Of a stretch of DNA of 64,000 nt, positions 1-64,000 are shown piece after piece; the first letter of the stretch is position 1, and the number at the start of each line of letters is the position of its first letter. Under the pieces are notes generated by a model. It ran no database searches and was not told the DNA's origin. It worked only from the letters and a program-made list of their open reading frames with translations. Position numbers and translations under genes: made by a program. Origin of the DNA: a virus. The DNA lies in the IMG/VR virus record IMGVR_UViG_3300043464_001711, positions 1 to 64,000 of that record. The stretch is one strand, 5' to 3'.

Positions 1-173
1 CTACAGGAAAACCAAAAAAAATTAAGACACAGTATCTTGTAGATGCTATGACTTGTACTGAAGCTGAAGCTAGAACACATCAATACCTAAATGGTACTGT
101 ATTAGATTATGAGATTGTATCAGCAGTAAAATCTCAAATTGAGGATGTTATTAAGGTTGAGGTTACAGCTTAA
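1..173 (+). CDS. DUF4494-like protein, 3' end (partial)
   Basis: Frame from nt 3 reads TGKPKKIKTQYLVDAMTCTEAEAR...VEVTA*; YLVDAxxxTEAEAR is the DUF4494-type motif seen in Bacteroidota and their phages. Confidence 0.7.
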   Translation, partial: TGKPKKIKTQYLVDAMTCTEAEARTHQYLNGTVLDYEIVSAVKSQIEDVIKVEVTA

Positions 174-228
174 TCTTTTTTCCAATAAAAAAATTAAAAG
201 ATTCACAGAAATGTGAGTCTTTTTTTTT
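128..228 (+). repeat. Direct repeat copy 1 (3' end of the DUF4494-like gene plus terminator)
   Basis: About 100 bp, near-identical to 1286..1386. Confidence 0.9.
197..228 (+). terminator. Intrinsic terminator
   Basis: AAGATTCACA-GAAA-TGTGAGTCTT followed by a T-run. Confidence 0.8.
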
Positions 229-256
229 GTGATATATTTATAAATAAAAAATTGTT

Positions 257-1231
257 ATGAATAAAAAATTAATAAGAGAAATGAGATTCATGATGGAGAG
301 GTTAGAATCCCCTAGAATGACTGATTCAGAAGTTCAGAAAAAATATAAAAAATTAAATGAAACTGATGATTTTGATTTTCTTAGAGATGATATTAATGGT
401 GAAGAGTTAAGAGATTTAATACTTAAAAATGAGTTAACAACCATCCCCTTTGAAAGGGTTGCCGGGGATTTAAATTTGGAAGGTACGAAAATTCAAAATC
501 TTGGCAAACTGAAGAGTGTTGGGGGTGGTTTAAAACTTGAATGGTATAGTGGGATTAAAGATCTCGGTAATTTGGAGATTGTTGGGGGTTATTTAGTTGC
601 GAATCGTTGGCTTACAAATCTCGGTAATTTGGAAAGTGTTGGTAGTCATTTAAATTTGGAAAATACGAAAATTGAAAATCTTGGCAAATTAAAGAATGTT
701 GGGGGTTATTTGAATTTAGCCGGAACATCAATTAAAAGTCTCGGTAACTTGGAGAGTGTTCGTTGGGATTTAAATTTGGAAAATACGAGAATTAAAAGTC
801 TCGGTAATTTGGAGAGTATTGGGGGTGATTTAAATTTGGAAAATACGAGAATTAAAAGTCTCGGTAATTTGGAGAGTATTGGGGGTAATTTATATTTGGA
901 ATACACCAAAATTGAAGACCTCGGTAATTTAAAAAGTGTTGGGGAGGACTTTTTTTCGGTTGATGGGAGAATTAAAAGTCTCGGTAATTTGGAGAGTGTT
1001 GGGGGTCATATTGAATTTGTTGACACCCCAATTGAAGACCTCGGTAATTTAAAAAGTGTTGGGGGTTCTTTTATTTTAGATAGAAGTAGGGCTAAAATTA
1101 AAAGTCTTGGTAATTTAGAGTTTGTTGGGGAGGATTTATATTTGGTTAACACCCCAGTTTCAAAAAATTATTCAAAAGATGAGATAAGACAAATGGTCCG
1201 TGTTAATGGAAATATTTATTTAGAATTTTAA
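257..1231 (+). CDS. Leucine-rich-repeat (receptor L-domain-like) protein with N-terminal leader
   Basis: About 11 copies of a 20-aa unit LGNLESVGGxLxLxxTxIxx. Confidence 0.85.
   Translation: MNKKLIREMRFMMERLESPRMTDSEVQKKYKKLNETDDFDFLRDDINGEELRDLILKNELTTIPFERVAGDLNLEGTKIQNLGKLKSVGGGLKLEWYSGIKDLGNLEIVGGYLVANRWLTNLGNLESVGSHLNLENTKIENLGKLKNVGGYLNLAGTSIKSLGNLESVRWDLNLENTRIKSLGNLESIGGDLNLENTRIKSLGNLESIGGNLYLEYTKIEDLGNLKSVGEDFFSVDGRIKSLGNLESVGGHIEFVDTPIEDLGNLKSVGGSFILDRSRAKIKSLGNLEFVGEDLYLVNTPVSKNYSKDEIRQMVRVNGNIYLEF
466..1150 (+). repeat. Coding tandem repeat, ~60-bp period
   Basis: 781-840 and 841-900 differ at only 2 nt; ctcggtaatttggagagt recurs. Confidence 0.9.
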
Positions 1232-1285
1232 GTAATTAATGATTTAATTGAGTTACCAATTAAAAAGATAAAAAGGTAATAAATA

Positions 1286-1386
1286 AAAATCTCAAATTGA
1301 AGATGTTATTAAGTCTGAGGTTACAGTTTAATCTTTTTTCCAATAAAAAAATTAAAAGATTCACGGAAATGTGGGTCTTTTTTTTT
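1286..1386 (+). repeat. Direct repeat copy 2, including terminator
   Basis: Matches 128..228 at offset 1158. Confidence 0.9.
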
Positions 1387-1813
1387 AATCCCTATATTTT
1401 TCAGGTAAACCTACTTTATCTGCTATCTTATCAAATAAACCACCATGTTCTTTTGAATGTGATATATTTTTTCCGACAGCCGCATGAATCAATTCATGTG
1501 TTATTACCCATCTAAGATATTCGATATCATCTAAGGCTTTTGATTTAATACCCATCATACCATTTTTACCTTTACTTGGGTGGTCAAATCCGGCTATCTT
1601 ACCATCAATTATATTATCATCTATTTTAATTTCTATTGTAGGCAAATCTAATTCTTTACCTGTTACTTCTAGGTAAGCGTTTTTTATTTTTTTTTCAATA
1701 GAGTTTTTAAGTGATTTAATTTTTTCTAAATCCCCTATTTCTTTATTTAAATGGGGGTTTTTTACTTTTTCAGAAATAATTTCTTTAATAATATCAGATA
1801 AAATATAATTCAT
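1385..1813 (-). CDS. SprT-like zinc metallopeptidase
   Basis: HELIH zincin motif followed by HGGLF. Confidence 0.7.
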   Translation of the reverse strand: MNYILSDIIKEIISEKVKNPHLNKEIGDLEKIKSLKNSIEKKIKNAYLEVTGKELDLPTIEIKIDDNIIDGKIAGFDHPSKGKNGMMGIKSKALDDIEYLRWVITHELIHAAVGKNISHSKEHGGLFDKIADKVGLPEKYRD

Positions 1814-1950
1814 ATAAAATAAATATCAAAACTTTTTAAAGAATCTTTTAAAAAAATAAGTCTTTTCCACACTTATAACATATTTATTTGAAAAACACGC
1901 TTTTTAATGCGCTGTTTTTTCAATAATAACAACCAAAAAAACAAAAAAAA

Positions 1951-3183
1951 ATGGCTGAAAAAAGAAAGTCTATCATCGACGAAGCTTTTATGGAAGCAGA
2001 AAGTATCGACAAAGCTTTCAAAGCCAACGCGAAAGAAATACTGGCTCAAACAATGAGTTCAGAAATTGAGGAAATGGTAAAAGAATCTTTAAAAGAAGAT
2101 TGGAAAGGCTTAGAAGAAGACGAAGATGAAGAAGAAATTGAAGATCTAGAGTTTGATGACTCTGATTTAGCTAGCTTAGACGCTGGTGACGACCTTGACT
2201 TAGACCTTGGGGATGATGAAGAAGGGGATGACCTTGATTTTGACCTTGGAGATGACGAGGACGAAGATGTTGTTGTTCATGACCTTACTGATGCTAATGA
2301 CGAAGAAGTTGTAAACGTGTTCAAAAAAATGAGCCCTGAAGATGAAATCGAAGTGGTACAAGATGGTAATAACATTGACATCAAAGACAACGCAACTGGT
2401 GCTGAGTACAGAATAGAACTTGGTGGTGAATCTTATGAAAGTGAAGATGAATCTGATTTTGAACTTGAACTTGATGGTGAAAGTGAATACGAAATGGAAG
2501 ATGAACTTGACATGGAAGATGATGAAGAAAACATGGGAGAAGGTGTTATTTACGAAATCCATTTAGATGAGGAGGATGACATGAGTTACATGGATGATAA
2601 CATGGATGATAACATGGATGATGTTAAAGAAGCTTCTCGTACATTAGGTGCTGGTAGAAGATTTGGTAAAAAAGGTTTAGATAAACCAAAAGCTGCTCCA
2701 CGTCACTTAAGTCAAAATGAATCTACAACACCAAGAGTTTCCGGTTTAATTAACGAAAACAAAGTTCTAAAAGAAACAATTAGTTCTATAAAATCTGAAA
2801 ATGAAACTTTAAAAGAAGACTACAATAAAATGGTAGACGCTCTTAAAGAATTCAGAAATAAATTAAACGAGGTAGCGGTATTTAACAGCAACCTTACTTA
2901 CACTGTAAGATTGTTCACCGAACATTCAACTACTAAAGACGAAAAGGTTGATATCATCAAAAGATTTGATGAAGCGGGATCTCTTAAAGAATCTAAAAAC
3001 ATTTACAAAAATCTAGTTAAAGAAATCTCTAAGACAAAAGCCCCAATCAAAGAATCGATTGAAAACAAAATCAATGAGACTAAAGGTAGTGGTTCAGCAA
3101 CACAAATTACAGAATCAAAAGTTTATGTAAATCCTGAGTTTGAAAAAATGAAACAACTTTGGAGTTACGATTATAAAAAATAA
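1951..3183 (+). CDS. Prohead core scaffolding protein (T4 gp22-like)
   Basis: Very acidic, coiled-coil C-terminus, many [LI]xE sites, directly upstream of the capsid gene. Confidence 0.75.
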   Translation: MAEKRKSIIDEAFMEAESIDKAFKANAKEILAQTMSSEIEEMVKESLKEDWKGLEEDEDEEEIEDLEFDDSDLASLDAGDDLDLDLGDDEEGDDLDFDLGDDEDEDVVVHDLTDANDEEVVNVFKKMSPEDEIEVVQDGNNIDIKDNATGAEYRIELGGESYESEDESDFELELDGESEYEMEDELDMEDDEENMGEGVIYEIHLDEEDDMSYMDDNMDDNMDDVKEASRTLGAGRRFGKKGLDKPKAAPRHLSQNESTTPRVSGLINENKVLKETISSIKSENETLKEDYNKMVDALKEFRNKLNEVAVFNSNLTYTVRLFTEHSTTKDEKVDIIKRFDEAGSLKESKNIYKNLVKEISKTKAPIKESIENKINETKGSGSATQITESKVYVNPEFEKMKQLWSYDYKK

Positions 3184-3211
3184 AAATAACAAAAATTAAA
3201 ACAAAAAAAAA

Positions 3212-5020
3212 ATGGGATATTTATTAAAATCTGGTGAGGTTGGAAATATCGGATTGAAGCACCAAAAAGCTATCCGTGAGGCAACTGTAAATAAGTGGGG
3301 TGACCTAGGATTCCTAGAAGGACTAGACGGCCACGTAAGAGAGAACATCGCTTTGTTATATGAAAACCAAGCATCTGTTCTTATCAATGAGACAACTGAC
3401 ACTGCTGGTGGAGCATCTACTGGTTCTTTCGAAACTGTAGTTTTCCCTATCGTTAGACGTGTATTCTCTAAATTATTAGCTAACGACATCGTGTCTGTAC
3501 AAGCTTTGAACTTACCTATCGGTAAATTGTTCTACTTTGTACCTAAAATTTCTGAAAGAATTGAAACTGCTGGTTTTGCTTCTGGTGGTACTAATCAGAC
3601 AGCTTCACACGGCGAACCAATCGTTACAACTTGTCTTTCTGACGCTTCTTGTAGTGAAACAACTTATAGCTCATGTGCTAAAAATCTTTATGACAGATTT
3701 TACAATGATGGTTTATACGACCAATCAAAAGGTAAAATTACTTTAGTTGTAACAAACGGTACTCCAGTTATTTGGTCGGCTTGTACAGGTGGTGGAAGTG
3801 AATTCGGTCCTGGTGTTACAGCATTTGCTGGTGACGGTTCTGTTAGAACTCAAATTCTTAAATTAATAGGATTTGAAAACGCTGGTCAAGGTAGACTTTT
3901 AGGTCCTGATGGAAATGAAATGGATACTGAAGAATTTTTAGCTTCTTTAGCTGTTACACCTACAGGTACACTTAAAGATAAAGATGGTAAAGTTATTTAC
4001 GCTCCAGGTGATGAAGTTCCTGTAAGAGTTGTAACACAAAGATATGGTAAGGCTATCGCTAGTTACAGTGATATCTGTACAAATGACGGTGTAATGTATC
4101 TTGAAGTAGATTTAACTCACCCTGTATGTGTTGAGTGTGGTGATGGTACTTTTGATGGTTATATCGGAGCTCAATCTGGTACTACAACTATCGTACCTGG
4201 AGCTGGTGTAGCTGATTTAGGTGGTGTAGGTTTCGCTATTACTTATAGAAGATACGCTGACTTAGAACTTGAATCTCAAATGGGTGAAGTTTCTTTCGAA
4301 TTAGATTCTGTAACTGTATCTGTAACTGAAAGAAAACTAAGAGCTACTTGGACTCCTGAATTAGCACAAGACGTTAGTGCATTCCACAACATCGACGCTG
4401 AAGCTGAATTGACAGCATTACTTTCTGAGCAAGTTGCAGCAGAAATTGACCGTGAAATCTTACGTGACTTACGTAAAGGTGCAGCATGGCAATTACGTTG
4501 GGATTACAACGGATGGAAGAGATTGTCTCAAACAACTTCTTACACTCAAAAAGACTGGAATCAAACGTTGATCACAGCTATCAACCAAATTTCAGCACAA
4601 ATTCACAAATCTACACTTAGAGGTGGAGCTAACTTCGTAGTAGTATCTTCTGAAGTATCAGCTATTTTTGATGATTTAGAGTACTTCCACGTATCTAACG
4701 CTTCTCCTGAGCAAGATCAGTATAACATGGGTATCGAAAGAGTAGGTTCACTTTCAGGAAGATATACTATCTACCGTGACCCTTACGCACCAGCGTACTC
4801 AGTGTTAATCGGACACAAAGGTAAATCATTGTTAGATACAGGTTACATCTACGCTCCGTATGTACCTCTACAATTGACTCCTACAATGTACAATCCATTT
4901 AACTTTGTACCTGTTAAAGGTATCATGACTCGTTACGCGAAAAAAATGGTTAATAACAGGTTCTACGGACATATCCGTGTGGATGGTTTACGTACATTTG
5001 ATGTTAGAGAACTACGTTAA
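3212..5020 (+). CDS. gp23: Major capsid protein (T4 gp23 family)
   Basis: FPIVRRVF, IVSVQALNLP, RKLRATWTPELAQD, EIDREIL, YAPYVPL, KGIMTRYA motifs. Confidence 0.97.
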   Translation: MGYLLKSGEVGNIGLKHQKAIREATVNKWGDLGFLEGLDGHVRENIALLYENQASVLINETTDTAGGASTGSFETVVFPIVRRVFSKLLANDIVSVQALNLPIGKLFYFVPKISERIETAGFASGGTNQTASHGEPIVTTCLSDASCSETTYSSCAKNLYDRFYNDGLYDQSKGKITLVVTNGTPVIWSACTGGGSEFGPGVTAFAGDGSVRTQILKLIGFENAGQGRLLGPDGNEMDTEEFLASLAVTPTGTLKDKDGKVIYAPGDEVPVRVVTQRYGKAIASYSDICTNDGVMYLEVDLTHPVCVECGDGTFDGYIGAQSGTTTIVPGAGVADLGGVGFAITYRRYADLELESQMGEVSFELDSVTVSVTERKLRATWTPELAQDVSAFHNIDAEAELTALLSEQVAAEIDREILRDLRKGAAWQLRWDYNGWKRLSQTTSYTQKDWNQTLITAINQISAQIHKSTLRGGANFVVVSSEVSAIFDDLEYFHVSNASPEQDQYNMGIERVGSLSGRYTIYRDPYAPAYSVLIGHKGKSLLDTGYIYAPYVPLQLTPTMYNPFNFVPVKGIMTRYAKKMVNNRFYGHIRVDGLRTFDVRELR

Positions 5021-5050
5021 TTTAACGTAAAAACTAATATTTAAACTCTA

Positions 5051-5078
5051 AAGAGGGACTTAGGTCCCTCTTTTTTTT
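5051..5078 (+). terminator. Intrinsic terminator after the capsid gene
   Basis: AAGAGGGAC-TTAG-GTCCCTCTT followed by a T-run. Confidence 0.9.
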
Positions 5079-5137
5079 ATGTGTATTATTTAAATTTTAG
5101 ATAATATGGTTATATTTATTTATAAACATAAGATAAT

Positions 5138-6553
5138 ATGGCTAGAAAAATAATTATACCTGAAAAAGATATTAAAGAAATAATTAGATTATATACTGAA
5201 GAACTAGTTGGTACCCCCACATTAAGTAAAATGTTTAATTATCATAAATCTATAATTAATAGAACATTAAAAGAAAATGATATTAATTTAGACACACCAG
5301 GTAGACGTTATCTAGGTGGTAAAAAAGTTTCTGATTCTAAATACTATAAAAAAAATAAAAATACAATATTAGAAAGAACTAGTGAATGGGCTAAAGATAA
5401 TAGGCCTCATCTTAGAGAATATCATACTAAATGGAGAGAAAAAAATAAAGAAATTCTAAATAAAAGAAAAAGAGAATATGAGAAAAATAAAAAAGATTCC
5501 GACCCAAAATATAAACTAAGTTCTTATACTCGTACAGCAATATATACTTGTTTAAAAGAACGTAACATTAAAAAATATAATAAAACTTTTAATTTGTTAC
5601 CATACACATTAGAAGATTTAATGTATCACTTAGAAAAACAATTTTCTAATGGTATGTCATGGGACAATTATGGTGAATGGCATGTAGACCACATAAAACC
5701 TATGTCTAGTTTTGATATGATAGAAGAGGGTGATAAAGAATTTTTAGAATGTTGGTCATTAAAAAATTTAAGACCTTTATGGGGTGAAGAAAATTTATCA
5801 AAAGGTAGTAAAATATTAGCACACCAATACAGAATAAGAATAGAAAAGGAAATAGAAGAAAAAGAAAAAATTAATTTTGATTATACAAAAGCCACTTTAA
5901 AAAATTGTATAGTAAAACCAATAAATAGATATCTGTGTGAAAAAATTATAAAAGAATATGAATGGTTAGGGTATTTACCTAAATACACAAAATATTATTT
6001 TGGTATATTTTTTAATATAGATAATGAGGAGGTTTTGGGAGGCGTTGTTGCTTATCAACCAGAATATGGTGATAATATAGGTGTATGGGATAAATATGGT
6101 TTTACCGGTAAAATAATACAATTAAGTCGTGGTGTTTGTTTGTGGTGGACACCAAAAAATTCAGCTTCATTTATGATTTCAAAAACACTTAATTGGCTTA
6201 AAAATAATACTGAATATGAAATTGTTTCAGCCACTACTGACCCTAATGCTGGTGAAATAGGTACGATATACCAATCATTGGGTTGGCATTATGTTGGTTG
6301 TATGGATGGTAATAAGAAAAAAAATGGTGAGGAAATTATTAGATATGGATATAAAATTGATGGTAAAATATATAATCAGAGACATATAAGAAAAATGATT
6401 GGTACCGCTAAAAAAGAAGAAGTTCTAAAACATTTTCCTAATGTAATAATTTTTAATTCAGGTAGAAAAAGAAGGTATTTTAAATTTATTAAAAATGAGT
6501 TTATACATAAAACAACAATATCAAATATGATTAAAAATTACCCTAAAAGATAA
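5138..6553 (+). CDS. HTH + HNH endonuclease fused to a Mom-like (GNAT) DNA-modification domain
   Basis: WHVDHIKP...NLRPLWGEENLSKG (HNH); YEWLG...QLSRGVC...PKNSASFMISKTL...DPNAGEIGTIYQSLGWHYVG (Mom-like). Confidence 0.75.
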   Translation: MARKIIIPEKDIKEIIRLYTEELVGTPTLSKMFNYHKSIINRTLKENDINLDTPGRRYLGGKKVSDSKYYKKNKNTILERTSEWAKDNRPHLREYHTKWREKNKEILNKRKREYEKNKKDSDPKYKLSSYTRTAIYTCLKERNIKKYNKTFNLLPYTLEDLMYHLEKQFSNGMSWDNYGEWHVDHIKPMSSFDMIEEGDKEFLECWSLKNLRPLWGEENLSKGSKILAHQYRIRIEKEIEEKEKINFDYTKATLKNCIVKPINRYLCEKIIKEYEWLGYLPKYTKYYFGIFFNIDNEEVLGGVVAYQPEYGDNIGVWDKYGFTGKIIQLSRGVCLWWTPKNSASFMISKTLNWLKNNTEYEIVSATTDPNAGEIGTIYQSLGWHYVGCMDGNKKKNGEEIIRYGYKIDGKIYNQRHIRKMIGTAKKEEVLKHFPNVIIFNSGRKRRYFKFIKNEFIHKTTISNMIKNYPKR

Positions 6554-6556
6554 TTT

Positions 6557-7009
6557 TTACTTAAAATTATGTGTTAATTTTTTATTACAAGAATTAAAAT
6601 CATAACAACGTATATCATCCATTTTAGCGGAAAAAATTTCATTAGTCTCAACACATTTTACTGAATGGGTAAAATCATCACCCACTTCTATAATTTTAAA
6701 TTCTTTTCCAATAAGATAATCGTGTATTGATTTGAATCCTAATGGGTCTCTTTTAAGAATGAATTTATTACCGACTGTTAAATAATTATTTTGTAACATC
6801 AAAGTTAAAAGTGATTTTAATTCGTCATGTTCTGATTTAAGTCTATTTAATTCATGTTCCTTTTCCCAAAAAGAAATAGCTAATTTTGATTTTTGATGAG
6901 CAGCATCTCTATGTAATTTTTTAAAATGTTTAAGTTCTTTTACAAGATTATAAATAATCAATACAAAAGTTACATTAAAAAATAAAAATATAAGTGAAAA
7001 TAAAATCAT
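6557..7009 (-). CDS. Hypothetical protein with N-terminal TM helix
   Basis: ORF with hydrophobic N-terminus. Confidence 0.6.
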   Translation of the reverse strand: MILFSLIFLFFNVTFVLIIYNLVKELKHFKKLHRDAAHQKSKLAISFWEKEHELNRLKSEHDELKSLLTLMLQNNYLTVGNKFILKRDPLGFKSIHDYLIGKEFKIIEVGDDFTHSVKCVETNEIFSAKMDDIRCYDFNSCNKKLTHNFK

Positions 7010-7317
7010 TCTACATTAATATTTCTTTCGTTCATTACCTCCATTACAGCTTCTCTAACAATATCTCTTACCCTATCTTCTGTTACTATTTCTTGGTCAT
7101 AATAGGTAATTCTATCTTCGTCTACTCTAAAAATATTATCTCCTTGGTGATTATGTAAAACCATATGTGGCCTAAAATTTGTGGTGGTATAATTATTATC
7201 AACTAAAACAGTGGTAATGGTATCCACATTTAAAATATTAGTATTAAATGGTATTTCATATTGTAAAATGGGTCCACCAGTTAAAAAATTGTGTTTTTGT
7301 ATTTGTTTTCTTATCAT
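7006..7317 (-). CDS. Hypothetical protein
   Basis: ORF, 4-nt overlap with the next gene. Confidence 0.6.
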   Translation of the reverse strand: MIRKQIQKHNFLTGGPILQYEIPFNTNILNVDTITTVLVDNNYTTTNFRPHMVLHNHQGDNIFRVDEDRITYYDQEIVTEDRVRDIVREAVMEVMNERNINVE

Positions 7318-7362
7318 ACATAAAATATATAATAAATAAGGGGTTAATTAAACCCCTTTTAT

Positions 7363-7539
7363 TTACTTCTTGAAAACCTCCAAATAATTAATGGCATAAG
7401 ACCTAACCTTTTCACCCAAATCATAATCATTTGGATTTTCAAGAACCAATTCTTTAATGTGATTAATCATATTATCATAAACATCAATCAAATCACCTAT
7501 AGAATTAACATTTTTTATATCTGATTTTAAGTTCTCCAT
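7363..7539 (-). CDS. Small hypothetical protein (58 aa, not in the ORF track)
   Basis: MENLKSD...ENPNDYDLGEKVRSY...KK*; starts 1 nt after the upstream stop and is followed by a hairpin at 7338-7360. Confidence 0.7.
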   Translation of the reverse strand: MENLKSDIKNVNSIGDLIDVYDNMINHIKELVLENPNDYDLGEKVRSYAINYLEVFKK

Positions 7540-7540
7540 A

Positions 7541-8281
7541 CTAGTCTTTAATACCTTTTTTATTTGCTACTTCTTTGTTTGTAAGACCGTTCTCAAGTCT
7601 ATCGTTAATGATATTCATGATATCACTACCCAACATACCATAAACTTTCATGGCGTTACTAACATTCATTTGAGCGTCAACAACATCCCAAATTGTGATA
7701 CCATCTGATTTATTACGGTCATTATGGAACGCTACTTTGGAGAAAATATTATTTCTTGCCTCACCCTCTTTTATTGATTTATCAATAACATATACTAGGA
7801 CACCATTCTCAGTGTATTGTTTAAAGTATTTGCCATAGTTATGGTCTTCACTTGCTACACACCATTTAGTGGCTTTTCCGTATAGGTTAGAACTACGTGT
7901 AGAAAGAGGGAAAACAACCAACCAACGGTCATCCTCATAAAGAACCTCAGTTTCTTTTTTCTTAACCTCAGAACGAGTGATTTTTTCTTTAGCTGTTTTA
8001 ACTGCCTCAATAATGTCTTGATTAGATTCGTAAGAATAGATATCTTTATTATCCAATAAATTACGTTGTGAAAGGTCTTCAAAATCTTTTATTACCTCAA
8101 ACATTTCTTTAAATGTTTCATTACGTAATTCGTTATTAATCCACTCTACCCATTCAGCGGTACATTTAATCATGAACGGGAGGTATTTATTGGACTTTGA
8201 TGGGTCCATGGTAGCCAATACATCAATTACGTCAATTGTGTAATTTGGGTTTTGTGTCTTTAGGTCTTTAACTCTTGCCAT
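7541..8281 (-). CDS. Conserved phage protein (PcfJ-like YGxxTKWC motif)
   Basis: LYEDDRWLVVFP...YGKATKWCVAS. Confidence 0.6.
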   Translation of the reverse strand: MARVKDLKTQNPNYTIDVIDVLATMDPSKSNKYLPFMIKCTAEWVEWINNELRNETFKEMFEVIKDFEDLSQRNLLDNKDIYSYESNQDIIEAVKTAKEKITRSEVKKKETEVLYEDDRWLVVFPLSTRSSNLYGKATKWCVASEDHNYGKYFKQYTENGVLVYVIDKSIKEGEARNNIFSKVAFHNDRNKSDGITIWDVVDAQMNVSNAMKVYGMLGSDIMNIINDRLENGLTNKEVANKKGIKD

Positions 8282-8313
8282 ATTTAAAATATTTTTTCTA
8301 AACTTTGATAAGA

Positions 8314-8345
8314 CAAATATATATATCTTTTTTTAATCTATCAAA
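8314..8345 (-). promoter_or_regulatory. Bacteroidota-type sigma-A promoter (-33 TTTG / -7 TAnnTTTG)
   Basis: Minus strand TTTG-N20-TATATTTG upstream of 8281. Confidence 0.7.
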
Positions 8346-8375
8346 GGGTTTGGGTAAAATTTTTATCTTTTTGTT

Positions 8376-8384
8376 GATATTTAT
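8376..8384 (+). promoter_or_regulatory. Putative late promoter GATATTTAT (representative copy)
   Basis: The same motif precedes ~15 genes on both strands; see findings. Confidence 0.65.
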
Positions 8385-8401
8385 ATAGAAAGTAAATTAG
8401 T

Positions 8402-8806
8402 ATGAAAAAAGTAGTTAGATTAACTGAAAACGATATAGAAAAATTGGTTCAAAAAATCATCAAAGAAGAGGGTGAAGAAAAAATAGAACATCTTAAAACA
8501 AGTAAAGGTGAATTGTCAACCATTGATAATATCATTAGTGTTATGAATCAGGCCAAATCTTCTTTTGAGGATTTATGTAAACAAGTTACTGGTTCTGACG
8601 GTTATTCAGGTGAAATAGACGGAATATTAAAAGATTTCGGTAAATTAGAACAAAAACTTCGTGATTCTAAACAAACTGTTGGTAAGTTTATCCAACAACA
8701 AACACAAAAAGTTCAAAAACCAAAAATGGACGAAAAAAGAAGAATGATGTATATGGCTCAAGAAAAGTCTAAAATGGAAGGTAAAAATTACCACTATAAT
8801 AGATAA
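8402..8806 (+). CDS. Hypothetical helical protein with leader MKKVVRLTENDIEKLVQKIIKE
   Basis: ORF preceded by the late motif. Confidence 0.75.
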   Translation: MKKVVRLTENDIEKLVQKIIKEEGEEKIEHLKTSKGELSTIDNIISVMNQAKSSFEDLCKQVTGSDGYSGEIDGILKDFGKLEQKLRDSKQTVGKFIQQQTQKVQKPKMDEKRRMMYMAQEKSKMEGKNYHYNR

Positions 8807-8811
8807 AAACC

Positions 8812-9204
8812 ATGAGAAGACAAGATAAATATAAAGTTATTTTAGAGGCTAATCAAAGATTAGAAGAAAAGTTTTTAAATGAAAAAGCTATAGGTTTTAA
8901 AACTGCTGGTGATAATAGAGATAAAAACACTGGTTCAGAAAAGACTAAATTAGGTTTTAAACCATCTAAAGACCTTGAAGATAAAATCATTAGTCTAATG
9001 GTTAAATTGAAAGCTATGTCTGAAAAGGGTGAATCAGGTGAAAAAGATACCGCTATGAGAAAACTTAATGACTTAGCTAAAAAATACGGTATAAATACCT
9101 CAAACTTAGGTGCTAAAAGTTCTAAGTTAGGGTTTAAATTTTCTTGGGAAGATGGTGATTACGATATTAAAGATATCACTAAAGAAGTAAATAAATTAAA
9201 TTAA
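8812..9204 (+). CDS. Hypothetical protein with DUF2786-like helical hairpin
   Basis: KLKAMSEKGESGEKDTAMRKLNDLAKKYGI. Confidence 0.55.
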   Translation: MRRQDKYKVILEANQRLEEKFLNEKAIGFKTAGDNRDKNTGSEKTKLGFKPSKDLEDKIISLMVKLKAMSEKGESGEKDTAMRKLNDLAKKYGINTSNLGAKSSKLGFKFSWEDGDYDIKDITKEVNKLN

Positions 9205-9238
9205 AAAAAAAAGGTCTGATTTCTCAGACCTTTTTTTT
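9203..9238. terminator. Bidirectional terminator
   Basis: A-run GGTCTGA-TTTC-TCAGACC T-run between convergent genes. Confidence 0.9.
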
Positions 9239-10751
9239 AACACCAATCTTTCTCAGATACTATTTCAAATTGAATTACATCATTATAAGTTCTAATTTGA
9301 TTACCTGATTCAATTTTTATCTCCATAAAATAATCATTTGGTATAAACCATGAAGTATCCACTAAAAAGAAATTACCGTCAGGAGTCCTATTAACCTCAT
9401 TCCAATCAATATAATCAATTTGTGTTTCACCCTCTTTTATAAAGATTCTATAATATATTTTATCTACTGCCTGTGTTTGATTAAAGGTTAATGGTATTCT
9501 AGCCTTAACATCAACTCTTCTCGTATCCCCTCTTTTAATTTTTTCTCTTCTTTTAATACCGTGTACAGCGAATTCATAATCATATATTGATCTATTATTT
9601 GCCTCACTCACACCTAAACCAAAAGCTCCTGCACTATTTGTGGAACCTATATTATAATAATTACTACTATCTTGTACAATAAAATCTAATTCAACATCAC
9701 CCACATTATGATTATTTATAGTAACATTTTCCCATACATCTCTAAATTGGACATTACCACAATACCCACTAACAGGATTACCATCAACATTAACATCAAC
9801 ACAATAAACACCAGTAGTTATTTGTGTAATACCTGTATTAGATATAATCTGATAAACATTGTCGTTTTGGTCATAGATTGAAACTTCGGATATATTAGCA
9901 TTAACTCTTTCTCCACCCGCATTAACATATAAACATAGTCTATTACTTTTATCTAAGAAAAAGTTGTCTCTATCATCTTTAATAGAATCATTATATTGGG
10001 TTTCCATAAAAGGTTCGTAAACCGTTTGTGTTTCACGAGTAAAAAATCCTACGTAACAAATACAATCTTGTGGTACTATTTCTTGTGATGGTTCATATGC
10101 AATACCTAAATTTAACTGTGTGATTCCACTAGAGATTAAATTATTAACATAACCAGTAATATCTATACATAAATTTTCATCACCATGATCAAAATGTTGT
10201 GTACCTACTATAAGATCAACAGTTGTTCCAGTATAACCTGTTGTGGAACCTGACCACCACATAGTAGGGTCTGTATAAACTCCTGGTTGTGACCAAGTAG
10301 TATTAAATTCCCTATCAAACCAGTTAGAAGGTCCTTCACAATAAACATTATCTCCTACAGTACAACCTAAACTTTTTGATACAATATAATCATACCCATT
10401 ACCCTCATCCCAAATTTCAGGGACTTCAAAAAGAATCAAATCAAATCCTGTAGCCCTTTGGACTTCACCACAAGAACTAACAACTGTTTTACAATATAAT
10501 TCCCTATCAAAATAAGATGTGTTGGTTAAATTTATTTTATGAGTCATTCTATCTATAAACAACTCTTTATTGTCAACCTTTTGGATTAAATTAGTTAAAT
10601 CAATATTAAAAATGTATCTAGAGAAAGTTACTAAATCTATATTTTTAGAACCACCATGAAATATTTCAGCTATTGGGTTCCTACCCGTATTAACACAGGA
10701 ATTTCTAACAATTATAGTATCTTTATCAAAATAAGTTCTGTATATACTCAT
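9237..10751 (-). CDS. Putative virion structural (baseplate/tail) protein
   Basis: Beta-rich, preceded by the late motif, adjacent to the spike gene. Confidence 0.55.
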   Translation of the reverse strand: MSIYRTYFDKDTIIVRNSCVNTGRNPIAEIFHGGSKNIDLVTFSRYIFNIDLTNLIQKVDNKELFIDRMTHKINLTNTSYFDRELYCKTVVSSCGEVQRATGFDLILFEVPEIWDEGNGYDYIVSKSLGCTVGDNVYCEGPSNWFDREFNTTWSQPGVYTDPTMWWSGSTTGYTGTTVDLIVGTQHFDHGDENLCIDITGYVNNLISSGITQLNLGIAYEPSQEIVPQDCICYVGFFTRETQTVYEPFMETQYNDSIKDDRDNFFLDKSNRLCLYVNAGGERVNANISEVSIYDQNDNVYQIISNTGITQITTGVYCVDVNVDGNPVSGYCGNVQFRDVWENVTINNHNVGDVELDFIVQDSSNYYNIGSTNSAGAFGLGVSEANNRSIYDYEFAVHGIKRREKIKRGDTRRVDVKARIPLTFNQTQAVDKIYYRIFIKEGETQIDYIDWNEVNRTPDGNFFLVDTSWFIPNDYFMEIKIESGNQIRTYNDVIQFEIVSEKDWC

Positions 10752-10793
10752 TAGTCTTTATTTACTAATAAATATCCAAGAAAAAGATATAAT

Positions 10794-12170
10794 TTAAAAA
10801 ACTTTAATCTCTTCTATAGTCGGTATATAAATATTGGATACTATACCATTTTCTATCAAATAAACACCAAGATTAAGTTTTCCTTGTTGATAGGCTAAAG
10901 ACTCAACGGGATTAGTACCTGAAATGGTAGTCATTACTTCACCACTAGAATTATTAATTATTTTAAATTCAAATAACCAAGTATTACCATCGAAAACTTT
11001 AGTGGCTGTAACAGAAACTAGTGGTTGGAGAATATCGTCAACTCTAGAAATAAAAGAGTTTTGTCTTATAACTTCCTGACCAACTAATTTATTTTTTATA
11101 TCATTTAATTTTTCTTTACCAATACCTCTTAAACGTTTAGATTTTATTTTTTTGTTTTTACCACTACCTTCAAAGTCACCACCAGCAAATATATTTTTAC
11201 TATTTAATTTTGAAAATTCTTTTTCTTTCCATTTTTGTAGAGCAATAAAAGATGGGTCCCCAACATTCGGTGGTGTCCCAGGGTAAGGATGTACGTGATT
11301 ATTAATCCAATTATATAGTAATTCAATAAAATTATTCAATATATCCCCGTAAACAATTGGGTGTAATTTATCCTCTATATCTATCTCTTCTTCTTCACTA
11401 AAATATGGTTTAATTACTGATGAATTATCATCTCTACCGATTAAATATATTTTATTACTAACTAGATTAATATCCGTTCTAGTTTTCTTTAAATTTTCAG
11501 TTTCTAATTGTTTTTTAAATTTACTATCACTCGTAGTTTTAGAATCCAACGAGGTTTCAAATTTACCCGGTACAACAGTTTTTATTTGTATATAACCTGG
11601 GTTAATTTTATTTAATTTTGTTGGTTCGTTTGGTAGGAATTTTGCTGCTCTAATTAAAACTTCTGAAGGTTTAAAAATAATGTCAGCATTATCTCTACCT
11701 TGTATAGCTATCTCATCTTTTTCAGGGTATACACCTTTAGCCGTGATTATATTATCTATAGATCTATCATAACCCTCACCCCAATCAGGTCTACCTTTTC
11801 TAGCATTAAGATAGTCTGTTTTTATTAAACCCTCACCCAATTGTGGGATTAAAGGTCCAACATATTCTCTAACAAATTGTGCATTTTCAGAATCATATAA
11901 AATAACTTTAACAGATTCACCTAATTTTGGTATTATGTTTATATGTAGAGGTAAAAAAGGGAAACAAACTTGTGTATCTTCTTTTGACCAAGGTTTACCT
12001 GGGTTAGGTAATGGTTTATCATCAGGGCCTTTTATTTTTACACGTATTCTATTTGCTCTACTTGGGTCGTTAACATCAATAACCTCACCAATAAAAATCA
12101 TTTGTTTTCTACTGGCACTCTTATCATAACCACTACCACCACCATTTATAATATCAATTATGTCCGACAT
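10794..12170 (-). CDS. Baseplate central spike (gp5/gpV/VgrG-like)
   Basis: GEVIDVNDP..NRIRVKI OB-fold start, IIPKLGESVKV, and an HVHP apex motif. Confidence 0.75.
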   Translation of the reverse strand: MSDIIDIINGGGSGYDKSASRKQMIFIGEVIDVNDPSRANRIRVKIKGPDDKPLPNPGKPWSKEDTQVCFPFLPLHINIIPKLGESVKVILYDSENAQFVREYVGPLIPQLGEGLIKTDYLNARKGRPDWGEGYDRSIDNIITAKGVYPEKDEIAIQGRDNADIIFKPSEVLIRAAKFLPNEPTKLNKINPGYIQIKTVVPGKFETSLDSKTTSDSKFKKQLETENLKKTRTDINLVSNKIYLIGRDDNSSVIKPYFSEEEEIDIEDKLHPIVYGDILNNFIELLYNWINNHVHPYPGTPPNVGDPSFIALQKWKEKEFSKLNSKNIFAGGDFEGSGKNKKIKSKRLRGIGKEKLNDIKNKLVGQEVIRQNSFISRVDDILQPLVSVTATKVFDGNTWLFEFKIINNSSGEVMTTISGTNPVESLAYQQGKLNLGVYLIENGIVSNIYIPTIEEIKVF

Positions 12171-12339
12171 CTACACCTCTATTTTTTAATTCTTCATTTA
12201 CAGCATTATAAACTCTTTCAATAGCTTTCATATGGTCATATTTTTTTATAGTTTCTTCTTTGACCTTATAAAAATCTTGAGCCAAACTAAATCTAAGTTC
12301 CAATAATTGTGAGTTACTTTTTTTATCTAATCCTTTCAT
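12154..12339 (-). CDS. Small helical hypothetical protein
   Basis: ORF packed within the operon. Confidence 0.6.
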   Translation of the reverse strand: MKGLDKKSNSQLLELRFSLAQDFYKVKEETIKKYDHMKAIERVYNAVNEELKNRGVDVGHN

Positions 12340-12341
12340 AA

Positions 12342-12788
12342 TTAAAACATTTGGCCGTGACCACAGGAAGTATTAATTGTAGTACCAAAAACTTGAATTG
12401 GTCCCCCAGCATTACCCCCAGTTGCTTGTAGTTGTGTACCTGCTTTAGTACAAACATCTATTCTAGCATCTTCTGTTAATGCTTTAACAATTTCTTCCAT
12501 TCTTATTTTCTCCATAACCTCATCTGGAGCTGTTTGTCCACCAGGTAAAGGGCCAACAGGTAAACCTGCTTCAGATTTTCTTCTGATTATTCTAGCAGCA
12601 ATTTTATCGGAATCCATACCAGGTTTTAAATTACCTGTATAAGCTAAAAGAGCTGCTGGTACTAAATCAGAACTTGGGATTGTAGGTACTTTAAATAAAT
12701 TTTGTAAAGCTCTTAAAACTGATCTAGAACTTTGGAAATTTATTTCCCCTGGTACTTGGCTTTCTCTACATTTTTCTTTATTACTCAT
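12342..12788 (-). CDS. Hypothetical (likely virion) protein
   Basis: ORF in the structural operon. Confidence 0.6.
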   Translation of the reverse strand: MSNKEKCRESQVPGEINFQSSRSVLRALQNLFKVPTIPSSDLVPAALLAYTGNLKPGMDSDKIAARIIRRKSEAGLPVGPLPGGQTAPDEVMEKIRMEEIVKALTEDARIDVCTKAGTQLQATGGNAGGPIQVFGTTINTSCGHGQMF

Positions 12789-12792
12789 ATCA

Positions 12793-14394
12793 CTAGGATG
12801 TTGATGGTGTAGGTTGTTTTATTGGATCTAATGTACCTTCTTCACCTACATTGATTTTTTGTTCAATATAACTTAACAATATATTTTTCTTTTTTTCATT
12901 TATTTTTTTAAGTTTTCTTTTAACAACCTTTTTTATTAATTTTATTATTTCAGGTGTTAATGACTCAAATAAAATTTCAACTAAAACAGCCCAAGATCTT
13001 CTAAGAATATACTCAAAGAAAGTTTGATTAAATATAGCGAATTCAAAACTGGTTTCTTTCATCGTCGTTGTAGAAGTAGTAATAAAATTAGATAAATTAG
13101 TTATTGCTACCACAGTAGGTTTCATAAGACTATTTTTAACTAAATTTTTGGGTATGTCTTTTATTAAGTCAGATGAAAATTTATTCTTTATAGACTCTTT
13201 ATTTTTAGGTGATTTTTTGACTGCGGTATCATTACAAGTTTTTAATAGTTGTATAGTTTTTCTTTCTTGTAAAGCAGCATTATTTTTAGTATTTTTTAAA
13301 TCATTTAGTAAACCAAATATTTTTTCACCATCAGTATCACCCAAATCAAAATCATAAATACCACAACCTAAATCTAATTCTACTATACCTAGTTTTCTTT
13401 CTTTAGATTTTTTTTCTATTTTTGATAATTCTTCGTCATTAAAAGTAAAAAAAGAGTCATCATAAACTACTTCATCATAACAAGGGTCAATACTCAACAT
13501 TTTATCCATTAACGAATTAAGTCGTTCTTCATTCATTAGTTGGTCTTTAGTTGTTTCATTTCTTGATGAAATAATACCAAAAACAGAATCTAGTAAAGTT
13601 GCCATAAATTTTTCTTTACTAAAAAGTTCTATACTAGTCATAAAATCTAATAAAAACTTAGAAAAACTTTTATCATTGTAATTACTGTTTATTTTAAAAT
13701 CAATACTATTAGTTTGTGCTGTTGTAGCATCATAACCATAAAAAGTTAAATCTATTAAATCACCGTTTGGTCCACTCCATGTATTAGTTACGTTTGGTGT
13801 TTGTATAGTATCATAAATAAATCTATCAAAATCTTTACCTGGTTCACCTAATAAAAAACTTGATGCCGAATCTTGTGGATTATTTTTAAAGTTATTTAAA
13901 AAGTCTATTTGACTAATTAACATATTTAAGTTTTGATTTGGTGGTATCGCAAAATCTGATGAACAACAAGTAGATTTTAAAATCCCATTAATTATTGCAT
14001 CTTTTAATATTAAAATAAACCTTGGGTAAAATTTATTTAAAATTTTTAACAACAATTTAACTACATAAGATCTTTCTTTTTCTTCCTCTTCCTCCTCTTC
14101 TTTAGGTTCCTCTTCACCTTTTTCTTTTTTATTGTTTAATAATTTTCCTTTACCAGGTAGATTAAAATCAAACCCACGATCAACATTTTTTTGTTTTGTG
14201 GGTTCTTCTTCTTTTTCCTCATCTTTATCATCAGTTATGATACCTAAAAAATCTAATAAAAAAGGTATTATATCCCTTGATTTATCATTAGAGGAATCAA
14301 AAGAAGAGGTTTTTTTTGTGTCAGGTATATCATTAAGTACTTTAAGTATGCCAGTTTCTTCTAGTAATAAATTTTTTTCATCTATAAAACCCAT
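12793..14394 (-). CDS. Hypothetical protein
   Basis: 533-aa ORF. Confidence 0.7.
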   Translation of the reverse strand: MGFIDEKNLLLEETGILKVLNDIPDTKKTSSFDSSNDKSRDIIPFLLDFLGIITDDKDEEKEEEPTKQKNVDRGFDFNLPGKGKLLNNKKEKGEEEPKEEEEEEEKERSYVVKLLLKILNKFYPRFILILKDAIINGILKSTCCSSDFAIPPNQNLNMLISQIDFLNNFKNNPQDSASSFLLGEPGKDFDRFIYDTIQTPNVTNTWSGPNGDLIDLTFYGYDATTAQTNSIDFKINSNYNDKSFSKFLLDFMTSIELFSKEKFMATLLDSVFGIISSRNETTKDQLMNEERLNSLMDKMLSIDPCYDEVVYDDSFFTFNDEELSKIEKKSKERKLGIVELDLGCGIYDFDLGDTDGEKIFGLLNDLKNTKNNAALQERKTIQLLKTCNDTAVKKSPKNKESIKNKFSSDLIKDIPKNLVKNSLMKPTVVAITNLSNFITTSTTTMKETSFEFAIFNQTFFEYILRRSWAVLVEILFESLTPEIIKLIKKVVKRKLKKINEKKKNILLSYIEQKINVGEEGTLDPIKQPTPSTS

Positions 14395-14744
14395 TATTCA
14401 TCTTTTTTAGTAAACATATCCCTTAATAAATCCATATCTTCGGGTGTTAAAGAACCATCCGTTTTTGTTTCTGTATTATCTCCTTTAAAAATTAACGTAC
14501 TCATTAATTTAACAAGTGATAATTTTTTATCAATAGTGTTGTCAACCAATTTTAATAAATCGGTATTAGCTTTATTCAAATTAACAAGGTCGTGCATATC
14601 TTCAACATCAACCTTTTTCTTATTTTCATTAATTTGTCTAATAGCGGTAGTACGTTGTTCCACAAGTTCATTATAAGCTTCTTGTGCCATACCTAAAAAA
14701 CTATCAGTACTTAATCTTACTTCTTTTTTCTTTGGTCTACCCAT
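14394..14744 (-). CDS. Hypothetical coiled-coil protein
   Basis: ORF preceded by the late motif at 14759-14767. Confidence 0.65.
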   Translation of the reverse strand: MGRPKKKEVRLSTDSFLGMAQEAYNELVEQRTTAIRQINENKKKVDVEDMHDLVNLNKANTDLLKLVDNTIDKKLSLVKLMSTLIFKGDNTETKTDGSLTPEDMDLLRDMFTKKDE

Positions 14745-14780
14745 TTTCTTTTTTCTTAATAAATATCTTTTTATTTAATT

Positions 14781-15563
14781 TTAAAAAGATTCTTCTCTCA
14801 ATACATTATATATAACACGATATCTTTTCATTGCGTTTCTAATATCTTTTGTGTTGAGGGTAGTCATTTCCCTCATATAATAAAGTATTAAGTTTTTGTT
14901 GAATTTATTTTTACCAGGGACGTTATCATCATCAAATAGATTTTCCCACTCATCTAATATTGAAGTTAGGGCTCGACCAACTTTGATTTCATTTTCAGTT
15001 AAGACTCTGTTCTCCATCTCTTTTTTTATACTGTTAGAGATATCTTCTATTAACTGAGCTAAATCTGTGTTTGGTTCATCTATGTGGTAAACCATATCTT
15101 CATTTTCCTCAACTAGTGGAGCTACATCATCGTAACTTAAATTTTGTTTTAACCTTTTATCTTCTTTTATCATTTTTCCTAAAAGATAATGTTTACAAAC
15201 AGTACCATAATAAGAATATGATTTTTTATTTTTTAAAGGTTTAAATTTATGAAATTTAATGTGTAAAAAACTTAAAGTATCAGAATGAAGGTCTTCAAAC
15301 TCCATTGTTTTAGAATAGAGTTTGTACCTTCTAATAATACTTTCAATCATTTTATCTAACGGGGCTTTGAGGTGTTTACTATAGATTCTGTTTCTAAGTA
15401 TATCCTCTTCAGTCGTACCAGTCCATCTATACCCTTCTTGTGTTGTAGGGTCTTTAATTAATTTGCCAAGTTCAAGGTATTCCTTTACTGCTTCTTCCTC
15501 TTCTGGACCAAAGTAAGGTTTTTTGTTTGGTTTCCTACCCCTTTTCTTTGGTTCATCCTGCAT
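14781..15563 (-). CDS. Phage sigma factor, T4 gp55-like
   Basis: KMIESIIRRY...EDLHSDTLSFL..KFHKF...KSYSYYGTVCKHYL resembles sigma region 2 of gp55-like proteins. Confidence 0.6.
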   Translation of the reverse strand: MQDEPKKRGRKPNKKPYFGPEEEEAVKEYLELGKLIKDPTTQEGYRWTGTTEEDILRNRIYSKHLKAPLDKMIESIIRRYKLYSKTMEFEDLHSDTLSFLHIKFHKFKPLKNKKSYSYYGTVCKHYLLGKMIKEDKRLKQNLSYDDVAPLVEENEDMVYHIDEPNTDLAQLIEDISNSIKKEMENRVLTENEIKVGRALTSILDEWENLFDDDNVPGKNKFNKNLILYYMREMTTLNTKDIRNAMKRYRVIYNVLREESF

Positions 15564-15564
15564 A

Positions 15565-16377
15565 TTAGACTGTTTGTTCTTCCTCGTTATAAGTTATTCC
15601 CCTGTCTTGTTTAAAATAACACTCTTTTTTAGCTGTATTAAACCACCATCTAGCTTCAAGAGGATTCATTTTTTCAGGACCACTATAGTATCCAAAGAAT
15701 AAAGATAAAGGTCTCATATTAGTTTTCTTATAACCAATTTTAGGGATGGTCATAATTTTTTTATCGTAATAAGTCATTCTTAAAAAAAACTCATAAACAA
15801 ATTGTAGTTTAACACTAGGTTTTAATTTACCAACTGAAGTAAAAGATTCTTTTTTTATTACCGACCCAGATAATTGGAAATTAGGGTAATTCAATAAAGA
15901 ATCGTTATCTAACATACCAAGTTTGTCGGAGAAATCTTTTGCCCAAACTGGTTCATTTGTGAAATGTAAAAACTTACCTTCAGTATTTGCATCTAAAACA
16001 ATAGGTAAAAATACATCTATCTCATCATAATAAGAAGAGTATTTATTGAAATTACTAAACCAAATTTTAGAATACTCGTCATCTATTTCTAAAATAGAAA
16101 ACCATTCAGTTTCAACCTTAGAAACACCAAAATTAACTTGTGAACAAAAATCAGTTTCACCATCATTTTCTACAATCTCTAAAATAGATTTAACTTTTTC
16201 ATCATAATCAAAAGATTCTACAGTATTTTTAACTTCACTATCTTTTGGTACAACAATTATTAATTTAGTAGGTAATTCTTGTTGTTCTCTAATACTCGCA
16301 ATTGCTTTAGCAAAATAATCTTTTTCATCTTCATTAAGTCTATGTACTGGTACAATAACTGTTACTTTATTATCCAT
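15565..16377 (-). CDS. Glycosyltransferase, GT2 (GT-A fold)
   Basis: VTVIVPVH...AIASI...FSILEIDD. Confidence 0.8.
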   Translation of the reverse strand: MDNKVTVIVPVHRLNEDEKDYFAKAIASIREQQELPTKLIIVVPKDSEVKNTVESFDYDEKVKSILEIVENDGETDFCSQVNFGVSKVETEWFSILEIDDEYSKIWFSNFNKYSSYYDEIDVFLPIVLDANTEGKFLHFTNEPVWAKDFSDKLGMLDNDSLLNYPNFQLSGSVIKKESFTSVGKLKPSVKLQFVYEFFLRMTYYDKKIMTIPKIGYKKTNMRPLSLFFGYYSGPEKMNPLEARWWFNTAKKECYFKQDRGITYNEEEQTV

Positions 16378-17467
16378 TTGTCTCTTCTGTTTTAGTTTCT
16401 GTTATTCCTGTTAAATCATATTGTTCTAAACTTTTTTCAAATTCAATGACCATTTTATTGGTCAAATTATCAAAATAGTTTTTAATTATTTCTTTTTGTT
16501 CTTCAGGTTTATATTTTGTATTTGTTTCATCCATTTCTGTGTACAATTCTTGTGGTTCTAAATCCTCCAACCAAGCTTGGATATAATTACCTAAAATATC
16601 TACGATATTATTAACATTGTTGGTCCACATACCGTTTCTATCTGTCATCCATTCAGGAACCATGTTAGGGACTTTACCAATAACGGGCACCCCACATCTC
16701 ATTGATTCTAAAGGAAAAGTACCAAAACCAGAAACATCGTCAACCCAAACAGAAACACAAGATTCAGACAAATTTTCTGCGAATTTTTCTCTAGACATTC
16801 CTCTTAAATCTCTAAAAGAAACCCATTTTAAATGTGGGTATTTAATATAAAATGCTTTAAATATTTTTAAAGTATCTCTTTGGTCTCTAGTATATATTGT
16901 AACGATTGGTTTTTTCGGTTCTTCTGATTTTTTAAAATAATCAGGTATTGAAATTGAGGTAGACCCGACTTCCATGAATTGATTGGCAAATAAATTTTGT
17001 ATATATTCTTTTTGAGTTTCAGATGTGGTAATGACATCTCTAACTTTATAATCAATCCAGGTTTTACCAGGTTCTAACATTTCAAAAATGTAATCATAAG
17101 CCTGACACATAATCATTTTTCTACAAGGTAACCCTTTAATTTGTTCCAAAACATTACCAAAAATTTCAGGTATAATAACTACGTCTACACCACTAACTTT
17201 TAATTCATTTCTTTCAATTGATAGGTGTGGTAGATTACCGTATTCTTCACCTAACCAAGATGATACACTTGAGTAATCATTTTTTTCATGAAGGATATAC
17301 GCTCTATACCCTAACTCATTTAACACTTTTACGTGTTCATAAACATTGGCTACACCTGCTGTAGGTGTCCCTTTTGTGTCCATAGTAAAGAAATAAATAC
17401 CAAAATCTTTTTTTGATAACCTCTCAATGTTGGACTCAATTTGTTTTACAATTTCTAATTTTTCCAT
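16370..17467 (-). CDS. Glycosyltransferase, GT-B fold (GT4-like)
   Basis: SGFGTFPLESMRCGVPVIG. Confidence 0.8.
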   Translation of the reverse strand: MEKLEIVKQIESNIERLSKKDFGIYFFTMDTKGTPTAGVANVYEHVKVLNELGYRAYILHEKNDYSSVSSWLGEEYGNLPHLSIERNELKVSGVDVVIIPEIFGNVLEQIKGLPCRKMIMCQAYDYIFEMLEPGKTWIDYKVRDVITTSETQKEYIQNLFANQFMEVGSTSISIPDYFKKSEEPKKPIVTIYTRDQRDTLKIFKAFYIKYPHLKWVSFRDLRGMSREKFAENLSESCVSVWVDDVSGFGTFPLESMRCGVPVIGKVPNMVPEWMTDRNGMWTNNVNNIVDILGNYIQAWLEDLEPQELYTEMDETNTKYKPEEQKEIIKNYFDNLTNKMVIEFEKSLEQYDLTGITETKTEETNG

Positions 17468-17469
17468 TT

Positions 17470-17814
17470 TTAACTTCTGTTTCTTTTTATTAATTTATGT
17501 TTTATTAAAGTATTAAAAGCTAATTTAAAAGGTATACTTAATTGGTCCTCAAGTTTTTGTATACCCATAGCCTCGTCAACAACCCCTTGTTCACTAAGTA
17601 TGGCTTCCATTAAACCTTTAGTTAATTCCCATTTAGTCATATCAACCATGGGTCCTTGTAAATCAACAGATAATTCTTCACCAGAATCTTCATTCTCTTC
17701 TTTTTCTAATAAATCTTTTAAATTTTTAGGTTCTTCTTCATCAACTCTAACAAAATCAGAAATAGATTTTAAATCAAAGTAATATTGTTCCCCAGCTATA
17801 CCAAATAATTCCAT
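17470..17814 (-). CDS. Hypothetical protein
   Basis: ORF. Confidence 0.65.
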   Translation of the reverse strand: MELFGIAGEQYYFDLKSISDFVRVDEEEPKNLKDLLEKEENEDSGEELSVDLQGPMVDMTKWELTKGLMEAILSEQGVVDEAMGIQKLEDQLSIPFKLAFNTLIKHKLIKRNRS

Positions 17815-17850
17815 GATTAATTATTAATAATAAATTTTAATATGTAAACT

Positions 17851-18546
17851 TTATAAAACCCAATCACCCTTTTCTTCTACCAAAATATTTTGGATTGATT
17901 TTATAAAAGAGTCGTCTATCTCTTTAATTGTTTTAATTACTAGATTAGGTTGTATCATTAATTTATTGTGTTCTTTTTCTATTTTAACACAAACTTTTTC
18001 TTTTGGTTTAGTACTAATTATTGTTGGGTGATCAGTAATCATTACATCTACATAATCCCAAACTTTTTCATATTCTGTAACAAATTTTATATTTGGACAC
18101 ATAGATTTTGTTTTAGATAAGAAAAACAGAGTAGAGGGGATAGATAAACCACCCTCCCTAGTAATTATAATAAATTCATGTTCAGGATTTTCTAATATTA
18201 AATTATTTAAAGTTTCTACAGCTGAACTAACAACCTCATTAGCATACCCAAAAATTTCTAATGTACATTTTTCATACATAAATTCTTCTAAAGTAACTTT
18301 TTTCTTAACACTTAATAATTTAGTTTCTTCTTCAGACTCAAAAAAAGTATCTTCATTAAATTCCGGGTTAAACTCTAATTCGGCCTGCGTAATTTCTTCT
18401 TCAGGAAAAATAACCCATTTTTCTAGGTCATAATCTTTAACTTCTATTGGTTCATCATCTTCATTAGCAAAATACTTTTGAAAAGTATTTTCTATTTGAC
18501 CAAAATAATCTCTTAATACATTATCTATTGAAACACCTATCTTCAT
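17851..18546 (-). CDS. HAD-fold 5'(3')-deoxyribonucleotidase-like protein
   Basis: IGVSIDNVLRD, IITRE, DVMITDHP. Confidence 0.6.
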   Translation of the reverse strand: MKIGVSIDNVLRDYFGQIENTFQKYFANEDDEPIEVKDYDLEKWVIFPEEEITQAELEFNPEFNEDTFFESEEETKLLSVKKKVTLEEFMYEKCTLEIFGYANEVVSSAVETLNNLILENPEHEFIIITREGGLSIPSTLFFLSKTKSMCPNIKFVTEYEKVWDYVDVMITDHPTIISTKPKEKVCVKIEKEHNKLMIQPNLVIKTIKEIDDSFIKSIQNILVEEKGDWVL

Positions 18547-18692
18547 TTTTCTTCTACACTATATATACTTAATAACTCATCAGCTATGAGTTTTTTTAAT
18601 TTTGAAAAGTAATCTATAGCCTTTTTCTTTGAATCTGCTTTTATCAAGGATATACTTTCCCCTGAATTATTTTTTAACTGAAACGTTTTCAT
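18543..18692 (-). CDS. Small hypothetical protein (49 aa, not in the ORF track)
   Basis: MKTFQLKNNSGESI...AIDYFSKLKK...EEK*; fills the gap and overlaps the next gene by ATGA. Confidence 0.6.
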   Translation of the reverse strand: MKTFQLKNNSGESISLIKADSKKKAIDYFSKLKKLIADELLSIYSVEEK

Positions 18693-18693
18693 A

Positions 18694-19449
18694 TTAGTTC
18701 TTTCTTTTAGTTACTGGTATTCTTCCGTCGGCTAAAGCCTTTTCGTAATTATCTATTATTTTAATTAAAAGTGGGTCTCTAACAATATCATTTCTGTCAA
18801 ATCTAAAATGGAACATTTGGTCATCTTCCCCTAAAATTTCTTTAACAAAAAAATCTAAAGCAACATATTTCTCATTGATATCATTTTGTCTTGAGTCACC
18901 AATAATAGTTATTTTAGAACCTTCACCAAAACGAGTAATGGTAGTCATTAATTGTTTTATATCTGCGTTCTGCATTTCATCACATATGATATAAGAATGT
19001 TTAAAAGTTCTACCCCTCATATAAGCGATAGGTTCAAATTTAATTGTACCATTATCAATCAACATTTTCAAGGTTTTACCATCCATCATCTCTACTAAGT
19101 TATCTAAAAAAGATTCCATAAATGGTTGTACTTTATCTTTTTCAGAACCAGGTAGGAAACCTAAATCTTCACCAGAAGTTTCTAATGGTTTAACTAAAAT
19201 AATTCTTTTAATTTCACCCTTTTGTAAAGCTTTAACTGCGGCCCAACAAGCTGTAAATGTTTTTGAAGTTCCTGGGGGCCCTACTATTGTTGATATTCTA
19301 GAATTTTTTAATCCATTAAAAAGTTCGTATTGTTTTTCTGACAATTTAACTGATTTATAAGATCCAAATTCTCTATTAATAGATTCATTGTCTAAATACT
19401 CATCATAAGCTTCTTGAGCATTTATTTTACCTCTTTTACGATTTGACAT
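18694..19449 (-). CDS. phoH: PhoH-family ATPase
   Basis: GPPGTSKT, LGFLPG, YMRGRTF, DEMQN, TRFGEGSK, GDSRQND. Confidence 0.95.
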   Translation of the reverse strand: MSNRKRGKINAQEAYDEYLDNESINREFGSYKSVKLSEKQYELFNGLKNSRISTIVGPPGTSKTFTACWAAVKALQKGEIKRIILVKPLETSGEDLGFLPGSEKDKVQPFMESFLDNLVEMMDGKTLKMLIDNGTIKFEPIAYMRGRTFKHSYIICDEMQNADIKQLMTTITRFGEGSKITIIGDSRQNDINEKYVALDFFVKEILGEDDQMFHFRFDRNDIVRDPLLIKIIDNYEKALADGRIPVTKRKN

Positions 19450-19452
19450 ATA

Positions 19453-20361
19453 TTATTTTCTTATAATTTTATAGTTTTTTTCAAAATAATCAATAGTATG
19501 TTTTAAACCATCATATAATGGTGTAAATTTAAAGTTTGGTAAATAGTTTTTTATTTTACTATTATCACTAGGTTTTCTGTATTGTCCATCAGGTTTATTA
19601 GTGTCAAAAACAACATTACCTTTAAAATTCATTAATTCAGTTATAATTTCTACTACTTCTTTTATAGAAATTTCTTCTGAAGTTGACAATATTACCGGTT
19701 CCGATTCATTATAATTTTCTAAAACCCATTCTGTTAATTTTGCCACATCTTGACTAAAAATAAACTCTCTTAATGGATTACCACTACCCCACACAATAAA
19801 ATCTGTTTTATTTTCTCTCGCTAAATAACATCTATGTATTAAGGACGGTATAACATGCCCATTTTCTAAATTATAATTGTCATTTGGCCCGTATATATTT
19901 GTTGGGATGACTGACTTGTAATTTAGTCCGTATTGTTCCCGATAAGCACGTATCTGAATGTCAGCCATTCTTTTGGCGTAAGCATAAGCGTCATTACTAA
20001 AATGTGGTGGTCCTAAATGTATTTTTTTTTCGGTTAATGGATATTCTATTGTATCAGGAAATATACAAGTAGATAAAAAACAAACTAAATTTTTTACACC
20101 ACAAATCCTAGAACTTTCAATAACGTTGGTATTCATTGTAATATTATCATAAAAGAACTCACCCTTATAATTCATATTACTACCAACACCCCCTACTTTA
20201 GCCGCACAATGAATAACACTATCAAAACCTTTTAACATTAAAAGTGTAGTCCTATCTTTTTGTCTTAAATCGTATTCTGTCGATTTTGGTTTGTAGTAAA
20301 TATCACTATTAAATTCAGAACCAACAAGACCGTTACCACCTGTAATTAAAATCTTTTTCAT
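19453..20361 (-). CDS. fcl: GDP-L-fucose synthase
   Basis: TGGNGLVG, HCAAKVGG, LSTCIFP, YAYAKR, PTNIYGPNDN, WGSGNPLREF. Confidence 0.95.
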   Translation of the reverse strand: MKKILITGGNGLVGSEFNSDIYYKPKSTEYDLRQKDRTTLLMLKGFDSVIHCAAKVGGVGSNMNYKGEFFYDNITMNTNVIESSRICGVKNLVCFLSTCIFPDTIEYPLTEKKIHLGPPHFSNDAYAYAKRMADIQIRAYREQYGLNYKSVIPTNIYGPNDNYNLENGHVIPSLIHRCYLARENKTDFIVWGSGNPLREFIFSQDVAKLTEWVLENYNESEPVILSTSEEISIKEVVEIITELMNFKGNVVFDTNKPDGQYRKPSDNSKIKNYLPNFKFTPLYDGLKHTIDYFEKNYKIIRK

Positions 20362-21398
20362 TAAAACCTAGGTTTAAGGATTGTATTCATAACCTCACTA
20401 GGTATATCAAGTTGGGGTTCATTACCTTTATAGTGATCTAACCAATATTCTATCATTTCATCTAACATTGTTTCAAAGCTATATTTAGGTTTCCACCCTA
20501 ATTTATTTCTTAATTTACTTGAGTCACCTTTTAAATTGTATAGTTCTTCAGGTCTAAAATGTTTATCATCAATCACGACATAATCCCTAAAATCTAATTC
20601 TAATTTATTAAATGTATATTCACATAAATCTTTAACTGAGTGTGAAATACCTGTTGAACAAACAAAATCATCTGGTTTATCGGTTTGCAACATCATCCAC
20701 ATTGCCTCTACATAATCCTTTGCATGACCCCAATCCCTAGTTGCACCAAGATTTCCTAAATATAAATTGTTTTGTAACCCTAATTTAATTCTAACCGCGG
20801 CTTTAACAACTTTATTAGTTACAAAGTTTGTTCCTCTTCTCGGTGATTCGTGATTAAATAAAATTCCATTCCATATTTTCATTCCATAAGAATTTCTATA
20901 ATTCTTACAAATATTATATGAAAATACTTTAGCACACCCATATGGTGATACAGGATTCATTGGGGTTGTTTCTCGTTGGTATCCATCATCATCAATCATA
21001 TTACCAAACATTTCGGATGATGAAGCCTGATATATTTTTGAGTTTGGGGAAACCATTCTAGCTGCCTCTAATAAATTAAGTGTACCTAAACCAGTCGCAT
21101 TAGCCGTGTATATCGGTTGGTCAAAACTAACCCTAACATGTGATTGAGCGGCTAGATTATATATTTCATCAGGTTGTACTTTTTGTAAAACTCTAACTAA
21201 TGATGCCATATCAGTTAAATCAGCATACTCTAAATTAATTTTACCCTTTGAATGTAGATGTTCTATTCTAGTAGATTGTGTTTCAGATACAGAATTTCTT
21301 TTTACTGTACCCCATATTTCATAATCCTTATCCAACAAAAATTCTGTTAAATAAGAACCGTCTTGTCCGTTAATACCTGTTATTAATGCTTTTTTCAT
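20361..21398 (-). CDS. gmd: GDP-mannose 4,6-dehydratase
   Basis: ALITGINGQDGSYL, YNLAAQSHV, YQASSSEMFG, GILFNHESPRRG, RDWGHAKDY. Confidence 0.97.
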   Translation of the reverse strand: MKKALITGINGQDGSYLTEFLLDKDYEIWGTVKRNSVSETQSTRIEHLHSKGKINLEYADLTDMASLVRVLQKVQPDEIYNLAAQSHVRVSFDQPIYTANATGLGTLNLLEAARMVSPNSKIYQASSSEMFGNMIDDDGYQRETTPMNPVSPYGCAKVFSYNICKNYRNSYGMKIWNGILFNHESPRRGTNFVTNKVVKAAVRIKLGLQNNLYLGNLGATRDWGHAKDYVEAMWMMLQTDKPDDFVCSTGISHSVKDLCEYTFNKLELDFRDYVVIDDKHFRPEELYNLKGDSSKLRNKLGWKPKYSFETMLDEMIEYWLDHYKGNEPQLDIPSEVMNTILKPRF

Positions 21399-21406
21399 TT
21401 ATAATA

Positions 21407-22234
21407 TTAATTTTTACATAATTCCGTAACTCTCTCAAAGAAAAAAGGATATTTTTTATTCATACATATTTCATAGTTTTTTTTCATAGCATGTATTCTT
21501 TTTGTAAAATCTTCTTCTTTTAATGTTTCTAAAACGTTTTTTAATTCAGTTTGATTATTTACTACAATAATCCCGTTTTTGTCAAAAAAATCGTCTATAT
21601 TTGGACAACCCCAATAAATAGGGATAGTGAAACTCATAAAACAGTCAATTAATTTTTCTGTAAAATAATTTTTTTGTTGACAATTTTCAATCACTAAATG
21701 GAACATCGAGTTTGTAAAAAGTTCTATTTTAGTATCTATACGGTTTTTTGGGAATAAAAAATCAAACTCATATTTTTTATTAATAATATTGTCAATACTG
21801 TGTCTAAAAATATGTCCATTTAATTGTCTTTTACCACTCCTAATAAAAGACAATTTAAATTTTTTGTCTTCGATTTTGAAATTATTAAAATACCCATTTT
21901 CTAAGTCAATTTTTTCATTATTTACATCCGTTAATACCCAACAGGAACCGTAACAAAATAATTCTGAATTTGAACAATTCTTTAATACTATTTCGTCTGA
22001 AGAATATATTTTATTAAAAAATTTTTGATTGTTTATTATTATTTGTGTTAAATTCGTAAATACCAAAGGTTCACAACCATTAATAAGTATTAAATTATCA
22101 AAATTATCCCTATCATATTTTAAACTATTAAAAAAATAATCGTGACTGGGGTCTATAATAATTTTTGTTTTTTTTTCAGAATAACCAAATAAATTAGGTA
22201 TTCCATTGGGGTTATAAGATTCTATTTTATACAT
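21407..22234 (-). CDS. GT10 alpha-1,3/4-fucosyltransferase-like
   Basis: FHLVIEN...YFTEKL.DCF...TIPIYWG. Confidence 0.85.
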   Translation of the reverse strand: MYKIESYNPNGIPNLFGYSEKKTKIIIDPSHDYFFNSLKYDRDNFDNLILINGCEPLVFTNLTQIIINNQKFFNKIYSSDEIVLKNCSNSELFCYGSCWVLTDVNNEKIDLENGYFNNFKIEDKKFKLSFIRSGKRQLNGHIFRHSIDNIINKKYEFDFLFPKNRIDTKIELFTNSMFHLVIENCQQKNYFTEKLIDCFMSFTIPIYWGCPNIDDFFDKNGIIVVNNQTELKNVLETLKEEDFTKRIHAMKKNYEICMNKKYPFFFERVTELCKN

Positions 22235-22928
22235 TTTTAACTTGAAAATATTTTATATTATGAAAAACATAACTATTTGTAATATAATTTTCTGGTATAA
22301 AACAAATAGTGTTTTTTTTATTTATAGCTGAAGCTAAAACTGATTGACCACTAAAACTACATATAAATTGGTGACAACTATTAATGATGTCTGTATAATG
22401 AAAAATAGAATCTATCTCAACGTATTCATATAATTCAATATCTCTATTTATTTTATGGTTGTCAGATATTTTATTTTTAAACTTAGGTATTACCACAGTT
22501 TTATTTGGAAAATTAATTTTTATGAAATCATCTAAATTTTTAGGTACTACGGGGTTTGTTGAAACACTACTTATATCTAAAATAATTTTATCATTAAATT
22601 CAATTATATTTTTTGGTTCATAATATATTTTTGGTATTCTATTCTGTGGTTCAAACCCGTGACATATTTCTTGATTATATATAATAGATTCATTAGGACT
22701 TACCCTTGAGAATCCTACACAAGAGCCGACATTAAAAGGTTCGTCTGAAATCCCTTTTACATATGGGTTAAGACCCCAAACTAAATCATATATTTCATCA
22801 TTTCGGTAAACGTTATCTTTTGATATGTAAAATTCATAACCTAATTTATGGTATAATTCAGGTAACGTTGAATATTGTAAATTATCCCCCAACCCACCCC
22901 AAGGTTGATATAGTACCTTATTGTTCAT
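22227..22928 (-). CDS. Putative glycosyltransferase (GT-B)
   Basis: GGLGDNL and FICSFSG motifs; cluster context. Confidence 0.55.
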   Translation of the reverse strand: MNNKVLYQPWGGLGDNLQYSTLPELYHKLGYEFYISKDNVYRNDEIYDLVWGLNPYVKGISDEPFNVGSCVGFSRVSPNESIIYNQEICHGFEPQNRIPKIYYEPKNIIEFNDKIILDISSVSTNPVVPKNLDDFIKINFPNKTVVIPKFKNKISDNHKINRDIELYEYVEIDSIFHYTDIINSCHQFICSFSGQSVLASAINKKNTICFIPENYITNSYVFHNIKYFQVKNV

Positions 22929-23517
22929 TAAATTCTATTATTAAAGTCCCTCTAATAGATTCTAATATATAATACGATTTGATTATTTCACTATTATTTA
23001 ACACCCATTCATCAGCGGCCTTTCTTACTTGTGGTAAGAAATTATAATCGTCAATTATAGCGACTTTACAAGAATTTTTTAATAAATTTAAATCTTTAAT
23101 TTTACCTTCATAACTGTGGTCACCATCTATATGGATTAAATCATAAAAATCATCAAATTTTGTTATTGTATGAGAATCAACATTTAAAAAAGTATATTCT
23201 AAAGATGGTTTAATATATTTTTTTATATTTTCTTCAGCAACATTTAATGAATTTTTTTCATAATCATCACAATCAATACCAACAACCTTTTCAATATTAT
23301 TACTACCAGATACCATTACACCTAAACTATAACCATATCTTACACCTATTTCTAGTATTTTTTTTGGTTGGTAATGTTTTGAAATAGCATAATAATATTC
23401 ATAATAATTATTACTTTTTAAATATTCGTCGTGTGTTGTACCCAACTCTAAAAAAAATTCTGGTTTAACAACGTCAAAAATAGACTTTGGTTTTAGTTCT
23501 AAAATTAAATTTTTCAT
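22918..23517 (-). CDS. Class I SAM methyltransferase (Methyltransf_24-like)
   Basis: ILEIGVRYGYS, DLIHIDGDHSY. Confidence 0.85.
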   Translation of the reverse strand: MKNLILELKPKSIFDVVKPEFFLELGTTHDEYLKSNNYYEYYYAISKHYQPKKILEIGVRYGYSLGVMVSGSNNIEKVVGIDCDDYEKNSLNVAEENIKKYIKPSLEYTFLNVDSHTITKFDDFYDLIHIDGDHSYEGKIKDLNLLKNSCKVAIIDDYNFLPQVRKAADEWVLNNSEIIKSYYILESIRGTLIIEFNEQ

Positions 23518-23520
23518 TTT

Positions 23521-24147
23521 TTATTGTATTTTTTTAAATACACCACTAAGTATGTTAGTGTAATTTTGTTCGTTTTTTCTTATAGTATCTTCTATATTGG
23601 ATATGTTAACAACATCGTAACCAATTTCATTCATAAATTTTATTAATGAATCTTCATTAAAATGCCATAAATGTTCATTTGGTTTTCTATGTTTCCAAGT
23701 CTCAAACCAATCATCCGAAAAATAATGACAATTAGGTAATGATATAACAATATATTTTGTTTTAATGTTTTTAATTTGATATATATCCTCTAAATGTTCA
23801 AGAACATCAAAAAAGCACACAACATCAAAATCTTGTGAATATATATCATCAATATATTCACAAGATTTTGGGATATTATATTCATTACTAATATCAGACC
23901 CGTAACAATTTGGAATTAAGTCGGAGGCAACCTTTAAAAAATCACCATTACCGTAACCAACGTCCAGTAATTTATTTATGGGACCATTAATACTACCCAA
24001 AATATAGCCAAGTCTTAAATACCCCATTCTTAACCCTAATTCACCTAATTTATTATAGTTATTTGAATATTCAAACCCATAATTAAAAGGTTTTTTTTCA
24101 ATTTGTTCTATTACACCGTTTTCTAATTTTTTATAATTTTCTAACAT
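23521..24147 (-). CDS. Class I SAM methyltransferase
   Basis: LLDVGYGNGDFL, FFDVLEH. Confidence 0.85.
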   Translation of the reverse strand: MLENYKKLENGVIEQIEKKPFNYGFEYSNNYNKLGELGLRMGYLRLGYILGSINGPINKLLDVGYGNGDFLKVASDLIPNCYGSDISNEYNIPKSCEYIDDIYSQDFDVVCFFDVLEHLEDIYQIKNIKTKYIVISLPNCHYFSDDWFETWKHRKPNEHLWHFNEDSLIKFMNEIGYDVVNISNIEDTIRKNEQNYTNILSGVFKKIQ

Positions 24148-24761
24148 ATTTTTTTATTTTTAAAAATGGTATCACAACCAAGATAGGATATAATCTCAAA
24201 ACTATTTTCTAACATAATATTAGTTATGTTTATATCATTATAATTGTTTTCAATACTCATAAAATTAATTTGATATTTATTAAAATCTATTGTTTTTAAA
24301 ATATTTAATTCAGAGCCTTCTACATCTAAACTAGCATAATCAATTACTGATGGTAGATTTAATTCATCCATTGTTATAGTTTTACATCTAATAATTTCTT
24401 TTTTACCACCCATAGAACGTAATTCATTTTCAATTCTAGTTAAGTGTCTAGGGTCATAATTTTTTACGATACCACTAAGCATTTCAGTATACCCTTCTAG
24501 TACTAAAAAATCTTCTTCACCACTAACCCCAGAAAGAGCTGACTCAACTAAAATACAGTTACGGTTGTTTTTTAATTTTTCAAATACACTAGGTATTGGT
24601 TCTATACAAACCCCAGACCAGCCTAGTTTTTCAAACAAAAAAGTATTATTACCTGTTATACCATCATGGGCACCAATATCTAGAAAAAACCCATTTTCTT
24701 TATTTTTAAAAAAATTTTCGTATAAAAATTTATCTTGATTAAATTGACTGTAGAATTCCAT
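24141..24761 (-). CDS. FkbM-family methyltransferase
   Basis: FFLDIGAHDG, WSGVCIEP, SLDVEGSE. Confidence 0.9.
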   Translation of the reverse strand: MEFYSQFNQDKFLYENFFKNKENGFFLDIGAHDGITGNNTFLFEKLGWSGVCIEPIPSVFEKLKNNRNCILVESALSGVSGEEDFLVLEGYTEMLSGIVKNYDPRHLTRIENELRSMGGKKEIIRCKTITMDELNLPSVIDYASLDVEGSELNILKTIDFNKYQINFMSIENNYNDINITNIMLENSFEIISYLGCDTIFKNKKIC

Positions 24762-24784
24762 TTTTTTATTAAAAAGTTATTATT

Positions 24785-25555
24785 TTATATTTTTATTATA
24801 TTAATAAAATATAAATCATTTGTATTATGTTGTAAATAGTTACCAAACCAATTGGTTGGTGCTATAACTTTTTTATTTGGGTTTTGATTTAACCAAGCTC
24901 CCCACCAAGAAAAACTAGAATTGGCTATAATATTATTTTTACATAAAGACATTAACCACAAATCAATATAATCTTTATTACCTTCAATAAAAATAAAATT
25001 TTCACCTTTAAACACATCTTTACACCATTCAATATCATCTGAAAAAATTAAAAATTTAGTATTTTTAGAAAATTCTTTAATACTATTTTTGTAATATTCT
25101 AGTGTACACGTTGGGTGGTGATTCGGGTATTTTAAATAATCCCCCCTTCTAACATGGAGTGAACAAGTTTCACCAGTTAATATTTCACCATATTTTTCAT
25201 ATATTTTTTTACTAGATTCATCATCTATACTATATAAATCCAATATTTTTTTTCTATTATGTATAAAATATTTTTCACTTTGGAAATAACCATGTAATTT
25301 TTGATTAGGTTTATAAGGTATTTTCTGATAATGAAAAAATGGTTCGTGATAGTTATTTTCCACATTTAAATTATGGTCAATAAATTTAATTTTAGATAAA
25401 ATATTATTAGTATAACTTTTTATTGGTTGGTGTCCTATTACACTATCATTTATATTAAAAATAATTTTATCACCATTATCTAAAGCTAAAGAATAAGCTG
25501 AGGCTATTTGAAATAAATAATTACCTAAACCACCCATTAAATTTGATGTAACCAT
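24785..25555 (-). CDS. GT11 alpha-1,2-fucosyltransferase
   Basis: GGLGNYLFQ, GYFQSEKYF, HVRRGDY, ANSSFSWWGAWL. Confidence 0.92.
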   Translation of the reverse strand: MVTSNLMGGLGNYLFQIASAYSLALDNGDKIIFNINDSVIGHQPIKSYTNNILSKIKFIDHNLNVENNYHEPFFHYQKIPYKPNQKLHGYFQSEKYFIHNRKKILDLYSIDDESSKKIYEKYGEILTGETCSLHVRRGDYLKYPNHHPTCTLEYYKNSIKEFSKNTKFLIFSDDIEWCKDVFKGENFIFIEGNKDYIDLWLMSLCKNNIIANSSFSWWGAWLNQNPNKKVIAPTNWFGNYLQHNTNDLYFINIIKI

Positions 25556-25556
25556 A

Positions 25557-26315
25557 TTATACCCAATTCCAAGTTTTAATATGATTAGTTAATTGTTCCT
25601 TATTCATATTTCTTATTTTATGAAATTCCTGTCCATTAATATTAAAAAATGGGTTTTTATCAGAACTATTGTGTGTCCTACTGTGGGTTAAATGATATAG
25701 CACACCATCAACTCGACAAAGATTATAACCCATAATTTCTATACGAACAACACGTTCCCAATCTTCATGACCCCATGAAACAAAATTTTCATTTTCTAAA
25801 CCTATCTGTGTATACCTTTCTTTGTTAAAGAAAAATGCTCCCCCCACAGAGTTCGGATTAAATAAAACACATTGTGTTAAATCAATATTTTCAATATTAT
25901 CAGAATCTACTAAATAAAATTGGTTTTTTTGAACGTCATAAAATTTACCAGAATAAGGGAATACCATATCACAACCTTCTAAAATTTTATTTCTAGATTC
26001 CATGTATTGTTCTACTGTAAATAAAACATCAACATCATAGTTAACAACAATATTTGTTTCACACATTTTAGTCATATCGTTCAACAATCTTGTTCTATGA
26101 AAAAGTTTTTCATCATTTTTTTCAAAAACATATTTTATTTTATCTGAAATTGATTTCACAAATTCCTCATTAGAATTTTCATCACTTTCTAATACAATAA
26201 TATTAGTATCAAAATTTCTCAATAAAAAGTTAATTGATGTTTTAAAATTATCTCTTCTATCCTGTGAATCAAATCTCACTGGGACTATAAATGTAACGTC
26301 TTTAAAATCAATCAT
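25557..26315 (-). CDS. GT2/GT7-like glycosyltransferase
   Basis: TFIVPV, YDVD, GLENENFVSWGHED. Confidence 0.85.
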   Translation of the reverse strand: MIDFKDVTFIVPVRFDSQDRRDNFKTSINFLLRNFDTNIIVLESDENSNEEFVKSISDKIKYVFEKNDEKLFHRTRLLNDMTKMCETNIVVNYDVDVLFTVEQYMESRNKILEGCDMVFPYSGKFYDVQKNQFYLVDSDNIENIDLTQCVLFNPNSVGGAFFFNKERYTQIGLENENFVSWGHEDWERVVRIEIMGYNLCRVDGVLYHLTHSRTHNSSDKNPFFNINGQEFHKIRNMNKEQLTNHIKTWNWV

Positions 26316-27853
26316 TATCCTCTATTTTGATATATAAAATGTAATTGTTGTTGTACTTGTTCTGGTGTGGCTAAAGGTGTTTCTGTGGGTGTAATCCCAT
26401 GTTTCTTTTTATACCACATAGTACCTTTTCTAAAATTATCGTTCCATGTTGGTGTTCTAGCTATAGTGCTTTCAGCGATAGAGTTTGGTATGTCTGTTAG
26501 GTATTTCCAACTTTCGTTAATATCAGCAAAATACCAAAAAGCTGGGTGATACATTTTTTTAATTGCCTGATAGGTGTGTTCTACATGTTCCCACGCATTT
26601 TTAAATGCTGGGTCAAAACCACCAATATCCTCTAATACAGGCCTATAATAATAAGAAAATGCTCCAACACAATTTGGGTATAAAGCTATTTTAACTTCCT
26701 TGTTTAATTCATCACCATTTTCATAAGGAATAATCATTCTAGGATTTGGTTTTCCGTTTACATCTTTTCTTTCTGATAAATCGGTAAAGCCTTTACTACC
26801 AATTTTATTTGCTGGACCATGTAATGCAAAATTTAAATGTTTAATCCCTGATATTAAAGAATGTCTAATATATTCTTTGAATACATTTTCATCTTTAATA
26901 AGAATGTCATCTTCCATAATAAAAATGTGTTCACAACCTTTTTCCATTAAATAATTAATAGCGGTTGTTTTGGCAGCACCAACAGACATATTTGTTTTAT
27001 GTTGTATAATATGCGCTTGTTCGGGATAAGCATCACTAGGGTAAGGTGTTCCGTCATTAACAATAACAAAAGTTTTAATCCATTTTGGGACTGTAAAAGC
27101 ACTTTCCCTTATTCTATGTTCTGCATTATAAGTTACCATAGCAAAACCAATAGAATTAGGATCAAAATCTAACTTTTCTTCAAAAGTTTTATTACTGGTT
27201 AATCTAACAGGCAATTTATCTTTATATTTTTCTTCAAATTTTATTTTATTTTCCTCCCATTGTTGGTTAGTCATCCCTATCGACAGATGGGTCACTCTAA
27301 TCAAAGTGGTTAAACCAATTTTAACACCATCTAAATAATTAGGGAAACAAAAAGATATGTCGTAAAAATGAAAACCATCAAAGTCTTCATCAAAATCGTG
27401 TTTTATTTTTGTTTTATCTACAGCAAAAAATAAACCGTCTAAAACAACCATTTCGGTTATTTTGTTTCCTTGGTCTTTAGAATAATAATTAGTCCATTTT
27501 TTACCTTCATGCTGGTGGGAAACAATCCCATTCATAGATTCTTTCAAAGTCCACCATCTACCGTCTAGTAAATCTGTTGTACCGGCGATACCAATTATAC
27601 CGTATTCAGGATTTTTATTAAATAACTTGTCTAATTTTTGACCCCAGTTTTTAGTTTCATGTATTATATCATCATGACAAAAAACAACAATATTATTAGA
27701 AGACTCTTTTAAACCTTTATTATAGAATTTAGTTAAGGATTCACCTTGGTTAATGTATTCTATAACTTCTATATTTTTAATACCAGAAGTTTTTTTAATA
27801 TGTTCTACATATTCAGGATTATGTTCTCTTGTACAATAAACAACACTAATCAT
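26315..27853 (-). CDS. Two-domain GT2-like glycosyltransferase
   Basis: FCHDD...VVLDGLF domain plus IVNDG...IMEDD domain. Confidence 0.8.
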   Translation of the reverse strand: MISVVYCTREHNPEYVEHIKKTSGIKNIEVIEYINQGESLTKFYNKGLKESSNNIVVFCHDDIIHETKNWGQKLDKLFNKNPEYGIIGIAGTTDLLDGRWWTLKESMNGIVSHQHEGKKWTNYYSKDQGNKITEMVVLDGLFFAVDKTKIKHDFDEDFDGFHFYDISFCFPNYLDGVKIGLTTLIRVTHLSIGMTNQQWEENKIKFEEKYKDKLPVRLTSNKTFEEKLDFDPNSIGFAMVTYNAEHRIRESAFTVPKWIKTFVIVNDGTPYPSDAYPEQAHIIQHKTNMSVGAAKTTAINYLMEKGCEHIFIMEDDILIKDENVFKEYIRHSLISGIKHLNFALHGPANKIGSKGFTDLSERKDVNGKPNPRMIIPYENGDELNKEVKIALYPNCVGAFSYYYRPVLEDIGGFDPAFKNAWEHVEHTYQAIKKMYHPAFWYFADINESWKYLTDIPNSIAESTIARTPTWNDNFRKGTMWYKKKHGITPTETPLATPEQVQQQLHFIYQNRG

Positions 27854-27874
27854 ATTTTAAAATTATCTTTTATA

Positions 27875-28366
27875 TTATTTTTCTATTTCTATAATATTAA
27901 CAGGTTCTTCACAATAAACAGAAAGATGACAAGCGGCTTTAATAGCCTCTTTAACTGAGTTACCTAAATAAAGAGCAGCTAAAGCGAAATCCATCCCAGC
28001 ACCAATAGCTGTGTAATCTGTTACTTCCTTACACCAAAAACCTTCCATTACAAAAGCCTTTCCTTCAAAAACAATAACATATTGATTACTTAGTTTAGGT
28101 TCTTCAGTTTTATTTCTATACCAATCCTGAAATTCTGACATAAACTCTACTAAAGCATCTACTGAGGCTTCTCTAGGTTTTCTTGTTTTACAATAAATCA
28201 AAAATAAACCACCTTCTTGTGCATCACCACAATCACCAATAACCATCCCATTGACTTGATTAAGTTTAGCTAATTTATCTTTTTCTTGGGTCCATCCTGA
28301 TACTAAAATACTATCAGCCCCAATTGTGATTTTTTTATTAGTTACTTTTACTGCTACTACTGACAT
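27875..28366 (-). CDS. Ntn-hydrolase, proteasome-beta/HslV-like
   Basis: MSVVAV...IGADS...K; AIGAGMDFALAAL...A.KAA. Confidence 0.7.
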   Translation of the reverse strand: MSVVAVKVTNKKITIGADSILVSGWTQEKDKLAKLNQVNGMVIGDCGDAQEGGLFLIYCKTRKPREASVDALVEFMSEFQDWYRNKTEEPKLSNQYVIVFEGKAFVMEGFWCKEVTDYTAIGAGMDFALAALYLGNSVKEAIKAACHLSVYCEEPVNIIEIEK

Positions 28367-28369
28367 TTT

Positions 28370-28696
28370 TTAAGCTTTTGTTGTTATATTATAAACTCCG
28401 TTAGTTAAAGTTAAATTATCCGTATTTGATGTTGTATACCAAATTTGTGGATAAGTTGGTGGGTAGGTCCTTGTATAAGGACTTGGGTTTGGGTCAATTG
28501 GTACAAAAGGATTTATTGGGGTGTGTGGTGTTATCGTTATAGGATTATTCCACTCCCTAATTTTCTCAACCTTTAACGTAAATTCTCTCCATAACCCACC
28601 TGGTAAAATACTATTTATTTGTTCATAGAATTCATGAAGATTAACATCCTCTTCTATGGTAATAGTTTTATTTTCTGTATCTAATTGTAATTTCAT
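28370..28696 (-). CDS. Hypothetical protein
   Basis: ORF with a Pro-rich C-terminus. Confidence 0.6.
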   Translation of the reverse strand: MKLQLDTENKTITIEEDVNLHEFYEQINSILPGGLWREFTLKVEKIREWNNPITITPHTPINPFVPIDPNPSPYTRTYPPTYPQIWYTTSNTDNLTLTNGVYNITTKA

Positions 28697-29010
28697 TATT
28701 TTGTACCTGTAGAACCAAATCCCCCCTCACCACGTTCAGATTCGTTTATTTCAGCCACTTCAATTAAATCTCCGTAATCAGAACTTATTCTATGGGCGAT
28801 TACACCTTGTGCAATTCTTTCTCCTTTATCCCATGTAAATTCTTCGTTACTTAAATTAACTAAAAGAACTTTTATTTCTCCTCTATACCCACAATTATGT
28901 ATTAGGTGGTTATTACAAAAAAAATTACTATTATTTTTTACAGTAATATCATAAGTATCGACTTCACCAATATTTTCAATCCTTTTAATTTTAGTTAGTT
29001 TCATTTTCAA
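28696..29010 (-). CDS. dut: Split intein C-fragment (39 aa) fused to the dUTPase C-terminal extein
   Basis: TYDITV..NFF.N..LIHN|CGYRGEI...GERIAQ...RGEGGFGSTG (intein blocks F/G, then dUTPase motifs 3-5). Confidence 0.95.
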   Translation of the reverse strand: MKMKLTKIKRIENIGEVDTYDITVKNNSNFFCNNHLIHNCGYRGEIKVLLVNLSNEEFTWDKGERIAQGVIAHRISSDYGDLIEVAEINESERGEGGFGSTGTK

Positions 29011-29878
29011 TAAAATTTTTTAGTTCATTAATATTATAAAATATTTTATAGTTATTATATATTTTTTTAGTAAAATTTTCTTTAATCAACACTTCTTCAC
29101 TAACCCAACCCTTCATTTCAACAATCCATTCCTCACCATTTTTTAATTTTATTAAAAAATCTGGTATGTAATTCTTTTTAACCCCATTTAAAATATAAGG
29201 TATGACTATTTTATGTTTATTAGTCCAACTTTCAACTAAAGATGTTGTATCTAAATAAACCATAGACTCTTCTTCTAGTGATGAGGCATAATAATATTTT
29301 TCACCTAATTTATCAAGATAGTAACCAGTTTTATAGATACTTTTCTCATTATTTAATTTACCGTTTAAAAATAATTCTGTAACTATTTTTGACATCTTTT
29401 CTTTAAACGTATTATTTTTTTCACATCTACCATCGTTTAATATTCTCTTTAAAGAGTTAATAACTTTTTCCCTATACTCAATATTTCCCCATCTTTTTTT
29501 AGAAGACTCTGATATTTTAGTGATTCTTTCTTCACTCTTAACCCATTTCTTAAATTCTTCAGTTTTATGATAGTTAGTAAAGCCACTAAAAATGTTAGGG
29601 TCTTCTTTATGTATTTTTTTAATTTTTTCTGACATTTTTTGTTTAAACTCAGTTTTATTATGTGTAATTTTTCTGATATTAGACATTTTTTGTTTAAACT
29701 CAACCTCAGACCATTTATTTTTTTCTCTTTCAGATATTTTTTTTCTATACTCTTCTGAAATTATTTCAGCCCCAGGGAACATCTCTTGGTATCTTTCTTT
29801 ATTTATTTTATGTGTGTGTTTCAAATGATCTTTTATCGAACATTTTTTTAAGATCCCACATATTTTACATTCCACCAT
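28991..29878 (-). mobile_element. Free-standing homing endonuclease: zinc finger, helical repeats and TnsA-like PD-(D/E)xK domain
   Basis: CKICG...HLKHTH; YASSLE...YIPDF...IVEMKG; located between the split-intein halves. Confidence 0.8.
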
Positions 29879-29916
29879 AATACTCAGTATATATTATATA
29901 AATAGTATAATGGTGA

Positions 29917-30591
29917 TTAAAAGATAATTATCTCATCTTCATGTGTTAAATTAATAGCTAATTTCCACCCATTATTAGTGTAAATTTCTGTATTTTCAGT
30001 AACTTCTAACACACCATTTTCTGTTTCTATTCTTAAAACATTTTGTATACCAGTGTTATGTATTTTACTAATAGTGTCTTTTTCTATTTCAAAAGTTTCT
30101 ATGTTAAAAGAATAAACAATATCGTTAATATTTAATTGATTTATAGATTTATCCCCATCAACAGTTTTAACTTTCATTTCACCACTAAAACAATCAACAG
30201 TTCCAGGTGTATTCAATACTGTTATACCATTTTTATAAGCCAACCCACTTCTAGGTCTGATTTGCATTTCGTAACCATCAGGTAATTCAAAATATAATCC
30301 TGTGCCGACTAATTTTCTTTCTAAAGGTTTTAGAGAACCACTTTCATTGGCTCTTAAATCAAAACCTGAATCACCTTCTTTTGCGTAAACAGGATTTTTA
30401 TTATCAGATTTATTAATATATTTAATTTGTATTTTTTCTTTTTCAATTTGACCTTTTTTCTTAGCATCATATTCTTGAACAGATTCAGCTAATTTGATTG
30501 CCATTAAAATTTCTTGTCTTGTAGTTTCAGGTAACATACCCATTTTAGAAAGTTCCTTTAATTCATCTATTTGTTGTTGAATTTCTCCCAT
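29917..30591 (-). CDS. dut: dUTPase N-terminal extein fused to the split intein N-fragment (91 aa)
   Basis: GDSGFDL, IRPRSGLA, NTPGTVD|CFSGEMKV (block A), then LEVTENTEIYT..GW..A..L...D and a stop. Confidence 0.95.
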   Translation of the reverse strand: MGEIQQQIDELKELSKMGMLPETTRQEILMAIKLAESVQEYDAKKKGQIEKEKIQIKYINKSDNKNPVYAKEGDSGFDLRANESGSLKPLERKLVGTGLYFELPDGYEMQIRPRSGLAYKNGITVLNTPGTVDCFSGEMKVKTVDGDKSINQLNINDIVYSFNIETFEIEKDTISKIHNTGIQNVLRIETENGVLEVTENTEIYTNNGWKLAINLTHEDEIIIF

Positions 30592-31304
30592 TATTTTAAA
30601 TTATTTAATTTTGTAATTATATCAACAAGAGCTTTAACATCTCTTTCACAATATTCTTTGATTTCCTCGTGTTTACCCTCCCAATAATTAGTGGTTACGT
30701 TATCACCTTTAACATCACCATTTTTAGGTGAGTCAATATCTAAAACAGAACAAATCAAATCTAAAGAACCTAAAGACCAATTATTACCAAATTGCCATAC
30801 TTCTTTAGTATCTACAACCCTTAAGTCCCAAGGTTTAGTTTCATGTGTAGGAAACAATTTAGGTGGTTTCATTCCGTTAATAAAATATCTTTTACCTAAA
30901 AAAGGGATGTCAAATATTTTAATACTTTGACCACATAAATCAAAACCAAGTGGTTCAATTTTATCAAAGATTTTTCTAGTTTCAGTTAAGATATGTATTT
31001 CATCTTCACCATAAAAAGATTCAAATTTAATCTCACCCATTTTTGTTACAAATGCCATAGAAACACAAGCCACTTTACCAAACTCAGGAAAGAATGCTGC
31101 GGTTTGTCTATAAACTTCTTGGTGCATTTCACCAATAGTCATTAATTCAGAATCAATTCTAGATTCGTCAGTAATCTTCTTACGAAAAGAATCGTAATAA
31201 GACTCCCACATCTTTAACTTATCTTCAGGCATGTCATATAAGTCTTCATATTGACTTACACTTTCAATATCAAAAAATAATAATTTATCTATATTAAACT
31301 TCAT
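30591..31304 (-). CDS. PolB-related standalone 3'-5' exonuclease (DEDDy)
   Basis: FFDIES, FDIPFL, EYCERDV. Confidence 0.85.
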   Translation of the reverse strand: MKFNIDKLLFFDIESVSQYEDLYDMPEDKLKMWESYYDSFRKKITDESRIDSELMTIGEMHQEVYRQTAAFFPEFGKVACVSMAFVTKMGEIKFESFYGEDEIHILTETRKIFDKIEPLGFDLCGQSIKIFDIPFLGKRYFINGMKPPKLFPTHETKPWDLRVVDTKEVWQFGNNWSLGSLDLICSVLDIDSPKNGDVKGDNVTTNYWEGKHEEIKEYCERDVKALVDIITKLNNLK

Positions 31305-32639
31305 TAGTATGTTCTATTAATTGTTCAACTTCTTTTTGTTTATCATTTAAAATAGTCTTATAGAAAGACGCTCTAGTGTGTGTGACAGTATCTATATGAT
31401 ATTTGTCTTTAACAGTTTCATATAGATTATGTGACAATAACTCAACAAGAGTAGGATTTTCTTTTAACTTTTTCAAGGCTTTATACCAGTCCTTATGATT
31501 TTTAGAAGTGTCAATTAAAATAGCATTACCCTTTTCATTGATATTACCACCGTACTCAAATAAGTTTACACAATCAATCTGGTACGGTCCATAATTTTGT
31601 GCTATTAAAGCTTTTTTATGGAAACCCGACTCAATAACTTTTAACTGAGATTTTACTTTATTAAACATGTGTTCTTTAAGTGGTGACATCGATACATCAA
31701 ATAGATTGTAATTTGATGCATAAGTAGTAATAGGTTTAGTCCAAACCCTACGATATAATTCATTTAAATTATTATAACGTTTATCACTACTTTCATCATA
31801 TTTTTTTAATTGTTTTTGATAATCTTCTGGTAGTAAATTATATTCTTTAGTAAACATTTCTTCATATCTAGCCCATATACTTTCTTGTGGTTCTATTTTT
31901 CTTGTTCTTTGTTGACCAGTATTTCTATCTATTTCAGTTACATTACCTCTAGTATCAAAACCACACAACACCATTTGTGTGTCATTTTTATTTTCACCTA
32001 AAAATCTACTAACACTATCACCAATAATTTTTAAATCATGAAAATGTGAAGAACCGCCTAACCAACCAAAACGTAAAGTTTTTTCTGTATTTTCTGTGTT
32101 AGGTGTAAATTGTTTTTCGGAAGGGTCAATTGCGTTTGGTAAAACAATTACATTTTTATTTAAAACACTTATTTCTTTAGCGAAAATGGGTGTAGTAGTT
32201 GTTACGTAATTAACTCTTTTAATATTTTCTTTAATTTTTTGTGGTAAATTATCATTAATAATCATCTGATGTGCCGGATGTTCTTTCCCAGGTTCCCAAT
32301 AATCATCTAAATCCATTATTGTTATAATACCCATCGAATGGATTTTATCTAAAATAGAAAACATATCTTCCATATAAACTTGTCTTAACATACCGTCTTT
32401 TATCATGGGTAATGTTCTATGGAAATGGACGATATCAAATTTTTTCAAAAAACTATCATCGTAACTAAAATTATCTGTACCAGCCGTAATAATTTCGATA
32501 TAAAAATCATCATTATATAACTCCTGTAATTTCATGTGGGGTTCCACTGAACGAAATTTACTTAACTTACCCCCGTTCTATCTGAAGGAAAAACTAAAAC
32601 GTTAATCTTCTGAACGGGGGCATTTATACTTTTTTTCAT
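31294..32639 (-). CDS. GT-B glycosyltransferase; its apparent N-terminus (32639-32565) is out of frame because of a 5-nt duplication
   Basis: MKKSINAPVQKINVLVFPSDRTGVS*, then shifted frame KFRSVEPH...; MDLDDYW, GWLGGSSH, KSQLKVIE motifs. Confidence 0.8.
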
Positions 32640-32988
32640 ATTTATTTATAATTTTATAAATTATTTTATCATCAGAATTGTAATCTGATTCCCATATTAT
32701 TTCTAAATTATAATTATTTTTTTTTGCTAAGTAAACTTTATTATTATCGTATTTCCATATTTGATTAGCCGTCTTTTTTTTAACTTTATTAAAAAAATTT
32801 TTATCGTAAATTTTTGGGTTACAGTGGAAAAAATCACCGTTAAATTCTATTAAAAGATTATACTTTGGAATTAAAATGTCATAATTTTTTTCTTCTACTT
32901 GGGACCATCTTTCAAATTTTATATTTAAAGAATTAAGTATTACCCATATTTCTTCTTCATATTTAGAGTGTTTTAACCCAGTTAACAT
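32602..32988 (-). mobile_element. Vsr/DUF559-like (EDxHD-type) homing endonuclease, probably 5'-truncated
   Basis: YDIL...LLIEFNGDFFH...D..K...A...Y...IIWESD. Confidence 0.75.
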
Positions 32989-33090
32989 TTTCCCTAATTT
33001 ATGATTTTCTTTTATTTTATCAATAACATTATTTTTATTTATAATACCTTTTTATTAGAAACATCTTTAATATCACAAGGAAAAGTATAG

Positions 33091-33121
33091 TAAATAAAAA
33101 ACCCGACTTAATGTCGGGTTT
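33091..33121 (-). terminator. Terminator, duplicated at 35067..35097
   Basis: AAACCCGAC-TTAAT-GTCGGGTTT. Confidence 0.85.
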
Positions 33122-33138
33122 ATTTTTTTAGTAAAAAA

Positions 33139-33372
33139 TCAATCAATAGCCAACTCAAACTTACGTGTATAAGGATTATATACTTGTTGACTAATAATTA
33201 AACAATCTTCTTCTTGTTTAAGTGTTGTGTGATTTTTAGTTACTAGTTCACTTTTACCTTCAATGAAAAACGTTTCTGTCACATCATCCATTTGGATTAC
33301 ATTTTTTGATCCTTTAACAAAATGTCCTTCTGTGGAAGAAGGTGCTACATTTATTTTAACTTTTGTCTCCAT
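33139..33372 (-). CDS. Small beta-rich hypothetical protein, likely partner of the upstream gene
   Basis: STEGH...NHTTL...QQVYNP. Confidence 0.65.
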   Translation of the reverse strand: METKVKINVAPSSTEGHFVKGSKNVIQMDDVTETFFIEGKSELVTKNHTTLKQEEDCLIISQQVYNPYTRKFELAID

Positions 33373-33425
33373 ATTTATTTTTTATTTTAAATTTACTAAA
33401 TTTTATTTAATTAAAAAAGATTTTT

Positions 33426-34976
33426 TTAATACTCATATCTCATTTTTTTGAAATATTCATCCCCTGAAATAGTCACAGTATCTTGTATATCATTTTTAGT
33501 TAATTTATTATTTTTTAACATATAAGTACCTTCATCATCAAAAACAGTACTATATCTTTCACCTTGTCTCTGAATGTATTTTATATGGTTTTTTAATTTT
33601 TTTGGTATTCTATACAAACTCGCAATCGCGTCTTTAGCGTTTGTATATTTAGGTTCAACACCTAAAAAAAACATTCTATCCGTTGATGGACAATAACATC
33701 TAACAAAAGATATGTAAGTCGCATTTACAATGTCTCGTTCAAGAACTCCCATAAATAAAGTGTAAACACCTACATTGTTACTATTTGTTGTTCCTATCAT
33801 AAATTTATCTTCTTTTTTATCCACATAGGTGTCAACTTCCTTTAAAACTTTTGTGAAAAAATCATACAAATATGTATCACCATGTAAATTTCTCATTATT
33901 GATATTAATAAAGATTTATCTTCTTCATTTTTAATATCCATGAATTCTTCAAATGTTAATGTTTTTTCTTTAATCTTTTTAATTTTTTTAAGTAATTCTA
34001 AATTCACATGTCTATTTTCTATGTAGTCACAAATAAATTTTGTTTCTTCAAATGAGTACCCCCATTCTACCGCAGGACCATGCATATTATGTAAATTATT
34101 ATTTGAATCTAGATGTATTTTTTTAGGATATTTAGAAACAATACAGAAAAGTTCTGAAACTATTGTTGAATAGATATTAGAATCAGTGTATAATTCATCC
34201 CATAAATCTATTTTTTGATCTATTCCTGTTTTAACATTTAATTCATCTTTAATAAATTTATAAATAGAAAGTCTAGAATTAGATTCTAAATTTGAGGTAT
34301 ACAAATATTGAAGTTGGTCACTATATTTTTCAGATTTATTTTTTAAATCGTAAATTACTTGGTTTTCTATTTTACGTAATATATTAGAGGTTATATTATT
34401 TTCTAGACCATTTAATAAACTACCATATAATTTTGTTGTTAAACTTTTTAATAATTTCCTATTGTAAACAGCCATGTCATTTTCAAAATGACTATTTAAT
34501 TTAGAAAAAAAGAAAGAACTTAATTTATTATATAACATTTCATTAATTAGTTCAGGATAAATAACACCATCTAATTTTTCATGCATTTTAAATTTTAACT
34601 GTGAGATTATTTTAGACTTTAAAGATATATCATAATCTGAAGTTAAACCATCAACATATTCTATTTCTTCATGACCCCACTCATATTGTTCCATATTGTT
34701 TATCATACAATAATTAAAATATAGAATGGGTAAAAAATATTTTTTATTTTTAATTATAAAATTGTACAATAATTGTGATTCATAAGGGTTTTCACAAACT
34801 AATACTATAGGTTTTTTAAAACCAGCGGATTCATAAGTCCAATTAATTAATTTTTCAGCATTTTCTTTACTGAAATTTTTATATCTACTACCGTCTAATG
34901 AATTTCTAACGTATTTATTGACGTAAGATTTGAATTTTGATTGGTTTTCCGATGTTAATTTGATTAAATTTTTCAT
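33426..34976 (-). CDS. DUF6745-like protein
   Basis: LHNMHGPAVEW, VRCYCPSTDRMFFLGV. Confidence 0.55.
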   Translation of the reverse strand: MKNLIKLTSENQSKFKSYVNKYVRNSLDGSRYKNFSKENAEKLINWTYESAGFKKPIVLVCENPYESQLLYNFIIKNKKYFLPILYFNYCMINNMEQYEWGHEEIEYVDGLTSDYDISLKSKIISQLKFKMHEKLDGVIYPELINEMLYNKLSSFFFSKLNSHFENDMAVYNRKLLKSLTTKLYGSLLNGLENNITSNILRKIENQVIYDLKNKSEKYSDQLQYLYTSNLESNSRLSIYKFIKDELNVKTGIDQKIDLWDELYTDSNIYSTIVSELFCIVSKYPKKIHLDSNNNLHNMHGPAVEWGYSFEETKFICDYIENRHVNLELLKKIKKIKEKTLTFEEFMDIKNEEDKSLLISIMRNLHGDTYLYDFFTKVLKEVDTYVDKKEDKFMIGTTNSNNVGVYTLFMGVLERDIVNATYISFVRCYCPSTDRMFFLGVEPKYTNAKDAIASLYRIPKKLKNHIKYIQRQGERYSTVFDDEGTYMLKNNKLTKNDIQDTVTISGDEYFKKMRYEY

Positions 34977-35005
34977 TTTAATAAGTTTAATATTTTTAAC
35001 TACAA

Positions 35006-35036
35006 CAAATATAATTAAAAAATGTTATTAAACAAC
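35006..35036 (-). promoter_or_regulatory. Bacteroidota-type promoter
   Basis: Minus strand GTTG-N19-TATATTTG upstream of 34976. Confidence 0.6.
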
Positions 35037-35066
35037 ATAACAACATAACAATATAAAAAAATATAA

Positions 35067-35097
35067 TAAATAAAAAACCCGACATTAAGTCGGGTTT
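35067..35097 (-). terminator. Terminator, copy of 33091..33121
   Basis: AAACCCGAC-ATTAA-GTCGGGTTT. Confidence 0.85.
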
Positions 35098-35101
35098 GAT
35101 A

Positions 35102-35155
35102 TTACTTTTTTGGTGTTCCTTTGCTACCTTTGCAGCCACATCCTTTAGTTCTCAT
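35102..35155 (-). CDS. Putative 17-aa micropeptide MRTKGCGCKGSKGTPKK
   Basis: A-rich leader AAACTAAAATG; stop lies immediately before the terminator. Confidence 0.5.
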   Translation of the reverse strand: MRTKGCGCKGSKGTPKK

Positions 35156-35179
35156 TTTAGTTTTATTTAATTGTTGTTA

Positions 35180-35752
35180 TTATGTCCTTTTTGTTTTATT
35201 TGTTAAAACTTTTAACATTTTGACATTTTCTTGGATCATTTTTTTATCGAAATATTTTTCTACAATACTAGGTAAAGCTTTAGCTATTTCTTCAGCAATC
35301 ATTTTTTTAATTACATGAGCATCAAAACCTTGTTGTGTTGGTCCTTTAACCATTTCAACTTTTGTATGTCTTTGTTCTGTTATAAAATCAAATTCATCAT
35401 TCTCTGAATAATAATTTTCTTTTACTGAACTACCATAAGAAGGGTTTATTTCTTTTATATCTTCCTCATCTAAAGAAAACATACCTGGAGCATCAGGCTG
35501 TGGAATAGGGTTTTCCAACATGGCTTTTTGTATTTCAGGTGGTAATTTAGATTCTTTAACTCTTTGTTTATAAGTTTCTCCACCTACGTCTACTTTTTGT
35601 ATTTTTGGTGTTTGTGAAACACTTTCACTCAAACCCGCTTGTCTACCACTAACATTAGCCTCTAATAATGAGGTATCTACATTATCATATTTTTTAGCTC
35701 TTTCGTCTATCGCTTTAGCTTTTTGTAATATAGCTTTTAATCTTGGATCCAT
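35180..35752 (-). CDS. Hypothetical protein
   Basis: ORF containing SKLPPEIQKAMLENP. Confidence 0.7.
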   Translation of the reverse strand: MDPRLKAILQKAKAIDERAKKYDNVDTSLLEANVSGRQAGLSESVSQTPKIQKVDVGGETYKQRVKESKLPPEIQKAMLENPIPQPDAPGMFSLDEEDIKEINPSYGSSVKENYYSENDEFDFITEQRHTKVEMVKGPTQQGFDAHVIKKMIAEEIAKALPSIVEKYFDKKMIQENVKMLKVLTNKTKRT

Positions 35753-35754
35753 AA

Positions 35755-36120
35755 TTAAAATTGTGTTATTTTATAAACTCTTTTCATACTTTTATCACCA
35801 GTAGGGTTAAAAAGTGGTCTAGGTTGGTCAAAAGTTCCACCTAGTATCTGAAAACCTTCTATTCTATCAGCTCTAAAAGTTTTCCAACCAGGTTGTATTG
35901 TTTTAGTATCACCCCCAACTTGATATACCCTTATTATATCATTATCAGCTAAAGATAAACCATAACAATAAATCTCAACCCACCTTTGTCCTTTACCCCC
36001 TGGGTCTTCTTCGTCATCATAACGTAAACTAACAAGTCTACGTCTATTCATTGCATTCTCTATTTCAGACTTATTTGCAGCCTCTAATATAATACCTTCT
36101 AATAGAGAGTAAAGTTTCAT
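35755..36120 (-). CDS. Standalone WYL-domain protein (start moved to 36120)
   Basis: VSLRY...RWVEIYCYG...WKTFRADRI; the shorter start avoids overlap with the upstream gene. Confidence 0.75.
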   Translation of the reverse strand: MKLYSLLEGIILEAANKSEIENAMNRRRLVSLRYDDEEDPGGKGQRWVEIYCYGLSLADNDIIRVYQVGGDTKTIQPGWKTFRADRIEGFQILGGTFDQPRPLFNPTGDKSMKRVYKITQF

Positions 36121-36121
36121 T

Positions 36122-36496
36122 TTACCAATATTGTTCTCCAAAAGTAAAGTTGTAATAATTACTTCCTGCGGTTCCTGGTTTGTATTTGTTACCAGATGAA
36201 TAAAGTAGTGCATTCTTTCTTTGTTCATCAATAAGGGTACCTACACCTCCACCCGGTGTAATTTCACCTCTACCATAGTCATCACCTGTATGCTGTGCAT
36301 TAGGGTGTTGTGCATCATATTTTTGTCCATTAAGATTTTTATAAACATTAAAAGTAGTGTTTTGTTGTCTAGTAATTTCACCCTGAACTTTTAATGATGG
36401 TAATTGGTTTGTGACCCCACCACCCTCTGGGTTTAGTTCTTCTACTGAATCATTATCGGTTAGAACTGGTGCGATTGATTGTGCTGGTCCTGGCAT
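36122..36496 (-). CDS. Hypothetical protein
   Basis: ORF. Confidence 0.65.
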   Translation of the reverse strand: MPGPAQSIAPVLTDNDSVEELNPEGGGVTNQLPSLKVQGEITRQQNTTFNVYKNLNGQKYDAQHPNAQHTGDDYGRGEITPGGGVGTLIDEQRKNALLYSSGNKYKPGTAGSNYYNFTFGEQYW

Positions 36497-36963
36497 AATT
36501 TTTTGTTTTTATCAAAAATTGTTATTAGGTTTTCTATTAACCTCATATTATAAATACCTTCTTGTCTTAAAATTTTATTTGTATCACTATCGTGATCTTC
36601 ATTATCTATTCTAACGTTAGGTAATTCTATTTTATTTGAGGCACCTATATTATCCATAGAATCTTTAGTACCTTTAATTCTTTGTCTTGCGTCTGATAAA
36701 GTTTTTTCAACCCAGTTTTTCATTAAAGTACCACCATTCAATAAATAAGGTGTACTTTTCTTACTCCCCTGATAGTTATCAAAAAAATTTTTTATTAATT
36801 TTAATTGTTCATAACTAATACCATCTTTATCTATTAATTTTTTAAGTCTTTGGTGACCTTCTTCATTTTTAGCACCTTTATATGCGTTAAAAATTAAATT
36901 TAAATGGTTTTTAATTTTTTTATCAATATCAAAAGATTGTCCTTGTAATTCTGAATTAGCCAT
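36460..36963 (-). CDS. Hypothetical protein
   Basis: ORF. Confidence 0.65.
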   Translation of the reverse strand: MANSELQGQSFDIDKKIKNHLNLIFNAYKGAKNEEGHQRLKKLIDKDGISYEQLKLIKNFFDNYQGSKKSTPYLLNGGTLMKNWVEKTLSDARQRIKGTKDSMDNIGASNKIELPNVRIDNEDHDSDTNKILRQEGIYNMRLIENLITIFDKNKKLCQDQHNQSHQF

Positions 36964-37529
36964 TACATAATTTTCTTTTTAAGTTCATTTTTATATTCAA
37001 CAGGTATATCAGTCACGTCCATACTTAAAAGGTAATTTAACATGATAGCTTTTTCCTCACCAGTTGCTTCACCTTTTTCTATTAAATCTTTAAGATTTTG
37101 AACTTTTCTAATTAAAATGGGGTTTGTATCCCTTATAGTATCTATTTCTGGGATAGCATTTAATCTTAAATCACTTTTGGTTTTTTGGACAAACTCTTTA
37201 TCAAAATCTTTTTTAGTAAAAATATCTTCAATTAAAGAATCCATCTTGTGTCTAGACACTTCATCCAAACTTACGTTTTTTTTAATTTTATTTTTTTTCT
37301 TTTTTGGTTTTGATTTAATTTCATCACCCTCTAATTCATCGTCTTCACCTAGATATGTAACCCTACCATAATTATTATATTGGTTCCAGCCATTTTGTCT
37401 AACCATTTGTATCCTATCGTCGGTGGTATACTTTGAGGATGTCATATTATCATCTTGATTAATAGGTTCATCACCTCTAATCTTAGCACCATTTTTACCT
37501 ATAAACTCATTTAAAAATAAAATATTCAT
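36963..37529 (-). CDS. Hypothetical late protein
   Basis: ORF preceded by the late motif at 37544-37552. Confidence 0.7.
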   Translation of the reverse strand: MNILFLNEFIGKNGAKIRGDEPINQDDNMTSSKYTTDDRIQMVRQNGWNQYNNYGRVTYLGEDDELEGDEIKSKPKKKKNKIKKNVSLDEVSRHKMDSLIEDIFTKKDFDKEFVQKTKSDLRLNAIPEIDTIRDTNPILIRKVQNLKDLIEKGEATGEEKAIMLNYLLSMDVTDIPVEYKNELKKKIM

Positions 37530-37571
37530 GAATTACTTTTCTTATAAATATCAGGTAATTCATGAATATTT
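37520..37571 (-). promoter_or_regulatory. 17-bp perfect inverted repeat covering a start codon, late motif in the loop
   Basis: AAATATTCATGAATTAC...GTAATTCATGAATATTT. Confidence 0.75.
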
Positions 37572-37578
37572 AAAAGAT

Positions 37579-40461
37579 TTAGAAATATTCCTTTTCAGTT
37601 TCTTCTTCCTCAAATCTATCTTTAACCATATAATCTGAAGAAATACCTCTCATTTTCCAAAAACGAATTTCTTCATCACTCATAGTCATTAATTCCTCCA
37701 AACTATCTTGGTCCCCTTCTTCTGAAGGTATTCCAGATACCAATTCTAATTCCGTTCTAGTAAAAAATTGTTTATCCGCAGGGTCTGTAATAAGTAAACT
37801 CTCTCTAATATGTGTATTAAATACAACTAATAACGGCTCTACTTTTTTATTAAAAGAATCTATATATTTTGGTACATTATACTCACCCTTCATATTAGGG
37901 TTTTTCTCCATCTCTTCTGAAGTAATCAAATAAGAATTAAAAACCAAAGTACCTTCAGGTGGATCATTTTTAGTTTTCTTAACTTGTATATCACCGTGTG
38001 ATTTTTTATTTCCGTTATTTACGTAATAAACTTGATCCCCTAATTGTGGATCTAAACCTTCTTTAATTAAAAGTTCCATGTGTGCTTGTCTAGCCAAATC
38101 CTTACCATTCTTATCAGTACCTCTATTTAGATACTGTTTAATAGTCTTTTTAACTTTAGCTTTATTCGCTATATCTGCTAATGGTATATCTTTATTATAA
38201 ATCTTTTCAAGGTATTCATTATAATAATCAACAAATTCTTTACCCTTACCATCTAATAACATTTTAATACCGTTATTCAAAAAAGTTTTAATGTATTTTT
38301 GAATCATTTTACCTTTAATAGTATTACCTGTTAATTTAATTTTACCATTTGGTTTTAAGGTTGCATAGTTTTTACGAGATAAATTAATTGTTGCTGGCCA
38401 AACCTCATCAATATCAAGACCCATTGCTTCATACATATATCGGTCATTATACTCCATTACATCGGCCTCAATACCTTTATATTCTTTACCCTTCTCAACA
38501 AATCTATGATAACCTCTACCAATGTAAGTATGGTTCTCAACCTCTTCATCATATGAGAAGTTTACACCATCTGTATCTAATACCAAAGGTTCGTACCCTC
38601 TTTCCATAAAAAATCTAATCATATGTCTAAGATATTGTCTACCAGTACAAGTAATAGTCTCACCAATATCAATATCACCCCAAGGAAAAATATAAGGAGC
38701 CGAAATAGAACCAAAAGCGGAGTTATTGAAAATTTTAATCGGTAATTGTTTTTTATCAAATTTACCGGCTAACTTTTCATCACCCTCTTCTTTATATTTG
38801 TTAGCCAAATATTTGTACTCATTACGTGTATCCAAAAGATATTTTAACATCGCTCTTAAGGCACCTGAAACATCTACTTCAGGGAAAACTTCATGTGTTA
38901 ATTGTATAGAAGGGTAAAGTGAAGCGTAGTCAAATTTAGCGATATTTTTACTATACCCTAATTTCAAAAGACGAGATAATCCTCCCACAAAATCTCTTTT
39001 TGGTGATACGTCTGGTAAAGCTAAATTGTTTTCGTAAGACCATGCCATCATAAGTGTCTTCCACATTGTAGCTGTACCCATCGTAATAGACCTAATAAAG
39101 TTTGTTGGTACCAAAGCAGATGTTAAAAATCCTGCCTGAGCATAAATGTCGTCAACCTGTTCAGTTTCCCAAAGGTCATCATGAAGATATTCTTTAATTA
39201 AAAATTGTCCGTCAACAATTTCCCAAATGTCTTCATAACCTTTTATTATTTCACCATCAATTTCTTTGGGGTTGGGTTTTTCACCATCTAATGAATACCA
39301 TTGTCCACTAGTTTTATTATAATAATATTTTTTATTTTCAGACCAAATCCTACCCAATTGGTTACCATCAACATAAACACGATTTGGTCTTTCTACTTTA
39401 GATTCTTTCGCAATATATTTCAAACCACCTTCTTGTAGATTAGAGTTCAAAGCCATGGCCTGTCTAACTCTATGGTAAGTGTCCATTACATTATAACCCC
39501 ATAATTGAGTTTGTTCGTATTCTTCAGTTTCAGCACCCAACTTCAAACTAGCCTTTTTTCTAGATGCTTTAATCATTGGATGTTTAGTTTTTATAATGTC
39601 ATCAGTACTCATACCTAAAAGTTGTGCCCGTCCAGGTATTAAAGTTTTTTTAACATCCATTTTTTTTGTTCTAGGATTTTTAAACTTTTCCTCTTCTGTT
39701 TTACCAATTAGATAAGTCCAGTCAAAGTTTTCTGAGTTATAACCTATGATTATTGTTGGTTCTAGTTCATGGATTATCTCAAAAAATTCTTTAATCATTT
39801 CCCTTTCACCTTCCTCACTATACTTACCATCTTCACCATAAGCAGTTAAAAGTTTCTGAAAACCACGATTATCTTTAACCCCAATCATAAAAGTATGACC
39901 TTCTGATGGGTCAAGACTTGTGGTCTCAATATCGAATGTTAACTTATGGACCTCAGTATAATCTTCATAACCCTTAAACAACCTTTTACCTGTTTGAATC
40001 ATAAATTGTTCTACAGGGGGTAGAATTTGTATTAATCTTCTATCTCTATCCCAAGGGTCAATCCCACCTCTTTTAAAGAAATTAACTAAATCTCTATAAG
40101 TACCATTTGATTTAACCAAAAAATTAAAGCCTTCACCTAATCTTTCGTTATCACCTGTATTTAATTTATGTGTACTTATACCGTATTTTTTGGCCTCACG
40201 TTTTATAACATCTAGGTTATCACCATAAAAACCACTACCCCGTAATGATTTGGTCCAACAAAAAGGCGTGAATTTTTGTACTTTGACTTTTTTACCCTTA
40301 TTAGGGTCATCGATAATTAAATAAACTTTGTTAGTTTCATCGATTGACCAATCATCTGTTTGGTCTAACTCAATGGAGACAATATATTTTTCAGGGTCAT
40401 GTCCTTCTAAAAATAATTTAATGTCTTCAGGAGTTGCTTGTTTAATAGCATCTTTACTCAT
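37579..40461 (-). CDS. polB: DNA polymerase, family B
   Basis: FDIET, GYNSENFD, DYASLYPS, KIFNNSAFG, LDTDG. Confidence 0.97.
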   Translation of the reverse strand: MSKDAIKQATPEDIKLFLEGHDPEKYIVSIELDQTDDWSIDETNKVYLIIDDPNKGKKVKVQKFTPFCWTKSLRGSGFYGDNLDVIKREAKKYGISTHKLNTGDNERLGEGFNFLVKSNGTYRDLVNFFKRGGIDPWDRDRRLIQILPPVEQFMIQTGKRLFKGYEDYTEVHKLTFDIETTSLDPSEGHTFMIGVKDNRGFQKLLTAYGEDGKYSEEGEREMIKEFFEIIHELEPTIIIGYNSENFDWTYLIGKTEEEKFKNPRTKKMDVKKTLIPGRAQLLGMSTDDIIKTKHPMIKASRKKASLKLGAETEEYEQTQLWGYNVMDTYHRVRQAMALNSNLQEGGLKYIAKESKVERPNRVYVDGNQLGRIWSENKKYYYNKTSGQWYSLDGEKPNPKEIDGEIIKGYEDIWEIVDGQFLIKEYLHDDLWETEQVDDIYAQAGFLTSALVPTNFIRSITMGTATMWKTLMMAWSYENNLALPDVSPKRDFVGGLSRLLKLGYSKNIAKFDYASLYPSIQLTHEVFPEVDVSGALRAMLKYLLDTRNEYKYLANKYKEEGDEKLAGKFDKKQLPIKIFNNSAFGSISAPYIFPWGDIDIGETITCTGRQYLRHMIRFFMERGYEPLVLDTDGVNFSYDEEVENHTYIGRGYHRFVEKGKEYKGIEADVMEYNDRYMYEAMGLDIDEVWPATINLSRKNYATLKPNGKIKLTGNTIKGKMIQKYIKTFLNNGIKMLLDGKGKEFVDYYNEYLEKIYNKDIPLADIANKAKVKKTIKQYLNRGTDKNGKDLARQAHMELLIKEGLDPQLGDQVYYVNNGNKKSHGDIQVKKTKNDPPEGTLVFNSYLITSEEMEKNPNMKGEYNVPKYIDSFNKKVEPLLVVFNTHIRESLLITDPADKQFFTRTELELVSGIPSEEGDQDSLEELMTMSDEEIRFWKMRGISSDYMVKDRFEEEETEKEYF

Positions 40462-40562
40462 AATATATTTTTTGATTTTTGGTACGGGATAAATCTTAAC
40501 CTCTCGTTATTATTAATAATGATTAATTATAATCACTATTATTTAAAAATTAAATAAGCCTT

Positions 40563-41573
40563 TTAGAATTCTTTCGGTAATTTAAACATTTTAGATTCTT
40601 CTTCTCTTCTTTTCTTTAACCCAGGATATTCATCAAATAGATTACTTGAAATATTTTTAATTTCTTCCTTAGCCTTTTCAAGTTCACCCCTTTTAACATA
40701 TTGTATGAAATCACTCATTCGTAAATTATTAACACCATAATTATAGGCTATTGAAGCCATAGCATTATACATACCTTGTGTTATTCTAGGTTTTATATCT
40801 TCTAGTTCCCAGTCATCTAATATTTTATTAACACCTTTTGAGGCCTTTAACATATCATCATATAATAATTTTTCAGCTTGAGCACTTGTTATTGTAGTAT
40901 GTTCTTTTTCGGGGTTATCTTTATCAAAAAGTATTATATCTTCATAATTAGGTACAAATGAATAATCACCACCAGTACTACCTTTTTTTGAGTTTGAGAA
41001 AACAGCGTGACCATAACCTGTTGTATATGCTCCATCACCTATGTCATAAAAATATAAAACAGGTTTGCCTTTTATACCTTCTTTCTTTTTTAAATGAGTA
41101 AAAAGTTCTTCACTTGGTTTTCTTATTTTTTCAACAACATCTTTTTTTATTTTTTCTGTTTTTTCTATTGGTGTTGTTTTTTCTATTTCAGAAGAAAAAT
41201 TATTGTATAAATAATTTATTTCAGATAATGAAAGTATACCGATAAAAGAATAAAAAATATATTTTACAACTCTTTTTTTAAAATTAGAGGGTAAATCTTT
41301 TATTTCTTCCAATAAAGTTTTTATGTATTTTATAACATCATCTTTTGTTTTAACCCATCTCCTAGATTTTTTTAAATCTTCTTTTACTTTTTGAGTTAAA
41401 TCCCAATGATAAGTAGGACTTGGTTCATCCTTAGTCCATTCACTTTCATCTTCATTTTCGTTGATTAATAAAAGATTATTAACAACTTTTTTTAAATAAT
41501 ATTTTGTTTCTAAAATATTATCATAGTGAATAGATTTATTAATCTCTTCTTTTATTATTAGTTTGATATCCAT
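40563..41573 (-). CDS. GH24 phage lysozyme with long N-terminal extension
   Basis: KKEG...TTGYGH...SIAYNYG...GLKKRREEE. Confidence 0.8.
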   Translation of the reverse strand: MDIKLIIKEEINKSIHYDNILETKYYLKKVVNNLLLINENEDESEWTKDEPSPTYHWDLTQKVKEDLKKSRRWVKTKDDVIKYIKTLLEEIKDLPSNFKKRVVKYIFYSFIGILSLSEINYLYNNFSSEIEKTTPIEKTEKIKKDVVEKIRKPSEELFTHLKKKEGIKGKPVLYFYDIGDGAYTTGYGHAVFSNSKKGSTGGDYSFVPNYEDIILFDKDNPEKEHTTITSAQAEKLLYDDMLKASKGVNKILDDWELEDIKPRITQGMYNAMASIAYNYGVNNLRMSDFIQYVKRGELEKAKEEIKNISSNLFDEYPGLKKRREEESKMFKLPKEF

Positions 41574-43435
41574 TACTTACTAGAATCTATTTTAGACTTT
41601 AGTTGGTTAATAAACTCCTCAGAGAATTTCTTTAAGAAAGAAACACCATCTTTCCCGAAATACATCAAACCTGATATGTTAGTGATACATTTATGACCAC
41701 CAGAATTTGATTTAATCATATCCCACCCAGTAATAGTTATTGTTTTAAGAGCCTTTATTTCTCTTTGGTTTAATTCTGAATATGGTTTATCTAACACTTT
41801 CTTTAAAGCTTTTACCCATCTATTAACAGTATAACCTTCAGGAGAACCTTTAGGTGTAGTAGTTAAGCCATTAATACCGCCAAAAAAGTTTTTACCATTT
41901 ATATCTGTTTTAGATAAAAAATTTAAAAAGTTATTTTTTAATTCAAAAAATTTATTTTTTCTTAATGTATGAACTTCTTCACTATTTTTTTCTTTACCGT
42001 ATAACAGTATCTCATTAAAATTAATGGTATACAAAATTAATTTTGTTAAAAAATTTAAATCATCATATGTTTTTTTTGTTATAACTGATTTAATTTTATT
42101 GATAGCTAAATCATAATCACCTTTTTCATAATAGTCTGAAATTACTTTATATTTTTTACTAAGTTCTTCATCTGTCGTTGTAGTAGTAAGATCTAAATAT
42201 TTTTTATTAAATAATTTAGAAATAGAGTTTTTTGTAAAATTAATTTGATCGTCTAAAGCTCTTGAAGCCCGATTAAAATTATTATCGTCTTCATAGTCTA
42301 ACATATCATTAAATGCTATATCTGAATCAGTACCATAAATAGAAAGTAAGGCGTTATAATCAAAACCAACAGAGTCTTCGGTAAAATCTTTATTTTTTTC
42401 AGCAAAATATTTTATCGTATCAAAAGTCAGTATTTTATTATACAATTCATTTTTAAACTTATCTAAAACAACATCTTTCATTTTACCTAAATCAACACCT
42501 TTTAATTCTCTATTAGCCTTAAAAGGGTTACAGGAAGCTTGTAGTAAACCTAAAGGCCATGCTATAACAAAAAAGTTAGCATCAGGATATAATTTAAAAG
42601 GTACATATCTATCATAAGAACCTGGTTTAAACATTGAACCCCCACCATATTGAGATATTATCCCATATTCCTCATCATATTCTACATTACTATTTTCAGA
42701 TTGTTTTTGAATATAATCTTCTAAATTTTGTTTCATTTCTACAGCTGAAGCATAACCCTCTTCTTTAGCTAATTTAACAATATTTAAATAAATGTTTAAA
42801 AGTGATGGGGTGGAATTTAAAACAAGTCTTTCTAAAAATTTTGGTTTATTTTTGTAGGCTAATAACAATTTATTTGTTACTAATGCCATAGCTATTTTAT
42901 TATTAACAAACTCTTTTGTTTTATCTAATTTAAAAATGTAATTCATTACATCATCAGGTGTAATACCTAATCTTGCGTAGTCAGCACTATCTACTGTAGA
43001 TATCATCATAATATCACTTGAAGGGAAAACATCTTGTGGTGATAATATTTGTGAAATAGTTTCTACATTTGAACGAGAATGTCTAAAAGATGTTGATGTA
43101 CCCTTATCAACCCCCACCTGTGAATCATGGTGGTCTGTATGTATAACAAACATTGGTTTACCATGAGCAAAGTCAACCAACACCGGCATTATATCACCAC
43201 TAGCATCAGGTTTTTTAATAGAAAATTCTTTATCTCCATATTGAATTATTTCCGCATCAACCGTTTTAATACCGTACTTTTCAAGGTAAGCTTTCATTGC
43301 TATAGCGGTGGTAACACCATCTAAATCTTGGTGAAAATAAATTTTAGCCTTTTTATATCTTTTAGCTAATTTATTTATATTTTGTATACCACTTTCTGAT
43401 ATAATTTGTTTAATAGAGTTTTCAGTAATAATCAT
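41573..43435 (-). CDS. DHH-like phosphoesterase
   Basis: HQDLDG, LVDF, TDHH, SGGH. Confidence 0.75.
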   Translation of the reverse strand: MIITENSIKQIISESGIQNINKLAKRYKKAKIYFHQDLDGVTTAIAMKAYLEKYGIKTVDAEIIQYGDKEFSIKKPDASGDIMPVLVDFAHGKPMFVIHTDHHDSQVGVDKGTSTSFRHSRSNVETISQILSPQDVFPSSDIMMISTVDSADYARLGITPDDVMNYIFKLDKTKEFVNNKIAMALVTNKLLLAYKNKPKFLERLVLNSTPSLLNIYLNIVKLAKEEGYASAVEMKQNLEDYIQKQSENSNVEYDEEYGIISQYGGGSMFKPGSYDRYVPFKLYPDANFFVIAWPLGLLQASCNPFKANRELKGVDLGKMKDVVLDKFKNELYNKILTFDTIKYFAEKNKDFTEDSVGFDYNALLSIYGTDSDIAFNDMLDYEDDNNFNRASRALDDQINFTKNSISKLFNKKYLDLTTTTTDEELSKKYKVISDYYEKGDYDLAINKIKSVITKKTYDDLNFLTKLILYTINFNEILLYGKEKNSEEVHTLRKNKFFELKNNFLNFLSKTDINGKNFFGGINGLTTTPKGSPEGYTVNRWVKALKKVLDKPYSELNQREIKALKTITITGWDMIKSNSGGHKCITNISGLMYFGKDGVSFLKKFSEEFINQLKSKIDSSK

Positions 43436-43457
43436 TTTACTTATTTTCCAATAAATA

Positions 43458-43736
43458 TCACTGATTTTGATTCAATTTAGATTTAAGTTGATTAATGTGA
43501 TGATTTAAATACCAAGAGGCCTTATTTAAATCCTCCAATTCTTTATTAGGGTCTTTTTTTCCTGCTCTTGAAATGTACTTTACCGTGTTTCCCAAAGAAA
43601 ACCCCAGTCCCCACGCATCAATAACTTTTATCGCTTCATATAAATTGTCTTCACCCCCATAATGTGTAGGATGGTTAACCTGTTCTTTTCTTGGTGGCGG
43701 TGGTGTATTTTTATAGTTCAAATCATTATTCTCCAT
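43458..43736 (-). CDS. DUF3310 (T7 gp1.7-like nucleotide kinase) protein
   Basis: VNHPTHY, GNTVKYISRAGKK, EDLNKA.WYL. Confidence 0.9.
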   Translation of the reverse strand: MENNDLNYKNTPPPPRKEQVNHPTHYGGEDNLYEAIKVIDAWGLGFSLGNTVKYISRAGKKDPNKELEDLNKASWYLNHHINQLKSKLNQNQ

Positions 43737-43740
43737 TACT

Positions 43741-43770
43741 TTTGTTTTTAATTAAAAATACTTATATTTG
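43741..43770 (+). promoter_or_regulatory. Bacteroidota-type promoter
   Basis: TTTG-N18-TATATTTG, about 20 nt before the ATG at 43790. Confidence 0.7.
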
Positions 43771-43789
43771 TGGTAATAAAAAAGAGTGT

Positions 43790-44398
43790 ATGAAACTAGA
43801 AAAAAATAAAAAATTAAATATCCTTGAAAAAATATCTCTTTGGTGGAGATTTGAGGGTAGGTATTACCATAGAGATTTTAAAAATGGTATTAAAAACCTT
43901 TGGAAGTGGTTTCCTGTTATATGGAAAGACCGTGACTGGGATGACCATTATATTTTTGAAGTTTTAAAGTTTAAACTTAATAAACAGGCAGATTATACTG
44001 GTGGTAGAGGGAATCACGTTAGTGCTAAAAGAGATGCTGAAATTATGCGTCTTGTTACTAAATTAATTAAATTACAACAAGATGAATTCTACGGTATGGA
44101 ATATATGGATTACCATAACACTGATTATGACTTTGTTCCAACTGACTATAAAATTGATGGTAAAAAGTGTTTTGAAATGAAATCAACCCTAGTTAGTGAA
44201 GATTTTGATTCTTACTTTAAAAAATACCCAAGACAATACAAAAGAGTTTTGTCTGGTGATATTAGTAGATACAAAAAACCTATAGAAAAATTGACAAAAG
44301 AATTAATTGCGATGGAAATTGCACACGAAAACCAAGACAGATGTAACAAACTTATCTTTAAACTTCTTGAGGGGAATATTCAAAAATGGTGGAATTAA
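43790..44398 (+). CDS. Conserved hypothetical phage protein (start moved to 43790)
   Basis: KNLWKWFPVIWKDRDWD...KWWN. Confidence 0.7.
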   Translation: MKLEKNKKLNILEKISLWWRFEGRYYHRDFKNGIKNLWKWFPVIWKDRDWDDHYIFEVLKFKLNKQADYTGGRGNHVSAKRDAEIMRLVTKLIKLQQDEFYGMEYMDYHNTDYDFVPTDYKIDGKKCFEMKSTLVSEDFDSYFKKYPRQYKRVLSGDISRYKKPIEKLTKELIAMEIAHENQDRCNKLIFKLLEGNIQKWWN

Positions 44399-46218
44399 AA
44401 ATACCCCCGTATAAATTGGTTAAATAAATCTTCTTCTATATTCATAGACACATGTTCATCACCGATTACAGTGTCTATGATTTTTCTTTTCTTTTCCAAA
44501 ATATTAAACATCATCTCATCTATTGTACCGACGGCTATTGGATAATATACATTTGTTGTCGACTGACTACCTATTCTATGTGCTCTATCTTCAGCCTGTG
44601 CATGGTTAGCTGGTACAAAATCTAAATCATTCATAATAACAACTTCCGCTTCTGTGAGTGTAATTGCTGTACCTGCTGAAACTAAATTACCAACAAAAAC
44701 CATAATATTTTTGTTACTTTGGAATTGGTCTACCGAATTTTGTTTTTGTGTGCTATTCATTTTACCATTATGACCTACAGCAATTTTACCAAAATGGTTC
44801 ATTAAAGCATCAAATGAGTGTGTGAAATTGGTAAATATTATAACTTTCTGACCATTCTCTATTGCTTGTTCAGCTAATTCAATCGTTTGTTTTGTTTTTT
44901 CTAAAGCCAAATATTTTCTAAGAACAACTAACTCAACCATATGTCTACCAGCACCCAATCTTTTACCTTCAGATTTTGCCCATTCTAAATATTCTTCAAA
45001 AACATTGCCATACTCTTTCATATCATCTATCTCAATGTAGTAAGGAGCTACTATTTTTGGTGGTAAATTTAGGTGGTCTTCTTTTTTTCTTCTTAGTATT
45101 AGATTTTTAGTCCTTTCATGTAACTCTTCTAGGTTAGAAGCACCATCAGTCAACCAAATATCTTTATATGTACCGTTTTTTAATTTTTTCTTAAACTTTT
45201 TACCATCACAATATCTAAAAGCGTATTGTTTCCAACTAGCCGTAACAGGTGAATCACATATCTTTAATAAATTAAAAAAGTCCATGGGTCTGTTAGCTAA
45301 AGGAGTACCCGTTAACAACCATCTTCTTTTTATGTTTTTACTTATTTGATTTATTATTTTAGCTCTGTTACTTGACGGGTTTTTAACCATATGTGCCTCA
45401 TCTAATATGATTAACTCAAAACCCTCGTTATCTAGATGTCTATATATTTCATGTTCTTTATATACTTTTCTACCATCTATTATGGTATGAAAATTTTTCA
45501 ATATATCATAATTTATTATAGTATATTTTTTGGGATTCCAATGACCAGATTTAATAATAGAGATGTCTTCTTCTGGTATATAGGCATTTATCTCCCTAAA
45601 CCAATTTATTTTTGCGTTAGCCGGACAAACGATTAATATTTTTTCTGAACCAGATTCTATTGAAGCTATGGTTGACATTAAAGTTTTACCTAAACCCATG
45701 TCATCACCCAAAACCCTATTATTTTTAGATAAAAGAAATTTTATCCCCTCCTCCTGATGTGGGAAAACTCTCCAACCACGTTTATCCATTTTAGCATACT
45801 TTTCGAAGTCAACGTCAACCTCTTTTTCAATATCATAAAGATTTTCGGATACTTGTGTTTTGGGTACATAAAAAAGTGGTGAGTATTTTTGATTTTTAAA
45901 TACTTTCCCTTTTACGTGATAACTTTTTTCAGTTTCACCTAAAACAGTCTCAACTAAAATTTTTTCAGGAATATGATTTAAATCAAATTTTTCTTGTAAT
46001 TGTTTACCTAAAAAATCGGTTATAGTAATAACCTTATTAACTTCCAAAGGTTCCCTATCAAAATTAATATCAACGTATTCAGCTAAACTGGGTGATATTG
46101 GAAAAGGACCTTCTTTTTCCAATCTTTTCTTTAAAGAAATTAAGTACTCATTTGTACCCTCATATTCCTCTAATTTAAGTAAAGCTTTTCTATTTTTTAG
46201 ACTATTGATATCGAGCAT
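44395..46218 (-). CDS. SNF2-family (SMARCAL1/HARP-like) helicase
   Basis: DDMGLGKT, LDEAH, LTGTP, QAEDRAHRIG. Confidence 0.95.
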   Translation of the reverse strand: MLDINSLKNRKALLKLEEYEGTNEYLISLKKRLEKEGPFPISPSLAEYVDINFDREPLEVNKVITITDFLGKQLQEKFDLNHIPEKILVETVLGETEKSYHVKGKVFKNQKYSPLFYVPKTQVSENLYDIEKEVDVDFEKYAKMDKRGWRVFPHQEEGIKFLLSKNNRVLGDDMGLGKTLMSTIASIESGSEKILIVCPANAKINWFREINAYIPEEDISIIKSGHWNPKKYTIINYDILKNFHTIIDGRKVYKEHEIYRHLDNEGFELIILDEAHMVKNPSSNRAKIINQISKNIKRRWLLTGTPLANRPMDFFNLLKICDSPVTASWKQYAFRYCDGKKFKKKLKNGTYKDIWLTDGASNLEELHERTKNLILRRKKEDHLNLPPKIVAPYYIEIDDMKEYGNVFEEYLEWAKSEGKRLGAGRHMVELVVLRKYLALEKTKQTIELAEQAIENGQKVIIFTNFTHSFDALMNHFGKIAVGHNGKMNSTQKQNSVDQFQSNKNIMVFVGNLVSAGTAITLTEAEVVIMNDLDFVPANHAQAEDRAHRIGSQSTTNVYYPIAVGTIDEMMFNILEKKRKIIDTVIGDEHVSMNIEEDLFNQFIRGYF

Positions 46219-46294
46219 AGATAAATAAATATAAAAAGAATTAAAAAAAAATAAACTAAATGGGATGAGTAAATATTTATAGATAAAACTTTAT

Positions 46295-46813
46295 ATGGCA
46301 ACTAATAAAAGACCCATAAATCGCTTGCATAAATTTTATGATAACACAGACTTCAATTTAGAAAATGAAATGTCTCGTGAATTTATTGAGGGTGATTTAA
46401 ATTTTACTGTTGTCCTATTTAAAGTGGATAGGATAAAGAGTCAAACTGATGATGTTTATGGTGAAGCAAGTGCTAATGAAATAATATTTTACCCACCAAA
46501 AGAATTAAAAGTTAGACCTCTTTTAAATGAACCAGAGTCTAAAACTTATTCTGAGGGTTATGGTAGATACCAAGACTATGGTAACTTTAATTTCACTGTT
46601 TTTGTAGACCATCTTAATGAATTGAATACTGATATTGATTATGGTGATTACATTGGTTATCCGGATTTTGAGGATAATATAAAATATTTTACCGTAGTAG
46701 ATGATGGTAAAATATTTTCAGACAATGCACATACAAGACTTGGTTATAAAGGGTATTATAGAACAATTAAATGTGTAGTTGCTGATACAAATGAATTTAA
46801 CCCTAATTATTAA
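46295..46813 (+). CDS. Putative neck/head-closure protein (gp14-like)
   Basis: DDVYGEA motif; late motif; position before the tail terminator gene. Confidence 0.55.
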   Translation: MATNKRPINRLHKFYDNTDFNLENEMSREFIEGDLNFTVVLFKVDRIKSQTDDVYGEASANEIIFYPPKELKVRPLLNEPESKTYSEGYGRYQDYGNFNFTVFVDHLNELNTDIDYGDYIGYPDFEDNIKYFTVVDDGKIFSDNAHTRLGYKGYYRTIKCVVADTNEFNPNY

Positions 46814-46820
46814 AGAATAA

Positions 46821-47861
46821 ATGGCTTTACCAAAAAAGAGAAAAACTAATATCCAAATAAAGAGTATTGACCCCCAAGGAGGTCCTGCTCATTGGGTTGA
46901 CCAATTTATAGATAAAAACAAACAATTTCTGCCTAGGTCAGTTGATTTAACTGATTTAGACGAAGGTTTTGTAGAATTTGTTAAAGCTGATTTAGGTGTT
47001 GTAATTGAGGGTGAAAAAGTACCTGTTAATTTTTTAACATTACAAAGGTGGAATGAATTTGCTAAAACTTGGCAAAATACAGATAAATATAAAAACTTAA
47101 AAATACCTTTTATATCAGTAGTTAGAAGACCTAACCCTGAAACTGGTACAAATCCAGCTGATTTTAAAATACCTGTAAGAAAAAAATTTCCATATATGCA
47201 AATACCAATATGGGATGGTAATCGTAAAGGAATGGATATCTATAGTATACCTAATCCTGTTGGTGTAGACATGGTTTATACTGTACGTCTTTTTAGTTAT
47301 AAAATGCGTGAGTTAAATAAGTTACACCAAAAAGTATTACAAACATTCGCGTCGGCTCAGGCATATGTTAATATTAAAGGTCATTATTTCCCTATTTTAT
47401 TAGAGAGTATGGGTGATGAAAGTCAAATAGATGATTTAGAAGGTAAAAGATTTTATGTCCAAACATACGAAATGAAACTACAAGGTTATATTGTTGATAG
47501 TGAAGAATTTGATGTTAAACCAGCTGTCACTAGAGCTTTTGTTTCTTTTGAGGTTGGGGACAAAAAACCTAAACCAATCTTTAAAATTATTAAAGATGAG
47601 ACAGAGAATGATAAAACTTTAAAAGTAATTGTTCAATTCTTACCCGGTTCTTTCACTGAAATCACGTTGAGTTTGGATTCATCGTCACAAATAACTTCTA
47701 TTCAACCAGAAAATGTTATAACATACACAATATTAAAAAACGGTTCCCCTGTTACGTTGCCTTTCACAGCAAACGAAAACGATTCCATATTTATTAGTAT
47801 CGTTAAAGATGATACTACAAAATTTAGTGAAATAATACTTAGAGGATTAGTGATAGTATAA
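46821..47861 (+). CDS. Putative tail terminator/sheath stabiliser (gp15-like)
   Basis: IPFISVVR...P..VDMVYTV...MRELN...YEMKLQGYI. Confidence 0.55.
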   Translation: MALPKKRKTNIQIKSIDPQGGPAHWVDQFIDKNKQFLPRSVDLTDLDEGFVEFVKADLGVVIEGEKVPVNFLTLQRWNEFAKTWQNTDKYKNLKIPFISVVRRPNPETGTNPADFKIPVRKKFPYMQIPIWDGNRKGMDIYSIPNPVGVDMVYTVRLFSYKMRELNKLHQKVLQTFASAQAYVNIKGHYFPILLESMGDESQIDDLEGKRFYVQTYEMKLQGYIVDSEEFDVKPAVTRAFVSFEVGDKKPKPIFKIIKDETENDKTLKVIVQFLPGSFTEITLSLDSSSQITSIQPENVITYTILKNGSPVTLPFTANENDSIFISIVKDDTTKFSEIILRGLVIV

Positions 47862-48295
47862 TGGGTGGAAACGGATGTAATTCTGAAATAGTAAAATACT
47901 ATGTAGTACAACCACCTAGTGGTGGTGGTGGTTTTACAGGGACTACTGGTGATTTTACCATAGGTGGTGATTTATATGTTTGTACAACAGGATCAACAAT
48001 TTATACCAATTCTATAGATCCTTGTGATACAGGTGTAACAATCTCAAACATAATAACAATTAATACTAATGGTACTATTATACCAACAAGTGATAATTTT
48101 GTTGATTTAGGGTCACCAATAAACAGATTCAGAGATATAAATACAGTTAGTGGGACATCCACTGTATGGACATCAACAAATCAAGTAATAACACCAAATT
48201 TAAATCTAGGTTTAGATGGATTAGGTGAACAAAGAACAATAAACGCTAATAACTCTATCATACAAGATGATACATTATTAGGTGGAAGTTATTGA
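47861..48295 (+). CDS. Small tail-fibre-associated protein
   Basis: DLGSPINRF; C-terminal DTLLGGSY resembles the next gene's DTLDGGSY. Confidence 0.55.
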   Translation: MGGNGCNSEIVKYYVVQPPSGGGGFTGTTGDFTIGGDLYVCTTGSTIYTNSIDPCDTGVTISNIITINTNGTIIPTSDNFVDLGSPINRFRDINTVSGTSTVWTSTNQVITPNLNLGLDGLGEQRTINANNSIIQDDTLLGGSY

Positions 48296-48326
48296 CAATA
48301 ACAAATATTTATAAAATAAAAAAAAA

Positions 48327-51311
48327 ATGGCAATTAGAAACACAAGACTTATATTAAAAAATTCTGATATTGTTAATAGGCCACTACCCTCTAGTTTATT
48401 AAAGGGTGAGGCTATTGTTAACACTGCTGATGGTATAGTATTATTTTCGGGAGTTACTACATCTACGGCTGAATGGACACCGGCTGGAACAGGTACAACA
48501 GCTAATTTCTTTGAGGTTGGTTCTAACCTTTATGATTTAAAGATTAGAAATCAAATCACATCGTATAATAATTTAACAAATCTTTCTGGTAAATTTCTTT
48601 CTGGAACAACTAATGGTTTTGTTTTAGCTGATATAGCTGATATAGCTAACACATCTGATAGTTATGTTACTGGGGCAACATGGTCACCTAACACTTTAAC
48701 ATTAAAACATAACTTAAATAGACCAGATGTCACTGTAACCATTAATGACTTTAATAACGTTTCTTTATACGGTACAACAAATGTTAATGGTGATTTAACT
48801 GTCACTGGAACAACAACGTTAAATGGTCCAGCTTATTATAACAATACTGCATCAGTTTCAAATGAAATTGTTAATTATGGTTTATTAACAGCGTTTTCAC
48901 AAACAAACGATGTTTATGTAACAGGTAATACATTAACAGCGGCTAATGATAATACAGCAACACAATCAGCTCAATTAGAATATCATGGTGTCCCTGTTGG
49001 TGGACCTTATTTCATAACAACTGAAAACACATTCACAACAGGTGGTACATGGAACTCAGGTTCAACCTCAATTGATTTCACAAGAAACGATGGGGTTACT
49101 TATAGCGTTAATTTATCTAACATTGATGTTAATGATACTTACGTGACAGGTGGTACGGTAACTTCATTAGGTGATTTAGATTTATTTAGAAATGATGGTG
49201 TAACTGTAACAGTACCAAAAGTTACCTATTGGACATCAGGTTCTACAGGTAGTTTTTCAATTAAAGCTATTAATGGTTCTGGTCTTGATTCCACAGGAGA
49301 TAGATCGGTATCGTGGGGTAATCAAACGTTAGCTTCAGGTCAAGACTCAACGGCTTGGGGTGTTCAGACATCAGCGACAACTTTAGGAAGTACCGCTAGT
49401 GGTTATCAAACATTAGCAAGTGGAAATTATTCACACGCAGAAGGTTATACTACAACAGCATCTGGTTCATTTTCACACGCAGAAGGTGCTACTACAACAG
49501 CTAGTGGGAATGGTTCACACGCTGAAGGTCAAAATACAACCGCATCTGGAGATTATTCACACGCCGAAGGTGGTACTACAATAGCCTCCGGTTCATATTC
49601 ACACGCTGAAGGTGCTACTACAACAGCTAGTGGTGATGCTTCACATGCTGAGGGTGGTGGTACATTGGCTAGTGCTATTGCTTCACATGCCGAAGGTTTA
49701 GAAACAACAGCTAGTGGTTATGCATCACATTCTGAAGGTTATCAAACAACAGCTAGTGGCATTTATTGTCACGCTGAAGGTTGGTTGACCTCAGCAACGA
49801 CTGTTGGTTCTCACGCTGAAGGTTATATAACTTTAGCTAATGGTGATGGTTCTCACGCTGAAGGTGGTCAAACAATTGCTTCTGGTCAATACTCACACGC
49901 TGAAGGTCAATTAACTTTGTCCGTTGGTAATTACTCACACGCTGAAGGTGGTAGTACAACTTCTTCTGGTGGTTACTCACATGCTGAAGGTTATGGAACA
50001 TCAGCAACAACAACAGGTTCCCATGCTGAAGGTTATCAAACATTAACTAGTGGTGATTATTCTCACGCAGAAGGACATCAGACAACGGCTTTAAGTAATT
50101 ATTCTCACGCAGAAGGTTATTTAACAACAGCTTCAAATATAGGAGCACATGCTGAAGGTAGAAATACAACAGCCAGTGGATTGTATTCTCACGCTGAGGG
50201 TGCTAATACACTAACAAATGTGTATGGATCACACGCTGAAGGTTTTAGTACAACAACAAATGGATTGTATTCTCACGCAGAAGGTAGTAACACAACAGCT
50301 AATGGTTCTTTTTCACATTCACAAGGTTCTGGAACAACTGCTTCAGGAATAGCTTCTTTCGCTTCAGGTGTTAAATCTATAGCACAAAGTGATTATTCAT
50401 TCATACATTCAGAAAATTCAGTAGTTAATGGACAAAGAAGTGTTGTGTTAGGGGGTCAAAATATTACAGGATCAACAAACGATACGGTTTATGTTCCTTA
50501 CTTGAATTTAAACCTTACACCAACACTTAATAACTCAAATACAGAAATATTAAGTAGAAACACAGGAACAGGTCAAGTTGAATATACTCCGTTAAGTGCT
50601 TTCACATCACTCGACACATTTGTAACAGGTTTCACTTACAACCCTAATAATAACACATTTACAATTTCTCAAAACCAAGGTCAACCTAATTTAACAGCAT
50701 CAATTGATACAGTATCAGGATTAACTATTTCAAACTTAACAGCTGGTAGAGTTGTTTATGTTGGGTCAGGTGGTTTATTAACAGATGAGGCTGGATTTGA
50801 ATATAATGATGGTACAAACTTATTAACAGTTGGTAATATCAATGTTACAAACGCATCAGGAACAACAGCTACAATAGGACAAGGTGGATTAGTAATTGGT
50901 TCAGGTGGTTCTTTTTCGGTACCTGGTGTTGGTAGTTTAACAGTTCACGGTGATTTAACTGTTTTTGGTGATACTACAACAATATCTACTAGTGAACTTT
51001 ACGTTGAGGACCCACAAATCACTTTGAACTATAACCCAACCGGTAATACTTCAATAACTTCAATAGCTTCAGGTTTAAGAATCCAAGATGGTGACGGTTT
51101 AGGGAACGATGTTCTTTATACTGTAGCACAAATGAACACCTTTACAGGTGGTTCAGTAGCAGAATACACAGGAGCCGACGGATACACGAATAGAGCTTTC
51201 TTAACTCAATTAAATGATATTGTTATTAGAAATACAAATAGTAACAATGGAGCACCTGACGGAGTAAGAGTACTGGCCGAATTTGATACGTTAGATGGGG
51301 GATCTTATTAA
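48327..51311 (+). CDS. Tail fibre with YadA-head-like SHAEG repeats
   Basis: N-terminal P.SL.KGE...N..D; ~21 14-aa repeats; C-terminal LYVEDPQITLN. Confidence 0.85.
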   Translation: MAIRNTRLILKNSDIVNRPLPSSLLKGEAIVNTADGIVLFSGVTTSTAEWTPAGTGTTANFFEVGSNLYDLKIRNQITSYNNLTNLSGKFLSGTTNGFVLADIADIANTSDSYVTGATWSPNTLTLKHNLNRPDVTVTINDFNNVSLYGTTNVNGDLTVTGTTTLNGPAYYNNTASVSNEIVNYGLLTAFSQTNDVYVTGNTLTAANDNTATQSAQLEYHGVPVGGPYFITTENTFTTGGTWNSGSTSIDFTRNDGVTYSVNLSNIDVNDTYVTGGTVTSLGDLDLFRNDGVTVTVPKVTYWTSGSTGSFSIKAINGSGLDSTGDRSVSWGNQTLASGQDSTAWGVQTSATTLGSTASGYQTLASGNYSHAEGYTTTASGSFSHAEGATTTASGNGSHAEGQNTTASGDYSHAEGGTTIASGSYSHAEGATTTASGDASHAEGGGTLASAIASHAEGLETTASGYASHSEGYQTTASGIYCHAEGWLTSATTVGSHAEGYITLANGDGSHAEGGQTIASGQYSHAEGQLTLSVGNYSHAEGGSTTSSGGYSHAEGYGTSATTTGSHAEGYQTLTSGDYSHAEGHQTTALSNYSHAEGYLTTASNIGAHAEGRNTTASGLYSHAEGANTLTNVYGSHAEGFSTTTNGLYSHAEGSNTTANGSFSHSQGSGTTASGIASFASGVKSIAQSDYSFIHSENSVVNGQRSVVLGGQNITGSTNDTVYVPYLNLNLTPTLNNSNTEILSRNTGTGQVEYTPLSAFTSLDTFVTGFTYNPNNNTFTISQNQGQPNLTASIDTVSGLTISNLTAGRVVYVGSGGLLTDEAGFEYNDGTNLLTVGNINVTNASGTTATIGQGGLVIGSGGSFSVPGVGSLTVHGDLTVFGDTTTISTSELYVEDPQITLNYNPTGNTSITSIASGLRIQDGDGLGNDVLYTVAQMNTFTGGSVAEYTGADGYTNRAFLTQLNDIVIRNTNSNNGAPDGVRVLAEFDTLDGGSY
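49431..50327 (+). repeat. 42-bp coding tandem repeat (tcacacgctgaaggt core)
   Basis: About 21-22 copies encoding SHAEG. Confidence 0.9.
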
Positions 51312-51335
51312 GAGTTTAAAACTAAAATAAAAATT

Positions 51336-51361
51336 AAAGGAGGGGAAACCCTCCTTTTTTT
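51336..51361 (+). terminator. Intrinsic terminator
   Basis: AAAGGAGGG-GAAA-CCCTCCTTT followed by T. Confidence 0.9.
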
Positions 51362-51400
51362 GTTATTCACATTTTTGTATTTGTAAATATTTTTAGGTTT

Positions 51401-52216
51401 ATGGTACAAAAAATATTCTTTCAAAGCTCACTGCCTAGAGCAGGTTCAACTTTATTACAAAATATAATAGGTCAAAATCCCGAATTTTATGTCACACCCA
51501 CTTCTGGTGTTTTAGAATTACTTTATGCGTCAAGAAGTAATTATACAAATTCACCAGAATTTAAAGCTCAAGATACCCAATTAATGAGTCAAGGTTTTAC
51601 CTCTTATTGTAGAAGTGGTTTAGAAGGTTTTTTTAATGGTATAACAGATAAACCTTATGTCCTAGATAAAAGTCGTGGGTGGGGGATTCATTACCATTTT
51701 TTAAACTCTTTCTATCCTGACCCAAAAGTCATTTGTATGGTTAGGGATTTAAGAGGAGTATTTTCCTCAATGGAAAAAAATTTTAGAAAAAATCAAGATA
51801 AAGATTCAGGAATTGTTAATCATTCACAAATGAAAGGTACAACCACAGAAAAAAGAGTAGACATTTGGGCAAACACACAGCCCGTAGGTCTTGCAATAGA
51901 AAGAATCTACCAAATGATTAGAGAAGGTATTGATCAAAAAATACTTTTTATAAAATTTGAGTATTTCTGTTCAAACCCAAAACAAGAAATGGTAAAAATA
52001 TATGATTTTTTAGAATTACCTTATTATGATCACGATTTTAACAATGTAGAACAAATAACACAAGAAGATGATTCTGTTTATGGTATTTATGGTGATCATA
52101 CGATAAAAAAAGAAATTAAACCATTAAAGGATGATTATAAAGAAGTATTAGGTCCGGGTATTTGTAATGGTATTAAAGAAAAATATAAATGGTATTACGA
52201 ATTTTTTAATTACTAA
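51401..52216 (+). CDS. PAPS-dependent sulfotransferase
   Basis: SLPRAGSTLL (5'-PSB loop), DKSR, MVRD..GVFSS (3'-PB). Confidence 0.9.
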   Translation: MVQKIFFQSSLPRAGSTLLQNIIGQNPEFYVTPTSGVLELLYASRSNYTNSPEFKAQDTQLMSQGFTSYCRSGLEGFFNGITDKPYVLDKSRGWGIHYHFLNSFYPDPKVICMVRDLRGVFSSMEKNFRKNQDKDSGIVNHSQMKGTTTEKRVDIWANTQPVGLAIERIYQMIREGIDQKILFIKFEYFCSNPKQEMVKIYDFLELPYYDHDFNNVEQITQEDDSVYGIYGDHTIKKEIKPLKDDYKEVLGPGICNGIKEKYKWYYEFFNY

Positions 52217-52288
52217 TACTATTTATTATTTAAAGGTTCATATAACCATAAATAACACCTTAAATAAGGTTACATAATAGTCATAAAT

Positions 52289-55200
52289 ATGGCAAAAAGA
52301 CAAAATACATTCCTTTTAAAAAGGTCTAATGTACCTGGAAAAATACCATCTCCCGGTGATTTACAATTAGGTGAATTAGCATTAAATACGGCAGATGTTA
52401 TTTTATATGCATCAGGAACAACATCCAATCAAATATTACCAATCGGATGGGACAGGTTATCAATCTTATCAGGTGGTACTGTCAATGGTAATGTTAATAT
52501 AAATGGATCAATTTCAGCAACAACATATTTAAATTTACCTTCATTTTCTGGTGATTATTTACCATTAAGTGGTGGTACAGTTTATGGTGAAACATTTTTT
52601 ACAAGTGGGATAACTTCCAATGCCATATATACTGATTATATTGACTTTAATACAAACCCAATAGTTCCATTAGTGACAGGTGGAACATTATATTTTGATT
52701 CAAATGAAAATGCGTTATCATATAAACCAATAACAAATCAAAATGATGTTACGGTTAACTTGGGTCAAGAAAGTTTAATTAGGATTTATAATGATTTACC
52801 AACAACAATACTTAACGGACAGGTTTTACATATAACTGGTGCAACTAGTGGGGTACCTACAGTTGCATTAGCTAACGCATCAAAATTAGGGACATCATTT
52901 TTAAATAGTTTAGCCCAAAGTTCTGGTGTTGCGACTCATGACATACCAAGTGGTGAATATGGTTTTATGACCAATTTTGGTATTGTTAGAGATTTAAATA
53001 CGAGTGCGTTTACTGTGGGTCAAGAAGTATTTTTATCTGATACAATTGATGGTGGTTTAACTAATGACCCTGACTCTATTGAATTCTCGTCAAGGATATC
53101 AACTGTTGGTTATTGTTTGGAGTCACATCCAACAACAGGTAAAATTTTAGTGGTAATATCTAATGAAAACTCACTACAAAGTTTAACACAACAAGAAATA
53201 AATGTATTACTAGGGAATGTCATTTCGACAGGTGTATATGATTATACGGGAATGACTAAGGCCTCTTCAACAACAGTAAATGTTGCTCCAATGAGAGGGT
53301 GGATTGTTTTTAATACGGATGAAAGGGCGACTGATCCATTAGTATTAAATGTCTATTATAGTGGTGGAACAAATATTCCTGTAACAAACATTAACTCATC
53401 TTTAGATACTTACTTTTTGGTAAATAGTGGTGGAACTTTATTCCAGCAAACAACTTTTCCAACACCAGTAGAAAGAAGAGATAATATATTTTTAGGTAGA
53501 GCAGTTCACCCAAATAAAACTGATATACTTAACGTAGAACAAAGTGTTGATTATGATGTATCCCCATTATCATCATTAAGGGATTTATGGACACCAATTA
53601 GATTAATTAATCAAGGTGTTATTATTTCAAATAATGGTGCTAATTTAACATTTAAAACCTCATCAGGTACTTTTTGGGGTAATGGTATTGGTTGGGACAC
53701 AAATCAAAAAAATCCTAACTCAATAACAGTTCCAGCTCAAATACCTGCAGTATTTTATTATACAACACAAACAGGTGGAACATTCACAACAACGGCATCA
53801 ACTATAGATACCACAAGTTATGACGTTAATGGTATAATAACACCAATACCGGGGTCTGGTAACTATTCAACTCAAAGAATTTATATGTCCCAAAGTGGTG
53901 TTATAAGAATACAATACGGACAAGTGGTTTATCCAACTTTAGCAAAGGCTATTGCTGCACTACCAAGTGAACTTTTTGTTGAAAACGCGGATAATGCGAT
54001 AGATTGTATTTTAATTGGTACATTAACTGTGAAAGATGGTGCTGGTGATTTAAGTAATACTGATGATGCGGTATTTTCACTTGTTTCTAAATTTGGTGAA
54101 GTTCTTGGTGGTACTGCCGGTATATCAACAACAACATTACAACAAGCATATAATAATTCAGTTAATCCTGAAATCACAACAAACACCACTTTAGGTAGTG
54201 TTCAGTTTAGAGGTGGGACCGGAAGTAACACAGATAAAAATATATCAATTGAAAATAATTCTGGTATAGAAACAGCATTTATTAGAGCAGATGGTTATGG
54301 TAAATTTACAACTTTATCAGCAACAACAATTGGTGCTTCAGGAAACTGTGTGACTGATTTATATATATCAAATATACGTTCTTGTTCACCATTAAACGTC
54401 CAACCAAATAATGAGGGTAATGTTTATTTTGGGTCTACAAGTGCGGTTACCATTGATTTAGCAAATAATAGATTAGGGGTTGGGATTGCAAATCCAACAG
54501 CAAAACTACACGTTAACAATACAGGTTCTGGTAACTCATTCTTAGTAGAAGATGATACGAATCCAGATTCAACACCATTTGTAATTGATTCTATAGGACG
54601 TGTTGGTATTGGTACAACAAACCCAGGTGAAAAAGTATCCATAGTAGATGGTAGTCAATTTATATGGGGGTCAGGTAATACTAATACCGGTTTAAGATTA
54701 CAATATGGGTTAGGTACATCTTTTTGGGTTAATACTCCTTCTGGTGGTACTATGTCAATAGGAGGTATTGGAACGTCTGCACCATCATCTGGTGTAATAA
54801 ATATCACTAGTACAGGTAACGTTGGTATCGGTATACCTACCCCAACCGAAAAATTACATGTCGCTGGTAACGCTTTAATAACAGGAACAACATTCACAGG
54901 AAACTTAATAGTTACTGGTGGAACTGGTATTAACTGGATAAGTGGATCAACTTCCACTGATATTTTAAGAATTACACAAACAGGTAATGGTAACGCTCTT
55001 GTTGTGGAGGATTCAACAAATCCTGACTCATCACCGTTTGTAGTAGATGCCGCTGGTAATGTTGCTGTAGGTTCTGGTTCTGCATCTAACAAATTTATTG
55101 TTAGTAACGGTACAAATGATGTGTTCACAGTTAATACTGTTAATAGTACAGTATGGGCAAGGGGTGCTGGAAATGTATCTTCTAATACTTCTTTTGGAGA

Positions 55201-55843
55201 GAATGCACTGGATTCAAATACAACAGGAACAAGTAACACCGCTTTTGGTCAGAATGCATTAACAACTGTAACAACTGGGTCTAATAATAGTGCATTCGGA
55301 AGGGCGGCATTACAATCCTCAAATGGCAATGAGAACGGTGGCTTTGGAATATCATCTTTAATTTTTCTTTCATCTGGCAATAGTAATGTTGGTTTAGGTT
55401 TTCAATCTGGAATTTACATTACTGATGGTGTGACACAATTAACAAACGCAGGTTCTTCTATTTTTATAGGCGCAAACACTAAAGCACTAGACAATAACCA
55501 AACTAATCAAATAGTAATTGGTCACAACACTACAGGTAACGGATCAAATTCAGTGACACTTGGTAATGATTCAATCACAAAAACAATCCTACAAGGTAAC
55601 GTTGGGATTAACACAACAACACCATCAGAAAAATTACAAGTATCTGGTAATACAATAGTATCAGGAACAATAAGTGGTGGGACTATGGTGATAACAACAC
55701 AACCAACAAGTGGTTACACATCAACACAAATATTGATGAGAAACTCTACTTCAGGGGAAGTTGAAATAACTGATAGCACTTCTCCATCAATATATAACTA
55801 CGGTATGACATATGTAATGTCAACATTTAACTATTTAACATAA
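52289..55843 (+). CDS. Long tail fibre
   Basis: KRSNVPGKIP...GELALN N-terminus; GNVGIGTTxP repeats; NTAFGxNAL repeats. Confidence 0.85.
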   Translation: MAKRQNTFLLKRSNVPGKIPSPGDLQLGELALNTADVILYASGTTSNQILPIGWDRLSILSGGTVNGNVNINGSISATTYLNLPSFSGDYLPLSGGTVYGETFFTSGITSNAIYTDYIDFNTNPIVPLVTGGTLYFDSNENALSYKPITNQNDVTVNLGQESLIRIYNDLPTTILNGQVLHITGATSGVPTVALANASKLGTSFLNSLAQSSGVATHDIPSGEYGFMTNFGIVRDLNTSAFTVGQEVFLSDTIDGGLTNDPDSIEFSSRISTVGYCLESHPTTGKILVVISNENSLQSLTQQEINVLLGNVISTGVYDYTGMTKASSTTVNVAPMRGWIVFNTDERATDPLVLNVYYSGGTNIPVTNINSSLDTYFLVNSGGTLFQQTTFPTPVERRDNIFLGRAVHPNKTDILNVEQSVDYDVSPLSSLRDLWTPIRLINQGVIISNNGANLTFKTSSGTFWGNGIGWDTNQKNPNSITVPAQIPAVFYYTTQTGGTFTTTASTIDTTSYDVNGIITPIPGSGNYSTQRIYMSQSGVIRIQYGQVVYPTLAKAIAALPSELFVENADNAIDCILIGTLTVKDGAGDLSNTDDAVFSLVSKFGEVLGGTAGISTTTLQQAYNNSVNPEITTNTTLGSVQFRGGTGSNTDKNISIENNSGIETAFIRADGYGKFTTLSATTIGASGNCVTDLYISNIRSCSPLNVQPNNEGNVYFGSTSAVTIDLANNRLGVGIANPTAKLHVNNTGSGNSFLVEDDTNPDSTPFVIDSIGRVGIGTTNPGEKVSIVDGSQFIWGSGNTNTGLRLQYGLGTSFWVNTPSGGTMSIGGIGTSAPSSGVINITSTGNVGIGIPTPTEKLHVAGNALITGTTFTGNLIVTGGTGINWISGSTSTDILRITQTGNGNALVVEDSTNPDSSPFVVDAAGNVAVGSGSASNKFIVSNGTNDVFTVNTVNSTVWARGAGNVSSNTSFGENALDSNTTGTSNTAFGQNALTTVTTGSNNSAFGRAALQSSNGNENGGFGISSLIFLSSGNSNVGLGFQSGIYITDGVTQLTNAGSSIFIGANTKALDNNQTNQIVIGHNTTGNGSNSVTLGNDSITKTILQGNVGINTTTPSEKLQVSGNTIVSGTISGGTMVITTQPTSGYTSTQILMRNSTSGEVEITDSTSPSIYNYGMTYVMSTFNYLT

Positions 55844-55868
55844 CAATAAATTTAATATATTTTAAAAA

Positions 55869-56294
55869 ATGCCAGCAAATAACCAACCAATTTTTACAAG
55901 GACACCGGATATTCAGTGGACGGTATCCGCAATGACTGTAGCTAACACAACTACAGATTTAACAGCAGGAACCATTTATTTGGCTTTCACAGCCGATGCA
56001 ACTAATGGTGGATATGTACAGAGAATACGTTTTAGAACTTTGGGGACTAATACAAATGCAACAGTTGCTCGTGTATGGGTTAATAATGGATTAACAACCG
56101 CAACTGCGGCAAATAACACATTAATAGATGAAATAACATTGCCAAATACAATAGTATCACAAGTTGCTGCACAGGCGAATTATGAACTACCATTAAACTT
56201 TGCGTTACCAGCGGGTTATAGAATTTATATAACATTAGGTACTGCACCTACATCTGCCGGATGGGAAGCGACAGTAATCGGAGGAAAATATTAA
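55869..56294 (+). CDS. Tail-fibre-associated protein
   Basis: Beta-sandwich-like sequence, gene context. Confidence 0.6.
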   Translation: MPANNQPIFTRTPDIQWTVSAMTVANTTTDLTAGTIYLAFTADATNGGYVQRIRFRTLGTNTNATVARVWVNNGLTTATAANNTLIDEITLPNTIVSQVAAQANYELPLNFALPAGYRIYITLGTAPTSAGWEATVIGGKY

Positions 56295-56298
56295 CGTT

Positions 56299-56478
56299 AT
56301 GAAATATAGTTTATGTGAGTTTGAATATGGATATGATGGTCAGTTTTATCAAGAAAGTGATCAAAATGGACTAGTTAGATTTATGGATTTAAATTGTAAC
56401 ACTTTGGAATTAATACCTCCATATGGGTATTATGTCGTTGACGATAGCATACCAACACCTGATTGTATAATAGATTAA
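56299..56478 (+). CDS. Small protein (59 aa, not in the ORF track), possible fibre chaperone
   Basis: MKYSLCEFEYGYDGQFYQE...PDCIID*; fills the gap. Confidence 0.6.
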   Translation: MKYSLCEFEYGYDGQFYQESDQNGLVRFMDLNCNTLELIPPYGYYVVDDSIPTPDCIID

Positions 56479-56483
56479 TATGT

Positions 56484-57419
56484 ATGATAGATTATTCAAA
56501 TATACCATCAATAACTAACCATCAAACTTTTTTTGCTTTAGGTTCAACTACTTGGCAAACTTGGCAAAAACCAAGAAACTGTAAGTTTGTTTATATTACA
56601 GTTATTGGAGGAGGGGGTGGGGGTGGTTCATCTTCAAATGTCGCCGGAAATGGTGGTGGAGGAGGTGGGGGTGGTTCATCCGCAATTACTAATATATTAA
56701 TACCTTCAGTATTACTACCAGATACCTTATACGTACAAGTTGGACTTGGAGGTGCTGGTGGTACATCTGGTGGTGATGGTGGTTTTGGTGGTCAATCTTT
56801 TGTTTCAATTAGCCCCTCAACGACCGCTATTGATGTTATTATTAGGACATCTACTACCGCAGCTCTTGGTGGTTTTGGGGGTGACTCTGGTGCTGGTGGT
56901 ATTGGTGGTAATGGGGGTACACCTTTTACTCAAACCGCTGGATTTTTATCATCACTTGGTATTTGGAATAGTAGAGTTGGTGATGCTGGTGCTACTGGTG
57001 GTTTTGGTTCTTCTGGTGCTGGAGGTTCTAAAACAGCTTTAGCTAATTTTCCACTTTGTGGAGGTGCTGGTGGGGGTGGAAAAACATCTACTACTAATTT
57101 TGCTGGTGGTTCTATATTGGCAGGTGGTGTTTTAGGTAGAGTTGCCGGAGGTACCGGTGGGGGTGGTGCTGCTAGTGCTGGTTCTAAAGGATTAATAACA
57201 ATAACCCCAAATTTATTAACTTATTCATCAACTGAATTTCCATTTGCAACAACAGGTGGTTCAGGTGGTGGAAGTAATGTTACCATTAGTGGTGGTGGTG
57301 GAAATGGAGGTGCTGGTGAAATAGGTTCTGGTGGCGGGGGTTCTGGAGCTATAGATGGTGGTACTGGTAGAGTTGGGGGTAGAGGTGGTGATGGAATTGT
57401 ATTTATAACAACATTTTAA
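56484..57419 (+). CDS. Glycine-rich adhesin-like tail protein, paralog 1 (start moved to 56484)
   Basis: WQTWQKPRNCKF.YIT.IGGGGGG...GGRGGDGIV. Confidence 0.8.
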   Translation: MIDYSNIPSITNHQTFFALGSTTWQTWQKPRNCKFVYITVIGGGGGGGSSSNVAGNGGGGGGGGSSAITNILIPSVLLPDTLYVQVGLGGAGGTSGGDGGFGGQSFVSISPSTTAIDVIIRTSTTAALGGFGGDSGAGGIGGNGGTPFTQTAGFLSSLGIWNSRVGDAGATGGFGSSGAGGSKTALANFPLCGGAGGGGKTSTTNFAGGSILAGGVLGRVAGGTGGGGAASAGSKGLITITPNLLTYSSTEFPFATTGGSGGGSNVTISGGGGNGGAGEIGSGGGGSGAIDGGTGRVGGRGGDGIVFITTF

Positions 57420-57431
57420 AATTTTTAATAT

Positions 57432-58394
57432 ATGATAGATGTTTTTAACATACCTAATATTGATACAAATGTACAAGTATTTTACACAAAAGGTTCAGGT
57501 GTTTGGCAAAATTGGGTGAAACCTAAAAACTGTAAATTTATAAACATTACCACGATAGGTGGTGGTTCTGGTGGAGGTGGTGGAAGAGGTTCCAACAGTA
57601 GTGCGGCCATCGGTGGTGGAGGTGGTGCGTCTTCATCGGTAACGACTGGTATTTTTCAGGCAAATTTATTGCCAGATACTTTATATATTCTTGTGGGTCC
57701 TGGTGGTACCGGTGGAACATCAGGTCCTGCAGGGTTTAGTGGTGGTACAGGTGGGGTGGGATCAATTTCATATGTATCAGTTTTACCATCAACCGCATCA
57801 ACATCAAATATTATTTTAGCAAGTGGTGCTGTAGCGGCCACTGGTGGTGCTGGTGGTGCAATAGGACCTGGTACTGCAAATGGAGGAACTGCTGGTACAA
57901 TATTTACGTCTACCAACGGTATTTTATCATCTTTAGGTATTGTAAATTCAATTGCAGGACAAAATGGTGCATTAGGTCGAAATATTACATTTGGTGATAA
58001 TATAGCGGTAATTAATATCGTAACTGGTGGAGCTGGTGGAGGAGGATCATCAAGTTCATTATCTTCTTATTCTGGAGGTTCAATTACTACTTCAGGATTT
58101 ATACCCCAACTTAATGGTGGTGCATTAGGTTTTGTTGCTAACGCTGGTGTTGGTAATTCCGGTTTTATTAGTTTGAATCCGTCATCTTTAACAACTTCAA
58201 GAACCCCATTTTTAACTACAGGCGGAGCTGGTGGTGGTGGAGCAACAAACAACGCTTCAGGTACATTCACAGGTGGAGACGGAGGTAATGGTGGATATGG
58301 TTCAGGTGGTGCCGGTGGTGGAGGTTCGTATAATGGTGCAGGAGGTACTGGAGGTCGTGGTGGTGACGGTATAGTTATTATCACTTGTTGGTAA
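57432..58394 (+). CDS. Glycine-rich adhesin-like tail protein, paralog 2
   Basis: WQNWVKPKNCKF...LPDTLY...GGRGGDGIV. Confidence 0.8.
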   Translation: MIDVFNIPNIDTNVQVFYTKGSGVWQNWVKPKNCKFINITTIGGGSGGGGGRGSNSSAAIGGGGGASSSVTTGIFQANLLPDTLYILVGPGGTGGTSGPAGFSGGTGGVGSISYVSVLPSTASTSNIILASGAVAATGGAGGAIGPGTANGGTAGTIFTSTNGILSSLGIVNSIAGQNGALGRNITFGDNIAVINIVTGGAGGGGSSSSLSSYSGGSITTSGFIPQLNGGALGFVANAGVGNSGFISLNPSSLTTSRTPFLTTGGAGGGGATNNASGTFTGGDGGNGGYGSGGAGGGGSYNGAGGTGGRGGDGIVIITCW

Positions 58395-58544
58395 TTATTC
58401 TCCGTAAATATCTACTTTAGTTTTACAAGCATCCTTAATTAATTTCTCAACAAAAGCAAACATTTTAAGACCGTTATTTTCACAATACTCTTTTAATAGT
58501 TTATGTGTTTGTGGTGTTATTTTTAAATTTTTGTCCCTTTTCAT
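58395..58544 (-). CDS. Ribbon-helix-helix-like DNA-binding protein (49 aa, not in the ORF track)
   Basis: MKRDKNLKITPQTHKLLKEYCENNGLKMFAFVEKLIKDAC. Confidence 0.7.
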   Translation of the reverse strand: MKRDKNLKITPQTHKLLKEYCENNGLKMFAFVEKLIKDACKTKVDIYGE

Positions 58545-58683
58545 GGTTTTTTAACTATAAATATGATAAAAATCATATTTGTGTCATACTATTTTTTGTT
58601 GTAGAATAACAAAAAAAATCTTTTGATAATTTCAACAATATTTATTTATAAAATAACGAAATAAAAAAAATAAAAAATTAAAA

Positions 58684-61485
58684 ATGGCATCAGACAAAAT
58701 ATTCGTATCACCAGGTGTGTTTACATCTGAAAAAGATTTAAGTTTTGTAGCACAACAAGTTGGTGTAACCACTTTAGGTGTTGTCGGAGAAACAACCAAA
58801 GGTCCTGCTTTTGAACCAATCTTCATTACAAATTATGAAGAGTTTACGGCAATATTTGGTGGTCTTAACCCTAAAAGATTTGGGGGTGAATCTAGAAAAC
58901 CTAAATTTGAATTACCTTATATAGCGAAAAGTTATCTACAACAATCAAACCAAATGTTTGTAACAAGAATTCTTGGTTTAACTGGTTATGATGCTGGTGA
59001 CGCTTGGTTACTAACGGCTAGTGCTAACTACGACCCATCAACAATTGGTGTTTCTGTAGCGGCTCAAGATTTTACTTGTAACTTTACAGGTGGGACCGAG
59101 TACTTTAATTTTGCAGGACCAGGAGCTACTGAGGCTGAAGTGTTATTTGATGCAGCATTATTCCCTAATGGGCCAACAAATACTACTGCAACCCCAGTAC
59201 CAAATGATACTGTTACATACCCTGAAGGTATCTATTTTGAAAAAGTAGGAACTTCTTTCGTTGGTTATAGTGCTAGTATTGTACAAACAGGTGTTGTTGG
59301 TACAAGTGGTACGTCATCGGGTACTGTAATAACATATTCAGCATCTTCTTACTCAGAATATGAAGGAATGGTATTAGCTATGTTAAGGTCAAGAGGTGAT
59401 TATGGTGACGTTAATAATGTTACAGATACTCTTACATATAGAACTTTACAGTCACAATCTGGACTTGTTATGAACCCATTAAATACTGGTACAAACTCTG
59501 AAGCTGATTTTGTATTATCTGCGACAAACAATACTACAAGTGCTATTACTAGATATGATGTTTCTTTAGATACAACTTCTAGAAATTATTTACCTAGAGT
59601 ACTTGGTACAGATTTCTTTGATAGAGATGCTTTAGTATTTGTTGAAGAACTTTATCCTAATAAACTAAATGAATTAATTGAAAATGGTTATATTCTTGGA
59701 TTAAACACAGGCTTAACCTATACAAATAATTTTGAAAATTACCAACAACAATGGCAAACACCTGAGACACCTTGGGTTGTTTCTGAATTACGTGGTAACA
59801 TTGTACAAAAATTATTTAAGTTTGTATCTATATCTGATGGTACTATGGCAAACAAAGAAATTAAAATTTCAATAGCTAACATTAAACCTGATACAAAAGA
59901 GTTTGACATTATAGTTAGAGATTTTTATGATAATGATACAAGACCTTCAATTATTGAGTCTTTCCGTAAAGTTGTTATGGACCCTTCTAGTAGTAATTTT
60001 ATTGGTAGAAGAATAGGTACAGCCGATGGTGAATTCTCTTTAAGAAGTAGATATATCATGATGGTAACTAACCCTGAATCCCCAATTGACGCATTCCCAG
60101 CGGGTTATGAAGGTTATATCGTTAGAGATTACCCAACAGGAGTTTTAGCACCACAATTAAATTTTAAAACTCAATATGATATTGTAAACGATAATATCAG
60201 AAAAGTATATTTAGGTTTATCCGATACTGTTGGTATTGATCAAAACATGTTTAACTGGAAAGGTTATACAAATGGAGTTACACCAGCTCAGTGGACAGCT
60301 AGAACAGAAGGATATCACATGGATAGTGGAGCTACAGTAGCTGGTAATTTTGTTGTAGGATGTTGTCCATTTAGAACACTTTCTGGTCTTGAAGGTACTT
60401 CTTACGAATCTATTCAATCCAGAAAATTCACATTAGCACCTTATTTAGGTTTTGATGGTTGGAACTCTTACAGAACAACTAGAACAAATGAAGATAGGTA
60501 TAAAGTTGGTAGAGCCGGATTTGAAAATGGTTTAAATGAAGAAGAATTTAAAATTGTGGGTACTAATGAAGGAACTTCTGACTATTACGCATACTTACAA
60601 GGTATCCGTACTTTTAGAAATCCTGAAGCGGTTAATATTAACGTATTAGCTACACCTGGTATTGATTATAGTGACAACTCAGAATTAGTTGGTATAACAA
60701 TTGACATGGTTGAAGAAGAAAGGGCAGATTCAGTTTATATCTTAACTTCACCTGAAGGTGTTACTTATAATAGTGTCACACAATTGACTAGTTTAGGATT
60801 CTCAACGGTAGATGTACCTTCAGCTGACGACATGGTAGGTTTACTTGAAGCAGCCGACATTGATTCTAACTACACAGCCACTTACTGGCCATGGATTCAA
60901 TCATTAGATAATGAAAACAATGTTAATGTTTGGTTACCACCTACATATGAAGTAGTACGTAACATCGCTTTAACTGATAACGTATCATTCCCATGGTTCG
61001 CTTCGGCTGGTTATACAAGAGGTCTTACTTCAGCTATCCAAGCTAGAGTTAAATTGACTGAATCAGATAGAGACACTCTTTATGAAGGAAGAATTAATCC
61101 AATGGCTACATTCTCTGATCAAGGAGTTGTAATTTGGGGTAATAAAAATTTACAAATTAAAGATTCAGCTCTTGATAGATTGAACATTAGAAGATTGTTA
61201 CTACAAACAAGAAAATTAATTTCAGCGGTAGCAGTAAGATTGTTATTCGAACAAAACGACCAAATTGTGAGAAACCAATTCTTATCACTTGTTAATCCAA
61301 TCTTGGAAAACATTAAGAGAGAAAGAGGTTTGGCTGACTTTAGAGTTGTTCTTTCTAATGACCCTGAAGAAATCGATAGAAATGAATTAAGAGGTAAAAT
61401 ATTTATCAAACCTGTACCATCACTAGAATTCATAATCTTAGAATTCAATGTAACATCTACAGGAGCTTCTTTCGATAACCTATAA
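58684..61485 (+). CDS. gp18: Contractile tail sheath protein (T4 gp18 family)
   Basis: VSPGVFTSEKD, GETTKGPAF, PWFASAGYTRG, LDRLNIRRLL, LEFI.LEF. Confidence 0.97.
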   Translation: MASDKIFVSPGVFTSEKDLSFVAQQVGVTTLGVVGETTKGPAFEPIFITNYEEFTAIFGGLNPKRFGGESRKPKFELPYIAKSYLQQSNQMFVTRILGLTGYDAGDAWLLTASANYDPSTIGVSVAAQDFTCNFTGGTEYFNFAGPGATEAEVLFDAALFPNGPTNTTATPVPNDTVTYPEGIYFEKVGTSFVGYSASIVQTGVVGTSGTSSGTVITYSASSYSEYEGMVLAMLRSRGDYGDVNNVTDTLTYRTLQSQSGLVMNPLNTGTNSEADFVLSATNNTTSAITRYDVSLDTTSRNYLPRVLGTDFFDRDALVFVEELYPNKLNELIENGYILGLNTGLTYTNNFENYQQQWQTPETPWVVSELRGNIVQKLFKFVSISDGTMANKEIKISIANIKPDTKEFDIIVRDFYDNDTRPSIIESFRKVVMDPSSSNFIGRRIGTADGEFSLRSRYIMMVTNPESPIDAFPAGYEGYIVRDYPTGVLAPQLNFKTQYDIVNDNIRKVYLGLSDTVGIDQNMFNWKGYTNGVTPAQWTARTEGYHMDSGATVAGNFVVGCCPFRTLSGLEGTSYESIQSRKFTLAPYLGFDGWNSYRTTRTNEDRYKVGRAGFENGLNEEEFKIVGTNEGTSDYYAYLQGIRTFRNPEAVNINVLATPGIDYSDNSELVGITIDMVEEERADSVYILTSPEGVTYNSVTQLTSLGFSTVDVPSADDMVGLLEAADIDSNYTATYWPWIQSLDNENNVNVWLPPTYEVVRNIALTDNVSFPWFASAGYTRGLTSAIQARVKLTESDRDTLYEGRINPMATFSDQGVVIWGNKNLQIKDSALDRLNIRRLLLQTRKLISAVAVRLLFEQNDQIVRNQFLSLVNPILENIKRERGLADFRVVLSNDPEEIDRNELRGKIFIKPVPSLEFIILEFNVTSTGASFDNL

Positions 61486-61501
61486 GAATAAATAAATAAC
61501 T

Positions 61502-61533
61502 AAAAGGCTCACTAGTAAAGTGGGCCTTTTTTT
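61502..61533 (+). terminator. Intrinsic terminator
   Basis: AGGCTCACT...AGTGGGCCT followed by a T-run. Confidence 0.85.
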
Positions 61534-61586
61534 TATCAAAAATAACTTTTTCTTAAAAGAAAGATATTTATAATAAAAAAGAAATT

Positions 61587-62144
61587 ATGTCAAAAATTAT
61601 TAATAAAAAACAATTGGACGTTCTTATTGAATCAACACTTAAAGAATGGAATTATAATATGGATTCTCATGGTATGAGTCAGGCAACGGGTGGCTTTTGT
61701 GAAGGAAAATGGGGTGATCCTGAATGTATGAAATATTGGTTAAATACTGGGCATATACATAAAAAAGAATATGATGACTGGGAAGAAAATTATTCACAAA
61801 AAACGTCTGAAATAAAAGAAGGCAAAGGTACCATGTGTGAATGTGGTGGTATGGTGTATGAAGGAGAATGTAATGAGTGTGGAACTTCATATATGAAAAA
61901 AGGTAAAAAAGAAGAGAAAATAAAAAATCCTGGTAAATATATAAATGGGCCTAGAACAGAAGCCGGAATTGATGATGACGGTGATGGTGTCCCTAATCGT
62001 GCAGATAAAAAACCTAAAGATGGTAATGTGACAGAAGCTTCAGTTAAAGATTTAGCTGAATCAGTTACAAAAACATTTGACGCATCATTCTTAACAGAGA
62101 ATATGGATAACTTTAAAAAGTTAATTAATTACAGAAACAAATAA
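61587..62144 (+). CDS. Hypothetical late protein with Cys knuckle and TSP3-like Ca-binding motif
   Basis: CECGG..EGECNECG; DDDGDGVPNRAD. Confidence 0.7.
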   Translation: MSKIINKKQLDVLIESTLKEWNYNMDSHGMSQATGGFCEGKWGDPECMKYWLNTGHIHKKEYDDWEENYSQKTSEIKEGKGTMCECGGMVYEGECNECGTSYMKKGKKEEKIKNPGKYINGPRTEAGIDDDGDGVPNRADKKPKDGNVTEASVKDLAESVTKTFDASFLTENMDNFKKLINYRNK

Positions 62145-62155
62145 AAACTAATAAA

Positions 62156-62812
62156 ATGACAAAAGTAAGATATAAAATCAGAAAAGAACAACTAGAAAGA
62201 GTTGTTGAAAATTTTGTAATGGAATCAGCGATGATTGAAAAGAACGCTGCTAAAAAACACAAAATGTCGATGGGTGCTGAACAAGCTGACGATATGGGTG
62301 AAGGAATGGAAAAAGCTAAAGAAGTTAAAAAAGCTAAAATGAAACAAGCTCCTGAAGTTAAAAAACACATCCACGGAAAAGTTAACGAATCTAGAGTGTT
62401 AAGAGAAAATTCTGAAGAAGAGGCGATGGAATTTTTAAATGATTTAAAAGAAAATGACCCTGAAGCATACGCAAAATTAGAACAATCAGCAAAAAGTATT
62501 CAAGCAAAATTAGAATCTGGAATGCAAGAAGAAGGATTACGTGATACTTTTAATAGGATAAAGGGTAAAATAGGTGGTGTACTATCTACTATTGGTATTG
62601 GTGGTTTAGGTGTTTTTGGTAGTAGCCTTGAACAAGCGGCTAAAATGGGTAATTACGCAGTAGATTTGACAGACCCTTTATTTGTTACATCTGTGATAGC
62701 TCTTTTAACTGGTGGTGGTCTTGTAGCCTCAAAAATACACCAAACAACAAAAGCACAAGAAAAAGAAAGAATGGAAAGAGCTAAGGCTAAATTAAAAAAT
62801 AGAAATATATAA
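62156..62812 (+). CDS. Hypothetical late protein with two hydrophobic segments
   Basis: Leader and LxE sites; GGVLSTIGIGGLG and LFVTSVIALLTGGGLV. Confidence 0.7.
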   Translation: MTKVRYKIRKEQLERVVENFVMESAMIEKNAAKKHKMSMGAEQADDMGEGMEKAKEVKKAKMKQAPEVKKHIHGKVNESRVLRENSEEEAMEFLNDLKENDPEAYAKLEQSAKSIQAKLESGMQEEGLRDTFNRIKGKIGGVLSTIGIGGLGVFGSSLEQAAKMGNYAVDLTDPLFVTSVIALLTGGGLVASKIHQTTKAQEKERMERAKAKLKNRNI

Positions 62813-62841
62813 ATTTTTTATTTAAAATAAATAAACCCCGT

Positions 62842-63201
62842 TTAATCGGGGTTTTTTGTTTTATCTAATTTTCTACTTTTTAAAACTATATCACATTTTT
62901 CTTTTGTTATAAGAGCTGATTCTCTAATTTCCTCGGTATAGTTAAAGGCTTTTTTTAAGTAAAAAAACCAGAAAAAAAAGTGTCCAACAAAGGAGGGGAA
63001 TAATATTAGTTTAGCAAAAGTTGGTGCTCCAAATAAAAAACAAACAATAGACGGAGACATAAAAATTAAAAAGAAAAGAATAAACATATAGTTTTCGTTT
63101 GAATAAAAAAGAATTCTTTTACACTCTTTTTTAGTTTCCACAATTTCTTCAGTTGAAACATCTTTCCACTTTTCAATAATCATATGTTCTTTATAATCCA
63201 T
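62842..63201 (-). CDS. Hypothetical membrane protein
   Basis: Two TM-like segments. Confidence 0.6.
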   Translation of the reverse strand: MDYKEHMIIEKWKDVSTEEIVETKKECKRILFYSNENYMFILFFLIFMSPSIVCFLFGAPTFAKLILFPSFVGHFFFWFFYLKKAFNYTEEIRESALITKEKCDIVLKSRKLDKTKNPD

Positions 63202-63287
63202 TTTATAATGTATTTAATCAGATTAATATTCTCTTTTTATAAAGATAACAATATTTATCTATATAACTATAAATATTTTAAAAAAAA

Positions 63288-64000
63288 ATGAAAAAAATTA
63301 TCATAACTGAATCACAAGCAAAGTTTTTAAAACAATATCTTAACGAAGAAAGAGATTTAAGATTATACTCATTTGATTGGGATGATAACATATTAAACAT
63401 GCCAACTGAAATTTATCTTAAAGATAATATGGGAAATGTTGTTGGGATGTCCACACATGAATTTGCTGAATACAGACATTTAATAGGTAAAGAACCTTTT
63501 AAATATAAAGGTAAAATGGTTGTGGGTTATGATGAAGACCCTTATAGAGATTTTAAAGATCCAAATGCATTTATTAGAGATGCTAAAATAGCTATAGAAA
63601 ATGAAGATTTTGCGCCAAGTATCGGTAAATTTATTGAAGCTTTAATTTACGCTAATCCACTTTCAATTAATACGGCTAGGGGGCACGACCCAAAAGTTCT
63701 TAAAAAAGGTCTTAGATTTTTTATCGATAAAGTTCTTACAGAAGATGAAAAAGAAGAAATGGTTGAAAATATAAAAGACGCTTACCAATACGAAGGTAAT
63801 TATCCACAAGACTTTTTAAATAAAATAAATAACCTTAATACCAATCAGTTAATAGATTTTTATTTAGATAGTAGGGTTAAATATTATCCTGTTTCTTCTG
63901 ATAAATTTGGTGAGAAGTCTGGGTTACCAGTTACAGGTGGGGCAGCAAACCCTGAATATGCAAAACAAGTAGCTTTATCACATTTCTTACAAACTAATTT
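63288..64000 (+). CDS. HAD-superfamily phosphatase-like protein with leader (partial, runs off the window)
   Basis: MKKIIITESQAKFLKQYLNEE-RDLRLYSFDWDDNI...INTARGH. Confidence 0.75.
   Translation, partial: MKKIIITESQAKFLKQYLNEERDLRLYSFDWDDNILNMPTEIYLKDNMGNVVGMSTHEFAEYRHLIGKEPFKYKGKMVVGYDEDPYRDFKDPNAFIRDAKIAIENEDFAPSIGKFIEALIYANPLSINTARGHDPKVLKKGLRFFIDKVLTEDEKEEMVENIKDAYQYEGNYPQDFLNKINNLNTNQLIDFYLDSRVKYYPVSSDKFGEKSGLPVTGGAANPEYAKQVALSHFLQTN

Follow-up and report, generated by a model that had tools for sequence, protein, structure and literature searches.

Organization of the interrupted dUTPase locus

The DNA analysed here derives from an uncultured large phage (IMG/VR virus record IMGVR_UViG_3300043464_001711) and corresponds to positions 1-64,000 of that record; this whole stretch of 64,000 nt is referred to as the window. 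Its dUTPase locus consists of three co-oriented ORFs on the minus strand, namely an N-half gene (29917-30591, 224 aa), a free-standing nuclease gene (28991-29878, 295 aa plus stop) and a C-half gene (28696-29010 as the listed ORF, 104 aa from a TTG).

The N-half gene opens with an N-extein (30193..30591) that represents dUTPase residues 1-133 and ends in PGTVD. This part contains a helical N-terminal extension of ~55 aa, motif 1 (DSGFDLRA), motif 2 (RPRSG), and the first half of motif 3, and it matches both Pfam dUTPase (E 6.5e-9, above threshold, profile positions 6-64) and PHROG 135 (dUTPase, E 9e-28). The following residue, Cys134 of the ORF (codon 30192-30190), is Cys1 of an intein N-fragment of 91 aa (29920..30192), which was delimited by alignment and runs from CFSGE to DEIIIF. 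The gene is closed by a TAA stop (29917..29919), and an equivalent stop is found in 13 of 13 related variants. Between this stop and the nuclease gene lies an intergenic element (29873..29915) with a potential hairpin, recognized from its fold energy and from DNA conservation in 13 variants. The non-coding bases between the genes amount to 38, all located 5' of the nuclease ORF.

In the C-half gene, the intein C-fragment (28894..29004; Pfam Intein_splicing E 2e-5, profile positions 120-155) comprises 37 aa when counted from an ATG at 29004, which gives a 14-nt overlap with the nuclease stop. It ends in HN and is followed by the C-extein (28696..28893, 65 aa plus stop; Pfam dUTPase E 6.9e-11, above threshold, profile positions 71-129), which carries Cys+1 (28891-28893), GYRGE as the rest of motif 3, GERIAQ (motif 4), and RGEGGFGSTG (motif 5). 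When the insert is removed, a dUTPase of 198 aa results, with the same length as uninterrupted relatives and with the five motifs of trimeric dUTPases (Pfam PF00692) in order. The insertion lies in frame directly after the Asp of motif 3, so that an intein-free junction reads CCTGGAACTGTWGAT before the insertion point and ACWGGNTATAGAGG after it (coding for GTVD and TGYRGE). By comparison with characterised dUTPases, we take this Asp to be the catalytic one.

The initial annotation had already placed the three ORFs at these positions and had read from them a Cys134 codon with a 91-aa N-fragment ending at a stop, an HN-Cys-GYRGE junction, dUTPase in both halves, a zinc-finger PD-(D/E)xK nuclease between them, and a rebuilt product of 198 aa. 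All of these are borne out by the ORF list, the sequence, the Pfam matches, or, for the nuclease, by motifs, Pfam and fold together. Its C-fragment was correct in ending at HN, but the length of 39 aa counted from the TTG was not retained; 37 aa is more likely because 12 of the 13 related variants start the C-half with ATG, the exception being a TTG in L040. The overlap between the C-half start and the nuclease stop measures 14 or 20 nt in the related variants and 53 nt in L040.

No second dUTPase was found in the 94 kb searched. In a scan of 28300-31400 with promoter consensus sequences, the number of sites did not exceed that in shuffled sequence, and the same interval contained no terminator on the minus strand.

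Intein fragments and the intervening nuclease

A profile of the N-fragments (n = 14) matches the solved inteins Spl DnaX (1.9e-5), Ssp DnaB (9.7e-5) and NrdJ-1 (1e-3), while the window's own fragments score below threshold against the Pfam Hint/intein models (E 8.5e-4 to 2e-5). This intein also occurs naturally in cis, in the 323-aa dUTPase P0116, to which the two fragments of the window align without gaps. The Hint fold was modelled on P0116, whose N-fragment is 44% identical to that of the window. This model resembles Ssp DnaB (TM 0.86, rmsd 1.7), gp41-1 (0.89), NrdJ-1 (0.79) and also the RecA intein (four inteins, TM 0.79-0.89), as well as trimeric dUTPases. The Hint domain anticipated in the initial annotation is thus supported by the profile search with the N-fragments and by the fold of the cis homologue. 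A word-based search for further cis forms with the intein part of P0116 returned only P0116 and P0003.

Cys1 is invariant in all 14 variants. Block B of the window reads LEVTENTEIYT, in which Thr occupies the usual position of His; alignment with Spl DnaX (TGNH) and Ssp DnaB (TANH) confirms the placement of this column. In place of TxxH, the first Thr is kept and the His column holds Thr or Ser in 14/14 variants. Block F of the window is TYDITV...NFFCNN, and here the window and L003 have Ser where the other split variants have His. Block G is HLIHN, and its terminal His-Asn is invariant (13-14 variants). Position +1 is occupied by Cys in 12 of 13 variants and by Ser in L040 as well as in P0116. 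The net charge is -9 for the window's N-fragment and +1 for its C-fragment, which has a basic N-terminus; across the variants, it ranges from -7 to -14 and from +1 to +6, respectively. The intein is split between blocks B and F into separate genes, as in naturally split inteins, and 13 related variants share the split point. These data support the presence of a class 1 Hint-domain split intein, which is predicted from its residues and modelled fold to be active in splicing.

The nuclease starts with a C2H2 zinc finger (Cys4, Cys7, His18, and His23; 29810-29869), followed by a helical repeat region (residues ~42-171) and a TnsA-like PD-(D/E)xK domain (residues ~175-295; 28994-29356). In this domain, Glu202, Pro239-Asp240 and Glu254 are invariant, and Lys256 is present in at least 90% of the alignment rows. 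Pfam detected Tn7_TnsA-like_N in 12 of 14 members, DUF1064 in nine and ROS_MUCR in seven. A sequence search of solved structures gave no meaningful match, so the fold had to be searched instead. The AlphaFold2 model (pLDDT 91.6) has TnsA as its best structural match (Foldseek E 4.5e-4, probability 1.0; VIA Z 9.8), and weaker matches are the Vsr-like I-Bth0305I (Z 5.6), Vsr (5.4) and I-Ssp6803I (Z 4.9). The helical region is at most NUMOD3-like, since this name is carried only by similar BFVD proteins and no NUMOD3 match was obtained from Pfam at E <= 1. An architecture of zinc finger, helical repeats and nuclease is common to many unstudied phage proteins named 'endonuclease'.

The 3' arm of the intergenic hairpin contains the start codon of the nuclease. 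The hairpin has a fold energy of -13.6 kcal/mol (z -2.26) and weak covariation (2 of 12 pairs); it is conserved, lies over the start codon and probably limits translation of the nuclease. Its loop was also considered as a late promoter, a reading that was rejected because WACTATTTAT occurs three times in the window against 2.3 expected, that is, without enrichment.

Distribution, mobility and selection

The three-part layout was found in ~35 IMG/VR viral loci, which represent 15 distinct variants, and with ~35 independent loci, the arrangement is not due to chance. The N-half protein of the window is present on five contigs, and a 99%-identical variant is present on another. No confirmed match to either of two intein peptide patterns was obtained in a genome collection of 185,579 cellular species, and the intein clade looks virus-restricted within the sensitivity of this two-pattern search. 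Among phage GenBank records, blastn found no similar locus, and tblastn with the C-half returned ordinary dUTPases only.

The N-extein of the window is 97% identical to residues 1-133 of P0005, an uninterrupted metagenomic dUTPase of 198 aa. Together, the exteins differ from P0005 at 6 of 198 positions; two of these lie among the 65 positions of the C-extein, and one of the two is the +1 residue (Cys vs. Thr). A metagenome scan for the DNA of the P0005 empty allele gave nothing closer than 83%.

The cassette behaves as a mobile unit, which is present or absent at one exact site and has a history unlike that of the host gene. In the filled/empty pair L003 and L075, the flanks are 99.8-100% identical, and the two loci differ by a 1302-bp cassette and by the +1 codon (TGT vs. 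ACA). Between L006 and L014, cassette dS is 0.32-0.39 whereas extein dS is 1.17-1.43, a synonymous divergence three to four times lower in the cassette, and the trend recurs in four other pairs. Conservation of the intein exceeds that of the exteins in each of the 78 pairs compared. Compared with P0003, the window shows 73% identity in the N-extein and 53% in the intein; the corresponding values for P0025 are 48% and 64%. The host-gene tree requires at least four gains or losses of the cassette, and synteny around the locus is conserved throughout. The window is the sole filled allele in a clade with 35 empty ones. Relative to the nearest cassette, that of L003, synonymous divergence of the window is similar in cassette and exteins, and the window lineage may thus reflect an old presence with repeated precise loss.

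Both intein halves and the nuclease are under purifying selection, with dN/dS values in the least saturated pair of 0.13 and 0.14 for the halves and 0.11 for the nuclease. Function can nevertheless decay after fracture, as indicated by dUTPase lesions in three related variants: a stop-containing insert of 66 nt ahead of motif 5 in L003, a TAA before motif 5 in L032, and an in-frame deletion of motifs 3-4 in L017.

Probable restoration of the enzyme and comparison with known systems

Most probably, the locus is a dUTPase gene that was fractured by a mobile cassette of split intein and nuclease and is restored by protein trans-splicing. The cassette would consist of a split class-1 intein with a free-standing nuclease gene at the site where inteins usually carry their endonuclease insertion. 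A single transcript probably covers the three genes. In the encoded proteins, the acidic intein N-fragment would associate with the basic C-fragment to fold into a Hint domain, and trans-splicing would then join Asp133 to Cys+1, yielding a trimeric dUTPase of 198 aa with Cys at the position held by Thr in its relatives. The nuclease, whose helical repeats are presumed to bind DNA, most likely cleaves dUTPase alleles that lack the intein in the course of a co-infection, and repair of the cut allele would copy the whole cassette into it (homing).

It is unlikely, in our view, that the intein halves do not splice and serve instead as high-affinity docking domains that join the dUTPase pieces non-covalently, like the fragmented NrdA of phage Aeh1. 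Non-covalent assembly of a gene product split by a mobile nuclease has a precedent (PMC3045599), the block B His is absent in the whole clade and the block F His in the window as well, and the strong charge complementarity would favour tight association. However, no variant has lost Cys1, the terminal His-Asn or the +1 Cys or Ser, although the variants diverge by 35-50% overall, which argues against this reading, since docking alone needs none of them. Moreover, the cis version P0116 must splice to free its enzyme, and the break falls in motif 3 beside the catalytic Asp, where ~128 extra residues would probably obstruct the active site of the trimer. Inteins without the block B His are also known to splice (PMC6333167).

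Very unlikely is a dUTPase gene that was inactivated by a selfish insertion and is now decaying, with no functional enzyme and selection on the nuclease only. The lesions in L003, L032 and L017 fit such a decay, but the window keeps its five dUTPase motifs and three ORFs intact, the exteins remain very close to the uninterrupted allele, no other dUTPase was encountered in the region searched, and purifying selection on the intein halves is as strong as on the nuclease.

The RNA-level alternative named in the initial annotation, in which the nuclease ORF would lie inside a self-splicing intron whose removal fuses the intein halves into one cis-splicing precursor, is highly improbable: the halves do share a reading frame in the window and many introns occur in phages of this kind (PMC7886860), but no Rfam family was detected at E <= 1 in 27500-31500, the 38 non-coding bases on the 5' side and the 3' overlap with the C-half gene leave too little space for a ribozyme core, L040 has its halves in different frames, and the C-half gene has its own ATG, conserved in all but one of the 13 variants.

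Within the trans-splicing reading, one further proposal is tentative and, on balance, doubtful: the split-intein clade may carry out the N-S acyl shift without the block B His, and the window may do so without the block F His as well and with the catalytic Asp of its host protein at -1. If true, this would represent a compensatory activation mechanism so far undescribed for split inteins, and the compact pair of 91 + 37 aa may be orthogonal to existing ones.

The openly accessible literature searched contained no report of a dUTPase with a split intein, in agreement with the initial annotation, which had considered dUTPase a possibly new host protein; in the accessible text of papers in which intein and dUTPase or dUTP both occur, they are mentioned separately. 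The dUTPase can be added to the few enzymes that are known to have been broken by split inteins, and the TnsA-like PD-(D/E)xK nuclease with a zinc finger is a third nuclease family in the fractured-gene arrangement. The arrangement as such has been on record since 2009, and the value of the finding lies in the family and not in the single locus. Its many filled and empty alleles, including a pair with near-identical flanks as well as the window, which has only empty alleles among its closest relatives, form a natural data set on the spread of an intein-nuclease cassette among phages. A small natural split intein without the block B His could serve as a protein ligation tool and provides a test case for activation of the first splicing step.

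The initial annotation had rightly treated the order of N-extein and intein N-fragment, endonuclease, and intein C-fragment and C-extein as already known. According to the accessible text of Dassa, London, Stoddard, Schueler-Furman and Pietrokovski 2009 (PMC2677866), such fractured genes encode gp41 helicase, IMPDH, DnaE, NrdA, NrdJ, DNA ligase and terminase; a search of that text for dUTP and deoxyuridine found nothing. As in those loci, an enzyme that acts in DNA or nucleotide metabolism is interrupted here by a split intein, and a free-standing gene for an endonuclease lies between the two parts on the same strand. The nucleases described in the accessible text of PMC2677866 are GIY-YIG or Vsr-like, a trait that describes the known fractured genes and does not define the arrangement, whereas that of the window is TnsA-like PD-(D/E)xK (E...PD...ExK) with a C2H2 zinc finger. 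The window clade further differs from the loci described there in missing the block B His.

The gp41-1 and NrdJ-1 inteins resemble that of the window in fragment sizes (~90 + 37 aa), in the canonical split site and in Cys1, while sequence similarity is low (17-27% in structural alignments). Unlike these two, the window clade has TxN[T/S] and not TxxH in block B, Cys at +1 (Ser in two variants), and the motif 3 Asp at -1.

The window's nuclease has the restriction-enzyme-like fold of TnsA of Tn7 and of the PD-(D/E)xK homing endonuclease I-Ssp6803I, and likewise their catalytic Glu, Asp and Glu-x-Lys. Of these two, TnsA is one subunit of a transposase and not a homing enzyme, and I-Ssp6803I is intron-encoded.

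The orthologues of the Tko CDC21-1 intein, which, judging by the name, are presumably contiguous and located in archaeal CDC21 proteins, form, like the window clade, a natural intein group without the block B His. They have been reported to use a compensatory residue (PMC6333167). The window clade differs from them in being split and phage-borne and in having Asp at -1 instead of a bulky residue.

Organization of the split dUTPase locus

The source virus record is linear (93,997 bp; CheckV completeness 29%), and the window covers its first 64 kb, with a G+C content of about 28%. Genes in the window for a major head protein, a tail sheath, a helicase and a family B DNA polymerase indicate that it derives from a large contractile-tailed phage. 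The locus consists of three minus-strand open reading frames, namely the N-half gene (29917-30591, 224 aa), a nuclease gene (28991-29878, 295 aa) and the C-half gene (28696-29010, 104 aa). The Pfam dUTPase profile is matched above its curated threshold in both outer ORFs (positions 6-64 in the N-half, 71-129 in the C-half), weak Hint/intein matches fall in the C-terminal 91 aa of the former and the N-terminal ~39 aa of the latter, and the PHROGs results are in agreement. The dUTPase is interrupted directly after ...PGTVD; the insert runs from CFSGE to HLIHN, and the host protein continues with CGYRGE. Joined without the insert, the dUTPase parts (exteins) give 133 + 65 = 198 aa, which equals the length of uninterrupted relatives; compared with one of these, the metagenomic P0005, there are 4 differences in the 133-aa N-extein and 2 in the 65-aa C-extein. 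The ORFs, Pfam matches and this length bear out the initial annotation, which had proposed a three-gene layout with dUTPase in both outer genes and a rebuilt 198-aa protein.

The intein C-fragment ends in HN before Cys+1, as first described, but its length, given then as 39 aa, is most likely 37 aa, because an ATG start is conserved in related variants (12 of 13; TTG in locus L040) and present at 29004 in the window, where it overlaps the nuclease stop by 14 nt. Nine variants likewise have an overlap of 14 nt, three have 20 nt and L040 has 53 nt. The N-half stop is separated from the start codon of the nuclease by 38 bases, part of a ~45-nt element that is conserved as DNA in 13 variants and can form a hairpin with the nuclease start codon in its 3' arm. 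In the window, the hairpin (-13.6 kcal/mol, z -2.26) was equalled in 5 of 200 shuffles; covariation is weak (2 of 12 pairs), and the hairpin-loop motif is not enriched within the window. Neither a minus-strand terminator nor an above-chance promoter was found inside the locus, which is consistent with all three genes being carried on one transcript.

The first ~55 aa of the dUTPase (30427-30591, minus strand) form a helical extension ahead of the catalytic core, which is common to alleles with and without the intein in this phage group and contains two long helices in the model of the homologue P0116. Elsewhere in the window, a 471-aa ORF (5138-6553, plus strand) contains both a region resembling endonuclease VII (PHROG 1035) and a Mom-like domain for DNA modification (PHROG 1384).

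Intein homology and the missing histidines

A profile of 14 N-fragments (alignment A3) matches the solved Spl DnaX, Ssp DnaB, Npu DnaB and NrdJ-1 inteins as well as a bacterial intein-like domain, with E values of 1.9e-5 to 1e-3. In the metagenomic protein P0116 (323 aa, from a 2374-bp ENA contig), this intein occupies the identical dUTPase position in unbroken form and is followed by Ser at +1. P0116 is the sole contiguous form found; its two halves are linked by about three residues without a nuclease, and both window fragments align to it free of gaps. This cis form could be either an ancestor or the product of nuclease-gene deletion. The AlphaFold2 model of the homologue P0116 (mean pLDDT 81, rising to the high 80s to 90s over most of the intein) can be superposed on the inteins Ssp DnaB (TM 0.86, rmsd 1.7 A), Npu DnaB (TM 0.87), gp41-1 (0.89) and NrdJ-1, and outside the intein on trimeric dUTPases. 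Profile and homologue model support the Hint homology anticipated from the sequence. Net charge is -7 to -14 in N-fragments and +1 to +6 in C-fragments.

The main rival to splicing is non-covalent docking of the two halves, because histidines are missing. The canonical block B histidine is absent from all 14 variants aligned, where block B reads T-x-N-T/S and HMMER aligns this Thr/Ser with the histidine of DnaX (TGNH) and of DnaB (TANH); in block F, the window and L003 have Ser, and the other split variants have His. According to a previous study, inteins without the block B histidine are "a very small subset", and Tko CDC21-1 orthologues use a compensatory residue (PMC6333167). Against docking, Cys1, the terminal His-Asn and the +1 nucleophile (Cys or Ser) are strictly retained in every variant, and a cis form exists.

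Decay of the dUTPase gene after insertion is unlikely in the window, where all motifs and ORFs are intact, although it is seen in relatives. In L003, a 66-nt insert flanked by AAAT repeats (L003:7860-7925, versus L075:6554-6557) contains a stop just upstream of motif 5 and severs the motif 5 arm (RGTGGFGSTG); translation of a 17-aa peptide could resume at an ATG beyond the insert. In L032, a TAA occupies the corresponding position, so motif 5 has been detached twice, independently. L017 (1262-2243) holds a decaying cassette copy with an in-frame deletion in motifs 3-4 (motif 4 completely and motif 3 partly lost; C-half gene 56 aa) and a nuclease short by about 20 residues. RNA splicing of the halves, raised in the initial annotation, through an intron around the nuclease ORF is unlikely, since an Rfam scan around the locus gave no match, the space is too small for a ribozyme, the C-half gene begins at a conserved start codon of its own, and in L040 the two halves lie in different frames.

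Outside the window, a 1703-aa open frame (G000:C1:88090-88368; L082:1-1998) has a C-terminal domain of Hint-like type (Pfam AXH E 2.3e-11, Intein_splicing E 1.9e-3; 31% identity to the dUTPase intein N-fragment region), which may be the self-processing domain of a large structural protein.

Mobility and distribution of the cassette

An IMG/VR scan with the N-half alignment gave about 35 loci representing 15 distinct variants, all ordered as N-extein with N-fragment, nuclease orthologue, and C-fragment with C-extein. No confirmed match was found in species-representative prokaryote genomes, and none in GenBank phage records. Filled and empty genomes, with and without the cassette of split intein and nuclease, share the order glycosyltransferase, 3'-5' exonuclease, dUTPase, two small ORFs, glycosyltransferase.

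Several comparisons provide evidence that the cassette moves. The flanks of filled L003 and empty L075 are 99.8-100% identical, and what distinguishes the two is precisely the 1302 bp that begin with the Cys1 codon and end with that of the terminal Asn, together with a changed +1 codon (TGT versus ACA). Synonymous divergence between L006 and L014 is 0.32-0.39 in the cassette versus 1.17-1.43 in the exteins, a trend also seen in L016/L031, L016/L032, L031/L032 and L008/L020; in all 78 pairs compared, conservation is higher in the intein than in the exteins. Identities are incongruent between intein-bearing proteins, the window sharing 73% of the N-extein and 53% of the intein with P0003, but 48% and 64% with P0025. 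A host tree built from 68 distinct exteins requires at least four changes in the filled state, and well-supported branches force three of these. In the least saturated pair, the two intein halves and the nuclease have dN/dS values of 0.11-0.14, which argues that they are functional.

The window is the sole filled member in a clade of 35 empty alleles, whose neighbour genes are 75-97% identical to its own. Its cassette may reflect either gain from an unsampled donor or an old presence followed by repeated precise losses in relatives, since cassette and exteins show similar synonymous divergence from L003, the nearest cassette. L003 and L075 also differ by a second presence/absence nuclease polymorphism, an 889-bp insertion (L003:10729-11617) that encodes a GIY-YIG-type endonuclease with NUMOD3-like repeats and is missing from the otherwise 99.9%-identical L075.

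The nuclease and comparison with known fractured genes

The initial annotation knew of no split intein in a dUTPase, and no paper joining the two was found in the searchable literature; those examined that mention inteins and dUTPase or dUTP treat them separately, and the text of the founding fractured-gene paper contains neither dUTP nor deoxyuridine (PMC2677866). The window contributes a lone filled allele in an otherwise intein-free phage clade, together with a 97%-identical empty allele (P0005) and the additional loss of the block F histidine.

The middle-gene product is predicted to be a PD-(D/E)xK nuclease of TnsA type, based on conserved residues, Pfam matches and structural similarity. 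Cys4, Cys7, His18, His23, Glu202, Pro239-Asp240 and Glu254-x-Lys256 are invariant in 14 orthologues; among 54 aligned sequences, Glu202, Pro239, Asp240 and Glu254 are invariant, and Lys256 occurs in at least 90% of rows. Pfam matches among the 14 members include Tn7_TnsA-like_N (12), DUF1064 (9) and the ROS/MucR zinc finger (7). The top solved-structure match of the AlphaFold2 model (pLDDT 91.6) is TnsA (Foldseek E 4.5e-4, probability 1.0; VIA Z 9.8 over 126 residues); three structures taken for comparison score lower in VIA, namely I-Bth0305I, a homing enzyme of Vsr-like type (Z 5.6), Vsr (5.4) and I-Ssp6803I (4.9). With 3496 representatives at E <= 1e-3, this is a large family, and the labels given to similar predicted phage proteins include endonuclease, ROS/MUCR, NUMOD3 and TnsA-like.

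Hairpins upstream of fractured-gene endonucleases are described in passages of Dassa et al. (PMC2677866), which also report GIY-YIG and Vsr-like enzymes as two nuclease families in such genes. Unlike the nucleases named in those passages, the one encoded here is neither GIY-YIG nor Vsr-like.

Follow-up and report, generated by a model that had tools for sequence, protein, structure and literature searches.

A glycosyltransferase gene interrupted by five nucleotides in a viral genome: a candidate short translational bypass carried by a homing-endonuclease cassette

The 64,000 nt of viral DNA analyzed here (positions 1–64,000 of IMG/VR record IMGVR_UViG_3300043464_001711; hereafter, the window) carry a glycosyltransferase (GT) gene that is broken close to its start by a stop codon and a shift of frame, which raises the question of whether this gene is dead, produces a shortened enzyme, or is translated across the break. 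We approached this question through the anatomy of the locus and a comparison with its homologs, and the reading that we favor, with good though incomplete confidence, is that of a programmed short translational bypass (a stop-hop) carried by a homing-endonuclease cassette. The hop itself is inferred, there being no peptide, reporter or ribosome profile to support it directly.

Anatomy of the interrupted gene

Read directly from the window, the minus-strand ATG at 32639–32637 opens a short frame that starts MKKSINAPVQKINVLVFPSDRTGVS and closes at a TAA (32564–32562). A second frame, of 417 aa, runs on the same strand from the GTG at 32547 to the stop at 31294–31296, and is open upstream as far as 32577. 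Five extra nucleotides, TAAGT (32564–32560), lie between the short start frame and the 417-aa frame, and the minus strand reads GTA AGT TA AGT AAA TTT CGT over the break; the first-pass annotation had described the short frame, its stop, the 5 nt and the matched AGT codons, and had done so accurately throughout. It had also supposed that removing the 5 nt would restore the enzyme, and deletion of TAAGT in silico does give VLVFPSDRTGVSKFRSVEPH, the same sequence as in uninterrupted homologs of 438–439 aa, which read ...SDRTGVSKFRSVEPH... across the break site. A protein search retrieved thousands of GT homologs from aquatic metagenomes, mostly of 438–439 aa and starting MSKINVLVFPSDRTGVSKFRSVEPHMKLQ. 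Homologs that start naturally at VEPH, whose existence would have refuted the proposal of a bypass, are absent: the homologs start MSK... and run through TGVSKFRS. The features of the locus, all on the minus strand and named after the proposed hop, are these:

32610..32639, minus strand: GT start codon (ATG 32639–32637) and 10-codon N-terminal extension MKKSINAPVQ, which replaces the native MS start
32612..32622, minus strand: 5′ arm of the stem, UGCCCCCGUUC, within the extension and the 3′ end of the nuclease gene
32568..32578, minus strand: 3′ arm of the stem, GAACGGGGGUA, formed by the codons for Arg-Thr-Gly-Val in the invariant SDRTGV and ending one base upstream of the take-off codon
32565..32567, minus strand: putative take-off codon AGT, corresponding to Ser17 of the intact enzyme
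32560..32564, minus strand: 5-nt coding gap TAAGT; its stop TAA (32564–32562) overlaps the putative landing codon AGT (32562–32560)
31294..32559, minus strand: remaining GT coding sequence, from the putative resume codon AAA (32559–32557; KFRSVEPH...) to the stop at 31294–31296
32602..32988, minus strand: nuclease remnant, an ORF of 128 aa that retains only the putative catalytic, Vsr-like part and shares its last 38 nt with the GT start in another frame
32640..35028, minus strand: entire insertion relative to uninterrupted relatives, comprising the nuclease remnant and a two-gene module (ORFs 33139–33372 and 33426–34976), as delimited by tblastx synteny

The uninterrupted relatives start MSKINVLVF, and an extension comparable to that of the window, of ~10 aa, occurs in all interrupted copies. 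When both strands of the window were scanned for the same design (a strong hairpin ending at a codon, a stop, a gap of 5–13 nt and the same codon again, with open frames on both sides), the site proved to be unique. The window's truncated product has been recorded as a 413-aa ORF call (P0122) from four contigs (sources listed: NCBI, JGI/IMG, Logan and ENA), and P0001, on a different contig, is a one-residue variant of it. P0077, P0078, P0091, P0094 and P0100 are proteins of 413–414 aa that may mark further interrupted copies; L075 and L103, relatives of P0077, are uninterrupted. No tRNA genes were found in the window. A megablast search of deposited phages gave no match and tblastn matched only distant GTs, such as a phi92-like one at 24% identity, and there is thus no cultured relative in which the feature could be tested.

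A Pfam search of the GT gave no match, and the comparison with PHROG assigned it to phrog_7162 ‘glycosyltransferase’ (4e-38). An AF2 model of the uninterrupted protein of locus L001 (pLDDT 91.7) has a GT-B fold, and Foldseek related this model to MshA, BshA, PimA and PglA (GT4) with E values of 1e-11 to 1e-9 and a probability of 1.00, MshA, BshA and PimA-type enzymes being its closest matches in the PDB. Judging from this model, the gene encodes a GT-B (GT4-like) glycosyltransferase, of unknown substrate. Strand β1 of the model comprises residues 4–9 and helix α1 residues 14–31, which places the gap, at S17/K18, in the first turn of α1, right after the core strand β1. The residues around the gap include the invariant S11, D12, R13, G15, V16, R20, S21, P24 and H25.

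Recurrence of the gap within the family

Among the loci fetched by homology there were four further copies broken at the same codon (L040, L041, L134 and L136). A pattern search with L-V-x-P-S-D-R-[ST]-G-V-x followed by TAA or TAG matched 28 viral contigs, all of them N-termini of the GT gene. A first version of this pattern, which required a Ser take-off codon, retrieved only the contig of L040 among viral contigs and had no match in metagenome contigs; relaxing the take-off codon gave the 28. For the 26 loci derived from the pattern, the stop following the take-off codon and the conserved sequence preceding the gap are true by construction, and the unbiased count for a stop right after take-off is therefore that of the window and the four copies found without the pattern (5/5).

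In total, we distinguished 25 interrupted N-termini (the window and 24 others) and 64 uninterrupted ones. All 25 are broken at the same codon, by 5, 6, 8, 11 or 12 extra bases. The gaps comprise 13 distinct sequences (TAAGT; TAGGT; TAAGGC, TAAGGT and TAAGGA; TAAATGGT, TAATTGGT and TAAATGGA; TAACTAAAGGT, TAAATCAAGGT and TAACCAAAGGT; TAACCAACAGGT and TAACAAAACGGT), with a variable, A/C-rich interior; what they retain is a stop that begins the gap and a landing codon that closes it. The conserved x-[FY]-R-S-x-x-P-H resumes in the frame set by the landing codon, and gaps that are not a multiple of three also restore the exact sequence.

The pair of take-off and landing codons is AGT and AGT in the window, whereas in the other copies it is mostly Gly to Gly (GGT or GGC to GGT, GGC or GGA). 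Imperfect pairs also occur: GGT is combined with GGA, a wobble mismatch, in three lineages, and in L040, where AGT goes with GGC, the first codon position has a G:U pair. The window is not alone in its 5-nt design, which recurs as GGT TA GGT in L203, L207 and L208; the site of L203 equals the window's AGT TA AGT with Gly codons in place of Ser. The serine at the take-off position is encoded by TCN in the uninterrupted members of the window's clade and by AGT, a single step away from the GGT found in Gly-type cassettes, in the window and L040, and only in the window is the landing codon also AGT. As far as a single case allows, this codon usage fits a cassette that may have come from a gene of the Gly type and adapted afterward, under selection for a matched pair.

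Hairpin and nuclease of the interrupted copies

The first-pass annotation had drawn a GC-rich stem from CCCCCGTTC and GAACGGGGG. This stem is real, and RNAfold extends it to 11 bp, pairing 32622–32612 with 32578–32568 (MFE −23.7 kcal/mol, z = −4.5; none of 200 shuffles folds as well), which makes it one of the shorter stems in the family. Whether the insertion goes together with the stem and the nuclease had been left to an alignment of homologs, and it does: a stem of 13–15 bp (11 bp in the RNAfold structure of the window) that ends one base before the take-off codon is present in 25/25 interrupted versions and in 0/64 uninterrupted ones, with the ~10-codon extension of each interrupted copy holding a 5′ arm complementary to the D-R-T-G-V codons. 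The duplex free energies of the two sets do not overlap, ranging from −16 to −26 kcal/mol (mean −22.5) in the 25 interrupted sequences versus −1.5 to −10.3 kcal/mol (mean −5.4) in the 64 uninterrupted ones (U = 0, p = 3e-13, a value that ignores the kinship of the copies and so overstates their independence).

The stem covaries at synonymous sites. We read the covariation from the individual fold of every sequence, taking as reference the 3′ arm, which is anchored by the coding sequence. The third base of the Thr codon forms A:T, G:C, T:A and C:G pairs in 4, 4, 6 and 6 sequences, respectively, and that of the Gly codon forms C:G, T:A and G:C pairs in 15, 4 and 3 sequences, while three Watson-Crick pair types were found at each of the Val and Ser third bases. 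In an arm-swap control, a 3′ arm from another copy did as well as the native arm just 22 times out of 352. A consensus from MAFFT and RNAalifold was discarded as meaningless, since bulges misalign the 5′ arms of different subfamilies. Comparison of L136 with its close uninterrupted relative L147 showed two differences, a clean insertion of 30 nt that provides the 5′ arm and the gap of 6 nt; L163, which is uninterrupted, has an N-terminus resembling the extension, but no more than 6 bp of the stem are left in it. Take-off in gene 60 is primed by a nascent-peptide signal; in the GT family, the similarity among extensions (P-x-x-G-R) coincides with the 5′ arm, so that constraints on the peptide and on the RNA cannot be separated; at take-off, the nascent chain would be 25–35 aa long.

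A Vsr-like nuclease gene overlapping the GT start had also been reported; the overlap is confirmed, 38 nt in another frame, and the gene in the window is not intact but a truncated remnant. This remnant corresponds to residues 173–302 of the intact 309-aa homolog of L040, with 43% identity, lacks the NUMOD3 DNA-binding part of the latter, and matched PHROG families of homing/HNH endonucleases. In L040, the nuclease ORF, with a C-terminal domain that looks Vsr-like, lies directly upstream of the GT gene and ends ...DPCRSD within the GT extension, out of frame. Intact homologs of the nuclease match NUMOD3 (PF07460) above the cut-off (25.5 bits), the Vsr-like REase PF18741 below the cut-off, and the DNA-binding domain of I-TevI (1i3j) with E = 0.003. 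A nuclease or its remnant lies upstream of 16/25 interrupted copies and of 0/58 uninterrupted copies with enough upstream sequence (Fisher 7e-12, kinship of the copies again ignored). These 16 include ten intact genes (305–319 aa), one broken and two frameshifted genes, two that consist of the last 45 codons, and the remnant of the window, where, by tblastx synteny, the two-gene module occupies the place of the N-terminal half of the nuclease.

Several observations bear on the mobility of the cassette. In L001, nothing separates the upstream gene from the ATG of the GT gene, and in L040 only the 309-aa nuclease lies between the two. At least 7–9 gains or losses of the cassette are needed on the GT tree. 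Among close relatives, its distribution at the one conserved target is sporadic, with the nuclease in stages of decay. The uninterrupted P0121 is 100% identical to the GT of the window over 413 residues, and P0135 is a similar uninterrupted sibling of the type of L040. The existence of P0121 implies that the window's cassette may be recent. No co-conversion tract was detectable beyond the cassette: the window and L001 are 88% identical throughout, and their first 60–200 nt are no more diverged than the remainder.

Translation across the gap and other explanations

The interrupted genes are under purifying selection, a statement that does not extend to the window's own copy, for which the presence of P0121 leaves selection undemonstrated. 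The ORF downstream of the gap is intact in all 21 interrupted copies that reach the end of the gene, with 386–422 codons (421 in the window). A tree of 83 sequences contains one well-supported clade with 14 interrupted members, with gaps of 5, 6, 11 and 12 nt, among which dS is 0.6–1.65 and dN 0.04–0.31. Two interrupted copies, L041 and L183, additionally carry inteins in the GWLGG motif.

Could such genes produce an enzyme without reading across the gap? Translation might end at the TAA, the GT being made from GTG 32547 or ATG 32535 without β1, or complemented by a non-covalently bound 25-aa peptide. Both start codons exist, gene callers choose the ATG (giving the 413-aa P0122), and the T4 gene 39/60 pair and the nrdA split by MobE show that enzymes split by nucleases can work as complexes (bioRxiv 10.1101/2022.08.31.505936). 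In the family, however, the first in-frame ATG, GTG or TTG past the gap has no conserved position, ranging from codon 5 to codon 214 (L193: 213 codons), yet the K/x-F-R-S-x-x-P-H codons before it are kept synonymously, with the invariant R, S, P and H just past the gap retained through 4, 5, 3 and 2 synonymous codons, respectively; reinitiation as a general mechanism is excluded on these grounds. Moreover, β1 and the first turn of α1 are the core of the Rossmann domain, and an enzyme that is shortened or split would leave both the conserved landing codon and the covarying stem ending at take-off unexplained, so that we consider this explanation unlikely. It also seems very unlikely that different copies resort to different kinds of recoding, that is, readthrough at the gaps of 6 and 12 nt and −1 or +2 frameshifting at those of 5, 8 and 11 nt. 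A run of five G (32575–32571) plus the stop does resemble a shift-prone site, and either a −1 slip or one additional G would bring the two frames together, but the product, TGGKLSKFRS, alters and lengthens the invariant motif and is not a sequence of the family, for which both events were rejected. Readthrough would likewise put 2–4 residues into the same motif. The G run itself merely reflects the Gly and Val codons, which are paired to the 5′ arm; elsewhere GGAG or GGGC stands in its place, with compensating changes. Mixed recoding would need two or three unrelated mechanisms for one homologous element. A reassigned TAA was rejected too, since gaps of 5, 8 and 11 nt break the frame regardless.

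Whatever the family does elsewhere, the gene in the window could be dead, through a recent 5-nt tandem duplication or as a decayed cassette. The sequence is formally a tandem duplication of TAAGT (G TAAGT TAAGT AAA), the identical uninterrupted allele makes a recent event possible, and the nuclease is truncated. Such a duplication, however, needs a parent reading GTA AGT AAA, when the uninterrupted members of the clade have a TCN serine, and the presence of the extension, the stem and the nuclease remnant identifies the window as a member of the cassette family and not as an independent lesion. Take-off and landing codons match perfectly, the frame of 421 codons past the gap is intact, and L203, with the same 5-nt design, sits inside the long-lived interrupted clade; we thus regard a dead gene as improbable. 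Small indels are common among assembly errors and reads were not mapped, but a sequencing or assembly error is scarcely credible when the same truncated ORF comes from four contigs, and its one-residue variant from a further one, and when the gap comes together with the extension, the stem and the nuclease characteristic of all other interrupted copies.

A hop is the single reading that covers all gap lengths. Under the proposed hop, translation would start at the ATG at 32639 and proceed through 25 codons, until AGU (Ser) occupies the P site and UAA the A site, where decoding would be slow. At this point the 5′ arm of the stem would already be outside the ribosome, with the 3′ arm still unwound in the mRNA exit channel, and re-zipping of the stem would pull the mRNA forward by about the gap lengths that are observed. 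This inferred pulling step follows the idea, discussed for gene 60 by Wills et al., that pairing of the exiting mRNA drives bypassing. The peptidyl-tRNA-Ser would then release AGU and re-pair with the AGU located 5 nt downstream, and decoding would resume at AAA, with the predicted product being the full enzyme with its conserved TGVSKFRS motif and the hop junction DRTGVSKFRSVE.

As to its origin, homing is the most likely route by which the cassette, made up of the nuclease, the extension that holds the 5′ arm and the gap, arrived, and the nuclease in the window would have been truncated after its entry. The gap probably spoils the nuclease target in the invariant SDRTGV.x[FY]RS motif and would thereby protect the gene from cleavage, an inference that rests on the analogy with MobA in the absence of cleavage data. 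The idea of a minimal nuclease-linked bypass cassette, advanced in the first-pass annotation, is supported by the co-occurrence of its parts and by the recurrent 5-nt design GGT-TA-GGT of L203, with the hop and the protection from cleavage remaining unproven. We also propose, more tentatively, that a hairpin, a stop and a matching codon suffice as a portable module for hopping, the forward pull coming from the 5′ stem as it refolds behind the ribosome; this may hold, although we lean slightly away from it. If it were true, the 3′ arm held in the exit channel would, by its length, set limits to the natural gap lengths (5–12 nt).

Known bypass systems and significance of the family

The closest parallel is T4 gene 60, whose 50-nt bypass lies in a MobA homing-endonuclease element (Manning and Atkins, bioRxiv 10.1101/2022.08.31.505936); protection from cleavage by MobA is cited there, and cassettes of the gene 60 type are reported in that preprint in topoisomerase genes only. 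Both systems have matched take-off and landing codons (often Gly), with a stop directly after take-off. In both, the 3′ end of a free-standing nuclease gene overlaps an N-terminal extension out of frame, followed by a host-like stretch and then by the gap. Both also target a highly conserved motif, show sporadic, recent insertions, and keep the gap when the nuclease decays or is lost. Unlike that of gene 60, the GT gap spans 5–12 nt (5 nt in the window) instead of 50 nt, and with its A/C-rich interior it cannot form a take-off stem-loop of the conserved kind into which the 5′ part of the gap folds in gene 60, nor does it have room for an SD-like element such as that located 6 nt before the landing site in gene 60. 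The 5′ stem, conserved and covarying, is the only conserved stimulator in the GT family, whereas in gene 60 elements the 5′ stem is not conserved between clades. The host gene codes for a GT-B glycosyltransferase and not for a topoisomerase (II large subunit), and it shows no division into two ORFs that carry C-terminal extension tails. Finally, the nuclease appears to combine NUMOD3 with a Vsr-like domain, as opposed to the HNH nuclease MobA of T4, and the cassettes have no sequence homology. The best reading is that the GT cassette works like T4 gene 60 without being homologous to it, which we consider probable.

Unprogrammed tRNA hops of +5 and +6 over stop codons were reportedly described by Weiss et al. 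in 1987 in E. coli constructs, and are also said to appear in the work of O'Connor et al. in 1989. As proposed for the GT site, in those hops a peptidyl-tRNA leaves a codon that precedes a stop and re-pairs with a matching codon a few bases further on, independently of frame. They are nonetheless low-level events at synthetic or fortuitous sites, without a dedicated stimulator, as opposed to a natural, conserved site that is tied to a covarying hairpin in genes under purifying selection. In the mitochondria of Magnusiomyces capitatus, mobile coding inserts of 27–55 nt, known as byps, also have matched take-off and landing codons; compared with the GT gaps, byps are mitochondrial, longer and GC-cluster-like, contain internal hairpins and have no linked nuclease. 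The terminase gene of Streptomyces phage phiHau3, in which a rare UUA codon sets off the bypassing of 10-nt inserts (Antonov et al., 2023, PMC10732093), resembles the GT gene in having a short coding gap in a phage gene, which is essential in phiHau3. Stem-loop stimulators located 5′ have been proposed for it, and bypassing, as opposed to frameshifting, is backed by a junction peptide obtained in E. coli (PMC10732093). It differs from the GT family in that the trigger is a rare sense codon tied to the tRNA supply of the host, with a proposed regulatory role, and in that there is no homing endonuclease, natural examples are few and an SD interaction is invoked. A full-text literature search found no paper on the interrupted GT family.

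Efficient natural bypassing has so far rested on T4 gene 60 and its topoisomerase homologs, plus the phiHau3 and yeast-mitochondrial cases. The GT family has a far simpler anatomy and offers dozens of natural variants in gap length, codon pair and stem sequence, with which the role of 5′ mRNA refolding becomes directly testable; if the hop module is indeed portable, these variants would constitute a natural allelic series isolating bypass driven by exit pairing from the other signals of gene 60. The family also shows how a homing endonuclease can occupy an invariant motif of an enzyme with neither intron nor intein, and, if the reading as a portable module is true, bypassing would be a third route, besides introns and inteins, by which these nucleases enter invariant coding sequence without harm. 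Gene callers annotate interrupted GTs as N-truncated proteins of 413 aa (P0122 and P0001), and similar stop-plus-gap breaks behind hairpins may hide among the ‘pseudogenes’ of other phage genes.

Uninterrupted relatives with partial cassette features

Two of the relatives in which the GT-B glycosyltransferase (GT) gene lacks the stop and extra bases (the gap) after the take-off codon show some features of the interrupted copies:

L037:2161-2919 (+), homologue of the Vsr-like homing nuclease (36% identity)
L163:1045-2322 (+), uninterrupted GT with extension-like N-terminus MKENIKLNTPLNRKVRVLV

The L037 nuclease homologue lies upstream of a divergent, uninterrupted GT starting at about position 3001, the N-terminus of which has the sequence MEKNKIKLLLQPSDNQGVGHFRS; possible explanations are natural resistance of this target and a different arrangement. 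In L163 the stem, the hairpin that precedes the take-off codon in interrupted copies, is reduced to a 6-bp remnant (duplex, -8.2 kcal/mol), and this locus may represent a lineage from which the gap has gone and in which the hairpin is now decaying.

Variant and short GT proteins

Protein P0125 (458 aa) falls in the same 90% cluster as the window GT; its frame continues upstream (…QNINYSKINVLVF…), with Y at the position of the native ATG. Five other proteins (P0077, P0078, P0091, P0094 and P0100; 413-414 aa) begin with MKLQ, at the internal Met used by the truncated gene call of the window and, because of this shared start, they may mark additional interrupted GT copies.

The two-gene module and the dUTPase region of the window

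Two other regions of the window, both on the minus strand, contain the following:

33139-34976 (-), within 32989-35028, two-gene module (ORFs of 516 and 77 aa)
28991-30591 (-), dUTPase ORF (PF00692 plus weak Hint matches) and endonuclease-like ORF

The module occupies the place expected for the N-terminal half of the nuclease, and is missing from both L001 (uninterrupted) and L040 (interrupted); its 516-aa ORF had no match in Pfam or PHROG. Separately, the dUTPase ORF ends in a weakly matching Hint/intein N-part and is followed by the endonuclease-like ORF.

Inteins within the GT gene

An intein was also present in the GT of two interrupted lineages, L041 and L183:

L041:1438-3777 (+), GT with intein

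In L183, the GT comprises 776 codons in frame downstream of the gap, including the intein. Both inteins have a homing-endonuclease-like middle part and are inserted at the invariant motif GWLGG|SSH. Inteins occur in GT genes that are also interrupted and, therefore, the GT gene is a target hit repeatedly by selfish elements.
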